Positions 1 to 64,000 of a stretch of 64,000 nt of DNA are shown here, in pieces. The DNA comes from Chiloscyllium plagiosum (taxonomy: Eukaryota). Position numbers and translations under genes: made by a program. Every line of letters starts with the position of its first letter. The stretch's first letter is position 1. The notes under the pieces are model-generated. The model was not told the origin of the DNA, searched no databases, and saw nothing but the letters and a program-made list of their open reading frames with translations. The stretch covers positions 105,523,024-105,587,023 of the forward strand of contig NC_057718.1 in the NCBI RefSeq assembly GCF_004010195.1, written 5' to 3'.

Positions 1-733
1 AAAGTACTGGGCTAATGGTAGGATTCTTGGGAGTGCAGATGAGCAGAGAGATCTCGGTGTCCATGTACACAGATCCCTGAAAGTTGCCACCCAAATTGAC
101 AGGGTTGTTAAGAAGGCATACAGTGTTTTGGCCTTTATTAATAGAGGGATTGATTTCTGGAACCAGGAGGTTATGCTGCAGCTGTACAAAGCTCTGGTAT
201 GGCCACACTTGGAGTATTGTGTACAGTTCTTGTCACCGCATTATAAGAAGGGTGTGGAAGCTTTGGAAAGGGTGCAGAGGAGATTTACTAGGATGTTGCC
301 TGGTATGGAAGGAATGTCTTATGAAGAAGGGCTGAGGACCTTGAGGCTGTTCTCGTTAGAGAGAAGAAGGTTGAGAGGTGACTTAATAGAGACATACAAG
401 ATAATCAGAGGGTTAGATAGGGTGGAAAGGGAGAGCCTTTTTCCAAGTATGGCGTCGGCAAACACGAGGGGATCCAACTTTAAAGTGAGGAGAGATAGAT
501 ATAAGACAGATGTCAGAGGTAGTTTCTTTACTCAGAGAGTAGTAAGGATATGGAATGCTTTGCCTGCAACGGTAGTAGATTCGCCAAGTTTAAGTGCATT
601 TAAGTCGTCATTGGACAAGCATATGGATGTACATGGAATAGTGTAGGTCGGATGGGCTTCAGATTAGTATGACAGGGCGGCGCAACATCGAGGGCCGAAG
701 GGCCTGTACTGCGCTGTAATGTTCTATGTTCTA
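1..733 (+). mobile_element. CR1-type LINE, 3' end of ORF2 and 3' UTR
   Basis: ORF 128-646 has LYKALVWPHLEYCVQF, LERVQRRFTRMLPG, RLRGDLIETYKII and FFTQRVVRIWNALP. Ends in a (GTTCTAT)n tail. Confidence 0.95.
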
Positions 734-1885
734 TGCTGGAAAAGCACAGCAGGTCAGGCAGCATCTGAAGAGTAGGAAAATCGACATTTCGGGCATAAGC
801 CCTTCATCAGGAATGAGGCTTGTGGGTTGGGGGTAAGAGATAAATGGGAGGGGGTGGGGCTGGAGGGGTGGGGTGGAGGTAGATGAGTGATAGGTGGATG
901 AAGGTGAGGGAGAAGGTAATAGGTCAGAAGGAGCAGTGATGGACAGGTCCGGAGGGCTGTACCGATTTGGAGGTTTGGGACTGGGATAATGTTGGGGAAG
1001 GGGAAATGAGGAAGCTGTTGAAACCCACATTTATCCCACGTGGTTGCAGGGTCCTAAGGCGGAATATGAGGCGTTCCTCCTCCAGGTGTCGGGTGATGAC
1101 GGTTTGGCGGTGAATGCGGCCCAGGACCTGCATGACCTTGATGGAGTGGGACAGGGAGTTGAAGTGTTCAGTCACGGTGCGGTGGGTTGGTGGGTCTGGG
1201 CGTCCCAGAGATGTTCTCTGAAACAATTCGCAAAGTGTCCTTGTTCCCCAATGTAGAGGAGACCGCACCAGGTACAATGGATGCAGTAGATGACATTGGT
1301 AGAGGTACAGGTAAATTTCTGATGGATGTGGAAGGATCCCTCGGGGCCTTGGACAGAGGTGAGGGGAGTGGTGTGGGTGCAGGTTTTGTACTTCCTGCGG
1401 TAGCAGGAAAAGGTGCCAGGAGTGAGGTGTGGGCTGGTGGGGGGGTGTGGACCTGACGAGGGAGTCACTGAGGGAATGGTCTTTCTGGAATGCTGGTAGG
1501 GGTGGGGAGGGAAATATATCTTTGGTGGTAGGGCCCGTTTGAAGGTGGCAGAAGTGACGGAGGATGATGCGATGCACACAGAGGTTGGTGGGGTGGAAGG
1601 TGAAGACCAGGGGTTCTGTCCGTGTTGCACTGAGAGGGGTCGGGTTCAAGGATGGTGGTGTGTAAAGTGGACGAAATGTGCTGGAGGGCATCGTCAATCA
1701 TGTGGGGAGGGAAGTTGCGATTATGGAAGGAGGAGGCCATCTGGGACTTTCTGAGGTGGAATTGGTCATCTTGGGAACAGATGTAGTGGAGGTGAAGGAA
1801 TTGGGAATAAGGGATGAAATTTTTAAGGAGGTAGGGTGGGAGGAGGTGTAGTCTAGGTAGCTGTAGGAGTCAGTGGGCTCGTAGT
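734..1885 (-). mobile_element. Penelope-like element (Neptune-type), GIY-YIG endonuclease end plus pLTR, frameshifted
   Basis: FTCTSTNVIYCIHCTWCGLLYIGE...FREH and HFNSLSHS...EERLIFRLRTLQPRGINV, preceded by a Cys-rich segment. pLTR with hammerhead motif at 778-814. Confidence 0.9.
778..814 (-). ncRNA. Minimal type I hammerhead ribozyme motif in pLTR
   Basis: Minus strand ATTC-CTGATGA-AGGGC-TTAT-GCCC-GAAA-TG-TC-GATT: both catalytic core strands plus stem II. Confidence 0.75.
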
Positions 1886-3982
1886 TATACTAGACTAACC
1901 TAACTTAGATTAGGTCAAATTAAATAAAGTCAACTTAAATTAACTTACATTAAATTCCACACCTAATGCATCCACCGAGGCTCCCATATACAGGAACATC
2001 AGTTATTAGATCCGTAGTTATTCAAGCTTCCTCCCCTTCCAAGGCCCCTGGACTGCCAAATTTGGCATTCACAGCTATACATAGGCCCTGGTCAATATGG
2101 CTGACAAGTCCATGTCTATGTAATTTAAGAAGGGCCACCTTCTTAAAATAGTTTCGTTTTCTGGTGCATCACATTTGTAAGAAAATCCAGAGGGTGGTGC
2201 TCCATCACTAATCTATGCCACCCATGAGACCTGGGGTGGTTTCCGAGGTCCAGCTCCATTAAATTATTCTTCCTTGCACAATATATGAGAACGTTGAATA
2301 ATCTTTTCCCGTGTTCATCTAGTGAAGGCAGATTTGGCAATCCCAAAAGAAGGGATACTGGATCCATAAGACCATAAGACATAGGGGTGGAAGCAAGGCC
2401 ATTCGGCTCATCGAGACCACTCTGCCATTTAATCATGGCTGACAGGCATTTCAATTCCACTTACCCGCACTCTCCCTGTAGCCCTTAATTCCTTGCGAGA
2501 TCAAGAATTTATCAATCTCTGTCTTGAAGACCCCCAACGTCTCAGCCTCCACTGTACTCCGTGGCAATGAATTCTACAGGCCCACCACTCTCTGGCTGAA
2601 GAAATGTCTCATTTCTTTTCTAAATTGACCCCCTCTAATTCTAAGGCTGTGCCTACAAGTCCTAGTCTCCCCGCCTAACGGAAACATCTCCATATTTCAA
2701 CCCCATTTGTCTTTAATAAAAGAGATAACCACCCCATACCCAGAAGAAGGAAGGGAGTAACAGGAATTAGTAAAAAAAGGAATTTTACATCAAAGCAATG
2801 CCAAGCATATAAACCCAAGAACCGAGAGAGTAAGGGGTATAACATTCCATAGTTTTCTCTGACCCAGACTATCTATTTCAAAGAATCTAGGAAGTCCCTT
2901 GCTTTGTCTGCTGAGTCACAGTTGTAAACAGACCCTCCATGGGTGAAGCGCAGTACAGCTGGGTACATCACAGTGTATTGGATATTCAGGTCTCTCGACC
3001 TCTTCCTGACTTCATCAAAAGATTTCCTCTTCTTGATTGCAACCCCAGAGAAGTCTTGAAAGAACATAATGATCGACCCCTTGTACACCAGGGCCTGTGC
3101 CCGAAACGTCGAATCTCCTGTTCCCTGGATGCTGCCTGATCTGCTGTGCTGTTCCAGCAATAAAGTTTCAACCTGTGAGTCTTTTCCCAGCCTTCTGGAG
3201 GCTTTCATTATCATGGGGAACAGATGTAGTGGAGTCACTCTAGGACTGGGCGGGGACGCTGATACGACCTGGACCTGTGCATTGCAATCTGGTGGGCCCG
3301 CTCCACATACATCCGGCCTGATTCGACTCCCAGCCCCAGAAGCTGTGGACCCACTGCTCCAGGAAGCCGACCAGGTTCTCATCTTCTTCACATTTCGGGA
3401 GCCCAATTATCCATAAGTTCTTCCTTTAACCACGATTCTCGAGTTCATTGACCTGGTCCAATAGGACCCAAACTTGGCTTTTCAGCATTTGGATCCTCCC
3501 CTCCGAATTCTCCGCCACAGTCTCCGACGCTGCGGTGCTTTGTGCAAACTCTTCAAAGTGTCGATCAAGCATTTGGATCTCCTGCCCTTACTTTTGTAGC
3601 ATGGCAGAGATCGATTCCACCGCCGACTCGATTTTCTCTCTGAGTCTTACAAACTCTGAGACTAAGTATTGTTGCTCCAATGGGTTCAAAGGTGCCACTG
3701 CAGGAGTTGGGTCCATGGTCAAGGGTGTGCTCAACACTGTAGGGGAGTGGCCCTCTTCCTGCGATCCTCGCACTCCCTTACCTTTATTCGTCTTCATCTT
3801 CTTCTCAAACTGTTAAGATCAGTATTTAAAGGTTCTAGGGGTTTTGTTTGACTTTATTTTCCCAATTTTTCTTATAGATGGCTGGTGGGGGATTGGGGCA
3901 GGATAAAAGCACCACTTTACTTGGGTTACGGTGCAGAGCCCAGCATAGCAGACCTATTAGATTGCTGCCATCTTGGATCCCC
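1886..3982 (-). mobile_element. L1/Tx1-clade LINE remnant: 5' end, ORF1, probable ORF2 tail; most of ORF2 missing; interrupted by CR1 and pLTR pieces
   Basis: ORF1 C-terminus IMFFQDFSGVAIKKRKSFDEVRKRSRDLNIQYTVMYPAVLRFTHGG is typical of the L1 ORF1 C-terminal domain. Minus-strand 5' end reads GGGGATCCAAGATGGC. ORF2-tail-like peptide DPVSLLLG...YCARK...W at about 2150-2365. Confidence 0.75.
2365..2690 (-). mobile_element. CR1 3' fragment nested in the L1 remnant
   Basis: Close copy of the CR1 3' end at 47935-48260. Tail reads cataagaccataagacatagg on the plus strand. Confidence 0.85.
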
Positions 3983-4925
3983 TCCACATCTATCCTGTTA
4001 AATTGTCTAAAAATCTTAAAAGCTTGAATAACGTCACCTCTCATTCTTCTAAATTCCAATGAGTACATGACCAATCTACTCAATCTTGCCTCATAAGGTA
4101 ATCCGCAATAACTGTTATCAGCTTGATGAATCTCCTCTGGACTGCCTCCAATCTTTCCTTAGATAATGGGTTCAAAATCATTCACAATATCCCAACTATG
4201 GTCTGACTAGTGCCTTGCAAGTTTTAGCAAAACCTCCCTACTTTTATACTCCATTCTCTTTAAAATAAAGGCTAACATTCCACTTGCCTTTCCTATTCCT
4301 TATTATGAATTTAGATGCTAGCTTTTTGAGATTCATGAACAAGAACTCCCAAATTTCTTTGTTCTGTAGCTTTCAGCAGTCTTTCTCTATTACATAATAT
4401 TAAGATCCTTTATTCTTCCTGCCAGAATGCACAATCTCACATTTCTCACTGTATTCCATCAGCCAAGTTTTTGCTCACTCACATAACCTGTCTCTATCCC
4501 TCTGCAGACTCTGTGACATCCTCACTACTTGTCTTCCTATCTATTTTTGGTTTATTTGCGATCTTGGTGACAGTACATTCATTATCCTCACCAAGGCCAT
4601 TAATGGATGTTGTAAATAATTGTGGCCCCACCATTGACCACCGCGGCACAATACCAGTTATAGCTTGCCAGACTGAAAGTGCCCCCTTACTCTAACTCTG
4701 TTTTCTATTAGCTAGCCGATCCTGTAGCCATGCTAAATACTTCCTCCAACATTAAGGACTCTTCTTATTAAATAGCCTAATGTGCGACACCTCATCAGAC
4801 ACCTTTTGAAAATCCAAATGCATTACATCTACTGTTGCCCCTTTATCTATACTGTCCGTTAGATCCTGAAAGAATTCTTCATGAAGCAATGCTGACTCTG
4901 CTTGATCATATCATGCATTTCTAAA
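3983..4925 (-). mobile_element. Old CR1-type RT fragment
   Basis: Degenerate LYSLEFRRMRGDVIQAFKI and DFQK-region remnants on the minus strand. Confidence 0.7.
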
Positions 4926-7900
4926 TGCTCTGATATTACATTTGAAACCTTACATTTCTTAGATAACAATTTCTTACAGCTTCAAGATTAAATGAATTTG
5001 CTCCTAATCTATGACATAACACTTAATTTTTCCAGCCCCACAATAAATAGCCAATGGATGCTGACCATTCATCAGAATAAGTGTCTACGAACTGCAACAT
5101 CACTCAATGACTTGCATTGTCAACAGTGAGGTTTCTACTTACTTATTCACTTCTTGTCTAACTGAAGAATATCAGCCTTCTAGAATAGAGCATTTTTCCA
5201 TTTGAAATAATTTGTTTAATTATTGAAGTTTAGATAATGTGCATGAGGAAGATTCCCCCACCCCAAAGTCGGGAATATTTAACTATAACTCCAGCATTGA
5301 CACAATACTTCTTTGCTCATAACTGAGCTGGCACTGGACAGCAGTTTAAGACTCCCAGGAAGAGGGAGATCTTGCTCTTTGTTTAAAATCAGTTCCTCTT
5401 ATACTACAGCTATAGCTTTATCATCAAAGAGCACTAGAAACCACCAAGTACCAATCTAAAGTTTGTTGTATAATAACATCTTGAGGCTTCCAATTTGTGT
5501 TAAGAGTAATTTGTGTTATTGGACACTATTTGTTGAAACTGCTGAAAGACATTTCACATGGGGCCCAGCAAAGAGAAAACATTTCCACCCAATCAGTCTT
5601 TGATGAATTCAAATTATGATCTCAGTGGTGAAAAGTCAATTTTTTAAACAACTGCACCAGTTAGGTACTCTTTCAGGGTTTTAAAAAAAGTGAAAGGTCA
5701 GAATTTTATGAAGTGAAAAAAGTAGACTATTAAGATGAGATGTCAGGACATCTCCACTGACACCAATTTTAAAATTGCTATTTTAAAAATCAAGTTCTGT
5801 TACATTACAGTTCCCCCAATCCTGTCTCCACCAACACAACTGGTTCATAAAGGCCAATTGTGGAAGGCCATTATGGAATTCAGAACTCGAAATGTACATA
5901 CAAATATCTTTCTTATTTTACACGACTTTCTCCTCATTATAGACACGGCTATTGAATAGAGGAGTTCCAACAATCTGTCTGTAACACTGGAGAGAAAAGG
6001 CAACTATGTCTCACTCCTATATAAAAACAGTTTAAGAAAGCTGTGTAGCAAAGAGACATTAGAAAATAATCAATTTTAAATTGATTTAATTTTCAAACAC
6101 TAAAAACGCTTTCACCTGAGAGAATTCAGTACCATTAGCTAATGAATACTTCACTGGGGAAGCCTACCCTGAATAATATTGAATATTATTAAAGGAATGC
6201 AGATAATTTACTTTTGCAGTAAACCATAGAAGTAATTATATCAATATCTGTCAACAAAGCAGCTCATTTTAAACTACACAAATCTATAAATTAGGTCTTG
6301 CATATGACTGCCACATATAGAAGGAAATAAATTAGATTCAACATTAACACTAATCCTGCCAGCTGTGTTTTGCTGGTGGAGTCACAGTCAACAACAGTTA
6401 ATTTGTTAATCACACACATAATTAATGTCGATCATGAAATCAATCAAATATTTCAAATACATTCTTCAAAGCAAAGTTGGTTATAAATATTGGACATTAA
6501 ACAATCTGTTTATTTAAGAAAGAAATTATATTTCAACGTATTTGCCCAATTTTGTTTTGAATTTCAGTCAATGTATACGTAACAAGTAGGAGATTCAGAA
6601 TTTTCTTTGCAATCTGCAGCATTTTATTAAAACTCAGCAATTATTACTTCTTTGAGCTAATGAACTTCAAACAAAGAATCTTGTATGAAAGACTTAAAGA
6701 CAGAGAAAAGATGCAGAATTAGAATAAAATAGTTCTCAATAGTACAACTTAATTTTAAAAATAATGAGTTTCATAAGGAATTCCATCTAATGCAAAAATA
6801 TAAAGACTTTGCTTTGGTGTGAAACAATTGTACAGTTCTTAAAAATGTGTTGCATCCATGTAACAGTACCTATAGTCACACGTTATGTTTTGCCTACGAG
6901 CACAAATCCCTAAATAGTTACAAACGGAAAAATATCACATAGGAAACAATAATGGAGGAGGAGGGAAAACTAGTATTTGTGAATACTACACAGTGTGATT
7001 CCAAATAAACATGGGCAAAAATAGAAATTACTCTGAATCCATAATAAGGCATTTCAAATGCACTTACTGTTCTTTTTACCATATAGATATGTCGTATTGA
7101 TAGCAAGTTGTCCATTCAAAAATGTACCAAAATAATCATGCAGGATTATTTCCAAAAATAACTTAGCATTTTTTAGTTTAAAGATTGATGTATTTGTTTA
7201 AGTCTTTGTTTCAAAATAAAACGGCTTACTGGAAGTAACTAATACCAAAGATAAATCAATCTTGTTATTAATAACTCCAACTGAAGACTTAGCAGATTTA
7301 TCAAATTACACAAAATATTAATGTCTGATCAAAACAAGGGCTTCTCATTTCAACTCTAACCATTTGTTATTTAATCCAATAATATTAATCCAATTTGTCG
7401 ATCAGTATTTTATGGAGCAGAATGTAACTTTGCAGGCTTACATACTTTTAAGAGAACAATATTTTGCAGATGAATGCCTTATGTTTCAGTTTTGCTTGAT
7501 TGTTTCTACCTCTAATGTCTAAGGGAAGAAAGAACAAGATGGACATTGTTCCTACTGATTAAGTAAGAGCTCATTAAAGAGCTGTCAGCATCACACTTTG
7601 AATATGCATGAAGCATATAATCAGATCTAGCACTGTCACTGGAGGAGAAAATGGCAACTACAAAGGATTGGTTTAATTATGTTGAGTGGGCTATGGTGGT
7701 AGACCAGTCTTGTTAGGGAGAAAAAAGGTTGTATTCTGGCACCATAAAAAGGCAGTTTAGCTTCTGTCACAATACCTAATCTCAAGATTAGATATGAAAG
7801 CACACTGCTTTTGTTGTTTAAAACTAGTTCTGTTGGTGTTTAAAAAAAACACAAAAAGCGAACATAACACATTTTTGCTTGTTTAACTTTCCCTGGCTAG

Positions 7901-10900
7901 ATATGCAATGTGTGAAAAAAAATCCAGGCATCTACCAAGATTCTCTACTTCAACCCTTCAAAATGTGTATTATCACAGAGTACTGTATTGTTACAGGAAA
8001 GTAACTACAGCTAGTCACATTTTTATTCTACAATATCTGTGACAATGGCATGTAATTCCCCTTAGTAAACAACATTTCCTTGCATACGAAGGGATAACAT
8101 GATTCAGCTAATAACATCAGCTAGAATAAATAAATCTTGGCTACAAGAGATTTGGAAGACAGTACTAATTTAATTTCACTTCACATGTTCTTAAGTGCTA
8201 TCTCTTTTGCAGCTCTTTTTCAGCTTGAGACTTACCATAACTAAAATGGATCAAGAACCTTGTGCTATAAATTATCTTTCAGTGAACAATAGGATAGCTC
8301 AGCATATTTTAAATAATATCAAATATGTTTCTTACCTCGGAAAAGCATCCTCATGGTGAACAGGAATGATTACTGGTATACACGATTAGGTGGCCCCTTT
8401 TTGCATGCTATTACTTATTCAAGCCCTCAAAGATAAACTGAACAAAACCTGAAATTATTCTGACCTCAGTACTTTAAATGCAGCTGCCCAACTTGTTTCT
8501 TTCAGTTATGTAATACTGTCCAACGTAGTACTTCAACAATATTGCTGTCATGGCACCAACAACAATTTATTTGATATATTGTTGATTACTTTCAATGAAT
8601 TGATTTGAAAATTATTAATAAGGTAAACTTGAAAGCAAAATCAACGAACTGGTGTTTCAATTAAACTAATGTGTAATTTTCCCTCTTACTGTTGCTGATG
8701 ATTTAAGCAAGTAAATCATAAAATTGAAACAGCCATACATAGCAAACAATTTTACTTAGTTCTCCTTTAGTTATTATCATATTTTTTTCCCCAGTTGCAA
8801 AAAAATTCTGAAAACCTATGAGTAACTGAAACATTTCTGCCGATAACAAGTAGGAAAATATTCCACAAAATTTCCAACAAAATCAATGTTATAAAGCTTT
8901 GTAATTTTATCAGAGTATAATAATTTCAATCTCATTACAATTTACTGAGCATTAACTTTTGATCACCCTAATAGTCAAACAAAGAGAGATTAAAACTGGT
9001 AATGTCTAATGTCATTATACAAATGCTGACAAATAATGGTGAATGCTCAGGTCTGCTTCTACTTTGTATATAGGCACATCATCAAGGGTATTGTGAAAAG
9101 TAGAACCCTTCAAGTAATTAATATAGCAAGGGAAGCAGATGAAAGATCAATGACAAAATCACCTGGTAAAACTGTAAAAAGACTTATTATATACAGAAAA
9201 TAGTGCAGAGAAACCTGTATTTTAACACTTATGTTCAACAGGCCCTTAAAAGCATAGAATGATGAGATGGAAAATCCATCCTTCCTAATAATCTTGTGAC
9301 AAAAGCTAAAAGACATCATCCTATTAACTACTGATCTCAATTGCTAATGCAGAGTACTTCCTGGTGCCTTTATATAGTACATCGCTATTAAAAAAACCAC
9401 TAAACATTCACTGTGAAGAACACAAGCTTCATTCACTCTTCATCAGCTTCCCTTGTAGGAGAACTATAAGTGGAACCAAAGATGTCATTGATATTATGAA
9501 GTGGAAATTAATCAGAAATTTTTCTCATATTTTCGCTGTCACACTAATTTACTTTTGTATAAATTTTACCCAGTTAAAAAGTTCATAGCTAAACCCCCTG
9601 TTGCAGCCTTTTTAGTTCAGAATATTCAATGAGCAAGTCAACTGAAAAGCACTCGGACTGAACACAAAAAGTGTTCAAAATTCTCATTTAGTTGTCTTTA
9701 TTTTGCTAGCGCCATGTGGTCCTTGAAGATGTAGAAAACACGGGAAGCCGAGTAAAGATCAGAGCTGGCTCATTAGCATTCTGACAAAATTGGAGCGGTG
9801 GAGATGTATAGTTTGCCTAGTTTGCCGTTTTGAAAGCTGCCGGTGGTAAGCTCTCTATTTCATTGTGCTTTTGTCTTTTGGCGTTTTCAACCCAGCAGGG
9901 TGTTTGTTAGCTTTGGTTTACACACTGCATTATGGGAAGTTTTTCCTGCAGTCTATGGGTGTCTCTTCTCTGTTAAACCTTAAGCAAGTTTCTGTATTCA
10001 GCAAATAATTATGATTTTCTTTTTAAAAACAGAAAATTCTGAATTAAAACAAAAGATTGATAAGCTGATAGCAAAAATATTGATCAAATTTATTATGTAT
10101 TGATTTCATCCCAATTATTCTTTGACTGGAGCAGTTTTCATAACTAAAGCTACTTTAAGTTTCTGAAGTTTCCAAAAACAGAAATGAATGTTTCAGTCTA
10201 AACTCTATACATCCAATATCAGACAAGCATAAAGAAGAGCTATGAGGAGTTGCAGTGCTGACCACTCAAATCTCAAATGGGGTTTCTTTTGATAAACAAA
10301 ATGATTTTACTGATGCTGCTATCATGCAAACAACATTTCAAAATAGAAGTGAAATGGATAAAGGTCTTGTTGGATGAATTTATCTGTTAAATCCCTGCAG
10401 TTGCCCTCCTGTCTTGGATGATGACCTGCAAGAATGTCAACAGCTCATTGCCCAGGGAGCTGGAAGGAGTCACCAGGCAAGCCATAATCTGCTCATTCTC
10501 AAAGCACCATTTCAAAGTTGCATTTCACAAGCTGTTTAAAAGGATTTTGTCTCTGCTAGGTTGCCAGCATTCAAAACGTCACTAGTTCTGAAATGTTACT
10601 GTCCTCAAGTTATTTAAAGTAAAATATAACTGATCAACCTCTCAGTAATCTTATTTGAGAAACAAAGTAGCAACAGTTTATTAAAGAGGGGATAATTTTA
10701 ACTATTGTAGTAGCTATCTTAGAAATTATGGACATTAACATCCTGAATGCTATAAATAAAAACAGGTCTGATCAGTTTTGTTAAAGTTCAATGTTCCTGT
10801 TCTAGTTGCATCTTGGTTTCTATAGTCTTAATGACCAGATGCTTCAAAAATGATCAACAATTGAGGAGTGAGAATACATTAATGAATGATTTTTGAGCTT

Positions 10901-12855
10901 TGATGGCATTAAAATGCATCTCTTTTCTTGATGTGCCATGTGAATGTTCTCCTGTAAACGGGGTCTTGACAAGTGAGGCCACCCAGCTGAAAACAACTGA
11001 TGCAAAACCCAGGAGTAATCCCCCTGTTTAGCTCAGTACCATGGATAGCCCTAACACTACCTCTATTATTTGATGGATTTAGGCAAATTTTCATTTATTT
11101 CTTGGCCCCTGTCTTCAACTTACTTGCCATTTTAAGGACTTCAAAACCCCATTCCCATGTAAATAGATTTGCATATAGTTGTGTACAATTCAATACCACA
11201 AGTCTCAGGAAGCCCTTGGGATAGAGAGTCACAAAGTACACATTTTAAACATCTGAAAATGTTTTATAAAGAGAAAAATCATAAGTTTAATGTATAGCTG
11301 TACATCACTTGTCTTGCATGGCATTTTGGAAAGCACTTTAACAAGATGTGTTATTAGATTAATCAAAGGGGATCAGTGCAATTCAATTTAAAAGGAACAT
11401 TGCTAAGCCACAAAGGTAATCTCAATGATGCTAGGAATTCCAATTTTCTTGATTATTACTTTAACAATCTTTTCTTAAATGTTTAAAAGTACACTTAAAT
11501 ACAATCTAAAATAATCATGTGAGGACTTGATGGTAAGTATTCAAAATGGTCACTTTCACATTTCTACAGGTTCCAAATCTGAAAACAAAATAAAATGCAT
11601 CCTTTCATATTCACTGGGCTACACTTCAGCAAACATGACTGGTCTCAAGTGAGAAAACACCAGGAGAAGTATTCCACAAAAGAAATGCCAATGTCTGTTG
11701 ACAGTCCCAATTTTCTTTGCATAATTTTCTCCACCTCTCTCATTAGCTACTGACTGTTACCTCTCCAGGACATGTAGTGTAACAAATTTACCAAGCATTT
11801 ACTAGGCATAACCAGGAAATGTTTCAAACATTTGCATTTAAACCAAGTTCTGAGAGTCAGAATTTGCATCTGAAAAAGAAGAGGTAACAAAGCTCAAGAT
11901 CCACACTGCTACATATTCCAGTTTTTAGTATTTTGCTGAAATCAAAAATTGCAGGTAGGTTCGAACATCCTTCATTCTAGTTACTAATTCAATACAATTA
12001 AGCGATAACCTGGTTAAAAAAAACATCAATACAGTGGCCAATTAAGAAGCAGCATGTACCATCTCCAGCTTTACAACTGAACATAGCTTTTTAAAGGGTT
12101 GCTCTGATCACCACTACATTCTGACATTGGGTTAATCTTTGACTAGATAAATTTAAAAAGCCAATGACAAAATAGTTATAATACAGCAAATGAATAATTG
12201 TCTGTTCAGTGTATTGTTAGTTAGATCTTAAAGAAACTAATTACATACAAAATAATGGATACATAGAATGATTATATGGCAGTAATCTCATCAAGGTGTT
12301 TAGATAACCTCAAAATTGCAAGTGCTAAAAAGCAGTCACCTGAACACTTGAGATTAAATTGCAGCCCTTGAAATGTCCCCTGTGTACTCTTCCTTTAAAG
12401 TGTATTGCAGAGTTTGGGGTTAAACCATTTCAAACCATTTTTTGGTAGTGGAAGGTGTCATGGAGGATACTAGCAGCCAACATGTTCCATATAGATGATG
12501 CATGAGGCATACACACTGATAACAACTGTGACATAACCACTTTGCTCTGTGATTAAAGAAAATAGTAAATTCAAGTTCTCTCTTCACTAGTTGACAATCC
12601 ACAATTATAGGGAAATGAGTTATTGCCAGTCTTATCAATTTTCACAGTTTTAATATTTTTCTATAGTTTGCTCAAGAACTTTGAGTCCCTGTAATGATGC
12701 AAATGTTGAGCACAAATATAGTATTGATCTGATGCAGGACAGCCAAGCAATCAGATTGAAGCTTTCACCAGCCATCTGGTATGAGAACCCAGATTTCTGC
12801 AACATCCCAATGCCCATACTTGTCACAACTTTCTACCACTAACCTGCCTTCCTGT

Positions 12856-12912
12856 TTCTCTCTCGCTCTCTCTCTCACACACACACAGACAGACACAGAC
12901 ACAGACACACAC
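12856..12912. repeat. Compound microsatellite (TC)n(CA)n(CAGACA)n
   Basis: Seen directly. Confidence 0.9.
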
Positions 12913-14569
12913 TTGCTTGACTTCCTGACACTTGGTCCACTCTTAATTTAGCATCACTCATCATTTCAGACCTGGACATTAATAATTACTCTGTCCAACA
13001 TTTAAAATAAATAGTCTTCTTTGCTTTAATGAAAGGATTTAAATAAAAACACGTACCTCGTTCCACAATTAAAACATGGGTTGTTAGATAATACAAAGTG
13101 TAATCATGCAGAAGAAAGCACATCTTAAACCAAATTAATTACTAAGTAATTATCAAGAACAAAAGTAAACATAGGTTTAGGTTTAAAGAGCTGTTTAAAA
13201 AAATAAATTGATAGTGAAAGAAACTAAAATACTAACTATGGGATAACAATGGGTTATGTTGGCTATCTTTGCCCATACACTGAGCAAATGAATTAATGTT
13301 TAAAATGTTAACAAATAATAGGATCATTGTATTTTGACAGTTTTTGTCCTTTCAAACCTTTTAATCTTTTCACAGTCTTAAGTTTTCATTAACAAGAAAT
13401 TTCTAAATTATACTATTGCCTAACTGAATTCATGGCAGTATGGTCAAAGAACTGCAAGTAAAGCAAACTGTTTTGATCTAGGAAACCTTCTCTTAAGAAT
13501 GTTAATCTGGTAGATCACATGCTGGCACAACATGGCACACACAATCGCTTACTCACAATGTAACAATTAAAAGTACTGATTCACGCGAATATTTATTTCA
13601 TAGTAAGGATTTTTTACACCGTAGCAGTTTGCAGACGTAAGAACCTTTAGGAATTAAAATTCATTTTATTTTAAGTATCATTTTGAAATTACTCCCAAAA
13701 TTTAGTAAATACCATGCATCTCGAAATTTGATGACAATGCCTTCAGCATCCCTTCCACTAATCTTCTAAAATCCCTTTTCATCTGATTGTTAAAGAATGC
13801 TTGAAGCCTGACACCATGGCTAAGATGGCTACACATTTGGGGGATGGGATGACTTTTTCTTCTTATATTTTTAACTTGATTTGGAATCTGAACTGAGAGT
13901 TCAAACCAATTTTGTGCATTTTTTTCATCTTCAGTCATAAATATTGCCCGAACAAAGGTAGTTAAAAGATACACGCATGTAAATAAATATAGACACAGAA
14001 AAGAAATGTATCATATTTGAAAACTGACTTGCAGATTATCAATAGGGATCTTGTATTTTAGAAAATATAACTTTAAAATAATTCCTTACAAATTAAAGCC
14101 GGAGGCATTATAGATTTAGATTTTCAATTACTGATGTATTAAATTGTTTGATGCTTAAACTGACAGCTTATAGGAAGACTTTTAACTGATACTACAAATC
14201 TCACGACAGTGAAGCTCCAGACTTAGCGAAAAAGTGTTTGACAATCCAGTCTACAGAAACCATGCGAGGGTAGTATGTAATGATGATTTTTTTTCCTCTT
14301 TCTTGTGGATTGTGACTGGGGATAGATGAAAGATTTATTTGTTCTGAAATAGCAGGAAATCTTGATTTTCTGAAGGTATGGTACTGGCAAACACTACTTC
14401 ATTCTTGGAGCCTACTGGAATGAATCTAGCCAAAAATAAAGGATGTCTACAGAAAGTTTAAGGCAGGTCCTACTGGAAGACCAAGTGACTACAACTGCCA
14501 ACCCAGAAGAAAACTGGGCAATGCGAGGTTTTCAGTAGAATTTTGTTCAGATTTTTTAAATACAAAAAC

Positions 14570-15069
14570 NNNNNNNNNNNNNNNNNNNNNNNNNNNNNNN
14601 NNNNNNNNNNNNNNNNNNNNNNNNNNNNNNNNNNNNNNNNNNNNNNNNNNNNNNNNNNNNNNNNNNNNNNNNNNNNNNNNNNNNNNNNNNNNNNNNNNNN
14701 NNNNNNNNNNNNNNNNNNNNNNNNNNNNNNNNNNNNNNNNNNNNNNNNNNNNNNNNNNNNNNNNNNNNNNNNNNNNNNNNNNNNNNNNNNNNNNNNNNNN
14801 NNNNNNNNNNNNNNNNNNNNNNNNNNNNNNNNNNNNNNNNNNNNNNNNNNNNNNNNNNNNNNNNNNNNNNNNNNNNNNNNNNNNNNNNNNNNNNNNNNNN
14901 NNNNNNNNNNNNNNNNNNNNNNNNNNNNNNNNNNNNNNNNNNNNNNNNNNNNNNNNNNNNNNNNNNNNNNNNNNNNNNNNNNNNNNNNNNNNNNNNNNNN
15001 NNNNNNNNNNNNNNNNNNNNNNNNNNNNNNNNNNNNNNNNNNNNNNNNNNNNNNNNNNNNNNNNNNNNN
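14570..15069. other. Assembly gap (500 N)
   Basis: Run of N. Confidence 1.
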
Positions 15070-15079
15070 TTGTCGATTG

Positions 15080-17060
15080 TTAGAAAAACCCATCTGTTTC
15101 ACTAATGTCCTATAGGGAAGGAAAGTGTCATCCTTACCTCACCTGGCCTGCATGTGATTCCAGACCTACAGCAATGTGGTTGACACTTAACTGCCCTCTG
15201 GGAAATTAGTAATGGGCAATAAATGCTGGCCTAGCCAGTGACATCCGCATCCTGTCAACATAAAGTTGTTATTAGGGAAATGGGCCACGCATCAGCCATG
15301 ATCTCATTGAATGGTGGAACAGTCTTATGGGGCTGTCTGGCCTCCTCTTGTTCATATGTACATAAAGTTGATAAAGTACTAAGACCAGATGAGATGATTC
15401 AAGGATATTGAGGGCAGCAAGTGTGGAAATTGTGAACACATTGGCCAAACTTTTCCAGTCTTCGTTAGACTCAATGTTGGTGGCAGAGGACTACAAAATT
15501 TGAAACATTATGCCCTTATTCAAAAAATGGATGTAAAGATACACACCAAAACCACAGACTAGTTAGCTGTGGGGAATCTTTTTGAAACAATAATTCAGGG
15601 CTAATTCATTAGTCAAATAGACAAATATGGATTAAAGAAGGAAAGCAAGTATGCATTTAGAGTCACTGAGCTGTACAGCATGGAAACAAATCCTTCAGTC
15701 CAACTCGTCCATGCTGACCAGATATCCGAAATTAATCTAGTCCTGTTTGACAGTATTTGGCCCATATCCTGCTAAACCCTTTCAATTCATATGCCTTTTA
15801 AATGTTGTAATTGTACCAGCCTCCATCACTTCCTCTGGCAGCTCATTCTGTACACACACCACTGTCTTTTCAATCTTTCCCCTCTCACCTTAAACCTATG
15901 CCCTCTGGCTTTGGACTCCACAGTCCCAGGAAAGACCTTGGCTATTCACCCTGTCCATGCCCTTCATGATTTTACAAAACTTTATAAGGTTACCCTTCGC
16001 GCTCCGACACTCTTAGGGAAAATAGCCCAAGCATATTCAGCTCAAACCCTCCAACCCTGACAGCATCTTTGTAAACCTTTTCTGCATCCTTTCAGGTTTA
16101 ACACCATCTTTCATAAGGCAGGGAGACCACAATTTAACGTAGTATTCCAAAACTGGCCCAACCAATGTCCTGTACACCCACAACGTGACATCCCAACTCC
16201 TATACTCAAGGCACTAATCTATAAAGGCAAGGATACCAAACACCTTCTTCACTATCCTACCTACCTGTGACTCCACCTTCAAGGAGCTATGAACCTGCAC
16301 CCCGAGGTCTCTTTGTTTGGCAATACTCTCCAGACCCTACCATTAAATGTATTAGTCCTGCCCTGGTTTGCCTTACCAAAATACCACCCCTCACATTTAT
16401 CTAAATTAAACTCCATCTGTCAGTCCTTGGCCTATCTGATCAAGGTCACTGTCTGCTATACCAGCAATTTTGGTGTCATCTGCAAACTTACTAACCATTC
16501 CTCCTATATTCACATCCCAATCATTTATATAAATGACAAAACTTAGGGGACCCAGCACCGCTGGTCACAGGCCTCCAGTCCGAAAAGTAACCCTCTATAC
16601 CATCACCCTCTGTCTCCTTTACAGAAAATTATGCAGAATTAACTAAAGAGTATTTTGAAGAGGGTAATGGTATTGATTTGTTGTAGTTGAACTTCAAAAA
16701 GCTACAGTGTCCCACAAATGGTACCAGGTGTGAAGAACCTTCAGTAATGAAGAGATATTAGAGAACTTGGGATTGTTTTTCTCAGAGAACAGTAGATTTT
16801 ATTTAGGTATTCAAAATTGATAGCAAAAAGAGGAAAAAAATCTTTTCAAGCATAAGTGGCTGGAATCTGGAATGCACTCCCTGAGTGGAGTGGAGGCAGG
16901 TTTAGTCCAGGCATTTAAAAATAATTACATAATTATCTGGAAAGGAAGAATATGCATGATTACAGGGGGAAGGTGATAATAGTGCAAAGTGAGTTGTTGG
17001 ACAGCCATTGCAGGCATGATGCATCGAATTGGTTCCTTCTGGTCTGCAACAATTCTGTGA
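15080..17060. mobile_element. Cluster of LINE fragments: LINE 3' tail (about 15085-15265), old plus-strand CR1, nested minus-strand CR1 3' part (about 15660-16620)
   Basis: 15660-16000 is the reverse complement of the CR1 tail family at 29500-29790. Flanks carry decayed CR1 RT motifs. Confidence 0.8.
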
Positions 17061-17899
17061 ATCCGTTAAATCTCTGTTTATCCAAAAAACATAAGCACAG
17101 TAAGGAATGTTCATACATTGCTTGACTTACTAACAGTATTCTCTCTCAGAATGCACTGTTTAGGATTCTGACTTTCAGAAGTTTACTAGTATACATACCA
17201 TAATCTGTGTACTGAAGTAGGGTTCTTTTAGGATGAATTAAGCCAAGACAACAACTCTTCTATCCTTTCATCACCATGGTGGAATCTCAAAAAGGTGGTT
17301 ATTTAAATGTGTTTCAAGAATATTATAAAAGCATACTAGATCATAGGTGTGACTTAAAAATATAACACCCAAATATTAATTTTGTGTGCCTTACGTGGTT
17401 TCCCATTTTGATTTAGATTAGATGAGTTATGGGTTTCCTCAAACTTTATATTCATTGGGTGCCAATTCTGACTTTAACAAGAGTGGATCCAAAAGATCTC
17501 AAACCAATGCAACCTCCTCATAGATTTTGACTTTAGTTTTTAAAGTGAGATTGCGAGAAATAAAGGATTTATGATCAACATGCAACAACAGCCACCTATT
17601 TGGATTCTGATGGTACTGGGGATTTTCCATGATTGAAGATGCATAGAACAATGGGATGGTCCAGCTGATATCTCTGGATTGCTTGTAGCATATGATCAGC
17701 TAAAGGAAAGACTACCTTCTAGCTAAAAGTGCTTCAGGTTTTAAAATATCAAATGTTTTTTAAAATAACAAAGGAATAGAATGGGATTAATTCCAAATCA
17801 AAGCAAACTGTTGGAGTATGTAGATGAAAATACATGCAATAAAACATTTGAGAGAATTATTTTTTACATGAGGTGAACAGAATACCTGTATCCATGGTT

Positions 17900-18837
17900 G
17901 ATGATCACCTGAAGACAGTCACCTGGAGCTATTCTCCTATGATTTAGGTAACAAGGGTACTTCTGATCATTATTTTTGGGACTCTTGTTTAAAAGATTGT
18001 GAAAATTGATTCATTTCAAAGACTGTAGAGAGGCCTGGACTTGTTTCTTTTAAAGATAAGTGACTGGAATGTAACAATGGACTTTTTTTTCCCAAAACAC
18101 TGACCGGAAGAGAAGACCTTCATAGACTATGGAACTGCTTGGATTTGATAACAGTGAAATCACATGTCTAATTTGATGGCTGATGGATGATTGGATATTG
18201 TTCGGAAAAAGACATTTAGGCTGTAGCCTGCTAAGTGGGAAGCTACCCAACTCATCCTTTCCCAACCTTTTGAGAAAAGCCCTTCTAGAGTGCAGTGGGA
18301 GCACAGGTGAATTGATGCAGCAATTCTCCTCAGAAGCCAAAAGATTTGAGCTTGACATTTGCTTGCTTCCGAAAAGCTCCCTGTAACAACCAGAGGCATC
18401 GAGTGATTCATCTAAATATACCAGGATACCAGACTGGAAACCATCTGGATATTTCTGTTCGTATTCGTTTTCTTCAAGAGTTAACAATTATTTGACTAAA
18501 CTATTATGATTTTGTAAAAAGTTGATCTCTGCAAAGAATTTTAGATTTATTTTAAACTGATGTGTGCGCGCATGCATGTTGAGTTATTTAGAAGTATTAA
18601 TATTTATACTTTTACTTTTCAAATGATCAGATTTGCATCCTTGTTGAATAAATCTTGATTCCATAATAAATAAACAAATAATTTTGTGAAACCTTTTAAA
18701 ATATTTTGAAACTAATTTATATAAAGTATATAATTGGTCATATCAGAAACTGGATAAAATATTTAAATGTATGTTGTCACCTGTAGAATTGTGGAACTAG
18801 AGGAAGACAATGTATTCCTTCAACGTCAATTGGAACA
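17900..18837 (+). mobile_element. Possible old LTR-like repeat
   Basis: AATAAA cluster and a 3' end (gtggaactagaggaagacaatgtattcc...ggaaca) with LTR-like organisation. Boundaries uncertain; no TSD found. Confidence 0.35.
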
Positions 18838-21023
18838 CCAGAGAAGGAATGATTCCATCAACTACAGCTGATGTCTTTCAGACCAACAGACATTGCTATC
18901 ATTTTTAGTTACAAGGTTTACTCAAACTGTGGTTACAAGTATTATCAAATCAATAAAACTTATATTTACTTTCATGTTCGCATTATTCTTATAAACATAT
19001 TATTCCTCAGAATAAAGGAAGTCTGTGAGAGTGTAAGTTCTGGGCTAGAGTCTGAAGGACACTGAGCTCCCTCTGGTGAAGGAATAACATGTTCATTAAG
19101 GAAGCACCACCTCTGGAATGATAATCCCTGCAGCTGTTTTTGCTTACATTATTGGCTAAATTTTCATAACCATGAGCATTATTAGAGCATTGCAGTAATT
19201 AAGAGTTGTTATAAAGTGAATTCTCAAACTGCAGATTAGAAAATTAAACTATTTCCTGATTACATATTAATGGAACACAACAATAGCAGTTGCCATAAGC
19301 TTGGAAGGCAACCAAGGGATAAATCTGTGTACTTAATTACCATAAACAATGGCTGCATAGAAATGAAGTTTTATGCACATTCCCTTCTGTAATATGTCTG
19401 ATATCACTACACACTTGACAATTCTTGTTCAATTATCTCTATTATTTAAGGCACTGTGAACTGCTCCATGTAAATAAATTAACCACCCCAATTACTTTCA
19501 ATTCATTGAGGGACGCCATAATGGAAAATGTCAAGAAGTGCATATGCTTACAGAATTCACTTCAGAAGATACCTCTAAAAGTAAAACAGTATTTACTGCT
19601 AAGTAAAAACAAAAACATATGACTGACAACTTTAAAGAAAACCTTTGTTTTAAAACTGCAAATAAACTGGAGTGCATTTTGTTCTTTAATATGGTTTGCA
19701 CTAGTTTTTGTGGATATTTAATTTTATTAATTCCAAGAAATAACATTTAACCTTGCCTTCAGTTTTTTTGAGGATGCCTACGTTTTTTTTGCATCTATCA
19801 CACAATTAGTTCTGGTAACCACCAAAAGACTCGGTAACGTTTTAAAACAAAGGACATATTTCATCAGGTATTTTGTAGTACATATCAGTGTTACTGGCAC
19901 AAAACAAATCATCAGAGCAATTCTGTGATTGACAAAGGGCCTGTTTTTAAAAATTATTTTCATCACCAGCAGAGAACTGCTGCAGTGCATCAGTGTGGTG
20001 GCAATTAGAACTGCGCTATTATAGTACTGCAAATGCCAACAACTTTATTCAAAGTTTCTTTAGGGTAGGGAAAATGTCTGACTAAAACATGTAATGCCCA
20101 TTCCATCTGGCCAGTAATTAAGGAACTACCACAGAAATGACACAGCAACTGAAGGGAGATTTCCAACTTGCTCAGAGATATTGTCTTGTAAGGAAGTAAA
20201 ATTAATCACTTGCAAGTTCCAGAGGTTTGTGACATTGTAGCATTCAGATGCAATGTGCTATTAAAGTACTGCAACAATTCAACAGTAGCTAAGTTAAGCA
20301 CTATTATGTCAAATTAAAGCCTGCAGAAACAAAACTTAAGATAGTTGACAATGTTTAAAGGAAAAGCATACAGTATTTTAAATGAATCAACCATACTTCT
20401 TGCGATTGAATGGTATAATTTCTCAGCAAATTATTTAAAGTGCTAGAACGAATAAATGTTCAGTTACTCAAAATTCTATATAGTTCATTACACAGAAATA
20501 TAATCAATTCTAGCATTTTTAATTTGTAACTTGGTATTTCAATTTGTAATTTTAATACAATGTGTTACAGTCTCCACTTCATTTTGTACCTTGCTGGTGG
20601 CGAATATTAGTATGAAAAATGCACTGCTTCGACATAAAGCATTCATTTGGGAGTTCTTAGGATCAATTCCAGTTTTGCACTGGGTGGAACTGAGGTATCT
20701 ACAGCACACCCTTTACATATTCTTTCTAAATGCACCACTCCATTCACTAACTGTACAAAACACGTTATTTAGGTGAGGGAAAAATAGCAACATGAGGATG
20801 TATAAGTAAGTCATTTATCTTGTGGTGATATATCGGCCTGTTTCATGCTGCAGATTTAGTTTTAACAATAAAGCAGAGGCTTATTATGTTAAAAAAGAAT
20901 AAATCAAAGCATCTACGAATAACATTCATTTAAAGATTTTGAAACGTAATAAAAATCCCACTCATTGCAACAGCATTCCATTACAATACTCAAATATCAG
21001 AGAGGTCACGTAGGTCTGACTTA

Positions 21024-21077
21024 TGATTTGGAGGTGACGGTGTTGGACTGGGGTGTACAAAATTAAAAATCACACAA
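21024..21077 (-). mobile_element. 54-nt terminal fragment of pLTR family 2 with 12-bp direct repeat
   Basis: Matches 46716-46770. Flanked by AGGTCTGACTTA at 21012-21023 and 21078-21089. Confidence 0.85.
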
Positions 21078-24000
21078 AGGTCTGACTTAGCTGTGGTTTC
21101 ACTTCCCAGTCGTGAGCATTTGATTGTCTCTTCCTTGATTCGTCCTATAACTAAATTTAAAGTTTCTCAGCTTTATAATTTCTCAGCTTCATGTTACTCC
21201 TTCAGGGTTTTAACCAAGCACTTTTGGTCTGAAACATTTAAAACTCACTACACAGAAGTAACTTCTTTCTTAACCGTCCTAAACTGTCTCCCTTTCTCAG
21301 GTGAAACTGTTTCACACATCCAAATTCAGCCAAGACTTCTGCAAAACTGCCCAAGTTGGTTGACATTAAAAAGCTTTCTTCCAAGTTATGAGTGCTCCCC
21401 TAAGTCCAAACATTTATTCCTGCATCTTCAATTTGAAGTCTAATGCACATTGTTTACTTTGTTCATTCATAAATTCTCCTAATTTAAACAAAACTCCACT
21501 ATACTTCAGGAAGTCTCTCTCTAATACCGTGTTTTAAAAGAAATCACCATGGCTGCAAAGATACCTACAGATTAATCATTAAATCAATTTTGACACAGAA
21601 AACCGATATGCCATTAGTCCAAAATGAAAAGAACAAAATAAATTATATCAAAATATATATAGAAAACATACCTTACAGCACACTCACTATCACAATTTAT
21701 AGGCTTTGTATCAGATATTAATTTTGATTCTTGAGCACCGACCACTTTACCAAATTTACTTCTCATCCCTTATAACTGCATTGCAACCTTTTAGCAATAC
21801 CCAATTAGAAAGAGCATAACTGAGAAATCATTAACATACAACTCTGGTTGCAAAAACTGACATCTGAAATATGGAAAACAGACTGAAACAGCACTTACTG
21901 AGATGACTGACAGTTGCAAATCATTCTCATTAAATAACTTTATACAGTTTCACAGCAAGTACAATTGAGCTCCCCACACTTCTGTCTTAGTAATGGAAAC
22001 CAATGAAGATGTGACTTACTCACTCTTTGAAGATGAGCTCACCTTATCTAGCTAAGGTTTTGAAGCTAAGCTGGGCCAGATTTCATAACATATGTTGCCT
22101 CTTGTTATGCGAAACACAGCTCCCACTGTGCCTGGGAGAAAGCGAGAGCACGAGCGAGCAAAAACATGAAATAAAAAGTAAGAGTGAAAGAGTGAGAGAC
22201 AACGAGAATAAGTGGAATTAGAAATCAAGCACAATAGAGTGACAAAGAGTGAAAGCAAGAATCAGCGAAAGTGAGAGCAAGCATGGAAACAATTGGGAAA
22301 GAAACAGCTTTTCAAGTTATTTTGACGGGGGGCTGTGGGAGTCTTACCTCACTGAATTGTCAAAACTGGTTACAATCCAATGTGAAACTTACTCCCTGAC
22401 GTAGCAAGTGCTTCCTGAGGTCTCCTTCACTCAAATCCCCTGCTGTATGAATGGAATGGTTCAACAATTGGATCCTTAGGTGCTGGCTGCAGCGAGTGAT
22501 CCCCACAATGGAAACAATGCACAAAGCTGCTATAACTGTTTAGATACTCAATACCTCAAAATATCAATACCAGCCGAAAACAAATCTCAGGCTACAGACG
22601 TATTGAGAAAAAGGTAGATAGGTTACAACTTTACGAGAACGAGCTTGTCTCCCAGTATTCCAGGAAAGGCAGGTATTAAATCAATAGCAAATTTTGTACA
22701 ATGCTCGATCTTCTTTCTACTGCAGCTCTCTGTTTTTGGGACTCATTTTTCTTGTCTCATTCTCAATCTTACATTGCTCGAAATTAAAAATCATAGAGTA
22801 TTTTCCATGTCGATAGAAAATAAAAACAGACACAAACAAGGCTCAGCTGCTGTTTAGGTCTCTGCAGTTGGACATGCAGCCATTTCAGCAGGTTAAATCT
22901 AATCTGTAAAATCTTCCAAAATCCTTTCAGCACTGAGTCCTAGTTCATCAAGGCCAGATACATCTTCGAAACCACTTGCTTTGACTTGAAAATTTTAAAT
23001 ATACAAATGTGTAAACTAAGAACAATTTCATATTTCCCTAACAGGTAGTTTAAGTGTTCGACTGGCAAAAGAAACTAGTCACCTGTTCAAAATCTTGGCT
23101 AGAGACTTCTGCTTAATGTGCTTGGGGTGGCATTGGAATAAGAGAGACACAAGAATTTTAAATAGAAGCAAAAATTGTAACTGATTTTACACTGAGCTTT
23201 TAAAATTTAAAGATGGTCACTTAACATCTTGGAAAGTCACTAATTTGCAAATATTGTGTTTCACAAGTGCCTAAAGATTCAGAAATTCAGGAGCATGGTC
23301 CATTGTGGCAGGATTAGATAAATATCCTAAGCAGGAATGGTGAAGTCTGATGCTTTCCAGATATTGGAGTTTGGGGCTCATTTAATAGAGTGTGTATATC
23401 AGCCTTCCAGCAAAGACCAAAGAATGAAAAAGGGAGATCAGAGTAGCGGGCCTAGATTGATTGATTTAGTGAGAGGAGGGCAAGAAGCATTGGTGATTAA
23501 TCCCTTCTATGTGGGGTCAAGTAGATCACTCCTGATCCTCCTGGCTCCACACTCAGATAGCTACTTGCTTTGTTAATTGTAGGTGATACATAGGACAGGT
23601 TTCCCTTAGTGCAGTCTGACAGCCAGTACCAAAGTTGGAGAGGAAAGTTGAATCAAAAGTTATTGCTTATTCTTATTTGCTTATGCAAAGATCTTAACAA
23701 TTGTGAGAGGTATAGGTGAATGACATACCTGGGTCTATTCTCACCCAACATGATAGGAAACACATTTCTGGCTACATGTATACAATTCATGCTCTTCATT
23801 TGGCATCTTCAGTTTCTGCACTGCAGCTAAAACATGTGCGCTGGGTGAATAAACTTACAGGCCTAAATGTTTCAGTGACATTAGCTAGGTAAAGGCTGTA
23901 CCACATTTCAGCTTGGCTCCGTTGTCTCATTTCCTTACATCTAAAACCACAACAAGCTTTTTTTTAAAATAGCTATCTTGATGTAGTATCTACTAAATAC

Positions 24001-24531
24001 AACTTGTGTATGTAGTATCAGAGCATCATGTTGTCATACTATTACTGTAAAGGAAGCTGAAAATAACATGGAAATCTTCTGACCTACTCTTGTGAAAAAT
24101 AATTGTTGAGTATCTATAACAACACTCAAATTTTTGCTGTTTAGTCAACACAAGCTTCCATTTGCACTGCATATGGTTTCATGCAGTACTTGGCTTCAGC
24201 AGGGCAACTGTTTTCCTCTGAATCAGTAGAACAGTAGAGATCTCACATTTTGCTGCAGCATATCAATGAGGCACGGATATGTATTCCAGCTCTGCATGGA
24301 TGAACACACTGTTCAATAGTGCTGGCTCACACAGTATCAGGTTGAGTTATCACTTCCCATGAAGGCACTCTTATCACCAGTGCCCAGAGAGGTGGCTGCG
24401 ACTCACAGCCTTTCATTTTCAAGGCAGTTTGCTGAACATTCAGGCTTCAAAGATTCACATTTTCAAACTCTATAAGAGTTTGTGAACACTCAATTTGCCA
24501 AAACTGTTTACAGTGTAATTGGGCACCGTAC

Positions 24532-24655
24532 CTGTGTCCATGAGATAGCGAAGACGCTTCTCCACCACTGCGGCCCGTGTGTCAATTTGCTTCTGCTCAT
24601 TCTCCAATGCTGCCAATTCTCCAACAACATACTGACTCGTGTCTTTGAACCCTTT
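24532..24655 (-). CDS. EHBP1: EHBP1 exon, 124 nt, phase 0-1, start of the bMERB Rab-binding domain
   Basis: ttttcttgtcaacag|AAAGGG...GACACAG|gtacgg. Encodes KGFKDTSQYVVGELAALENEQKQIDTRAAVVEKRLRYLMDT(G), nearly identical to recalled human EHBP1. Confidence 0.96.
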
Positions 24656-25603
24656 CTGTTGACAAGAAAAAAAATCACGACATTAAACAAAATATATAAT
24701 ACAATTATAAAAAGATATGCTTTCCTTAATCTAGTGTACGCCACAAAATATATTTTGGTGCTTACAAATTTTGCCCAAAGTGCAGCTAACATCAGAATTC
24801 CCAAAGAAAAGTTAAATGTGAGTATTCATTTTTCGTCAGATGTGAAATCTTGTTTTTAAAAATGTTTACCATGTAGTAAACACCTGCCAATACAGCCAAT
24901 CTGATACATTTTCCATTTTATGCACTATAATGATCAATGTAAATTTTGGGAGTAAAATTACCATAATTAAGATAATACATTAAAAATCCCTTTTCCTGAA
25001 TTATTTTGGTAACTGACTATCAATAAGTTTCCTCCTTTCATTCCATCAAATCTTTCCTCACAAATCAATTTTACAGATGATCAGCCCATTTTCCCACTGT
25101 GCTGAACCTCCCCATTAATTAAGTGAAAAAATTATCATATATATTATATTAACGCAAACATCATTCAGTTGGTAATTCATGGCTGATCTGTATAATGGAA
25201 AGGTTGAACACCCATTAACCCATGCCAACAAAATGGGTTGTCTGGGAAATTCTAGCAGGTCTCCTGTGACTTTCCCTTCCAACTGAAGCTTGCAGTATCC
25301 ACTTTTGTCATAATTAAAATTCTCCTGGTAGATCAATACTGGAATCTCTTTATGGGAAGTGCCCTGATGGAAATGTCTCAAGGATGTTGAAGCTGTGCAA
25401 GTCTGAAAAATTCATCTTTTATCTGACAATTATCACTACACTGCAGACTAATTCAGTGGTGCACCCCTTTCACTTTGCATTGAAAATGTGAGAGATTGAC
25501 ATCTGAAAACCCAACATCTCATTTTTTACCAATGAAGACAGCATTTCTTTATATGACCCAAGAAATAATCACAGTCAGTAAAGCACAGAAAAATTTAACG
25601 TAC

Positions 25604-25713
25604 ACCAAATACTTCATCTTCTGCTGGCTTTCTCGGAGTTGTTTCACATATTTCCGTTCTTTCTTCATTTCTTTTTTTTGCATCTTCTTGTATTGATCTT
25701 TGCCTTTTAACCT
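25604..25713 (-). CDS. EHBP1: EHBP1 internal exon, 110 nt, phase 1-0
   Basis: taaaaag|AGGTTAAA...GTATTTGGT|gtacgt. Encodes (E)VKRQRSIQEDAKKRNEERTEICETTPRKPAEDEVFG (recalled human: EMKRQRSIQEDTKKGNEEKAAITETQRKPSEDEVLN). Phases match both neighbouring exons. Confidence 0.93.
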
Positions 25714-25896
25714 CTTTTTATTAAAAAAAAGGGTAAGATATTCAGAAATTGGTTAAAATTATTAACTCCACCTTGAGCAGAGGAGGTTATTCTTACAGAG
25801 GAGGTTAATTTCAATCTTATAAAAAGCATCTCTGGCAGCTAGAGAAAATGAAGTGCTATATAATATTTTAACATTCTTATCTCACGAATTTCTCAC

Positions 25897-26035
25897 CTGG
25901 TCTGCTTTCCACATACTGACTAAATGACTGAAGATGGGTTCGTCTCACAGCTGAATCTTTATTGAACACCACAGGACCTCGCAAACGTTCGGTGGCTTGA
26001 CGCAAATGCTCAGCACGATGATCCTCCATTTCATT
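25897..26035 (-). CDS. EHBP1: EHBP1 internal exon, 139 nt, phase 0-1
   Basis: ccctggcag|AATGAA...AGACCAG|gtgaga. Encodes NEMEDHRAEHLRQATERLRGPVVFNKDSAVRRTHLQSFSQYVESRP (recalled human: PVVFSKDSTVRKTQLQSFSQYIENRP). Confidence 0.95.
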
Positions 26036-28519
26036 CTGCCAGGGATTAACAATTGTTTTCATATCATTATCCAACATTTGTCTAAATTTATATTCAATAA
26101 AACAGTTTAATTCCCTATATATTTGCAAAGATAAAGTTTAACAAAAGATAAAATCTTTGCTCACACAAAGAATCTTTAAGTCATGATTTACATCAGCTCT
26201 ATATATCAAATACTAACATCTAAAGTAATTGCTTTGTTCCCTTATTCTAGCTTGCTATCATCTGTATAGGAAATTACCAATTTACCTGCCAGTTTCTGAC
26301 AAGAACTAATTTCTAATATTGTGCCAATTGAAAAAACCTACTATGACAGGCTAAAGGTTAAGGAGTACTGGTGTAGAATAAAGAATGGAAAATTGCTGAC
26401 TTACATTTTATTATCCAAATATTTGTGTGATTTATTAACACATTAACAATGTAATTTTCAGCTTCTCTTTTCCAGGCCGCCAATATTTATGCATTTGCCG
26501 TTCCCCAAGGACCCAAGAACTATGGTGTGTGGGAGAAGCAGATATCAGGGTACGTTGTACCCAAAAAATATTGCATTCTGCTGCTAATCTTGTATTATTT
26601 CTAAGTGTTTTGAAAGTAAATAGAAAAAGGCTGAGATGCATGACTAATAGCTTAGCCTACTGAATGTTGAAACTGGTTATCAAATGCTACCAAGGCTGTG
26701 CCCTTCCTCTGCATTAAGACAATCAGTAATGAGGGGGTCCTCTAACAGCCTATTCTCTTGCCTTGAGGAGGTATGGGATGCAGAATTCTCAAGAGAAGGT
26801 AACAGTTTACCCTCTCCTACAATCGCAGAATGCCTCATTTACAAATATCTAAACTGCATTTACAAACATATTCAATCTGCAGTCAATTGCCCCTTGTGAG
26901 AAAAGCTGCTTTGGGACTATATTTTAAATTTCTAAAAAAATGCTGACTGAAGCTTATAAGACAATTCTAATAAAAATTGACTAAGTGTGGTTGATGTTAA
27001 ACAGAAGATGAATTCTATTAGAAGATGAATAATGTAACAAAAAGATTACACAAACCTTATTCCCTCTTACACAAATGTAAACACATTAATGCAGACTAAT
27101 GTTTTGCAACTTTATGGCAGTAGAAGTGTTACAAATCAACAGATATAACTACTGAATGGAATCTTGTTAAGTAACACCACCACAAATAGATGTAAGACAA
27201 AGAAGCCAAAAAGAAAAATTCTAATTACTGGCATACTGGACTCTTCAATATACCTCCCGAAAACTCAAATAGTAATAACATATAAATAACATACACATAC
27301 AAAGAGGCTTTTCAAACTCACTTGCAGCAGAGATAAACCTCGTAACATTTATTTCCTCCACAACATGTTACTAAGGCCTGGCATTTGCGAACAAATAAAG
27401 ATCAGTCTAAGCCTAGTAAGGTGTAAAAATATCAGTATGATTAGCTCACAAATCCCATTTTGGGAAACCTTTTTATGCCAAGGGACTTCTGCCACTTTAC
27501 AAATTTATTCCTTTAAGCTGGGTTAATTCAGTTAGCTTGCCAATTCATTGTGTTTTTCTCAAGCCAGCTTCATATTGCATTAAAGCCATTGAAGAAAGCT
27601 AAATTGAATGAAAAATCAGACTGATCTGAGCTCCTCTTTGTTTAAAGCAAATACAAGTCTTTTCCTGCTACCTTGCTTTCATCACTGACGTATAGGAACC
27701 GATAGTGTAAAGGAAAGCAATGAAAGTCATTGTTTTTCAACTTCAAAGAGCCTCCTGTGGAAGGAAATCCTCTCAGTCAGCATAGGCGGTCTCTAAAGAT
27801 ATTCCAGGTGGGTGTAAAGTTAGACAACCAAATTTATCCTAAAGCCAAAAATTTAAAAAAATGAAACTTTTTTAATTTTACAGCTGGAGTGATGTGGATA
27901 TTTTATCCTATGCACTTCTCATGTTAAGCAAAATGTTAAAATAATTTTGCATAAATAATTGAAATGACACAAGCACCACACAAACTTTAGAGCAGTACAC
28001 AATTTTCATGTTAACTGAGGTGCCAACATTTTTAAAAACCACTTCAAGCAATACACCTTCTGTTCTTTTATCATTTATATTTGTAAACACCTAGAAAGCT
28101 ATTTGTTTCAAACGCAAATGGGTGAAAACTTCTCCTTATTGCTGAGGTGATATCATATTGTTAGGCAATTCTGTTGTGAATAATATTAAATAATTTGTCA
28201 CACTATTAGCTGCTGTTACATTATTCAATTGCAAAACTCATTTCAGAATGAACAAGCCTGTCTACATGCAAAACAGCTGTAAAATAAGTCAAAAAACTAA
28301 TAAATCCAGAGTTATAGCAATTCAAAGTCTTTTGATTGAATTTCTACATCACAGCAAGCCAGCTATCCATGATTTAGCACTCCTAATGGCTTCCAAAAAC
28401 CATCTGCTAAACAAAAATATGGCCTTATTAACTGCAAACTATACTAAGTTGAATCAAAAACAGAAATTGCTGAGAAAATCTCAACAGATCTGGCAGCATC
28501 TGTGGAGAGTAATCACAGT

Positions 28520-30372
28520 TATGATAAGGGCCCATAGTGTTAGAGACAAGGTGCTAGAATGGATAGAAGCTTGGCTGTTTGGCACAAAGCAGAGAGTGGG
28601 CATAAAAGGGTCCTTCTCAGGATGGCAGCCTGTGGTGTTCTGCATGGGTCAGTGTTAGGACCACAACTTTTCACTTTATACATTAATGATCTAGATGAAG
28701 GAACTGAGGGTATTCTGGCTATGTTTGCATATGATACAAAGATAGGTAGAGGGACAGGTAGCATTGGGAAGGCAGGGAGACTGCAGAAGGATTTGGACAG
28801 GTTAGGAGAGAGGTAGACAAGCCACCTAGCGGATTCATTCCTCCCACTGACTAACCAGGTTATACCCTTTGCCTGTCTTCATCTATCCCCCATTTCACCA
28901 CCCTGCCCTCGCCATCCCCTTTATCTGCAGCTCCCCTTATATCCACCTCCAGTCCTGAAGAAACGTTACACCTGAAATGTTGACTTCTCCATCTCCTGAT
29001 GCTGCCTGGCTTGTATTGTTGTCTACCCTGGATTCCAGCCTCTGCAGAATTTTTTTGTCTCTAATGAGGTTAGGAGAATGGGCAAAGAAGTAGCAGATGG
29101 AGTACAATGTGTGAGGTCATGCACTTTAATAGAAAGAATAGAGGCATGGACTACTTTCTAAATGGGGAGAAAATTCAGAAGCCTGAAGTCTAAAGATACT
29201 TGGGAGTTCTAGTCCAGGTAAACTTGCAGGTTGAGTCAGTGGTTAGGAAGGCAAATGCAATGATGGCATTTATTTTGAGAGGACTTGATGCTGTGAAACT
29301 TGAAAGGATTCAGAAAAGATTTACAAGGATGTTGCCAGGGTTGGAGGATTTGAGCAATAGGGAGAGGTTGAATAGGCTGGGGCTGTTTTCCCTGGAGCAT
29401 TGGAGGCTGAGGGGTGACCTTATAGAGGTTTATCAAATCATGAAGGGCTTGGATAGGATAAATAGACAAAGTCTTTTCCCTGAGGTGGGGGAGTTTAGAA
29501 ATAGAGGACATAAGTTTAGGGTGAGAGGGGAAAGATGTAAAAAAGACCTAAGGGGCAACTTTTTCACGCAGAGGACGGTGCGTGTATGGAATGTGCTGCC
29601 AGAGGAAGTGATGGAGACTGGTACAATTGCAACATTTAAAAGGCATCTGGATGGGTATATGAATAGGAAGGGTTTGGAGGGATATGGGCCAAGTGCTGGC
29701 AGGTGGGACAAGATTGGGTTGGGATATCTGGTTGGCATGGACAAGTTGGACCGGAGGGCCTGTTTCTGTGCTGTACATCTCTATGACTCTATAAAAGCAG
29801 AGATGTACTTCTGAGGGTCTATAAGACCACATTTGGAGTACAGTGTGTGGTTTTGGGCCCCATACCTCAGGAAGGATGTACTGGCCCTGCAGTGGGTTCA
29901 GAGGAGTTTCACGAGAATGGTCCCAGGAATGAAAAGCTTAACATATGAGGAACATTTAAGGACTCCATCTATACTCGATGGAACTTTGAAGGATGATGGG
30001 GGGGGGGGGAATCTAACTGAAACTTAAAGAATAATGAATAGCCTGGATAGAGTGAATGTTGGAAAGATGCTTCCATTAGTAAGAGAGACGAAGACCTGAA
30101 GGCTCAGCCTTAGAGTAAAAGGACGACCTTTTAGAATGGAGATAAGGAGAAATGTCTTCACCAGAGAGTGGTGAATCTATGGAATTCAATGCCACAGAAG
30201 GTTGTGGAAGCCAGGGTTGTTGAGTATATTTAAGACAGAGATAGATAAGGGGATCAAGGGTCACTGGGAGAAAGCAGGAGAATGAGGTTGAGAAATTTAT
30301 CAGCCATGATCGAATAGCGGAGCAGAGTCAATAGGCTAAATGGCCTAATTTCTGCACCTGTGTTTTATGGTC
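28520..30372 (+). mobile_element. CR1 RT/3' region with nested pLTR (28810-29066) and nested second CR1 3' end (about 29290-29790)
   Basis: GSVLGPQLFTLYINDLDEG...FAYDTK RT motif. Nested CR1 ends in ctatgactctat. pLTR flanked by AGGTTAGGAGA at 28799-28809 and 29067-29077. Confidence 0.9.
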
Positions 30373-30479
30373 TTAACATTTCAGGTCACGTGATCCTTCA
30401 TGTGGAATGAAATGTATGTTTTCATTTAAATTGAAACTAATCATAATTACAAATGCCCAGCATAAAATACATATAGGAA

Positions 30480-31835
30480 AGCAAGACAATGTGGAAAAAC
30501 TCAACAAGTCTAACAGCATCTGTGGAGAGAGAGTTAGACATTTCAGGTCCACAGTCTGTATGAGTTCTGACAAATGGTCACTGACTAGACCTCTGTCTCT
30601 CTCTGCCACTAGACTTGCTGAGAATCTCCAACACTTCTCATTTCTATTAGAGCAAAGAGAAATCCTCTGGATGGTTTTCCAAAAAGCTTTTGAGCCTGTC
30701 ATTCCTCTTCAGCAGGAGACCCAGGGCCAAGTGCCTGAAATCTAATTTTCAGCATTAAATGTGAATTGAAAAAATTTTTTAGGTAAGCAAAAACAAAACT
30801 TGAACAAAAAAACACTAACATCAATATGATAAATTTTTTTTATATGAAATAATCAATTAACAAAGTGATTTTTTTTTACTCTTTGCTTAAAAAGCAGGGA
30901 CAGAGTTAGACAGATTTAGCTGCAAATTCTCCCTGGTCCAGGCAGAAATCAGTGTAGGGAAGGTGTTAATGTGGCTAATGTGAGGGGTTGGGTATAATTC
31001 ACATTTGCCTCTGGTAATGGAGAGGGGACACGGAGGAAGGAAAGATGGAAGGAGAGTGTATAGAGTGTATAGCTAGCCCATGAGACTCTATTGAGAGAAG
31101 AGGAAGGAAGGAAGTCAAGTAGGGAGTTGATGGGCAGAATGGGGAATGATCCATCAACCACAATTGAAGTAGATGGAAGGATGTCAGGTTGGAATAGCTG
31201 GGGTCAGGGTCAGGCCACTCACACCACTGAAATAAAGTTGGAGGTAGAAGTGAGGCATAGCTAGGTACTTTAACTTCCTTCGCCTTGCACATCAGATGCA
31301 TCTGGCCACTTTGAACAGAACAGTTTCTGAATCTGACTTCGTGAGAAAGAAAGGAGAGACATAGTAATCTGGCACGTCCTTCTTGGCCAATGAAGGCCAC
31401 ATTACAACTTTCCAGACTCAACACTACGTTCACCAATTTCAGATTGTATTCTGTCCCACCACTTTGTCTCCTTTCTCTTTGCAAACTTCAGTTCTAGCCT
31501 CATTTTTTGGTTGGAGCTTGCTTTTGGCTGGCAGTTGGTCTTGTTCTGCCATTGACACAATATATTTTTGGTTTTTTTTGTACTTGTCCCATTCTCCCTC
31601 TCTTTGGCCTTGAATCACCAACTCATCTGTTAGTTCATCTCTCCTATCCTGCACTCAATCACAGACATTCATTTCCAGCCTTATCCATCGGGATTCTTTG
31701 CATCAGCTCTAAGGAGGGATCAACTTAAAATTTGAATATCACTTTACTGTCCATGTATATGACCTGACTGACTCAATATTTCTGTCATTTTGTTCTTATT
31801 TCAGATTTACAGCACCTGCAATATTTTGCTTTTGT
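30480..31835. mobile_element. Old Penelope/pLTR-derived remnants
   Basis: Decayed pLTR terminal motifs (ggaaaaactcaacaagtctaacagcatctgtggag; tttcagatttacagcacctgcaatatttt). Confidence 0.5.
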
Positions 31836-31849
31836 GGTGTTTTATGTCA

Positions 31850-32280
31850 GCAAGGCTCAGTTAGTTGCACTATTGCCTCTGAGTCATAAGTTACCAGGTT
31901 CAATTCCAAGTCCAGAGCTTAAGCATGAAAATTAAAGCTGACACTCCAATGCTGAACCAGGCTGCATTGTTGAATGACCCTGTATGAGCCTTCTCAGGTG
32001 GACATAAAAATTCCATGGCACTGTTTCAAAAAAGAACAGGCTGATATACCTGGTACACTGGCCAAGATTGATCCTTCAATCAACATCACAACAGATATTC
32101 ACAGATCATTACATTGTTGCTTGTGGAAGCTTACTGTGCACAAATTGACAGCCAATTTTTCTGCAACACAACAGTGACAACACTTTGAAAAGGTTCATTA
32201 TCTGCCAAGCACATTGAAATGTCCAGTGCTCATTAACGGTGCTATAATAATGGGTCTGTTTTGTTGTTGTCCAGAAATTG
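31850..32280 (+). mobile_element. Old tRNA-derived SINE with Deu-like central domain (SacSINE1/DeuSINE-like)
   Basis: A-box-like GGCTCAGTTAG, B box GGTTCAATTCC, then aggtggacataaaaattccatggcactgtttcaaaaaagaacagg resembling the Deu domain. A related 3' part is inverted at about 54045-54240. Confidence 0.65.
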
Positions 32281-32551
32281 TTTGTAGTCATGAGGGCATC
32301 AGAACTTGAGCTCATAAATATAGTCATTAATCAATGCAATAAAGAATTCAGGAATTTTTTATTTCCTTATACAGTGCTGTCAACACAGAATTCTCTGTCA
32401 CAAGTGGTTGCAGCACAGATGGATTTAAGGGGACTCGAGGTAAGTGTGTGAAGGGGGAAGGAACATGTGAATTGATAGGGTTAGATGAACTTAGATGGGA
32501 AGATCATATGGAGCATGCAGACTAGCATTGCCCTGATGGTCATGGCTCTGT

Positions 32552-34600
32552 TAGAACACAGAACATTACAGCGCCGTTCGGGCCCTTCGACTCTCAATGT
32601 TGCACCAACCTGTGAAACCAATCTAAAGCCCATCTAACCTACACTATTCCTTTATCATCCATATGTCTAACCAATGACAATTTTAATGTCTTTTTAATGT
32701 TGACGAGTCCAATACTGTTGCAGTCAGGCATTCCATGCCCTTACTACTCTCTGAGTAAAGAAACTACCTCTGACATCCATCCTATGTCCATCACACCTCA
32801 ATTTAAAACTTTCTCCTCTCGTGCTAGCCATTGCCATCTGAGAAAAAAGGCTTTCACTGTCCACCCAATCTAATCCTCTGATCATCTTGTATGCCTCTAT
32901 TAAGTCACCTCTTAACCTTCTTCTCTCTCATGATGTCCCTCAGCCTTTCCTCCTAAGACCTTGCCTCCATATCAGCCAACATCCTGGTAAATCTCCTCTG
33001 CACTCTTTCCAATGCTTCCACATCCTTCCTATAATGCGGCGACCATAACTATATGCAATAGTCCAAGTGTGGCCGCACCAGAGTTTTGTACAGCTGCAAC
33101 AGGACCTCATGGCTCCAAAACTCAATCCCTCTACCAATAAAAGCTAACACCGAGATCTCTCTGCTCATCCACACTCCCAAGAATCTTACTATTAGCCCAG
33201 TACTCTGTGTTCCTGGTACTCCTTCCAAAGTGAATCATTTCAGATTTTTCTGCATTGAAATCCATTTGCCACCTCTCAGTACAGCTCTGCAGCTTATCTA
33301 AGTTCCTATATAACCTGCAACATCCTTCTGCACTGTCCACAACTCTACCGACCTAAGTGTCGCTTGCAAATTTACTAACCAATCCTTCGACCCCCCCTCA
33401 TCCAAGTCATTTATAAAAATAACAAACAGCAGTGGATGCAATTAGTTACCACTAGTAACTAAATTCCAGGATGAATATTTCCCATCAACCACCACTCTAT
33501 CTTCTTACATCGAGCCAATTTCTGATCCAAACCACTAAATCACCCTCAATCCCATGCCTCGGTATTTTCTGCAATAGCCTACCGTGGGGAACTTATCAAA
33601 CGTTTTACTGAAATCCATATACACCACATCAATCATTTTACCCTCATCCACCTATGTTTGGTCATCTTCTCAAATAACTCAAATAGGTTTGTGGGGCACG
33701 ACCTAACCTTCACAAAACCGTACTGACTATCCCCAATCAACTTATTCCTTTCTAGATGACTATAAATCATATCTCTTACAATCTTTTCTAAAACCTTACC
33801 CACAACTGAACTAAGGCACACTGGTGTATAAATACCAGGGTTGTCTACACTCCTCCTCTTGAACAAGGGAACAACATTTGCTATCCTCCAGTCTTCTGGC
33901 ACTATTCCTGTAGACAATGATGACATAAAGATCAAAGCCAATGGCTCTGCAATCTCTTCCCTATCTTCCCAGAGAATCCGAGGATAGATCTTATATGGCC
34001 CAGGGGACTTAATCTATTTTTACACTTTCCAGAATTACTAACACCACCTCCTTATGAACTTCAATCCCATCTAGTCTAGTAGCCTGTATCTCAATATTCT
34101 CCTCGACAACATTGCCTTTTTCCAGCCTGAATACTGATGAAAAATATTAATTTAGCACCTGTCCTATCTCTTCGGCTAACCTGTAACTCTCAAGCGCCCT
34201 AACTGAGCCTTCATGTTTCAACTTTACATAAGCCTCCTTCTTCCTCTTGACAAAGAGCTTCAACTTCTTTAGTAATCCACAGTTCCTTCACTCGACCACT
34301 TCCTCCCTGCCTGACAGGTACATACTTATCAAGAACACGCAGTAGTCGTTCCTTGAATAAGCTCCACATTAAATTGTGCCCATCCCTTACAGTTTGCTTC
34401 CCCCTCCTATGCATCCTAAATCTTGCTTAATTGCATCATAATTGTCTCTTCCCCAGCCATAACTGGTGCCCTTTGGTTTATACCTGTCCCATTTCCATTG
34501 CTAAAGTAAACAAAACCGAATTGTGGTCATTATCACCAAAGTGCTCACCTACCTCCAAATCTAACACCTGGCCTGGTTCATTACCCAGTTCCAAATCCAA
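32552..34600 (-). mobile_element. CR1 LINE ORF2, fragmented
   Basis: VPEDWRIANVVPLFK...SQYGFVKVRSCPTNLFELFE and other RT pieces. Tail reads agaacacagaaca on the plus strand. Confidence 0.92.
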
Positions 34601-35099
34601 GCAGGACAAGAAAGAGAAGACAAAAAGAATGGGAAAGATAAGCACAAAGTGAAAGACGAGGATGAAAAAATATTCAAATATTCCAAATCGAAAGCTGCAC
34701 CAAGAAAACAGTCCAAGAGAGCATCTGGAGGCAGCAGTTCAGTGTGTAACAATAAGCAGCCCAAGAAGGTAAAACGACCCCAGCACCACCACCTCCCTCC
34801 GCCTCCTGCAAACATTAATGTGAGCCAGTTAGCTCAGATGGCTAGAATGTGGAAGAGAATAACATCAACAGCAGAGGTTTGACTCCTGTTATAGCTGGGA
34901 TAGACTTAGGAACTGCTTCATCATCCCACCCTAGAGTGTGGCAGCAATGGCAAATGCCACTGATTAAAAACAAAATGCCAATAAAAACAGCTCAGGATGA
35001 AGCATCAGCAAACAGACAATGAGCCAAAGACCTGCCTTTAGAGCAGAGAACGAAAAGAATAGAAAAGCATCAACTCAGCTTGGCAAACATTCCCACACG

Positions 35100-35372
35100 C
35101 ACTCGCTTTCCACAGCCCAACTATCCCTCTCTAGATGATTATAAATCCTATCTCTTATAACCTTAACACTTTACCCACAACCAAAGTACGACTCACTGGT
35201 CTCTAATTACCACGGTTGTCTCTGCACCTTTCCTTGAAAAGGAGGCAATATTTGTCCCAAGGGACTTATCTATTTTCATACTCTCCAGAATTGCTAACAC
35301 CTCCTCCTTATGAACCTCAACCCCGCCTAGTAGACTGTATCTCAGTATTCTCCTTGACAACATTGCCTTTTT
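35100..35372 (-). mobile_element. CR1 internal fragment
   Basis: Homologous to 33720-34125 with deletions. Confidence 0.75.
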
Positions 35373-35649
35373 TCAGCAATTTCTGTTTTTGTTTGATTTA
35401 CAGCATCCACAGTTCTTTTGGGATTATTATTTGTTCATGTGTTATCAATGTGTGTATGGATCAAAACTTTGTTTCGCTACCATATCTAATTGTGAATGGT
35501 GGTGCATAATCAAATAGTTAACCACATGGGTAGAAAGGACTGTGAGTGCTGGATAAAGTTCAGTCTATGGGCCTTGCCAACATCCCATGTTTAGCACTGA
35601 TGATTTCTGCTCTAGAACTAGCTGCATTTCTGGCCAAGTTGTCCCTGTA

Positions 35650-35899
35650 CAGCAACAACACTGGCAAATTACACACCAGCCTGCAACACACGCACCAGCT
35701 GGTTTTCGAAACAGTTTCTACCCTACTGTTGTTAGAATACTGAATGGACTCTCAAACACCTGTACCTGTGTTTTTGTTCTTGCCACTGTTTCCCTATTAT
35801 TTACTTATCTACGCTACTTAACTCTATGATCTGCCTGTATTGCTCGCAAGACAAAGCTTTTCACTGTGCCTTAGTACACGTGACAATAAATTCAATTCA
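35650..35899 (+). mobile_element. 3' end of a Rex1/Babar-like (or L2-like) LINE
   Basis: RT C-terminal FRNSFYPTVVRILN motif, then ...gtacacgtgacaataaattcaattca tail. Confidence 0.6.
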
Positions 35900-36819
35900 T
35901 CGATCTATCTGACAGGATTGCTCAGTATAGTTCACAAAAGCAGGACTTCAAGTTGCCAAGTATCACTTCGTTGATATATTACAGCTTCAGTTATTAGCAA
36001 AATGATCTATGATGTTGAAAGTAATGCTATCACGTGACACTTAGTCACCAAAAAGCTGTTTACTGACATTGAGGGATTTCATTAGAGTCCTTCAGTTTTG
36101 AACTTCATCACCATTGTCCTTATTTGGTGGTTAATTTAGCATCAAGATATCACTTCAGTTTTAGCAAAGCCCATCAACAAAAATGGAAGTGGGGGGAGGG
36201 GAATCTCTTCACTGACAGGGGTCATAATTAGTGCAAACCAAACGATTACTGGAAAATCTAGATTTTGCAGAGACTGGGGTCCCTGTGCTATTGTATACAA
36301 GGAATCTATTAATTCCAAGTTTTGAAAAACTAGTTAATCATTCATGCTCCATTACCGAATGATGTAAAGCATAATTACAGCTTTATCCTTTTGTGAACTT
36401 TCCATTAATCTCCATTATGTTTATTTTATTAAATCGCTTCATCTGATCTTACTATTTTGAATTTATAATGAAAAATTATTAATACTTGGTCGGTACAAAG
36501 TGTTTGTACAACATACATACTTGGCTTTCATTTTTAAGAGCTATCTGAATTATATTGTGGTGTTTTCTTGTCATATATGATATGTTGTTTTTCCAAAGTT
36601 CGTATTACTCTTGTGCAAATTGTGTTTGAAAATATAGAAATTGCTCGTTCATCTTTCTTTTGGTGTGGATTTAGGGAATAAGTCACAGAGGAAGGAGCTG
36701 GACTCCATTCTCTTTGTATTTGAGGTAAGTCATAATTGGCAATAAACTACAGATTCAGGAATGTTCTTTGTTTGAAGTGTCTATTTATATCATTGATCTA
36801 TCTGTGTCTTATCTGGCTA

Positions 36820-37425
36820 CTAATGTTCCCCTCTCTATTCTTGTCTAAGGATGGAAGTAGCAAGTGCATATATAAGATCAATTGTAATGTGATGTAGGAA
36901 TTGCATTGTAGGAAGGAGATAGGGAATAACGATGAGATGGCTTTTTGGAGTTGCTTGTGGTGGAGCCCACTAGGGAACATGCAGTTTTGGATGTAGTGGT
37001 GTGTAATGAAGCTGACTTGATAAGGGAGCTTAAGGTGAAGGAACCCTTAGGAGGCAGTGACTATAACATGATAGAATTGACTATGCAGTTGAGAGGAAAA
37101 AGCTAGAATCAGGTGTAACGTTGAATAAGGATAACTACAGAGACATGAGGGAGGAGATGGGTGGAATTGACTGGGAGAGGAGCCTAACAGGAAAGACTGT
37201 GGTACAGCAATGGCAGGAGTTTCTGAGAGCAATTCGAGAGATACGGCAAAAATTTATCCCGAGGAAAAGGAAGCATAGTAAAGGCAGGATGAGGCAACCA
37301 TGCCTGATAAGGGAAGTCAGGCATAGCACAAAAACAAAAGAGAAAGCATATGATGTGGTGAAGGGGATTGTGAAGCCTACAAAGACCAAGAGAGGACAAC
37401 TAAAAAGAAATAAGGATAGAGAAGT
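36820..37425 (+). mobile_element. Old CR1 fragment (endonuclease end/linker)
   Basis: EPLGGSDYNMIE and MREEMGGIDWERSL...WQEF...FIPRKRK remnants. Confidence 0.8.
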
Positions 37426-37429
37426 CTAA

Positions 37430-38798
37430 TGATGATGCTCCTTTAACAAGGTTATGTTGTCCTTGGCTTTTCTTTCAGAGAGGTTATAAAAATTAAAGTC
37501 TCCGAAAAGTCTACATTGAAGGGTTTTAGGGCCAGTTTGATTATAGCTAACAGATACTGCCTCAGGCAAAAGGCTTTTAAGTTTTTAAGAAAAACACCTG
37601 TACAATGAAAGGGGAGTGGCCAGTTCTACCAGCTCAGCTTTACTCTGGTTTGATTTGGTTTTGGCAGTCTGGCTATTCACTGAAAGAAGTCAGGCAAGTT
37701 TTGAAGCTGCGAGACCCAAAGAAGCAGGTTCATGCTGGTACTGTCTCTTTGACATCTCTCCTGTAAGATTCTACGTTTAATTTTTACCTTTTGTGCCAAG
37801 AGGTGTTTATGGGGATTGTGACAAGTATTTGGAATAACATCATTAATTTGGGACAATCTACTAGATTTTTAGATAGGTTAAGTTATTCTGTATTCTGTTC
37901 TCTTTTGTGTATGATTCATTTGGAAATCTTGTAAATAAAATCTGTTTTGTTGAAAACCAAGTGGTTTGTCCAGCAGCATCTCTCCTGGAATATCCACCTT
38001 ACACCTACTTAAAACAACTAGCAAACTTAGGGTCTGGGCTGCTTTCTTGAAATGTTTTGAGGGTGTCTGGCCTGGTCCATAACAGACTGGGGGCTCGTCC
38101 AGGATTTCTCCTGTAATTCATATTTGGGATTAGGCTTGTTGGGCTCTAAGACAGCGAGTGGTAGGTGTCAGTGTCTTTTAGTCTAGGTGTTTAATTTGGT
38201 TGGTTTAAATGGTGCTTGGGATAGCATTGGCTTTTTCAGTCACCAGGTGTTTTCTGGGGGTGGAAGGAGTGATCTGGAGGGTTTTGCAAAAGGTGATTAA
38301 AGCTAAGCTGCCAAAATTAGCAGACAAGCTGGAGTTGGAACTGCCTCCTTCCATGAGGCATGGAGAGCTAATTACTGAAATATGTCAGCATTTAAATTTG
38401 CTGGAAATGCCATCAGAATCTTTACAGATGGCTAAACTTCAATTGCAAATGAAGCAAGTTGCGTTCGGCAAAAGACAAGGAAAGACAACAGGAATGAAAT
38501 AGTTTGAATTGCGATTAAAAGCAGAGGAAAGAGAAAAAAGTGCTTTAGCAGAAGAAAAAGAAATAGAGAGAGAAAGAGAGAGAGAAGAAAGGAAGAAAGT
38601 TTGAGTTTCAGATACTGGCACTTAAATAGGAGTTCAAAAATTCACTTTCTGAAATAGGGAGGGCTCATGTGGAAGAGCAGAAATTAAAATGGCATGATTA
38701 GCAGCTGAAATGGCTGATGATTATGAGTTGGTCCATAAGTCAAAGTTTGGCTTCCAAAGTCAATTTCAATCCTTGAGGGATAGAAATCGGAGAAAATT
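37430..38798 (+). mobile_element. Gypsy (Gmr1-like) LTR retrotransposon 5' part: LTR (about 37430-38084), tRNA-Pro PBS (38088-38105), decayed gag
   Basis: LTR ends ...CATAACA with AATAAA inside. PBS TGGGGGCTCGTCCAGGAT is one mismatch from the tRNA-Pro complement TGGGGGCTCGTCCGGGAT. gag-like KLADKLEL...LQMKQ, an E/R/K-rich coil, and AAEMADDYELVHK. Confidence 0.8.
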
Positions 38799-38799
38799 T

Positions 38800-39127
38800 G
38801 GGCGGCACGGTAGGACAGTGGTTAGTACTGCTGCCTCACAGCGCCAGAGACCCTGGTTCAATTCCTGCCTCAGGCAACTGTCTGTGTGGAGTTTTCACGT
38901 TCTCCGTGTCTGCGTGAGTTTCCTCCGGGTGCTCCGGTTTCCTCCCACAGTCCAAAAATGTGCAGGTTAGGTGAACTGGCCATGCTAAATTGCCCGTAGT
39001 GTTAGGTGAAGGGGTAAACGTAGGGGAATGGGTCTGGGTGGGTTGCTTTTCGGAGGATCAGTGTGGACTTGTTGGGCCGAAGGGCCTGTTTCCACACTGT
39101 AAGTAATCTAATATAATCTAATCTAAT
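38800..39127 (+). mobile_element. tRNA-derived V-SINE (HE1-like)
   Basis: A box (GGACAGTGG), B box GGTTCAATTCC, V-domain-like gtttcctccgggtgctccggtttcctcccac, CR1-like 3' end gggccgaagggcctgtttcc and (AATCT)n tail. Confidence 0.9.
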
Positions 39128-39419
39128 TAGCCATTGCTCACATGAGAACAACATTATTCTGGCTATCCAACAGGGGGAATGTTGATAGTTCAAACCAACC
39201 CTGGAGATACTCCAGACTTTCCAACAAGAGGTAAAGGACAATTAACTAACACTGGTATGATCGTAGCGAAAATGGTCTATCAATAATCATCAACTGACTT
39301 AATATCAAAGATCTTCAAGATCTAAAAATGGTTCTAAAAAGGACTCTGTTGACCTACCAGCGATGCTGTCTGACAAGCCCAGTCAACTCATGTGGAATAT
39401 ACAAAACCAGCTGCACTGG

Positions 39420-39890
39420 AATAGAACAAAGAAACTTTACAGCCCAGGAACAGGCCCTTCAGCCCTCCAAGCCTGAGCCAATCCAAATGTACTGTCTAAA
39501 CCTGTCGGTCAATTCCTAAGCATCTGTATCCCTCTGTTCCCCACCTACTCATGCATCTGTCCAGACGCATCTTAAATGACTCTACCGTGCCTGCCTCTAC
39601 CACCTCTGCTGGCAATGTGTTCCAAACACCCACCACCCTCTGTGTGAAGTACTTGCTGCCTGTATCCCCCTTAAACTTTCTACCTCTCACCTTGAAAGCG
39701 TGACCTCTTGTTATTGAATCCTTCACCCTGGGAAAAAGCTTGTCTCTCTCCACCCTGTCTATACCCTTCATGATTTTGTAAACCTCAATCAGGTCCCCCC
39801 TCAATCTCCTTTCTTCTAATGAAAATAAACCTAACCTACTCAACCTTTCTTCATAGCTAGCACCTTCCATACCAGACAACATCCTCGTAA
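39420..39890 (-). mobile_element. CR1 3' end
   Basis: ORF 39496-39882: YEERLSRLGLFSLEERRLRGDLIEVYKIMKG...YFTQRVVGVWNTLP. Confidence 0.93.
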
Positions 39891-40463
39891 ATTACTGATT
39901 GAATCAAGAGGCACTGAAACATATTGAGGTGTCAAGAAATTTGCAACTCTTGGCTGACTCGCTCTTGCATGACAACTGCAGATATTGAGGGATGAAAAGT
40001 CACATATCTATCTAGCTTGGAATAAAACAACATGACACAGACACCAAAATTTGCAAAGGAATGGTACATAAACAACCATCTTGTGCAGTAAGAAACAGTA
40101 AGTAACATGGACTGCTAACAGAAAGGATACAGAAAGCTCTTCTGCCAACCACTGTCTCTTTGCTAATCTCAGAAATCTGGAAAAATCAACTTGGAAAAAC
40201 CATGAACTGTTCACTGATAAATTAAAGTTATTGGAAAAGTTCAGCACTGCTGAAAAGAAGGACAACAGCCAAACTGCTGGGACTCTGAGTTCACTCTCAC
40301 AACACAGATTTAAAAAGAATCTTTAAACAGCAACTGACTTACCTTCCTATTTGAACAGACCAACCCCACCTTTGTAAACCCACTGTCCATGTTTGTGTTA
40401 ATGTGTTTGGTGTTGCATTTTATTAGTTTTCTCAGGTATAATAAGTAATAAAACTCCATCCCC

Positions 40464-40498
40464 TTCCTGAAGAAGGGCTTATGCCCGAAACGTCGATT
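40464..40498 (+). ncRNA. Minimal hammerhead ribozyme motif with intact core, in an 89-nt pLTR insert
   Basis: TTC-CTGAAGA-AGGGC-TTAT-GCCC-GAAA-CG-TC-GATT. Insert 40467-40555 is flanked by CTCCATCCCCTTC at 40454-40466 and 40556-40568. Confidence 0.8.
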
Positions 40499-41035
40499 CT
40501 CCTGTTCCTTGGATGCTGTCTGACCTGCTGCGCTTTTCCAGCAACACATTTTCAGCTCCATCCCCTTCACTCAAGAAAACCTTGGAAGTGGCTCTCCTTC
40601 GTTGTTTACCTGGTTAACTATCACACTGCAATTAAACTTAGCTGTGCGCGCAAAAAAAGAAACAAAAATATCTGTTGCCGTTGACAGAAAGGATTAAAAA
40701 TGAAGGGAGCTGCTGATCCCTTCCCACCCGGTTGTAACAACATTAATTATTGTCCTGAATCCGATCATGTTTGGAATTGAATTTGGTATCTGCTTAGTTC
40801 AAAATGAATTAACATCATTATTGTCTGAACTGTCATGGAAGTTTACAGAGTTAAAATAAAGTGGATCTCAATGAAGGTTGGACATAACTGGGCAATCCTC
40901 AGTTTTGTAATATTATCACAAATATAACTTTTAAAATTCTATATTAAGTCTACAGGATTCATAAGGGGGAGGGAGAACAGCCAGTAATCGTGGTACACAT
41001 CAATTCCAATGACATAACTAAACAAAAGTGAAACA

Positions 41036-41163
41036 GCTACCTGATGAAGGAGCAGCGCTCCGAAAGCTGGTGCTTCCAAATAAACCTGTTGGACTATAAC
41101 CAGGCGTTGAGAGATTTTTAACTTTGTCCAACCCAGTCCAACACTGGCACCTCCATATTATGG
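41036..41163 (+). mobile_element. pLTR family 2 copy with hammerhead motif
   Basis: AC-CTGATGA-AGGAGC-AGC-GCTCC-GAAA-GC-TG-GTG, followed by the family tail shared with 46716-46916. Confidence 0.8.
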
Positions 41164-41197
41164 CTAGGAAAAGGGATGAAGATCCAAAAAGTGAATA

Positions 41198-41861
41198 CAA
41201 GGGAACCTCGATTATCCGAACGAGATGTGCGTGCATTATTTCATTCAGATAATCAATTATTTGGTTAATTGATTGAATGCCTTTCCTCTGGGGCTCTGAG
41301 CTTTTAAAGTCTGCTCCCAATTCAGGAGACTGCAGCAGCACACAGCGCACGAGACCCCACCCCCAACACCACCCCCCATGCCCCAACCTTGTCCAGCACT
41401 GCCCTCACCCCCAACACCGCCCCCATGCCCCAAACCCTGTCCCCGCCCCCTAAACCCTGTCTAGCCCTGCACCCCCAGTTAGGCAACCAGATTGTACACC
41501 AACAAGACTGCTGCTTCTGCCTTTGTGGGGTAAGTCTCCAAACAGCGTGCATGCGCGCGCGCGCACACACACACACAATCTTTTTGACAGGTTCCACATC
41601 TGCCCTGTACAGGACAATGTTGGTCAGATTATCTGGGGAAGGGGGGTTTAGGGTACACCCCAGTAGAACTCCAGTGAAAGTGTGGGGAGAGAGAGAGGGT
41701 GGGCAGTCAGTCATTTGGTGCCTGTTTAATCACTGTAAACAAAAGACGCGTTCACTGTTGGAAATACATCTTTGATGTAATGTTTCTATTGGGATCTCGA
41801 GGTCTCCTTCGGGTAATCCGATTTTTGGATAATTGGCATTAGGATAATCGAGGTTCCCCTG
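41198..41861. mobile_element. Non-autonomous Tc1/mariner (Tigger/pogo-like) MITE
   Basis: TIRs CAAGGGAACCTCGATTATCC / GGATAATCGAGGTTCCCCTG (19/20), TA target duplication on both sides, no transposase. Confidence 0.9.
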
Positions 41862-43361
41862 TATGGGGAGTTAGTTTAGAAGCTAAAAGTCAGGGTGAGC
41901 AGAGTAGTACTCTCAGGATTGCTACCAGCGCCACGGACTAGTGAGGTTAGGAATAGAGAATGAGTGCAGATGAACACACGGGTGCAGAGCTGGTGTAGGC
42001 AGGGGGATTTCAGATATGTGGATCATTGGGATAGCTTCAGGGGAAGGTGAAACCTGTACAAGGAGGTCAGGATGTACCTGAACTGGAGGGGCAACAAAAT
42101 CCTGGGCGCAAGGTTTGCTGGAGCTCTTTGGGAGGGTTTGGCAGGGGGATGGGAACTGGAGCTATGGATCTGAGGATGGGATAGCTGGTGAACAGGCAGA
42201 TATAGTGTGCAAAGAGTCTGAGGAAGGATAGACAGCTGATAGGGTGAACTTGCAGTCAGTGTGATGGGTTGAAGTGTGCCTATTTTAACGCAAGAAGTGA
42301 AGGGATTAAGGGTGATGAACGTAGAGCACGGATCAGTACTTGGAATTATGATGTCATGGCCATTACGGAGACTTGGATATCACAGAGGCAGGAATGATTG
42401 TTGGATGTTCCAGGGTTTAGATGTTTCAAAAGGAGTAGGGGGGAAGAGTTAAAAGAGGTGAGAGAGTGGCATTGCTAATCAGGGATAGTATCATAGCTCA
42501 GAAAGGGAGGTCATCGAGGAGGGTTTGGCTACAGAGTCAGTATGAGTGGGAGTCAGAAATAAGGTCTTTCTGACACTTTAATAGGAGTTTTCTACAGGCC
42601 CCCCCAATAGCAGAGAGACATGGAGGAGCAGATTGGGAGGGAGATTTTGGAAAGGTGCAGAAGTAACAGTGTTGTTGTCATGGGTGACTTTAACTTCCCT
42701 AATATTGATTGGAACCTTCTTAGTTCGAATAGTTTAGATGAAGCAGTTTTTGTCAGATGTGTCCAGGAAGGATTCCTGACTCAATATGCAGATAGGCCAA
42801 CTAGAGGGGAGGCCATATTGGATTTGATGCTTGGCAACGAACCAGGCCAGGTGTCTGATCTCTCAATGACAGAAAGTTTTGGTGATTATGACCACAACTC
42901 CCTGGCCTTTGCTATAGTCTTGGAGACAGATAGCAGCAGACAGTATGGGAAAGTATTTAATTGAGGAAGGGGGAATTACAATGCTATTAGGCAGGAACTG
43001 GGGCACCTAAATTGGGAACAGATATCCTCAGGGAAATGCACGACAGTGATGTGGAGGCTGCTTAGGGAGCACTTGCTGATAGTGCTGAATAGGTTTGTCC
43101 TACTTAGGCAAGGAAGGGTTGGTAGGTTGAAAGAACCTTGGGTAACAAGGGATGTGGAACATCTAGTCAAGAGGAAGAAGAAAGCTTACTTCAGGATGAG
43201 GAGCCAAGGATCAGACAGGGTTCAGAGGATTACAAGGTAGCCAGGAAGGAACTGAAGAATGGACTTGGAAGAGCTGGAAGGGGGCATGAAAAAGGATGAA
43301 GGAAACCCTAAGGCATTTTACACTTACTTGAGGAACAAGAGGATGGCCAGAGTGAAGGTAG

Positions 43362-44446
43362 GGGCTGGGGCTGGAGGGAAGGTAGCTGAGAGTGAGATAG
43401 GCAGATGACGGTGGGGGTGAAGTTGATAGGAGGGTGGGACAGATAGGTAGGAAGGAAGATGGACAGGTAGGACAGATCAAGAGGGTGGTGTCGAGATGGA
43501 AGGTTGGATATAGAATATGGTGGGGGGAGGGGAAATGAGGAAACTGGTGAATTCCACATTGATTCCATACGGTTGGAGAGTCACAGGCTGAAGATGCGAT
43601 GTTCTTCCTCCGGGCATCGGGTGGTAAGGGTTTGGCGATGGAAGAGGCCCAGGACCTGCATGTCTTTGGGGGAGTGGGAGGGGGAGTTAGTGTCCGGCCA
43701 GGTGATGGTGGGGTTGTTTCGTGCATGTGTCCCAGAGGCATTCTCTGAAGCGTTCTGCAAATTGGCGCCCTGTCTCCGCAGTGTAGAGGAGACCATATTG
43801 GGAGCAACAGATACAGTCAATGATGTGTGTGGAAGTGCAGGTAAAACTCTGATGGATGTGGAAGGCTCCTTTGGGGCCTTGGATGGAGGTATGGGGGGAG
43901 GTGTGCGTGCAAGTTTTGCAATTCTTGCAGTGGCAGTGCCGGGAGGGGAGGGTGGGTTGGTGGGGGAAGTGGACCTGACAACAGAGTCACGGAGGGAATG
44001 GTCTTTACGGAATGCAATAGGGGTGGAGAGGGAAATATATCCTTGGTGTTGGGGTCTGTTTGCAGGTGGCGGAAATGTTGGAGGATGATGCAATATATCC
44101 GGAGTTTGATGGGGTGAAAGGTGAAAACCAGGGTGTTCTGACTTGTTGTGGTTGGAGGGGTGGGTTTTGAGGGCAGAAGTGCAGGAAGTGGATAAGACGT
44201 GCTGGGGGGCATCACCAACCATGTGGGAGGAGAAATTGCAGTCTTTGAAGAAGGATGCCATCTGATATGTTCTCTGGTGCAATTGGTCCTTCTGGGAGCA
44301 GCTACATGGTGTACCTGGACTATACCTCCCCCCACCCTGCCTCATGTAAAAATGCTATTCCTTATTCCCAATTTTTCTGCCTCCACTGCATACCTGGACT
44401 ACACTCTTGACTCAGATCTCCAGCATCTGCAGACCTCATTTTCTCC
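43362..44446 (-). mobile_element. Penelope-like element fragment nested in CR1, with a small inverted pLTR tail
   Basis: Homologous to 734-1885 (LVFTFHP...HFRHLQTDPNTKDIFPSPP; HSPKDMQVLGL...EEHRIFSL). A plus-strand pLTR end tctccagcatctgcag lies near 44417-44432. Confidence 0.88.
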
Positions 44447-45936
44447 CAGAGGGGAGGACCGATCAAGGATAATGGCAGGAACTTGTGTCTGGAGTCGAAG
44501 GAGGAAGGGGAGGTTCTTAATAAATACTTTGCTTCCGTTTTCACTACTGAGAGGGACCTTGATGTTTCTCAGGACGGCGTGTTTTAGGCTGATATGCTCA
44601 AACAGGTTGACATTAAGAAGGAGCATGTGCTGAAAATTTTGAAAAACATAAGGATAGATAAGTCCCCTGGGCCAGATGGGATATACCCTAGGTTAATATG
44701 GGAAGCGAGGGAAGAGATTTCTGCACTTTTGGCTATGATCTTTGTGTCATCACTGTCCACTGGAGTGGTGCCAGATGATTGGACAGTGGCAGATGTTATT
44801 CCCTTGTTCAAGAAAGGGAATAGGGATAATCGTGGGAATTATAGACCAGTCAGTCTAACATCCGTGGTGGACAAATTATTGGAGAGGATTTTGAGAGACA
44901 GGATTTATGATTACTCAGAAAACCATAGTTCGATTAGAGATAGTCAGCATGGCTTTGTGAAGGGCAGGTCATGACTCACAAACCTTACTGAATTCTTTGA
45001 GGATGTGACAAAACACGTTGATGAAGGTAGAGCAGTGAATGTGTTGTACATGGTTTTTAGCAAGTGTTTGGTAAGGTTCCCCACGTTAGACTCATTCAGA
45101 AAGTAAAGAGGCATGGGAGATAGGGAAATTTGGCTGTCTGGATACAGAATTGGCTGGCCCATTGAAGACAGAGAGTGTTAGTAGATGGAAAGTATTCAGC
45201 CTGGAGCTTGGTGACCAGTGGTGTTCCACAGGGATCGGTTCTTGGACCTTTGCTCTTTGACTTGGATGAGGAAGTGGTAAGATGGTTAGTATGTTTGCCG
45301 ATAACATGAAGGTTGGTGGAATGGGGGATAGTGTTGAGGGCTGTTGTCGGTTGCAACGGGATATTGGCAGGATGCAGAAGTGGGCTGGTAAGTGGCAGTT
45401 GGAGTTTAACCTGGAAAAGAGTAAAGTCATTCACTTTGGAAGGTCAAATTTGAATGCAGAATGCAGGGTTAAAGGCAGGATACTTGGAAGTGTGGAGAAA
45501 GAGAGGGATCTTGGGGTCCATGTCCATAGATCCCTCAAAGTTGCCACCCAAGTTGATCGGGTTATAAAGAAGGCGCATGGTGTGTTGGCTTTCATTAGCA
45601 GGGGATTGGGTTTAAGAGCTAGAGGTTATGCCGCAGGTCTATACAGTCCTGGTTAGACCCCACTTGGAATAGTGAATTCAGTTCTGGTTGTCTCATTACA
45701 GGAAAGATGTGGAAGCTTTAGAGAAGGTGCAGAGGAAATATACCAGGATGCTGCCTGGATTGGAGGGCATTGCTTATGAAGAAAGGTTGAAGGAGCTAGG
45801 GCTTTTCTCATTGGAGCAAAGAAGGGTGAAAGGTGACTTGAAAGAGGTGTACAAGGTGATGAGAGGCCATATATAAAGAGTCAGAGACTTTTTCCCAGGA
45901 CAGAAACGGCTATCACAACGGGTCATAATTTTAAGG

Positions 45937-46407
45937 TGTGGTGAAACGGTTAAAAATTATGTCCCAATACATGTGTGAATCTAACCGGAATGGAGGTGTT
46001 GCTTAGTCCCGTGTGAATCTTATTACACACCTCCCCGTGTGAATCTTCTTATCTGTATGTAACCAGAATGGAATGTGTTTTTTAGCCTTGCTCTGCTGTT
46101 CACATGAATGTTTATATCTGGAAAAGAGTATATCAGCTGGAAAAGTCTCCAGTTCGGTGAGTCTGCTCCGGGGTTACGTTTAACCGCCGAGCGTGGGTTG
46201 TTGGCAACCGCTCTACGAGAACTGACGGCTCCCAGTTCCGGTAACATGTAGAGTGAGTATAAGCCAGACCCGTTGTAAGTATGAGACCTGGTTGTGGCGA
46301 CGCTGCAGGGAATAAAATGCTCATATTCTAGCAGACTCGCCTCTTGGTCGTTTGTTCTGTGTCAGACTACTCTCCTACGAACCTGACCTTGAGAATTTTT
46401 TAAAACA
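45937..46407 (+). mobile_element. Solo LTR, 471 bp, with 5-bp TSD
   Basis: Begins TGTGG, ends AAACA, TAAGG duplicated at 45932-45936 and 46408-46412, AATAAA at 46311. The CR1 sequence resumes seamlessly after it. Confidence 0.88.
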
Positions 46408-46717
46408 TAAGGTAATTGGAGGTAGGTTTAAGGGAGATGTCAGAGGTAGGTTCTTTACACAGAGAGTGGTGGGTGTGTGGAATGCACTGCCAACGATGTT
46501 AGTAGACTCAGATACATTAGGGACACTTACGCAACTCTAGGATAGGCACATGGAATATAGTAAAATGAAAGGTATATAGGTGAGTTTGATCTTAGAGTAG
46601 GATAAAAGGTCAGCACAACATCAAGTGCCAAAGTACTGTTTGATACATACTTGGAATGAATGAAACCCACCAAGAAAGTGAATGTAATTTATTTCAAATG
46701 TATTTCATAGAGTCATG

Positions 46718-46916
46718 ATTTGGAGGTGCCAGCGTTGGACTGGGGTGTACAAAGTTAAAAATCAAAAACACCAGGTTATATCCAACATGTTTAATTGGAG
46801 GCACTAGCTTTTGGAACGCTGCTCCTTCATCAGGTGGTTTTGACTGTACCTGATGAAGGAGCAACAGTCTGAAAGCTAGTTGGACTATAACCTGGTGTTG
46901 TGTGATTTTTAACCTC
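46718..46916. mobile_element. Inverted (palindromic) pLTR family 2 insertion with two divergent hammerhead motifs
   Basis: Arms are reverse complements. CTGATGA-AGGAGC cores at about 46802-46835 (-) and 46848-46880 (+). AGAGTCATG repeated at 46709-46717 and 46917-46925. Confidence 0.85.
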
Positions 46917-47934
46917 AGAGTCATGTATCATTAGGTAAAGTCATCATAGTCCAGCTGCTCTCTCATTAGAGTCGGCTAGTGGTAGTTTAACCAGTGGGTC
47001 ACCACACCTCAGGCAAGGGGAGAGGTCAAGAAGGTGGACATTCATAGTAACCTCAGCTGGTACAGGATTTGAACCCCCACTGTTGTCATCATTCTGTACA
47101 GTAAATCAACCATCCAGCCAAAGGAGCTAACTGATCCCCAATAAAGCCATGTAAAAGTACTGGCTCTGTGCGAGTGCAGAGACAATGCTATTTGATTTGC
47201 AGCTACTCGAATGTACTCCTTAAGTATAAACGACAACTATTTTGGAAAATACTAAACACCTAACTTTCTCTAGGCACTCATACATTAATTTAGTTTCTGA
47301 TCCGTTGCTAGGTCACGTTTGTAACGTTGACAAGATTTCATTCACATTTTGTCAATTCCAGCTATTGCAGTGCACCATCAAACTGAAAATGAGTTCAGAC
47401 TCCTGGTGATGATAGCATCCTGTCCATGGGAAATATAATTCATATAGCTACTGCACAGCAGCAGTGTGAAATTGCTTCCTTAACCTGTTGGCTAAACTTT
47501 GAGATATTTTCTTTAATGAGATATTATATTCCAGGGTAAGTTGAGACATTTTTCACTTATGAAAGTGGCAACCTTTGGCCCATTTGTGAGTCTGCTCAAT
47601 GTACAGCAAAAATTTTCCACTTACAGGGACTGCAGTCAGTAAGAAAAACATTCCACCCAATACAGTAACATTGTGTTTAAATTTCAGCGTCAATATGATG
47701 CCAGGTAGTATGTACTTTGTTTATCGCACCAATTGGCTAACTGGTTGTTCATAATAGGCAGAGCACAGACCATACTCAACCAGCCCATGATGGCAAAACC
47801 CAGCACAGAATTTAAACTGTGAGATGTGAGCCCATGACTGAGCAGCATTTACTCAACAACTCTAAGTTTGCTAGTAGCAATACTAACAACCGATTTAAGA
47901 TGACCAGTTCAGCTTATAACATCGTTCATTTACA

Positions 47935-49945
47935 CTAAGACCATAAGACATAGGAGCGGGAGTAAGGTCATTTGGCCCACTCCGCTACTCTATCATAGCT
48001 GATGGGCATTTCAACACCACTTACCCGCACTCTTCCCGTAGCCCTTAATTCCTTGCGAGTTCAAAAATTTATCAATCTCTGCCTTAAAGACATTTAACAT
48101 CTCGGCCTCCACTGCGCTCCGTGGCAATGAATTATACAGGCTCACCACTCTCTGGCTGAAGAAATGTCTAATTTCCATTCTAAAAGTTGACCCCCTCTAA
48201 TTCTAAGGCTGTGTCCACGGGTCCTAGTCTCCCCGCCTAACGAAAACAATTTCCCAGCGTCCACCCTTTCCAAGCCATGAATTACCTTGTAAGTTTCTAT
48301 GAGGTCTCCCCTCAACCTTCTAAACTCTAATGAATACAATCCCAGGATCCTCAGTTGCTCATCATACATTAGGCCTACCATTCCAGGGATCATCCGTGTG
48401 AATCTCTACTGGACACACTCCAGTGCCAGTATGTCCTTCCTGAGGTGTGGGACCCAAAACTGGACACAGTATTCTAAATGGGGCCTAACTAGAGCTTTAT
48501 AAAGTCTCAGTAGCACATTGCTGCTTTTATATTCCAACCCTCTTGAGACAAATGACATCATTACATTTGCTTTCTTAACCACAGATTTAACCTGCAAGTC
48601 AACCTTTAGAGAATCCTGGACGAGCACTCCCAGATCCCTTTGTACTTTGGCTTTATGAATTTTCTCACCGTTTAGAAAATAGTCAATGCCTGTATTCTTT
48701 TTTCCAAAGTGCAAGACCTCGCATTTGCTCACGTTAAATTTCATCAGCCATTTCCTGGACCACTCTCCTAAACTGTCTAAATCTGTCTGCATCCTCCCCA
48801 CCACCTCAGTATTACCTGCCTGTCCACCTAACTTCGTATCATCGGCAAACTTCGCCAGAATGCCCCCAGTCCCTTCATCCAGATCATTAATTATATAAAG
48901 TGAATAGCTGCAGCCCCAACACTGAACCCTGCGGGACATCACTTGTCACCGACTGCCATTCCAAAAAAGAACCTTTTATCTCAACTCTCTGCTTTCTGTC
49001 AGACAGCCAATCCTCAATCCATGCCAGCAGCTCACCTCAAACACCACGGGCCCTCACCTTAGTCAGCAGCCTCCCGCGAGGCACCATATCAAAGGCCTTT
49101 TGGAAGTCTAGATAGGTAACATCCACTGGGTTTCCCTGGTCTAACTTACTTGTTACCTCTTCAAAGAATTCTAACAGGTTTGTCAGGCACGACCTCCCCT
49201 TACTAAATCCATGCTGACTTGTTCTAGTTCGACCCTGCACTTCCAAGAATTTAGAAATCTCATCCTTAATGATGGATTCTAGAATTTTACCTACAATCGA
49301 GATTAGGCTAATTGGCCTATAATTTTCCATCTTTTGTCTTGATTGCAGCAGCGATTTTTCAATCATCTGGGACTTTCCCTGACTCCAGTGATTTTTGAAA
49401 GATCAAAACCAACGCCTCCGCTATTTCCTCAGCCACCTCTCTCAGAACTCTAGAACGTAGCCCTTCGGGGCCAGAAGATTTATCAATTTTTAGACCTTTT
49501 AGCTTTTCTAGCACTTTCTCTTTTGTAATGTCTACCATACTCAACTCTGCCCCCGACTCTCCTTAATTGTTGGGATATTACTCATGTCTTCCACTGTGAA
49601 GACTGACACAAAGTACTTATTAAGTTCTTCAGCTATTTCCTTATCTCCCAGCATAGCCTTTCTACATCAAATTGGAGCGCCTGCTTCCTTGTGGGCTCCA
49701 TCACAAGATGTTCCAAAAAGCCATCCTATAAGCATTCCATGAATTTCCTTTCTTTGGATCCACCGGCAATATTATTCACCCGATCTATTTGCATACTGAA
49801 GTCCCCCATGATCACCGTGACCTTGCCTTTCTGACATGCCCTATTTATTTCCTGGTACATCTTGCGCCCCAGGTCCTGGTCACTGTTGGGAGGTCTGTAC
49901 ATAACTCCCATTATAGTTTTTTTTTGCCTTTGGGGTTCCTCAACT
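47935..49945 (-). mobile_element. CR1 LINE ORF2, fragmented
   Basis: NYRPISLISIVGKILESIIKD, YLDFQKAFDMVP, INDLDEGTGGILAKFADDTK, LYKALVRPHLEYCVQFW, and endonuclease YRPPN...MGDF. Confidence 0.95.
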
Positions 49946-50310
49946 CTATTTGCTAGAAGTGACATACGGTCATGCATAGCGGCCAGTTTTCTGGAAACTA
50001 AAAGAATATGTTCACCCTTTTTTCTGAATTATCGTGGTACATGTGATCCTACAGTTCCCTGTTGTTTTCTCATGGCAACATCTCAGCCAGAGTCTGGGCG
50101 TGAATATTTTGTGACACTACATGAGCTCAAGTCAAACTGTGACAAATTATCAGTATGCCTGACAAAGGGACCAGAAGAGACATACTTATCATCTCAGTTC
50201 TCAATAAAGATTAGTTTTCCAGTTTAATCATCTTTCTACACTTATCCAAACTTCCCTGTAACATACAAACTTCTTCAGAGACAGAAAAAATCTGCAGATG
50301 CTGGAATCTA

Positions 50311-50448
50311 CCCATAAGCAAATATACATGCATTGTAGCCTTCAAAGACATCTTTAAGGACATCAGTCCCAAGGTCCTTGAAAACCCTTTCCTGGGATGC
50401 AAATTTAGGACTCCTACAATCAGCAGAACAGTAAGAATAGTCAAAGGT
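50311..50448 (-). pseudogene. Kinesin-3 motor-domain fragment (KIF16B-like), probable processed mRNA fragment embedded in a Penelope pLTR
   Basis: 46 open codons: TFDYSYCSADCRSPKFASQERVFKDLGTDVLKDVFEGYNACIFAYG, then TAG where the Q of the kinesin P-loop motif (GYN.CIFAYGQTGSGKS) is expected. pLTR sequence on both sides. Confidence 0.88.
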
Positions 50449-50484
50449 AGGAAGCTGGAGGAACAGAGCATGTCAGGCAGCATC

Positions 50485-50686
50485 ATAGAGTCATAGAGAT
50501 GTACAACATGGAAACAGACCCTTTCGGTCCAACCCGTCCATGCCGACCAGGTATCCTAACCCAATTTAGTCCCATCTGCAAGCATCTGGCCCATATCTCT
50601 CCAAACCCTTCCTATTCATATATCCATCCAAATGCCTCTTAAATGTTGCAATTTTACCAGCCTCTGCCACTTCCTCTGGCAGCGCA
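50485..50686 (-). mobile_element. CR1 3' end fragment
   Basis: NALPEEVAEAGKIATFKRHLDGYMNRKG; catagagtcatagag tail on the plus strand. Confidence 0.9.
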
Positions 50687-50772
50687 TTGTTTTGGAACTT
50701 CGGGAAAAAAAGTCGAAACAACAGCAGTTTTAAAAGGGAGAAGAACAGACAAAGGAAGCACATGGTGAGGTC

Positions 50773-51640
50773 ATTGCAAGAGAGAGAAAGAGAAAAAAAG
50801 AGAGAGAGAGAACCTGCACAGTTACTGCCTTTGCTGTTTGAATTCATGTATCGTTGGACATTGAAGTGCATCTGGGAAAATTAACAAACAGTGAAATTCA
50901 CAACTGATCTTGGAGGAACTGTTGGGCGAAGTTCACAGCACAGAATCACCAGCACCATTCTAATCTAGACAGAATCAGATAAGTTAATCGTTGTTTTAAG
51001 TGTGGCCTGCAGAGAATCTGCAGTAGTGTGTAGAGTGGGTTCTTTCTTGACTATATGTTTTTGGAGATTTGTCTCTTGATTAAAGCATCAGGAGGTGGAG
51101 AAGGAGTAATGGAAGAGAGGGGGAAGGACTGGAAAAGGAGTCCGGGGACTGAAAGGGAGATTTTTTGAAATTGGAGAACTCAGTGTTGAGTCCACCAGGC
51201 TGTAGACTGCCCCAGACGATGATGAGGTGTTGTTCCTCCAATTTTCAGTCTGTTTTGCAGTGGTATTGGAGGAGGCCAAGGATGGTCATGTTAGAAAGGG
51301 AGTGGGAAGGGGAATTAAAATGAGATGCTTTAATCAAGAGACAAATCTCCAAAAACATATAGTCAAGAAAGAACCCACTCTACACACTACTGCAGATTCT
51401 CTGCAGGCCACACTTAAAACAACGATTAACTTATCTGATTCTGTCTAGATTAGAATGGTGCTGGTGATTCTGTGCTGTGAACTTCGCCCAACAGTTCCTC
51501 CAAGATCAGTTGTGAATTTCACTGTTTGTTAATTTTCCCAGATGCACTTCAATGTCCAACGATACATGAATTCAAACAGCAAAGGCAGTAACTGTGCAGG
51601 TTCTCTCTCTCTCTTTTTTTCTCTTTCTCTCTCTTGCAAT
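50773..51640. repeat. Perfect 317-bp inverted repeat (50773-51089 / 51324-51640) with a 234-bp Penelope-derived spacer
   Basis: The arms read as exact reverse complements, including the (GA)n run. The ORF track also shows identical peptides on opposite strands (50566-50871 minus, 51542-51727 plus). Confidence 0.95.
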
Positions 51641-52007
51641 TCCCCCACTTATCTGCAGCTCCCCTTACACCCACCCCCAGTCCTGAAGAAGGGTTACACC
51701 CACAACGTTGCCCTCTCCACCTCCTGATACTACCTGGCTTGCTGTGTTCTTCCAACCTCCTATTGTCTACACAAACTTCTTCAGCTGAGATGTTAAGATA
51801 TTCAAACCATTGTTCATTGTTGTAAAGAAGGCATTGTGGGTGTACCTATGCCAAATGAACTGCAGTAATTCAAGAAGGCAGCTCATTGTCACTTTTTCAA
51901 GGACAACTAGATATCGGTAATAATTGTTAGCCCAGCCAGTGACTTCCACATCCCCTGATTAAATTAGAAACCCTCATTTTGACCAGTTTAACCTGAGAAT
52001 TCAAATA

Positions 52008-52205
52008 CAGGCAGTCTCTGGGTTACGAACAGGTTCTCTTCAGCAGTCAAGGTCACAAGTCGAAACACAATGCACAATTTCTGTTCATCATTACAGGAAA
52101 TGGCTGTTTGTCATGTCTTTACAATTATATCCTTGTATGGGATCGCGTTTGTAGGTAGCAGTGTTTGTAAGTCAGACATTCATAAATCGCAGATTCCCTT
52201 CAGGG
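52008..52205. mobile_element. Old Tigger-like MITE remnant
   Basis: TA-CAGGCAGTCTCTGGGTTACGAAC left end; decayed right end cataaatcgcagattcccttca. Confidence 0.45.
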
Positions 52206-52535
52206 TGAACAGATTATGCTAATTTTTAATGTTCTCTAGTTGAATGAGAGACTTTCTTGACCAACCCTATGCCCCTGTCCAATGGTTGGAAAGGAAGGAC
52301 TCTGTTACTTATAAAACTCAAACACTACATCTTTTCTTTTCAATAAATGGTTGACAAAACTCAACTTTAAGACGAAGAGTTAGTGTGAAAAGGGCCAATG
52401 TAGGGTATTTTCATGCTGGATTGGGTAGAGTATTCTGTGTTATCAAAGGAAAATTGGAACAGGACTATTTAGCCCCTCAAGCCTCACCTATCACTCAATG
52501 ACATTATCCAAGCCAATTGGCTGAAATACTGAAAG

Positions 52536-52969
52536 TCAAGATTAGAGTGGTGCTGGAAAAGCACAGCCGGTCAGGCAGCATCTGAGGAGCAGGAAAATCG
52601 ACATTTCGGGCAAAAGCCCATCATCAGGAATGAGGCTGGGAGCCTCGGGAGTGGAGAGATATATGGGAATGGGTGGGGCTGGGGAGAAGGAAACTGAGAA
52701 TGCAATAGGTGGTTGGAGGTGGTGGTGAACACCTCATCTTCCACCTTGGGACCCCTCCAACTCCAACCAGTTTCCTCATTTTCCCTCCCCCCACTTTACC
52801 CCAGTTCCAACCTTCCAGCTCAGCACCATCCTCATGACCTGTTCCACCTGTCAATCTTCCTTCCCACCTATCCGCTTCACCCTCCTCTCCAACCTATCAC
52901 CTTTATCCCCACTCTAGCACCACTCTGATCTTGACTCTAATCTCCAGCATCTGCAGTACCCATTTCTGC
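52536..52969. mobile_element. Inverted Penelope 3'/pLTR insertion with hammerhead motif (52597-52631, minus)
   Basis: Minus-strand pLTR joined to a plus-strand Penelope 3' end. Imperfect 15-bp direct repeat CTGAAATACTGAAAG (52521) / CTGAAATGCTGTAAG (52970). Confidence 0.85.
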
Positions 52970-53299
52970 CTGAAATGCTGTAAGGCCAACTGTTGTTGGA
53001 AACCAGTTCTGCAGGTCTCTGCCCTAATGTATTTACAAGCTCAGCTCAGTTTTATTCATACACACAACAAATGGCTATTGAAGGATTTACTGCAGACTGC
53101 CAGTCAAAAGTTTAAGGTTTTTTAAAAAAATTACCTTAAAGCAGAGCTGGAAGTAATGCTCTAAAGGTCATAAACATTTGGGTAAGAATTCAAGAACACT
53201 GTTATCCCAATCCCTGATTCCCGCCTACGTGCCAAATCCAAACACCCTGTTCTTTGGTTGACGTCTAAACTAACCCAATCCAGTGCAGCTCACAGCAAT

Positions 53300-54045
53300 A
53301 GAATGAAACAGAGAATATGAGAGAGAGAAAGAGAAAAAACACTGGGGGGCAGAGGGACAGAACATGAGAGAGATTGGAAGAACATGAGTGAGAGAGAGGG
53401 AGAGGACGAACACGATTGGGGGGAGGATGAACACAAGAGGGTCAGGGAGAGACTACAGGAGTGGGGGTGTGGAAACACAACACAGAAGGGGAAAAANNNN
53501 NNNNNNNNNNNNNNNNNNNNNNNNNNNNNNNNNNNNNNNNNNNNNNNNNNNNNNNNNNNNNNNNNNNNNNNNNNNNNNNNNNNNNNNNNNNNNNNNNNGG
53601 GAGGCAGGGACCACGAGAGAGAGAGAGAGAGAAAACAGGAAAGAGGGGGAGGGAGGGAACATGAGAGAGAGAGGGGAGGGAACAGGAAAGAGAGAGGGCG
53701 TGGGAACTCGAGAGGGAGCGAACACCAGAGAGGGGGAGGGAACACAAGAGAGAGGGAGGGAGGGTACAAGAGAGAGAGAGAGAGTGAGAGTGAGAGCATG
53801 TGTGTGGGGGGGGTAATAGACTGAAAGGAAACACAAGAGAGGACGTGCGTGAAAGAACGTGTGAAAGAGAGAACAGAGACAATGAGAACATGACATATAA
53901 TACAACAGAGAGAACATGACAGCAAGAATTATAACATGAGAGAGATAGAAAGGAAATGAGAATGACAGAGAGGCCACAAAATATAAGAAAGAAAGAAACA
54001 GTGATTGAAAGAGAAAAATAGAAAAGAAGTAAAAGGGAGCGCAAG
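53300..54045. repeat. GA-rich low-complexity tract containing an assembly gap (N at 53497-53598)
   Basis: Degenerate (GA)n/GGGAAC units. Confidence 0.9.
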
Positions 54046-54529
54046 GAAGAGACTTGTATTTATTGGCACTTTTTATAAACTTTGGCATCCTACAGTTAAT
54101 TAAATATTTTTATGAAGTGTGTTCACCATTATTATGTAGGAAACCTGACAACCAAATGGCACAGAGCAAGCTCCTACAAACAACAAGATAATGATCAGAT
54201 CGTCTGCTTTAGTGATGACTGTTATCATATTAAAGCCAATAGATTCATTTTGCTGGGCTCTGCAGCCATTAGATATCCGCAACATATTTCAAGTCCAATG
54301 AAATGTCTAGAGCAATGATACAGCTAACATCAAACAATGCAAAGGTCTGCTTGCTTTTTTATTCCAAACATACATTGTAGTGTAAACTGTGGAATATTTA
54401 ATATCATTTAATGGAAGTCTGTGTTTATGTTTTCTGAGTTAGTAACCTGTGGATTTTCTGTGTCTTTGAATTTAATAATTAATTCGCAGTATTTTTGTAG
54501 CCGTGGTGAATTCTTTCAAATCTATATTA

Positions 54530-55985
54530 AAATAAAACAAAGATCTGCAAATGTTGGAGATCTGAAACAATAACTGAAATTGCTGGAGAAACTCAGCAGG
54601 TCTGGCAGCATCTGTGGGAAGAAAGCAGTGCTAACCACTGAGCCATCAGGCAGCACAATGACTCAGTGATTAGCACTGTTGCCTCACAGTGCCAGGGACC
54701 CTGGCTCAATTCCAGCCTCGGGCAACTGTGTGGAGTTTGCACGTGTCTGCGTGGTTTTGCTCTGGGTGCTCCGGTTTCCTCCCACAGTCCAAAGGTGTGC
54801 AGGTCAGGTGAATTGGCCATGCTAAATTGCCCATATTGCTAGGTGCATTAGTAAGAAGGAAATGGGTCTGGGTAGTTTACTCGTCTGAGGGCCAGTGTGG
54901 ACTTGCTGGGTGAAAGGGTCTGTTCCCGTACTGTAGGGAATTTAATCTAATCTAATCTTAACTGTTTAGTTAACTAGTTCTGAGTTCAGTGACTCTTCAT
55001 CAGAACTGTAAGTAGCTCGAGAAACTTTGGGCAGGAGGCAATGTTTGAGTGGAGAGGTGGAGATGGGGTCCAGAAAGACAGAAACATGGAAAGGCTAGGT
55101 TAACAAGCAAAGTACAGACAGCAGGTCAGGACAGAAGAACAACTGAATAAGGGATAATGGGTGACTGTGCTAAAAGAAATCAATCTCATAACAGGACCAG
55201 GTGTGGGGTTGAGTAAAAACATGGAAGGAGAGAATCAGGCTGTAAAGTTATCGATATTGAGTCCTCGAGGCTAGAGGGTCCCCAAGCAGAAAATGAGATG
55301 CTGTCCTTCAAGCCTGAGCCAAGGTTCGCTGAATCACTGCAGCAAACCTGTGACAGAAATGCTGGTATAGGAACATGGTGTGTTGGAGTGGCAGCAAATT
55401 GGAAGCTCAGGGACATTCTTGCAAGCAGTCACACAGTCTGCATTTCATCTCCCAAATGTAGAGGAGACCACATTGTGAACAGTGAATACAGTAGACTGGA
55501 CTGAATGAAGTGCTGGTAAATCACTGCTTCACCTGGAAGGTAGTCTACAGCCTTAGATGGTAATGAACAAGGAGGTAAATGACACCTTCTGTAATTGCAT
55601 GGCAAGGTGTCATGAGAGTGTGAGGAGATGTTGGGAAAGGAGGAGGAATGTACCAGAGGCTCATGGAGGAAACTGTCCCTGTGGAATGGTGACAACGGAG
55701 GGGAGGGGAATATTTGTCTGCTTGTGGACATCCTTTTGAGGGCAATAGAATATGCAGCTTACAATCCTTACAATGCAGAGCCTGATGGGATGGTAAGTGA
55801 GGACCAGAACATCATACTTTTGGGAAGGGAAGTGCAGGAGATGGGTCAGGCATGGCTAAGGGCCCTGTCGACCACAGTTGCAGGGCATCCATGTTTAAAG
55901 ATTGGATGGACCTTTTTGAGGCCCCCCTGCAGAAGGCTGCCTCATCAGAACAGATATGGCAGAGTTGGAGAAACTGGGAGAAACA
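54530..55985 (-). mobile_element. Old Penelope-like element with a nested V-SINE (about 54649-54957, plus)
   Basis: IFPSPPLSPFHRDSFLHEPLVHSS matches the Penelope ORF at 924-1697. pLTR end at 54540-54620. The SINE has a B-box-like GGCTCAATTCC and (AATCT)n tail. Confidence 0.8.
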
Positions 55986-56800
55986 AGGATAGAGAAATAA
56001 GGGAAATTATTCCTTACTATTGCTTATGTTCAATGTCATGCTCTGTCCTCTTTAAGTGGCATTTTTCTGAACAGCTTTTGCACTCATAAGATGAAAGACA
56101 TGAATGGCTCAGTGAAGGTGGTAGTATCAGTGTCAGCATTCTGTGCTCATGTTGATATGTTGCTTCCTCTAACCTGTGGCCGGAACCTACCTTGACTGAA
56201 ATCTTAGCATATTGGGGACTACATCTGTGACATTTTCCGGTTCCTACAAGTACCCAGTAGCCTCCTTGAGAATGTCACTTAGTGCAGAGTACTTTAGTAT
56301 GGGTTAGGGTAAATTATTGTTGGATGGGAAAATTCAAAGGATTTGAGGTAATTTTCTGTCATGGGTCCATTAGGAATTTAGGACAGTTGCCTAACATCAT
56401 TCACACAGGAACTATTAGAGTCAGTAAATGAGCAAAGGTCATCTCATTGATCTGGGCTAGATTAGATTCTAAATTTCAGCAGTGAAAGACTTGCACCTAA
56501 TCTAATTTGCTACCCAGTCCCCTTCATTACTTCTTCCTACAGTGTGATGATAAATCCAGACTTTGAATGCAGGTTTTTGCAGAACCCTGAGAAATGCAGT
56601 AATTTATAACAACATAACCAGTTTCCTGAGTTACTCAATACAAAGTTAAGAATCAGCAGCAGGACGACCATTGGGTCCCTTGACCCTATTTTGCCACACA
56701 ATAAGATCATGGCTGATCTATTTGTAAAGGATTTGTTCACTTTTCAGATTTCAATAAAGCCAGTTCCACAAGCACATCAAAACATATTGCCTTAACCAAC

Positions 56801-56931
56801 CTTGAGTTCTTCTTGTTCTGCACTGTCAACTGAGACTTTCTGGACAGCAGTAGATAGTGAATTTGCCACCTGCGGTTGAGCCTCCATGAGTTTCTTAAGC
56901 TTCATGTCAACTGATTTGCTGTTCTGAGTTC
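56801..56931 (-). CDS. EHBP1: EHBP1 internal exon, 131 nt, phase 1-0
   Basis: ctttctctcatttgttaatttag|GAACTCAG...CTCAAG|gttggt. Encodes TQNSKSVDMKLKKLMEAQPQVANSLSTAVQKVSVDSAEQEELK, close to recalled human QNSKLVDLKLKKLLEVQPQVANSPSSAAQKAVTESSEQDMK. Confidence 0.93.
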
Positions 56932-57767
56932 CTAAATTAACAAATGAGAGAAAGGTTTACAATATTAAATTCCCTATCAAAGGATACATTTTTTAAAAAG
57001 CTGTGATTTAAAAATTTGTGCTGGAAACGGACAAAAGTCAATGGATTGAAAGCAACAAAAAGGGAAAATATTAAGTTACAAACATCAACAGGCTTAGAAT
57101 ACATACCTCTCCTCCCTCAGAAACTGATAACCCATGATTGCAAGATTTCAGAATAAAAAATATACTTTCTACATTTCGTTCCCAATACTGTGACAACAAA
57201 ATTACCAAAAATTTTAGAAGTTCTCACATTCATCTCAAAATAGATAAAATGGATTTGAAGCAACGAAAAGGGAAAATACTAAGATACAAACATCAACATG
57301 GAGTTAAAACAGGTAAAAATCCACTTACTAATTACTTAAAAATTCAGTTAAAGCGGAAAATAAAGAAGCATAGCAATGACATAGCTGTAGTGCATGAATA
57401 AAACAGTAAGATTCTTATAGGCAATTATATGCAATATGTGGCGTAACAGAATATTACACTATTCGACCATCCAGAACACAATCAGATCCTATTTATGCAA
57501 TTTTTTTGCCAGCTTTTAAAAGTAAAATTTTCTCAAGCAGAACAATTATCTTAAACCTATAGTACAGACAGGTAGAAACAGTGATAACACTGAGCTTCCA
57601 CATTTACCAAGTAACACACAGTTCACTTAAAGCTCCTGATTTCCATTTAAATTAGGCAGCCACCCTTAATGTAACTGGGATGGGGTTGTGTTGGTATGTG
57701 AACAGCAGAAAGTGAAGGTTTGAGAGTTTCAGTCGAGCAATTTAAATCAAATAATTGTTAGAGGGGA

Positions 57768-58118
57768 ATCATAGAATCCATACAATGTAGAAACAGGCCC
57801 TTCGGCCCAACAAGTCCACAACGACCCTCTGAGGAGTGACCCATCCAGAACCATTCCCCCTACCATATTACTTTACATTTACCCCTGACTAATGCACGTA
57901 ACCTACACATCCCTGAACACTACGGACAATTTAGGATGGCCAATCCACCTAATCTGCACATCTTTGGATTGTGTGAGGAAACCAGAGCACCCGGAGAAAT
58001 CCCATGCAGACATGGGGAGAATGTGCAAACTCCACCCAGACAGTCACCTGAGGCTGGAATCGAACCCGTGTCCCTAACACTGTAAGACAGCAGTGCTAAC
58101 CACTGAGCCACCATGACG
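57768..58118 (-). mobile_element. tRNA-derived V-SINE (HE1-like)
   Basis: Minus strand TGGCTCAGTGG (A box), GGTTCGATTCC (B box), V-domain and CR1-type tail. Confidence 0.9.
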
Positions 58119-58605
58119 CCAAAGGAGGAGGAAAGACTGTGGGGTTTCAGGGAGTTTGATGGTGGGGACTTGGATACAGATTGGGTGCTGGGAGATCAGT
58201 GAAAGGTCTGGGGACAGATGAGGAAGAAAGATCAAGACTCTAGATAGTTTGTTAATGAGTAGTAAATATAAAAGAGATTGGTGAGATCAGGCATGACCAG
58301 AAGAAAGATGCAGAGGACAAGGAAAGAAAGTATACAGTGAAGTTGCGATGAGTCAAATTGCAAGGGGATTGCCCACAACCTTGTTTTCAGCTTAACTTCG
58401 AGATTACTGACGATGCCCCTATGTAACTTGATTTGCCTACACATGCACAGTATATCAAAAACATTAAAATACTGTGAAGCAGTAAATTTGTGATAAATTA
58501 CTATTTTCAATTTATTCACATCTTATTATGGCCTGAACTTGCGTAGTAGTTAGCTCTGGAAAACCTCAGTAAACAAATATGCTTCATGTGTTGTCTTTGG
58601 ACAAG

Positions 58606-58723
58606 CGCAGCAGGTCAGGCAGCATCCAAGGAACAGGAGAATCGACGTTTCGGGCATAAGCCCTTTTCCAGCAACACATTTTTAAGCTCTGATCTCCAGC
58701 ATCTGCAGTTCCCACTTTCTCCC
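58606..58723. mobile_element. 118-nt inverted pLTR insertion with 14-bp direct repeat
   Basis: Minus-strand then plus-strand pLTR pieces. TGTCTTTGGACAAG at 58592-58605 and 58724-58737. Confidence 0.88.
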
Positions 58724-59344
58724 TGTCTTTGGACAAGTCCAGCATGTTTTTTCTACATTGACTACATGATTTCCGCACTTGTATGTTGCTGGGCAAAATC
58801 TAAAAACTCTGGGACTTCATGCTCTCGTGTGGCCTCACTATAATCTGATTTGGTAGTGGCTGTCACAAGACAAGTTTGCACAAACCTGGCTAATCTGGAG
58901 TTACCAATCTTGTATTTTTGCTTATCATGGATATCATTTCTTTGGATTTGCAATTCTGCTGGCAGGAAAGGCTGACAACTTTAACACAACTGTAATTACA
59001 TGTTCTCCAAATATGACTCATTGCCATTTCGCTATATAATAATTAGCACCAGAAAAGGGAATTTATTGGCTAGTGAATTTGTTTTATTTACTAGCTGTAA
59101 GGAAGGTATTGTCCAAAATGATTGTTGCTAATAGTGCCACGGTGACTTCTGGAACATATATTTGTTTGAAATAATATAGTAACACTATGGAAAACTATCT
59201 CATAAGTGCATTCTCTACACTGTATCAAACCAATCCCACTCAATCCAACTGGAGTTGCATCTTCTTGTTGCAATCAAATCTTATGCAAATTCTCTCAGAA
59301 TGTGGGTTCATGTTTGTCAGGTAATGACATGGTCCTGATGTTTT

Positions 59345-61290
59345 AAGACTGCAGCAAGTGTGAGCAGACATTTATATACCAAAGCCAAAAATGTCAAGCC
59401 AAGGATGTTAAGCAGAGTATTAAGTTAAAACTAAAACATGTAACAAGGCCAAAGTCAGTGATAACTCCGAAGACTGGGATAAATTCAGAATCCAGCAAAG
59501 GAAAACAAAAAAGGTAATAAAGACAGGGAACTAGCAAGGAACATGAATACTAACAATAAGAATTTCATTAAATATATAAGGAAGAGAGAGAATGAAGTGA
59601 TAAAATTGATCTGGGAAAACAGTATGGGATCAAGGAAATGGCAGAGTAGGTAAACAAATATGCCTTGATGATGGAGGATATTTTGAACATTCTACTAATG
59701 CTAATACTAAAGAATACAGGGAGGAATTATGTAGCACCATCACCAAAGTAGTAATAGACAAGCTAATGAGCTTAAAGGCAGATAAGAACCCTAGCTCTAA
59801 AGGCTTACATCCTAGGATACTAAAAGAGGTAGCTACAGAGATAATGAATGCATTGACTGTCATTTTCCAAAACTTGGTGGATTCTGGACAAGTACCAGAG
59901 GATTGGAAAATTGCCAATGGAACACCACTATTCAAAAAGGAGGGAGGCAAAAAGCAAGTAACAGAAGAACATTAACCCCAACATCTGTTATTGGAAAAAT
60001 GTTGGAATCAGCTGTTAAGGAAATAATAGCAGAACATTAGGAAAATTATAAGCAGAGCCAGCATAGCTACATGAAAGGGAAATCATATCTGACTAATTTA
60101 TTACAACTTTTTGAGGAGGTCTCAAGGAGAGTGGACAAAAGAGAACCATTAGATGTGTTGTATTTGGACTTCCAGAAGGTGTTCAGCAAGATATCCCATG
60201 AAAGGGCTAAGTCATAAGATAAAAACCCACAGAGTTGGAGGTAGGGTTACTGGCATGAATAGAGCATGATTCATGGGTAGGAAACAATGATTAAGGTTCT
60301 TTTTCAGGTTGGCAACTCATGACCAATGGGGTTCCACAGGGATCATGCTGGAACTACAACTGTTTATAATATATTCATCACTTGGAAAAAGGAAATGAAT
60401 GCACTGTAGCCAAATTTGTGGATGACAGAAAAATAGGTAGACAGGTAGGTTGTGACAGAGATATATATAGCTTACAAAGAGATGTTGCTAGGTTAAGTAA
60501 TTAGGTTAAAAAGTTAGCAAATGCAGTGTAATGTGGGAAATTGTGAAGTTGTTCACTTTGGAAGGGAGAACAAAACAACAATATTATTTAAATGGGAAAA
60601 AGCTGTAACATAAATTATCTTGGCATACTCATACATGAAACACAAAAAACTCGCACACAGTGCAGTAGGCAATCAGGAAGACTAATGGAATGTTGGCCCT
60701 TATTTCAAGGGGGTTGGAGTATAACAATAGGGAAGTCTTACTGCAATTGTACAAGGTGCTGGTGAGACCACATCTGGAGTTCTATGAGCAATTTTGGTCC
60801 CCTTAATTAAGGAAAATTTATATTTTAGTAGAAGCAGTTCAGAGAAAGTTGATTAGGATGATATCTGGTATGGAGGGATTGTCCTATCAGCAACGGCTAA
60901 ACTGGTGTTGCAAAGAGTGAGAAGTGATCTCACTGAAATATGAAGGTGCTTGATAGGGTAATTGTTGAGAGGATGTTTCTCCTCATGGGAGAGTCTAGGA
61001 CAATGTGGCATTGTCTCAAATTAAAGGGACGCCAATTTAAGACTGAGATGAAGAGTCTCAGTGGGGTGACAGTCTTTGGAACTCCTTGCCCCCATAGCTT
61101 TCTTTGGCAGAGTCCTTGTGAATATATAAGGTTGGGATAGATTGACTCTTGATGAGTAGGGGAATCAAGAGTTACGGGGAAATTAAATAAAGTGGACCTC
61201 AGGAATGTCAGGTCAGCCATGATCCTATTGAATGGCAGAGCAAGCTCAAAGGTCTGAGCGGCCTCCTCCTGTTCCTATTGCTTATTGTCT
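59345..61290 (+). mobile_element. Old CR1 LINE ORF2/3' end
   Basis: LHPRILKEVATEIMNALTVIFQNLVDSGQVPEDWKIAN, LDFQK, DDRK and LYKVLVRPHLEF remnants with many stops. Confidence 0.9.
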
Positions 61291-61324
61291 AGGCTAAACT
61301 CCAATGTAATAATATACCTGAAAG

Positions 61325-61964
61325 TGTTGTGAAACTAAGAGTTTGCTGTAAACAAATGTGACAATTCTATGGCTTTAAGAGGTGTATTTGGTCCTTTTTT
61401 TAAAAATGAAGAAAAGCTGAGAAACGGTGCCATGCAATCTACTCCAAAGCCAATGAAGTACCAGCTTAAGATGCCTTAGGTTTTTTTTTATATAAAGTTG
61501 GACTGAAGTCAAACTCCCACAGAACCAGGATTTTTTTTCAAGTTTAGCCTTCAGTAGCAGGGGTCTAGATGTGGAACCTCTTACCCCTCTCCCAATTATA
61601 GCTAAAAGCTGGGGTTCTCTTTCTTCTGCTAGAATTGCATGAGAAACAATTTATTTTACCGAATTTGCCTTTGCCAAGGGTGTGCTCAGGGGATGCTGCT
61701 ATAGTTAATTAGCAGTAATTAATATATATTTTGTTAAGCATTTCAATAAAGTTACAGTTAAGCCAATTCTTCTCGTTTGTTTTTATTTTGTCTGTATTTT
61801 AACTATAGAATATGAATAAAGTCTATTTTGTTTCAAGCCTAGTAATTTGACCGATTGAATTGCATCCAAAACACAAGGCCTTGCATTTATCTTTAAAAAT
61901 AAGAAAAGGTTAGGTTCTAGACTATCTTAATAAATTTTGAGGGGGTTTGGTCTGGTTCATAATA
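61325..61964 (+). mobile_element. Solo LTR related to the Gypsy LTR at 37430-38084
   Basis: TGTTGTG start, AATAAA, and 3' end ttttgagggggtttggtctggttcataata versus ttttgagggtgtctggcctggtccataaca. Flanks AAAG/CAAG. Confidence 0.6.
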
Positions 61965-62246
61965 CAAGTAACAAGGCTGATCAACTGTATGATGAAAACT
62001 GTAGTTCAATTTATTACATTTTGGTAAACAGGTGAATGTGTCATGCAATGAGAAACTGAACCAAGAGTATCAGGCTTGATTGATGAAATAACATTGATGT
62101 ACATATTTTGTTCTATAGAAGCTTATACTTTGCTGCAGTCAAAGCTTTAGTCTATACTTACATATGCATTAATAGCAGAAGACAGACAGGACCAACGCAT
62201 GCAAGCATTTTATGCAGGTTAAACAGCACAACATAATTAGAATTAC

Positions 62247-62348
62247 CAAAAGAATCAAGGTCAATTTCAATGTTAGTATGTTCCTCTCCACCTCCCAAAA
62301 AAGAGCATTCAGCGCCTTCCTCATTAATATCTACCCCAATAGTATCAC
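62247..62348 (-). CDS. EHBP1: EHBP1 internal exon, 102 nt, phase 1-1, probable cassette exon
   Basis: Minus strand: ttcttgtctctacag|GTGATACT...TCTTTTG|gtaatt. Encodes (G)DTIGVDINEEGAECSFLGGGEEHTNIEIDLDSF(G), resembling the recalled human EHBP1 segment DDNIEIDTNEEIPEGFVVGGGDELTNLENDLDTP. Joins in frame to the 56931 exon. Confidence 0.88.
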
Positions 62349-63082
62349 CTGTAGAGACAAGAAAATCAGCAAAAGCATTTATTATACATTGAACATCCCA
62401 TTTAATGTGAACAGGGCATTTCCACATTAGTGCATGCAGAAGACAGACAGGATGTGCTGCAATGAATACTGTCAGTTTATTATTCTTAGATTTAATTGTA
62501 TCACATATGCAAAGACCCAAAAGCACTCAGGATTGATGTCCATGAAACATTACAGGTGTGGCAGAAATGAATAGCATTAACACTAGTAGGTTAGCATCAG
62601 CAGAAAGATCTATAGCAATACAAATTCCAGATTTCAAATTTGATTAAATATAGAAGCAGCGAACCGTATTTAAAGGAAAAATATTAGCAAAGAGCACACG
62701 CCACAATCCGTTCTTTTCTGTTTTAAGAAACATCATCAGTAGTGGATGTGAGCAAGACTTTGTGCATGCTTAAAACACTTATATGCTGCAAGCTAGGTCT
62801 CAGTGGAAAGCCTTAAGTGCTTTTCTTTCCCATATTTACTTCCTAATTGCACTGCCATACTTAATGTGAACTAGCTGGAAGGTAGCTTCTGATATTTCAA
62901 GCAAGTGCAGATTGACAGTTTGGTTGGTACAGGTGCTGGCAGTATGAGCATCAGAAGTTACTACCTTCAGCATTTTTATTATTTTTGGTTTGGAGCTGCA
63001 AACTATAAGCTGAGAGCAGAAGGTGATCTTTGACCTGTGACAAGCAACTGGTTTTAAATGAGAGAGACAAACAGACTAAATT

Positions 63083-63804
63083 TGTTATAAGGCTAGGCCT
63101 GGAATTTATTTGCAGGTTGGTTTTTGTCCTATAATTGTCTATAGATATTTTAACACTGGAAAGGCATTATGCTCAAACAGATGGCAGATGCTTGAATGTT
63201 AACACGACCTGCCTCACAAGGAAGATAGCATTAAGAGACAGAGAAACCAACGTTTGCACTGTTTTGAACATTTTTTGTCAGAAGGAATGTGGCAACCATA
63301 GCTACAGGACAGAAATTCAATTGCTTCCTGGTTGTCCTCTCATAATCAATTTATTGACAGTTTGGAGAATAGAATCTTAGATATAAGCATTCACAGAATG
63401 TTCCTTGCTTTAGAAACCAAGCAGAATACAATCCCATGTTCCTATGAAATTGCGAATTGTGGAAACTGCTTAAGTGAACTGGACAATTACATCTCTCTTT
63501 TGATTTATTCCTTAAATGTGTGCGTGCTGTGTATCTGTCTGTCTGTGAGAGAGCAGGGCTAGAATCCAAGAAGATTGGGTTTAAATTATAGACATTAGTT
63601 AGGTTACTTTGTTGTTTAACATTGGTCAGCTAAAGCTGCTGTATTAAATAACAAATTGTTAATTATTTTATTTCAGCTATAAACTTGATCGCTATTATTG
63701 ATTATTCACAAAATCTGGTACTGATTATTCAAAAGTTTGGTTATGAATCACTGGGGAAATTGGGAGGGTTAGTTAATTTGGCTGTCTGTCACCAAATCAT
63801 GACA
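63083..63804 (+). mobile_element. Possible old solo LTR
   Basis: TGTTAT start and CATGACA end with LTR-like organisation; no clear TSD. Confidence 0.35.
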
Positions 63805-64000
63805 CTATAGTGGTGCCACAAGGCTGGGAACCAATGGTGCTGATGTACAATGATTCTAGATGCTGTCAACATTACTTCTGAGAATGTAACACTCACACTG
63901 AGCAGAGTAAAGTCTGGTCCAAAGAAACCTGGTGCAGTCAGGGGAACCCACTACGAGACAAGTGTTCCAGTGGACATTAAAAATCCAGCTGCCTTAATGT

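Follow-up and report, generated by a model that had tools for sequence, protein, structure and literature searches.

The window analysed here is a stretch of 64,000 nucleotides from the shark Chiloscyllium plagiosum (contig NC_057718.1), within which positions 50277-51770 form one insertion unit of a Penelope-like element, limited by the end of a tailed arm at 50277 and that of an inverted, tail-less arm at 51770 and bordered on both sides by a 14-bp direct repeat. These target-site duplications, the same 14-mer on the plus strand, lie at 50265-50278, where 2 nt overlap the element end, and at 51771-51784. The tailed arm, a pseudo-LTR (pLTR) on the minus strand, consists of a tail (50277-50308) that begins at the family's proximal end site and stops at its distal one (reference ~65-95), a body downstream of the hammerhead (50449-50485, reference ~13-49, with 5/36 mismatches to the family majority) and, past a nested insertion, an upstream continuation of the same arm (51084-51103, reference 0-19, 0/19 mismatches). 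By the usual hammerhead rules, this upstream part starts, at 51103, ~2 nt past the predicted cut site. Between body and tail, ~32 nt from the tailed end and on the sense strand of the element, lies a 138-nt fragment of kinesin sequence (50311-50448, minus strand), which is the subject of this analysis. The inverted arm (51649-51770, plus strand, 9/118 mismatches) ends at reference 59, the position of the junction with the fragment; its last part, 51726-51770, had been taken in the initial annotation for a related pLTR copy and proves to belong to this same insertion. The putative minimal hammerhead is decayed in the inverted arm and absent from the tailed one. Elsewhere in the window, 28921-29062 is a further tailed member of the family, internally deleted and nested in another repeat.

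The interior of the unit is rearranged. Positions 50486-51083 (minus strand), with TGATGCT on both sides, represent a nested and likely later insertion into the same pLTR, in which the 3′ end of one repeat (50486-50688), probably of CR1 type, is joined to 400 nt from the interior of a different repeat (50684-51083); the name L1-type 5′ UTR used in annotating 50486-51083 is likewise provisional. A reading of this segment as a full SINE was rejected, the 400-nt part being an internal piece of a longer repeat, and the CR1-type fusion under one 7-bp duplication is possibly a second template-switch chimera at the locus. Next to the arm, 51104-51324 (minus strand) holds the broken C-terminal end of a Penelope GIY-YIG endonuclease, of doubtful origin: ~150 nt of it (51104-51255) are 99% identical to a copy on contig C20 (L005, G000:C20:11642696-11642913), with private mutations in common, and the adjoining 75 nt are ~15% different, a likeness due to ectopic conversion or to a chimeric gap fill. 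The following 51324-51648 (plus strand) is a 325-nt inverted copy of 50765-51089, and this 99% inverted repeat within an element diverged by ~8% could stem from recent conversion, fold-back copying or assembly fill. Both this copy and the endonuclease remnant are either far younger than the element or assembly fill. Double-armed Penelope structures are described, in the passages cited, as troublesome for short-read assemblies (PMC8557442). No listed contig of the public runs spans 51104-51648, and the junctions of the kinesin insert lie outside that segment.

A spliced fragment of KIF16B

Re-reading and translation of 50311-50448 on the minus strand upheld the sequence and the 46-residue kinesin peptide that the initial annotation had described. 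Compared with PDB, the peptide matches kinesin-3 motors, as predicted (best E 3.6e-10), and it scores 29.1 bits against the Pfam Kinesin model, slightly below the 29.3 cut-off. Its homologues number 269; among the best 120 of these the named ones are nearly all KIF16B, the assignment originally proposed, and the top 19 named ones, at 78-91% identity, come from sharks and rays. A DNA search of the shark's own genome with the 138 nt gave three matches from three candidates, namely the window and two pieces of a single gene on contig C9, one covering query positions 1-65 at 92% identity and the other 63-138 at 93%. This parent KIF16B gene lies intact on the same contig as the window, 3.7 Mb away; in the 100 kb examined, which cover the motor exons, it is a multi-exon kinesin gene with the motor motifs in order across ~30 kb and exons that encode an intact motor. 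An exon of 114 nt and one of 117 nt are separated in it by a 3,669-nt GT-AG intron (donor AAAGG/GTATG, acceptor TTATAG/GTTTTC). The 114-nt exon ends in SQER codons with the intron directly after them, exactly where the initial annotation had placed a KIF16B intron, following an SQEx codon.

The insert joins these two exons precisely, as had been conjectured: its upstream part (50448-50386, minus strand) is the final 63 nt of the first and its downstream part (50385-50311, minus strand) the initial 75 nt of the second, so that the boundary between 50386 and 50385 matches the exact spliced junction. The exact removal of the intron implies an RNA template, and comparison with the parent locus confirms both the identity of the insert as KIF16B and its derivation from a spliced cellular mRNA, as first suggested. 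It is an internal fragment, since it does not reach the mRNA 3′ end, has no poly(A) and shows no target duplication at its own junctions; for these reasons a LINE-1-type processed pseudogene, or class 1 TSIP, was rejected. Also rejected was a genuine exon of a second kinesin gene, in view of the missing splice sites at the ends, an immediate stop, a 1-nt deletion in a second organism and the repeat flanks.

Insert and parent differ at 10/138 positions, five of the differences being nonsynonymous and five synonymous, which is compatible with neutral decay together with drift in the parent; the insert is a dead fragment with no sign of function. In a single-cell RNA run sampled at ~2%, five reads were obtained in total and none fell on the insert, a count that says nothing either way on expression. 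One public run, of unrecorded kind, yielded a 377-nt contig with 131 nt of the insert stretch, ungapped and with 10 differences, of which the seven listed are the parent's letters; this contig is most likely parent mRNA.

The chimera itself was found once. A second copy was sought, as was any other intron-less copy of KIF16B, and neither appeared in the genome DNA search (3/3 candidates) or in the protein search (20 matches of 40 scored), where the second exon as query was 100% identical to the parent, 77% to the window copy (over 30 residues) and no more than 74% to other kinesins. With no second copy, the chimera has evidently been neither mobilised nor amplified; the host-gene capture first envisaged holds as a one-off event and fails as a mobilised chimera. 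Its junctions are independently supported. From organism A, a 542-nt contig without a single difference crosses both the right junction and the exon junction, the left one being bridged by a 95-nt contig of the same sample (X1 and X2 are one sample, possibly the source of the assembly); a second study (X8) gave 543 nt with one difference. From organism B, one 610-nt contig (X9) covers 49902-50513 and with it the two junctions as well as the adjoining repeat end, which settles in the affirmative the question of a single sequence crossing the two, and another study (X14) gave 528 nt with 22 differences. Within the insert, organism B lacks 1 nt, at 50394. Organisms A and B, which diverge by ~4%, thus both carry the insert, and the bridging contigs place the chimera before the A/B split and refute an assembly artefact as the source of its junctions. 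That the insert is a DNA-level copy of an older processed KIF16B pseudogene, or an artefact, is accordingly very improbable: the rearranged or mis-filled look of 51104-51648 speaks for it, and the searches that found no other intron-less copy and the contigs that bridge the junctions in two organisms speak against it.

The host element and its family

Longer copies of the family display, on reading by eye, RT motifs, a C-x4-C-xx-C linker and a GIY-YIG endonuclease, which substantiates the Penelope-like host named at the outset. RT-type and GIY-YIG-type motifs are visible by eye in the broken translations of four copies (L027, L103, L093 and L101); the window holds only the C-terminal end. The linker of L027 and L101 has the form CX2-5CxxC, which between RT and endonuclease (EN) is cited as a mark of Neptune/Nematis (PMC8557442). 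By this linker criterion the host is an EN+ Penelope-like element of Neptune/Nematis type, a designation that does not tell the two clades apart. Pfam gave no match in the 22 long frames scanned of the 56 in the window, where 14430-15138 and 53290-54109, with long open frames in several phases and no Pfam match, are probably low-complexity or tandem repeats.

The pLTR of EN+ Penelope-like elements is described as having an inverted, 5′-truncated arm and a 30-40-nt tail at one end (PMC8557442), and the tail of an anole Penelope-like element is bounded by two internal RT start sites, shown in vitro (PMC11167929). In the shark family, two exact anchors at their normal spacing recover 960 copies, and the 27 copies compared lie ~8% from the column majority. 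Arm ends are bimodal: among 41 arms sampled without regard to where they stop, 28 terminate at reference 50-68 (21 of them at 58-66), nine at 80 or beyond and four elsewhere. An inverted arm lies upstream in 14 of the 30 tailed copies sampled, mostly ending at 58-66, and several have 9-16-bp target duplications. By analogy with the anole element, the ends of the shark copies would correspond to a proximal and a distal RT start site. The hammerhead core and two helices can be recognised in the fold of family copies, and Rfam returned no hammerhead match in three loci. The likeness to the cited accounts (Frangieh et al., 2024, PMC11167929; Craig et al., 2021, PMC8557442) covers the bimodal ends ~32 nt apart, the tail at one end, the inverted arm and, upstream, a putative minimal hammerhead, whereas the anole element belongs to the Poseidon clade and the shark family has a Neptune/Nematis-type linker.

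A search pattern for interrupted copies matched 30 times, at 27 loci, against 960 intact copies. None of the 30, judged by BLAST against the fetched loci and by eye, contains an evident host exon; what they contain is reiterated pLTR sequence, nested repeats and duplications or inversions of local origin. With a looser pattern there were 56 matches, and the eight new ones chosen from them by eye also lacked an evident host exon. Such exact-match patterns catch, by calculation, ~6% of copies at 8% divergence. Ten loci (L060, L061, L064, L067, L070, L072, L074, L080, L085 and L113) carry 2-6 tandem pLTR units of 49 nt per copy, joined from reference 56 to 8, which represent a subfamily or repeated re-initiation. 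At nine loci these reiterations re-enter at the proximal site; they were not counted as support for template jumping, as several share variants and may be one subfamily. In another copy (L111, ~968-1009 in element orientation) 41 nt matching no fetched locus lie between inverted arms, within a 16-bp target duplication.

One interrupted copy, L118 (G000:C33:35728006-35728075), has at the proximal site of its tailed arm 23 nt that repeat the opposite flank perfectly in inverted orientation, and its two arms are identical over ~48 nt and differ elsewhere. The idea of a switch during insertion was dropped in favour of a later event because of these ~48 nt, which point to DNA-level change with the look of hairpin-driven template switching. 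L118 shows that post-insertion events are drawn to the proximal site, where the inverted repeat has its outer edge as well.

Junctions, age and route of capture

The insert interrupts the arm at reference 62-66 (or 49-66), the main end site of the family. At the right junction (50307-50310, minus strand) 2-4 nt (GA/AGA) are common to the parent mRNA and the pLTR, a parental CAG being TAG here, and the pLTR resumes at reference 64-66. The left junction (50443-50450, minus strand) admits two readings of equal standing: either TACCT, 5 nt, is common at reference 62 and a separate 8-nt deletion lies just upstream, which accounts for one of the parent differences too, or a single letter is common at reference 49 and 14 nt were lost. 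Microhomology, surmised from the start, is thus present at both junctions, with 2-4 nt at the right and 5 (or 1) nt at the left; in random junction pairs at least 5 nt occur by chance in 0.6% and at least 2 nt in 16%. The claim that the flanks are consecutive parts of one pLTR is not quite right, as ~14 nt are missing at the left junction or, on the other reading, there is the 8-nt deletion and 1-2 nt more.

As for age, the element pieces at the locus carry 15 differences in 200 positions (7.5%) and the two pLTR arms of the unit differ from each other at 9/49. The total divergence of the insert is 10/138 (7.2%; 95% interval 3.5-12.9%), part of which may have arisen on the parent's side. Amino-acid-changing differences alone number 4-5 in ~100 sites, or 3.7-5.1% (interval about 1-12%), and they yield a likelihood ratio of 0.4-0.8 for the same age versus any later time. 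The age of the insert does not separate capture during insertion from later repair.

The best reading, with about an even chance of being right, is that the insert was captured during Penelope insertion, through a double template switch of the element RT. Reverse transcription would have begun from the nicked target at the distal start site and run through the ~32-nt tail to the proximal start site; there the enzyme would have jumped onto KIF16B mRNA through the 2-4 nt pairing, copied 138 nt of it across the exon junction and re-primed on the element RNA at the proximal site; priming of the opposite DNA end at the proximal site would have given the inverted arm, and the CR1-type insertion and the further rearrangements likely came later. 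The double switch is favoured by the position of the insert at the main end site, its sense orientation, its similar total age and the single target duplication. A separate target-primed event is made less likely by the lack of both poly(A) and a duplication at the insert itself. Arguments on the other side are the anatomy of the insert (truncated at both ends, spliced, without poly(A), with short microhomologies), which is the published signature of cDNA capture at DNA breaks, the later event at this site in L118, the lack of an evident host exon in the other interrupted copies judged (30 matches and eight from the looser pattern), nonsynonymous differences that lean slightly younger than the element, the extra 8-nt deletion demanded by the 5-nt left microhomology, and the 99% inverted duplication that marks the locus as rearranged or mis-filled. 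In the literature searched, no report was found of a Penelope enzyme jumping onto a cellular mRNA, nor do the covered parts of the anole study (PMC11167929) contain a template jump onto cellular RNA. The more general proposition, that a Penelope RT is able to quit its own RNA at the proximal start site, reverse-transcribe a spliced cellular mRNA in sense and come back, we hold to be just short of evenly balanced.

A later repair is a serious possibility, if a somewhat less probable one: an existing Penelope copy would have broken near the base of its inverted repeat and been patched with KIF16B cDNA made by any RT, the element providing only the site. Such RT-product-mediated repair, or class 2 templated sequence insertion, is a documented process (PMC4516963, PMC5110952), with published patterns, among them the "double microhomology" of RMDR and those of class 2 TSIP, that the junctions here match in the accounts cited. 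Resection would be in keeping with the up to 14 nt missing at the left junction, the nonsynonymous differences tend towards a younger age, L118 has a later event at the same position, and other repeats insert into these pLTRs too. Yet the break would have had to hit a zone of 9-19 nt in at least 200 nt of element sequence, unless breaks at the hairpin base are favoured, the sense orientation would be a matter of chance (1 in 2), the total divergence of the insert equals that of the element, and the insert was already present in organism B. Of the two routes first proposed, template switching or RNA-templated repair, the RNA template stands and the choice between them leans only slightly to the former.

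Re-cutting in trans, in which an active Penelope protein nicked the pLTR near its tail and primed on KIF16B mRNA, with host repair sealing the other end, is unlikely. It would explain the position, since nicking of own pLTRs has been proposed, with tail-dependent cleavage by the D. virilis endonuclease cited in support (PMC11167929), but it leaves the orientation unexplained, and family insertions often have 9-16-bp duplications, of which there are none around the insert.

Known capture systems and significance of the insert

Penelope-mediated mobilisation of host genes is on record for Adineta vaga, where, in the passages cited, the cargo keeps its introns and sits between whole pLTRs, an antisense template is proposed, and non-coding sequences are said to have been captured between solo pLTRs as well (Arkhipova, Yushenova and Rodriguez, 2013, PMC3846280). 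In both cases host sequence sits within an EN+ Penelope unit that combines direct and inverted pLTRs with a target duplication; the KIF16B cargo differs in being spliced, sense and only 138 nt long and in splitting one pLTR between body and tail, and for this reason an A. vaga-type mobilised gene was rejected. In mouse zygotes, repair of double-strand breaks by RT products is described with cDNA capture (Ono et al., 2015, PMC4516963), and class 2 templated sequence insertions have been reported (Onozawa and Aplan, 2016, PMC5110952). The insert resembles what these accounts present as an internal spliced mRNA fragment, single-copy, with truncated ends, no poly(A) and short microhomologies; spliced internal sequence, microhomology or microdeletion, and the lack of a duplication were all found here. 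Those events, as presented there, occurred at induced or random breaks in mammals, whereas the insert occupies, in sense, the main end site of a Penelope arm and is of about the element's age.

Chimeras that arise by LINE-1 template switching, such as U6-L1, usually involve a single switch at the 5′ end by a poly(A)-primed enzyme. They have in common with the KIF16B insert a single insertion event, reverse transcription between element RNA and cellular RNA, and one target duplication, but here the enzyme would leave and return, at a point ~32 nt from the primed end. The insert works like RT-mediated capture and is not a LINE-1-type processed pseudogene, an A. vaga-type gene or an amplified chimera. 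Penelope host-gene mobilisation with introns is already in print (PMC3846280, as far as the cited passages go), and a spliced cargo within a pLTR is apparently unreported: no report of spliced mRNA inside a pLTR was found in the open-access literature searched.

Open questions for Penelope-like elements are whether the template is sense or antisense, what role the two start sites play and why introns are retained. If the double switch is real, this fossil would testify to the use, in vivo, of sense-strand templates and to template jumping at the start sites, and would make Penelope a source of intron-less gene fragments in sharks, besides intron-keeping copies. Should later repair be the true course, the locus would record a clean, old and fixed germline case of cDNA-patched break repair in cartilaginous fish. 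The value of the insert lies in the testable clue that it offers to the use of start sites by Penelope RT, with many thousand tailed copies available for survey.
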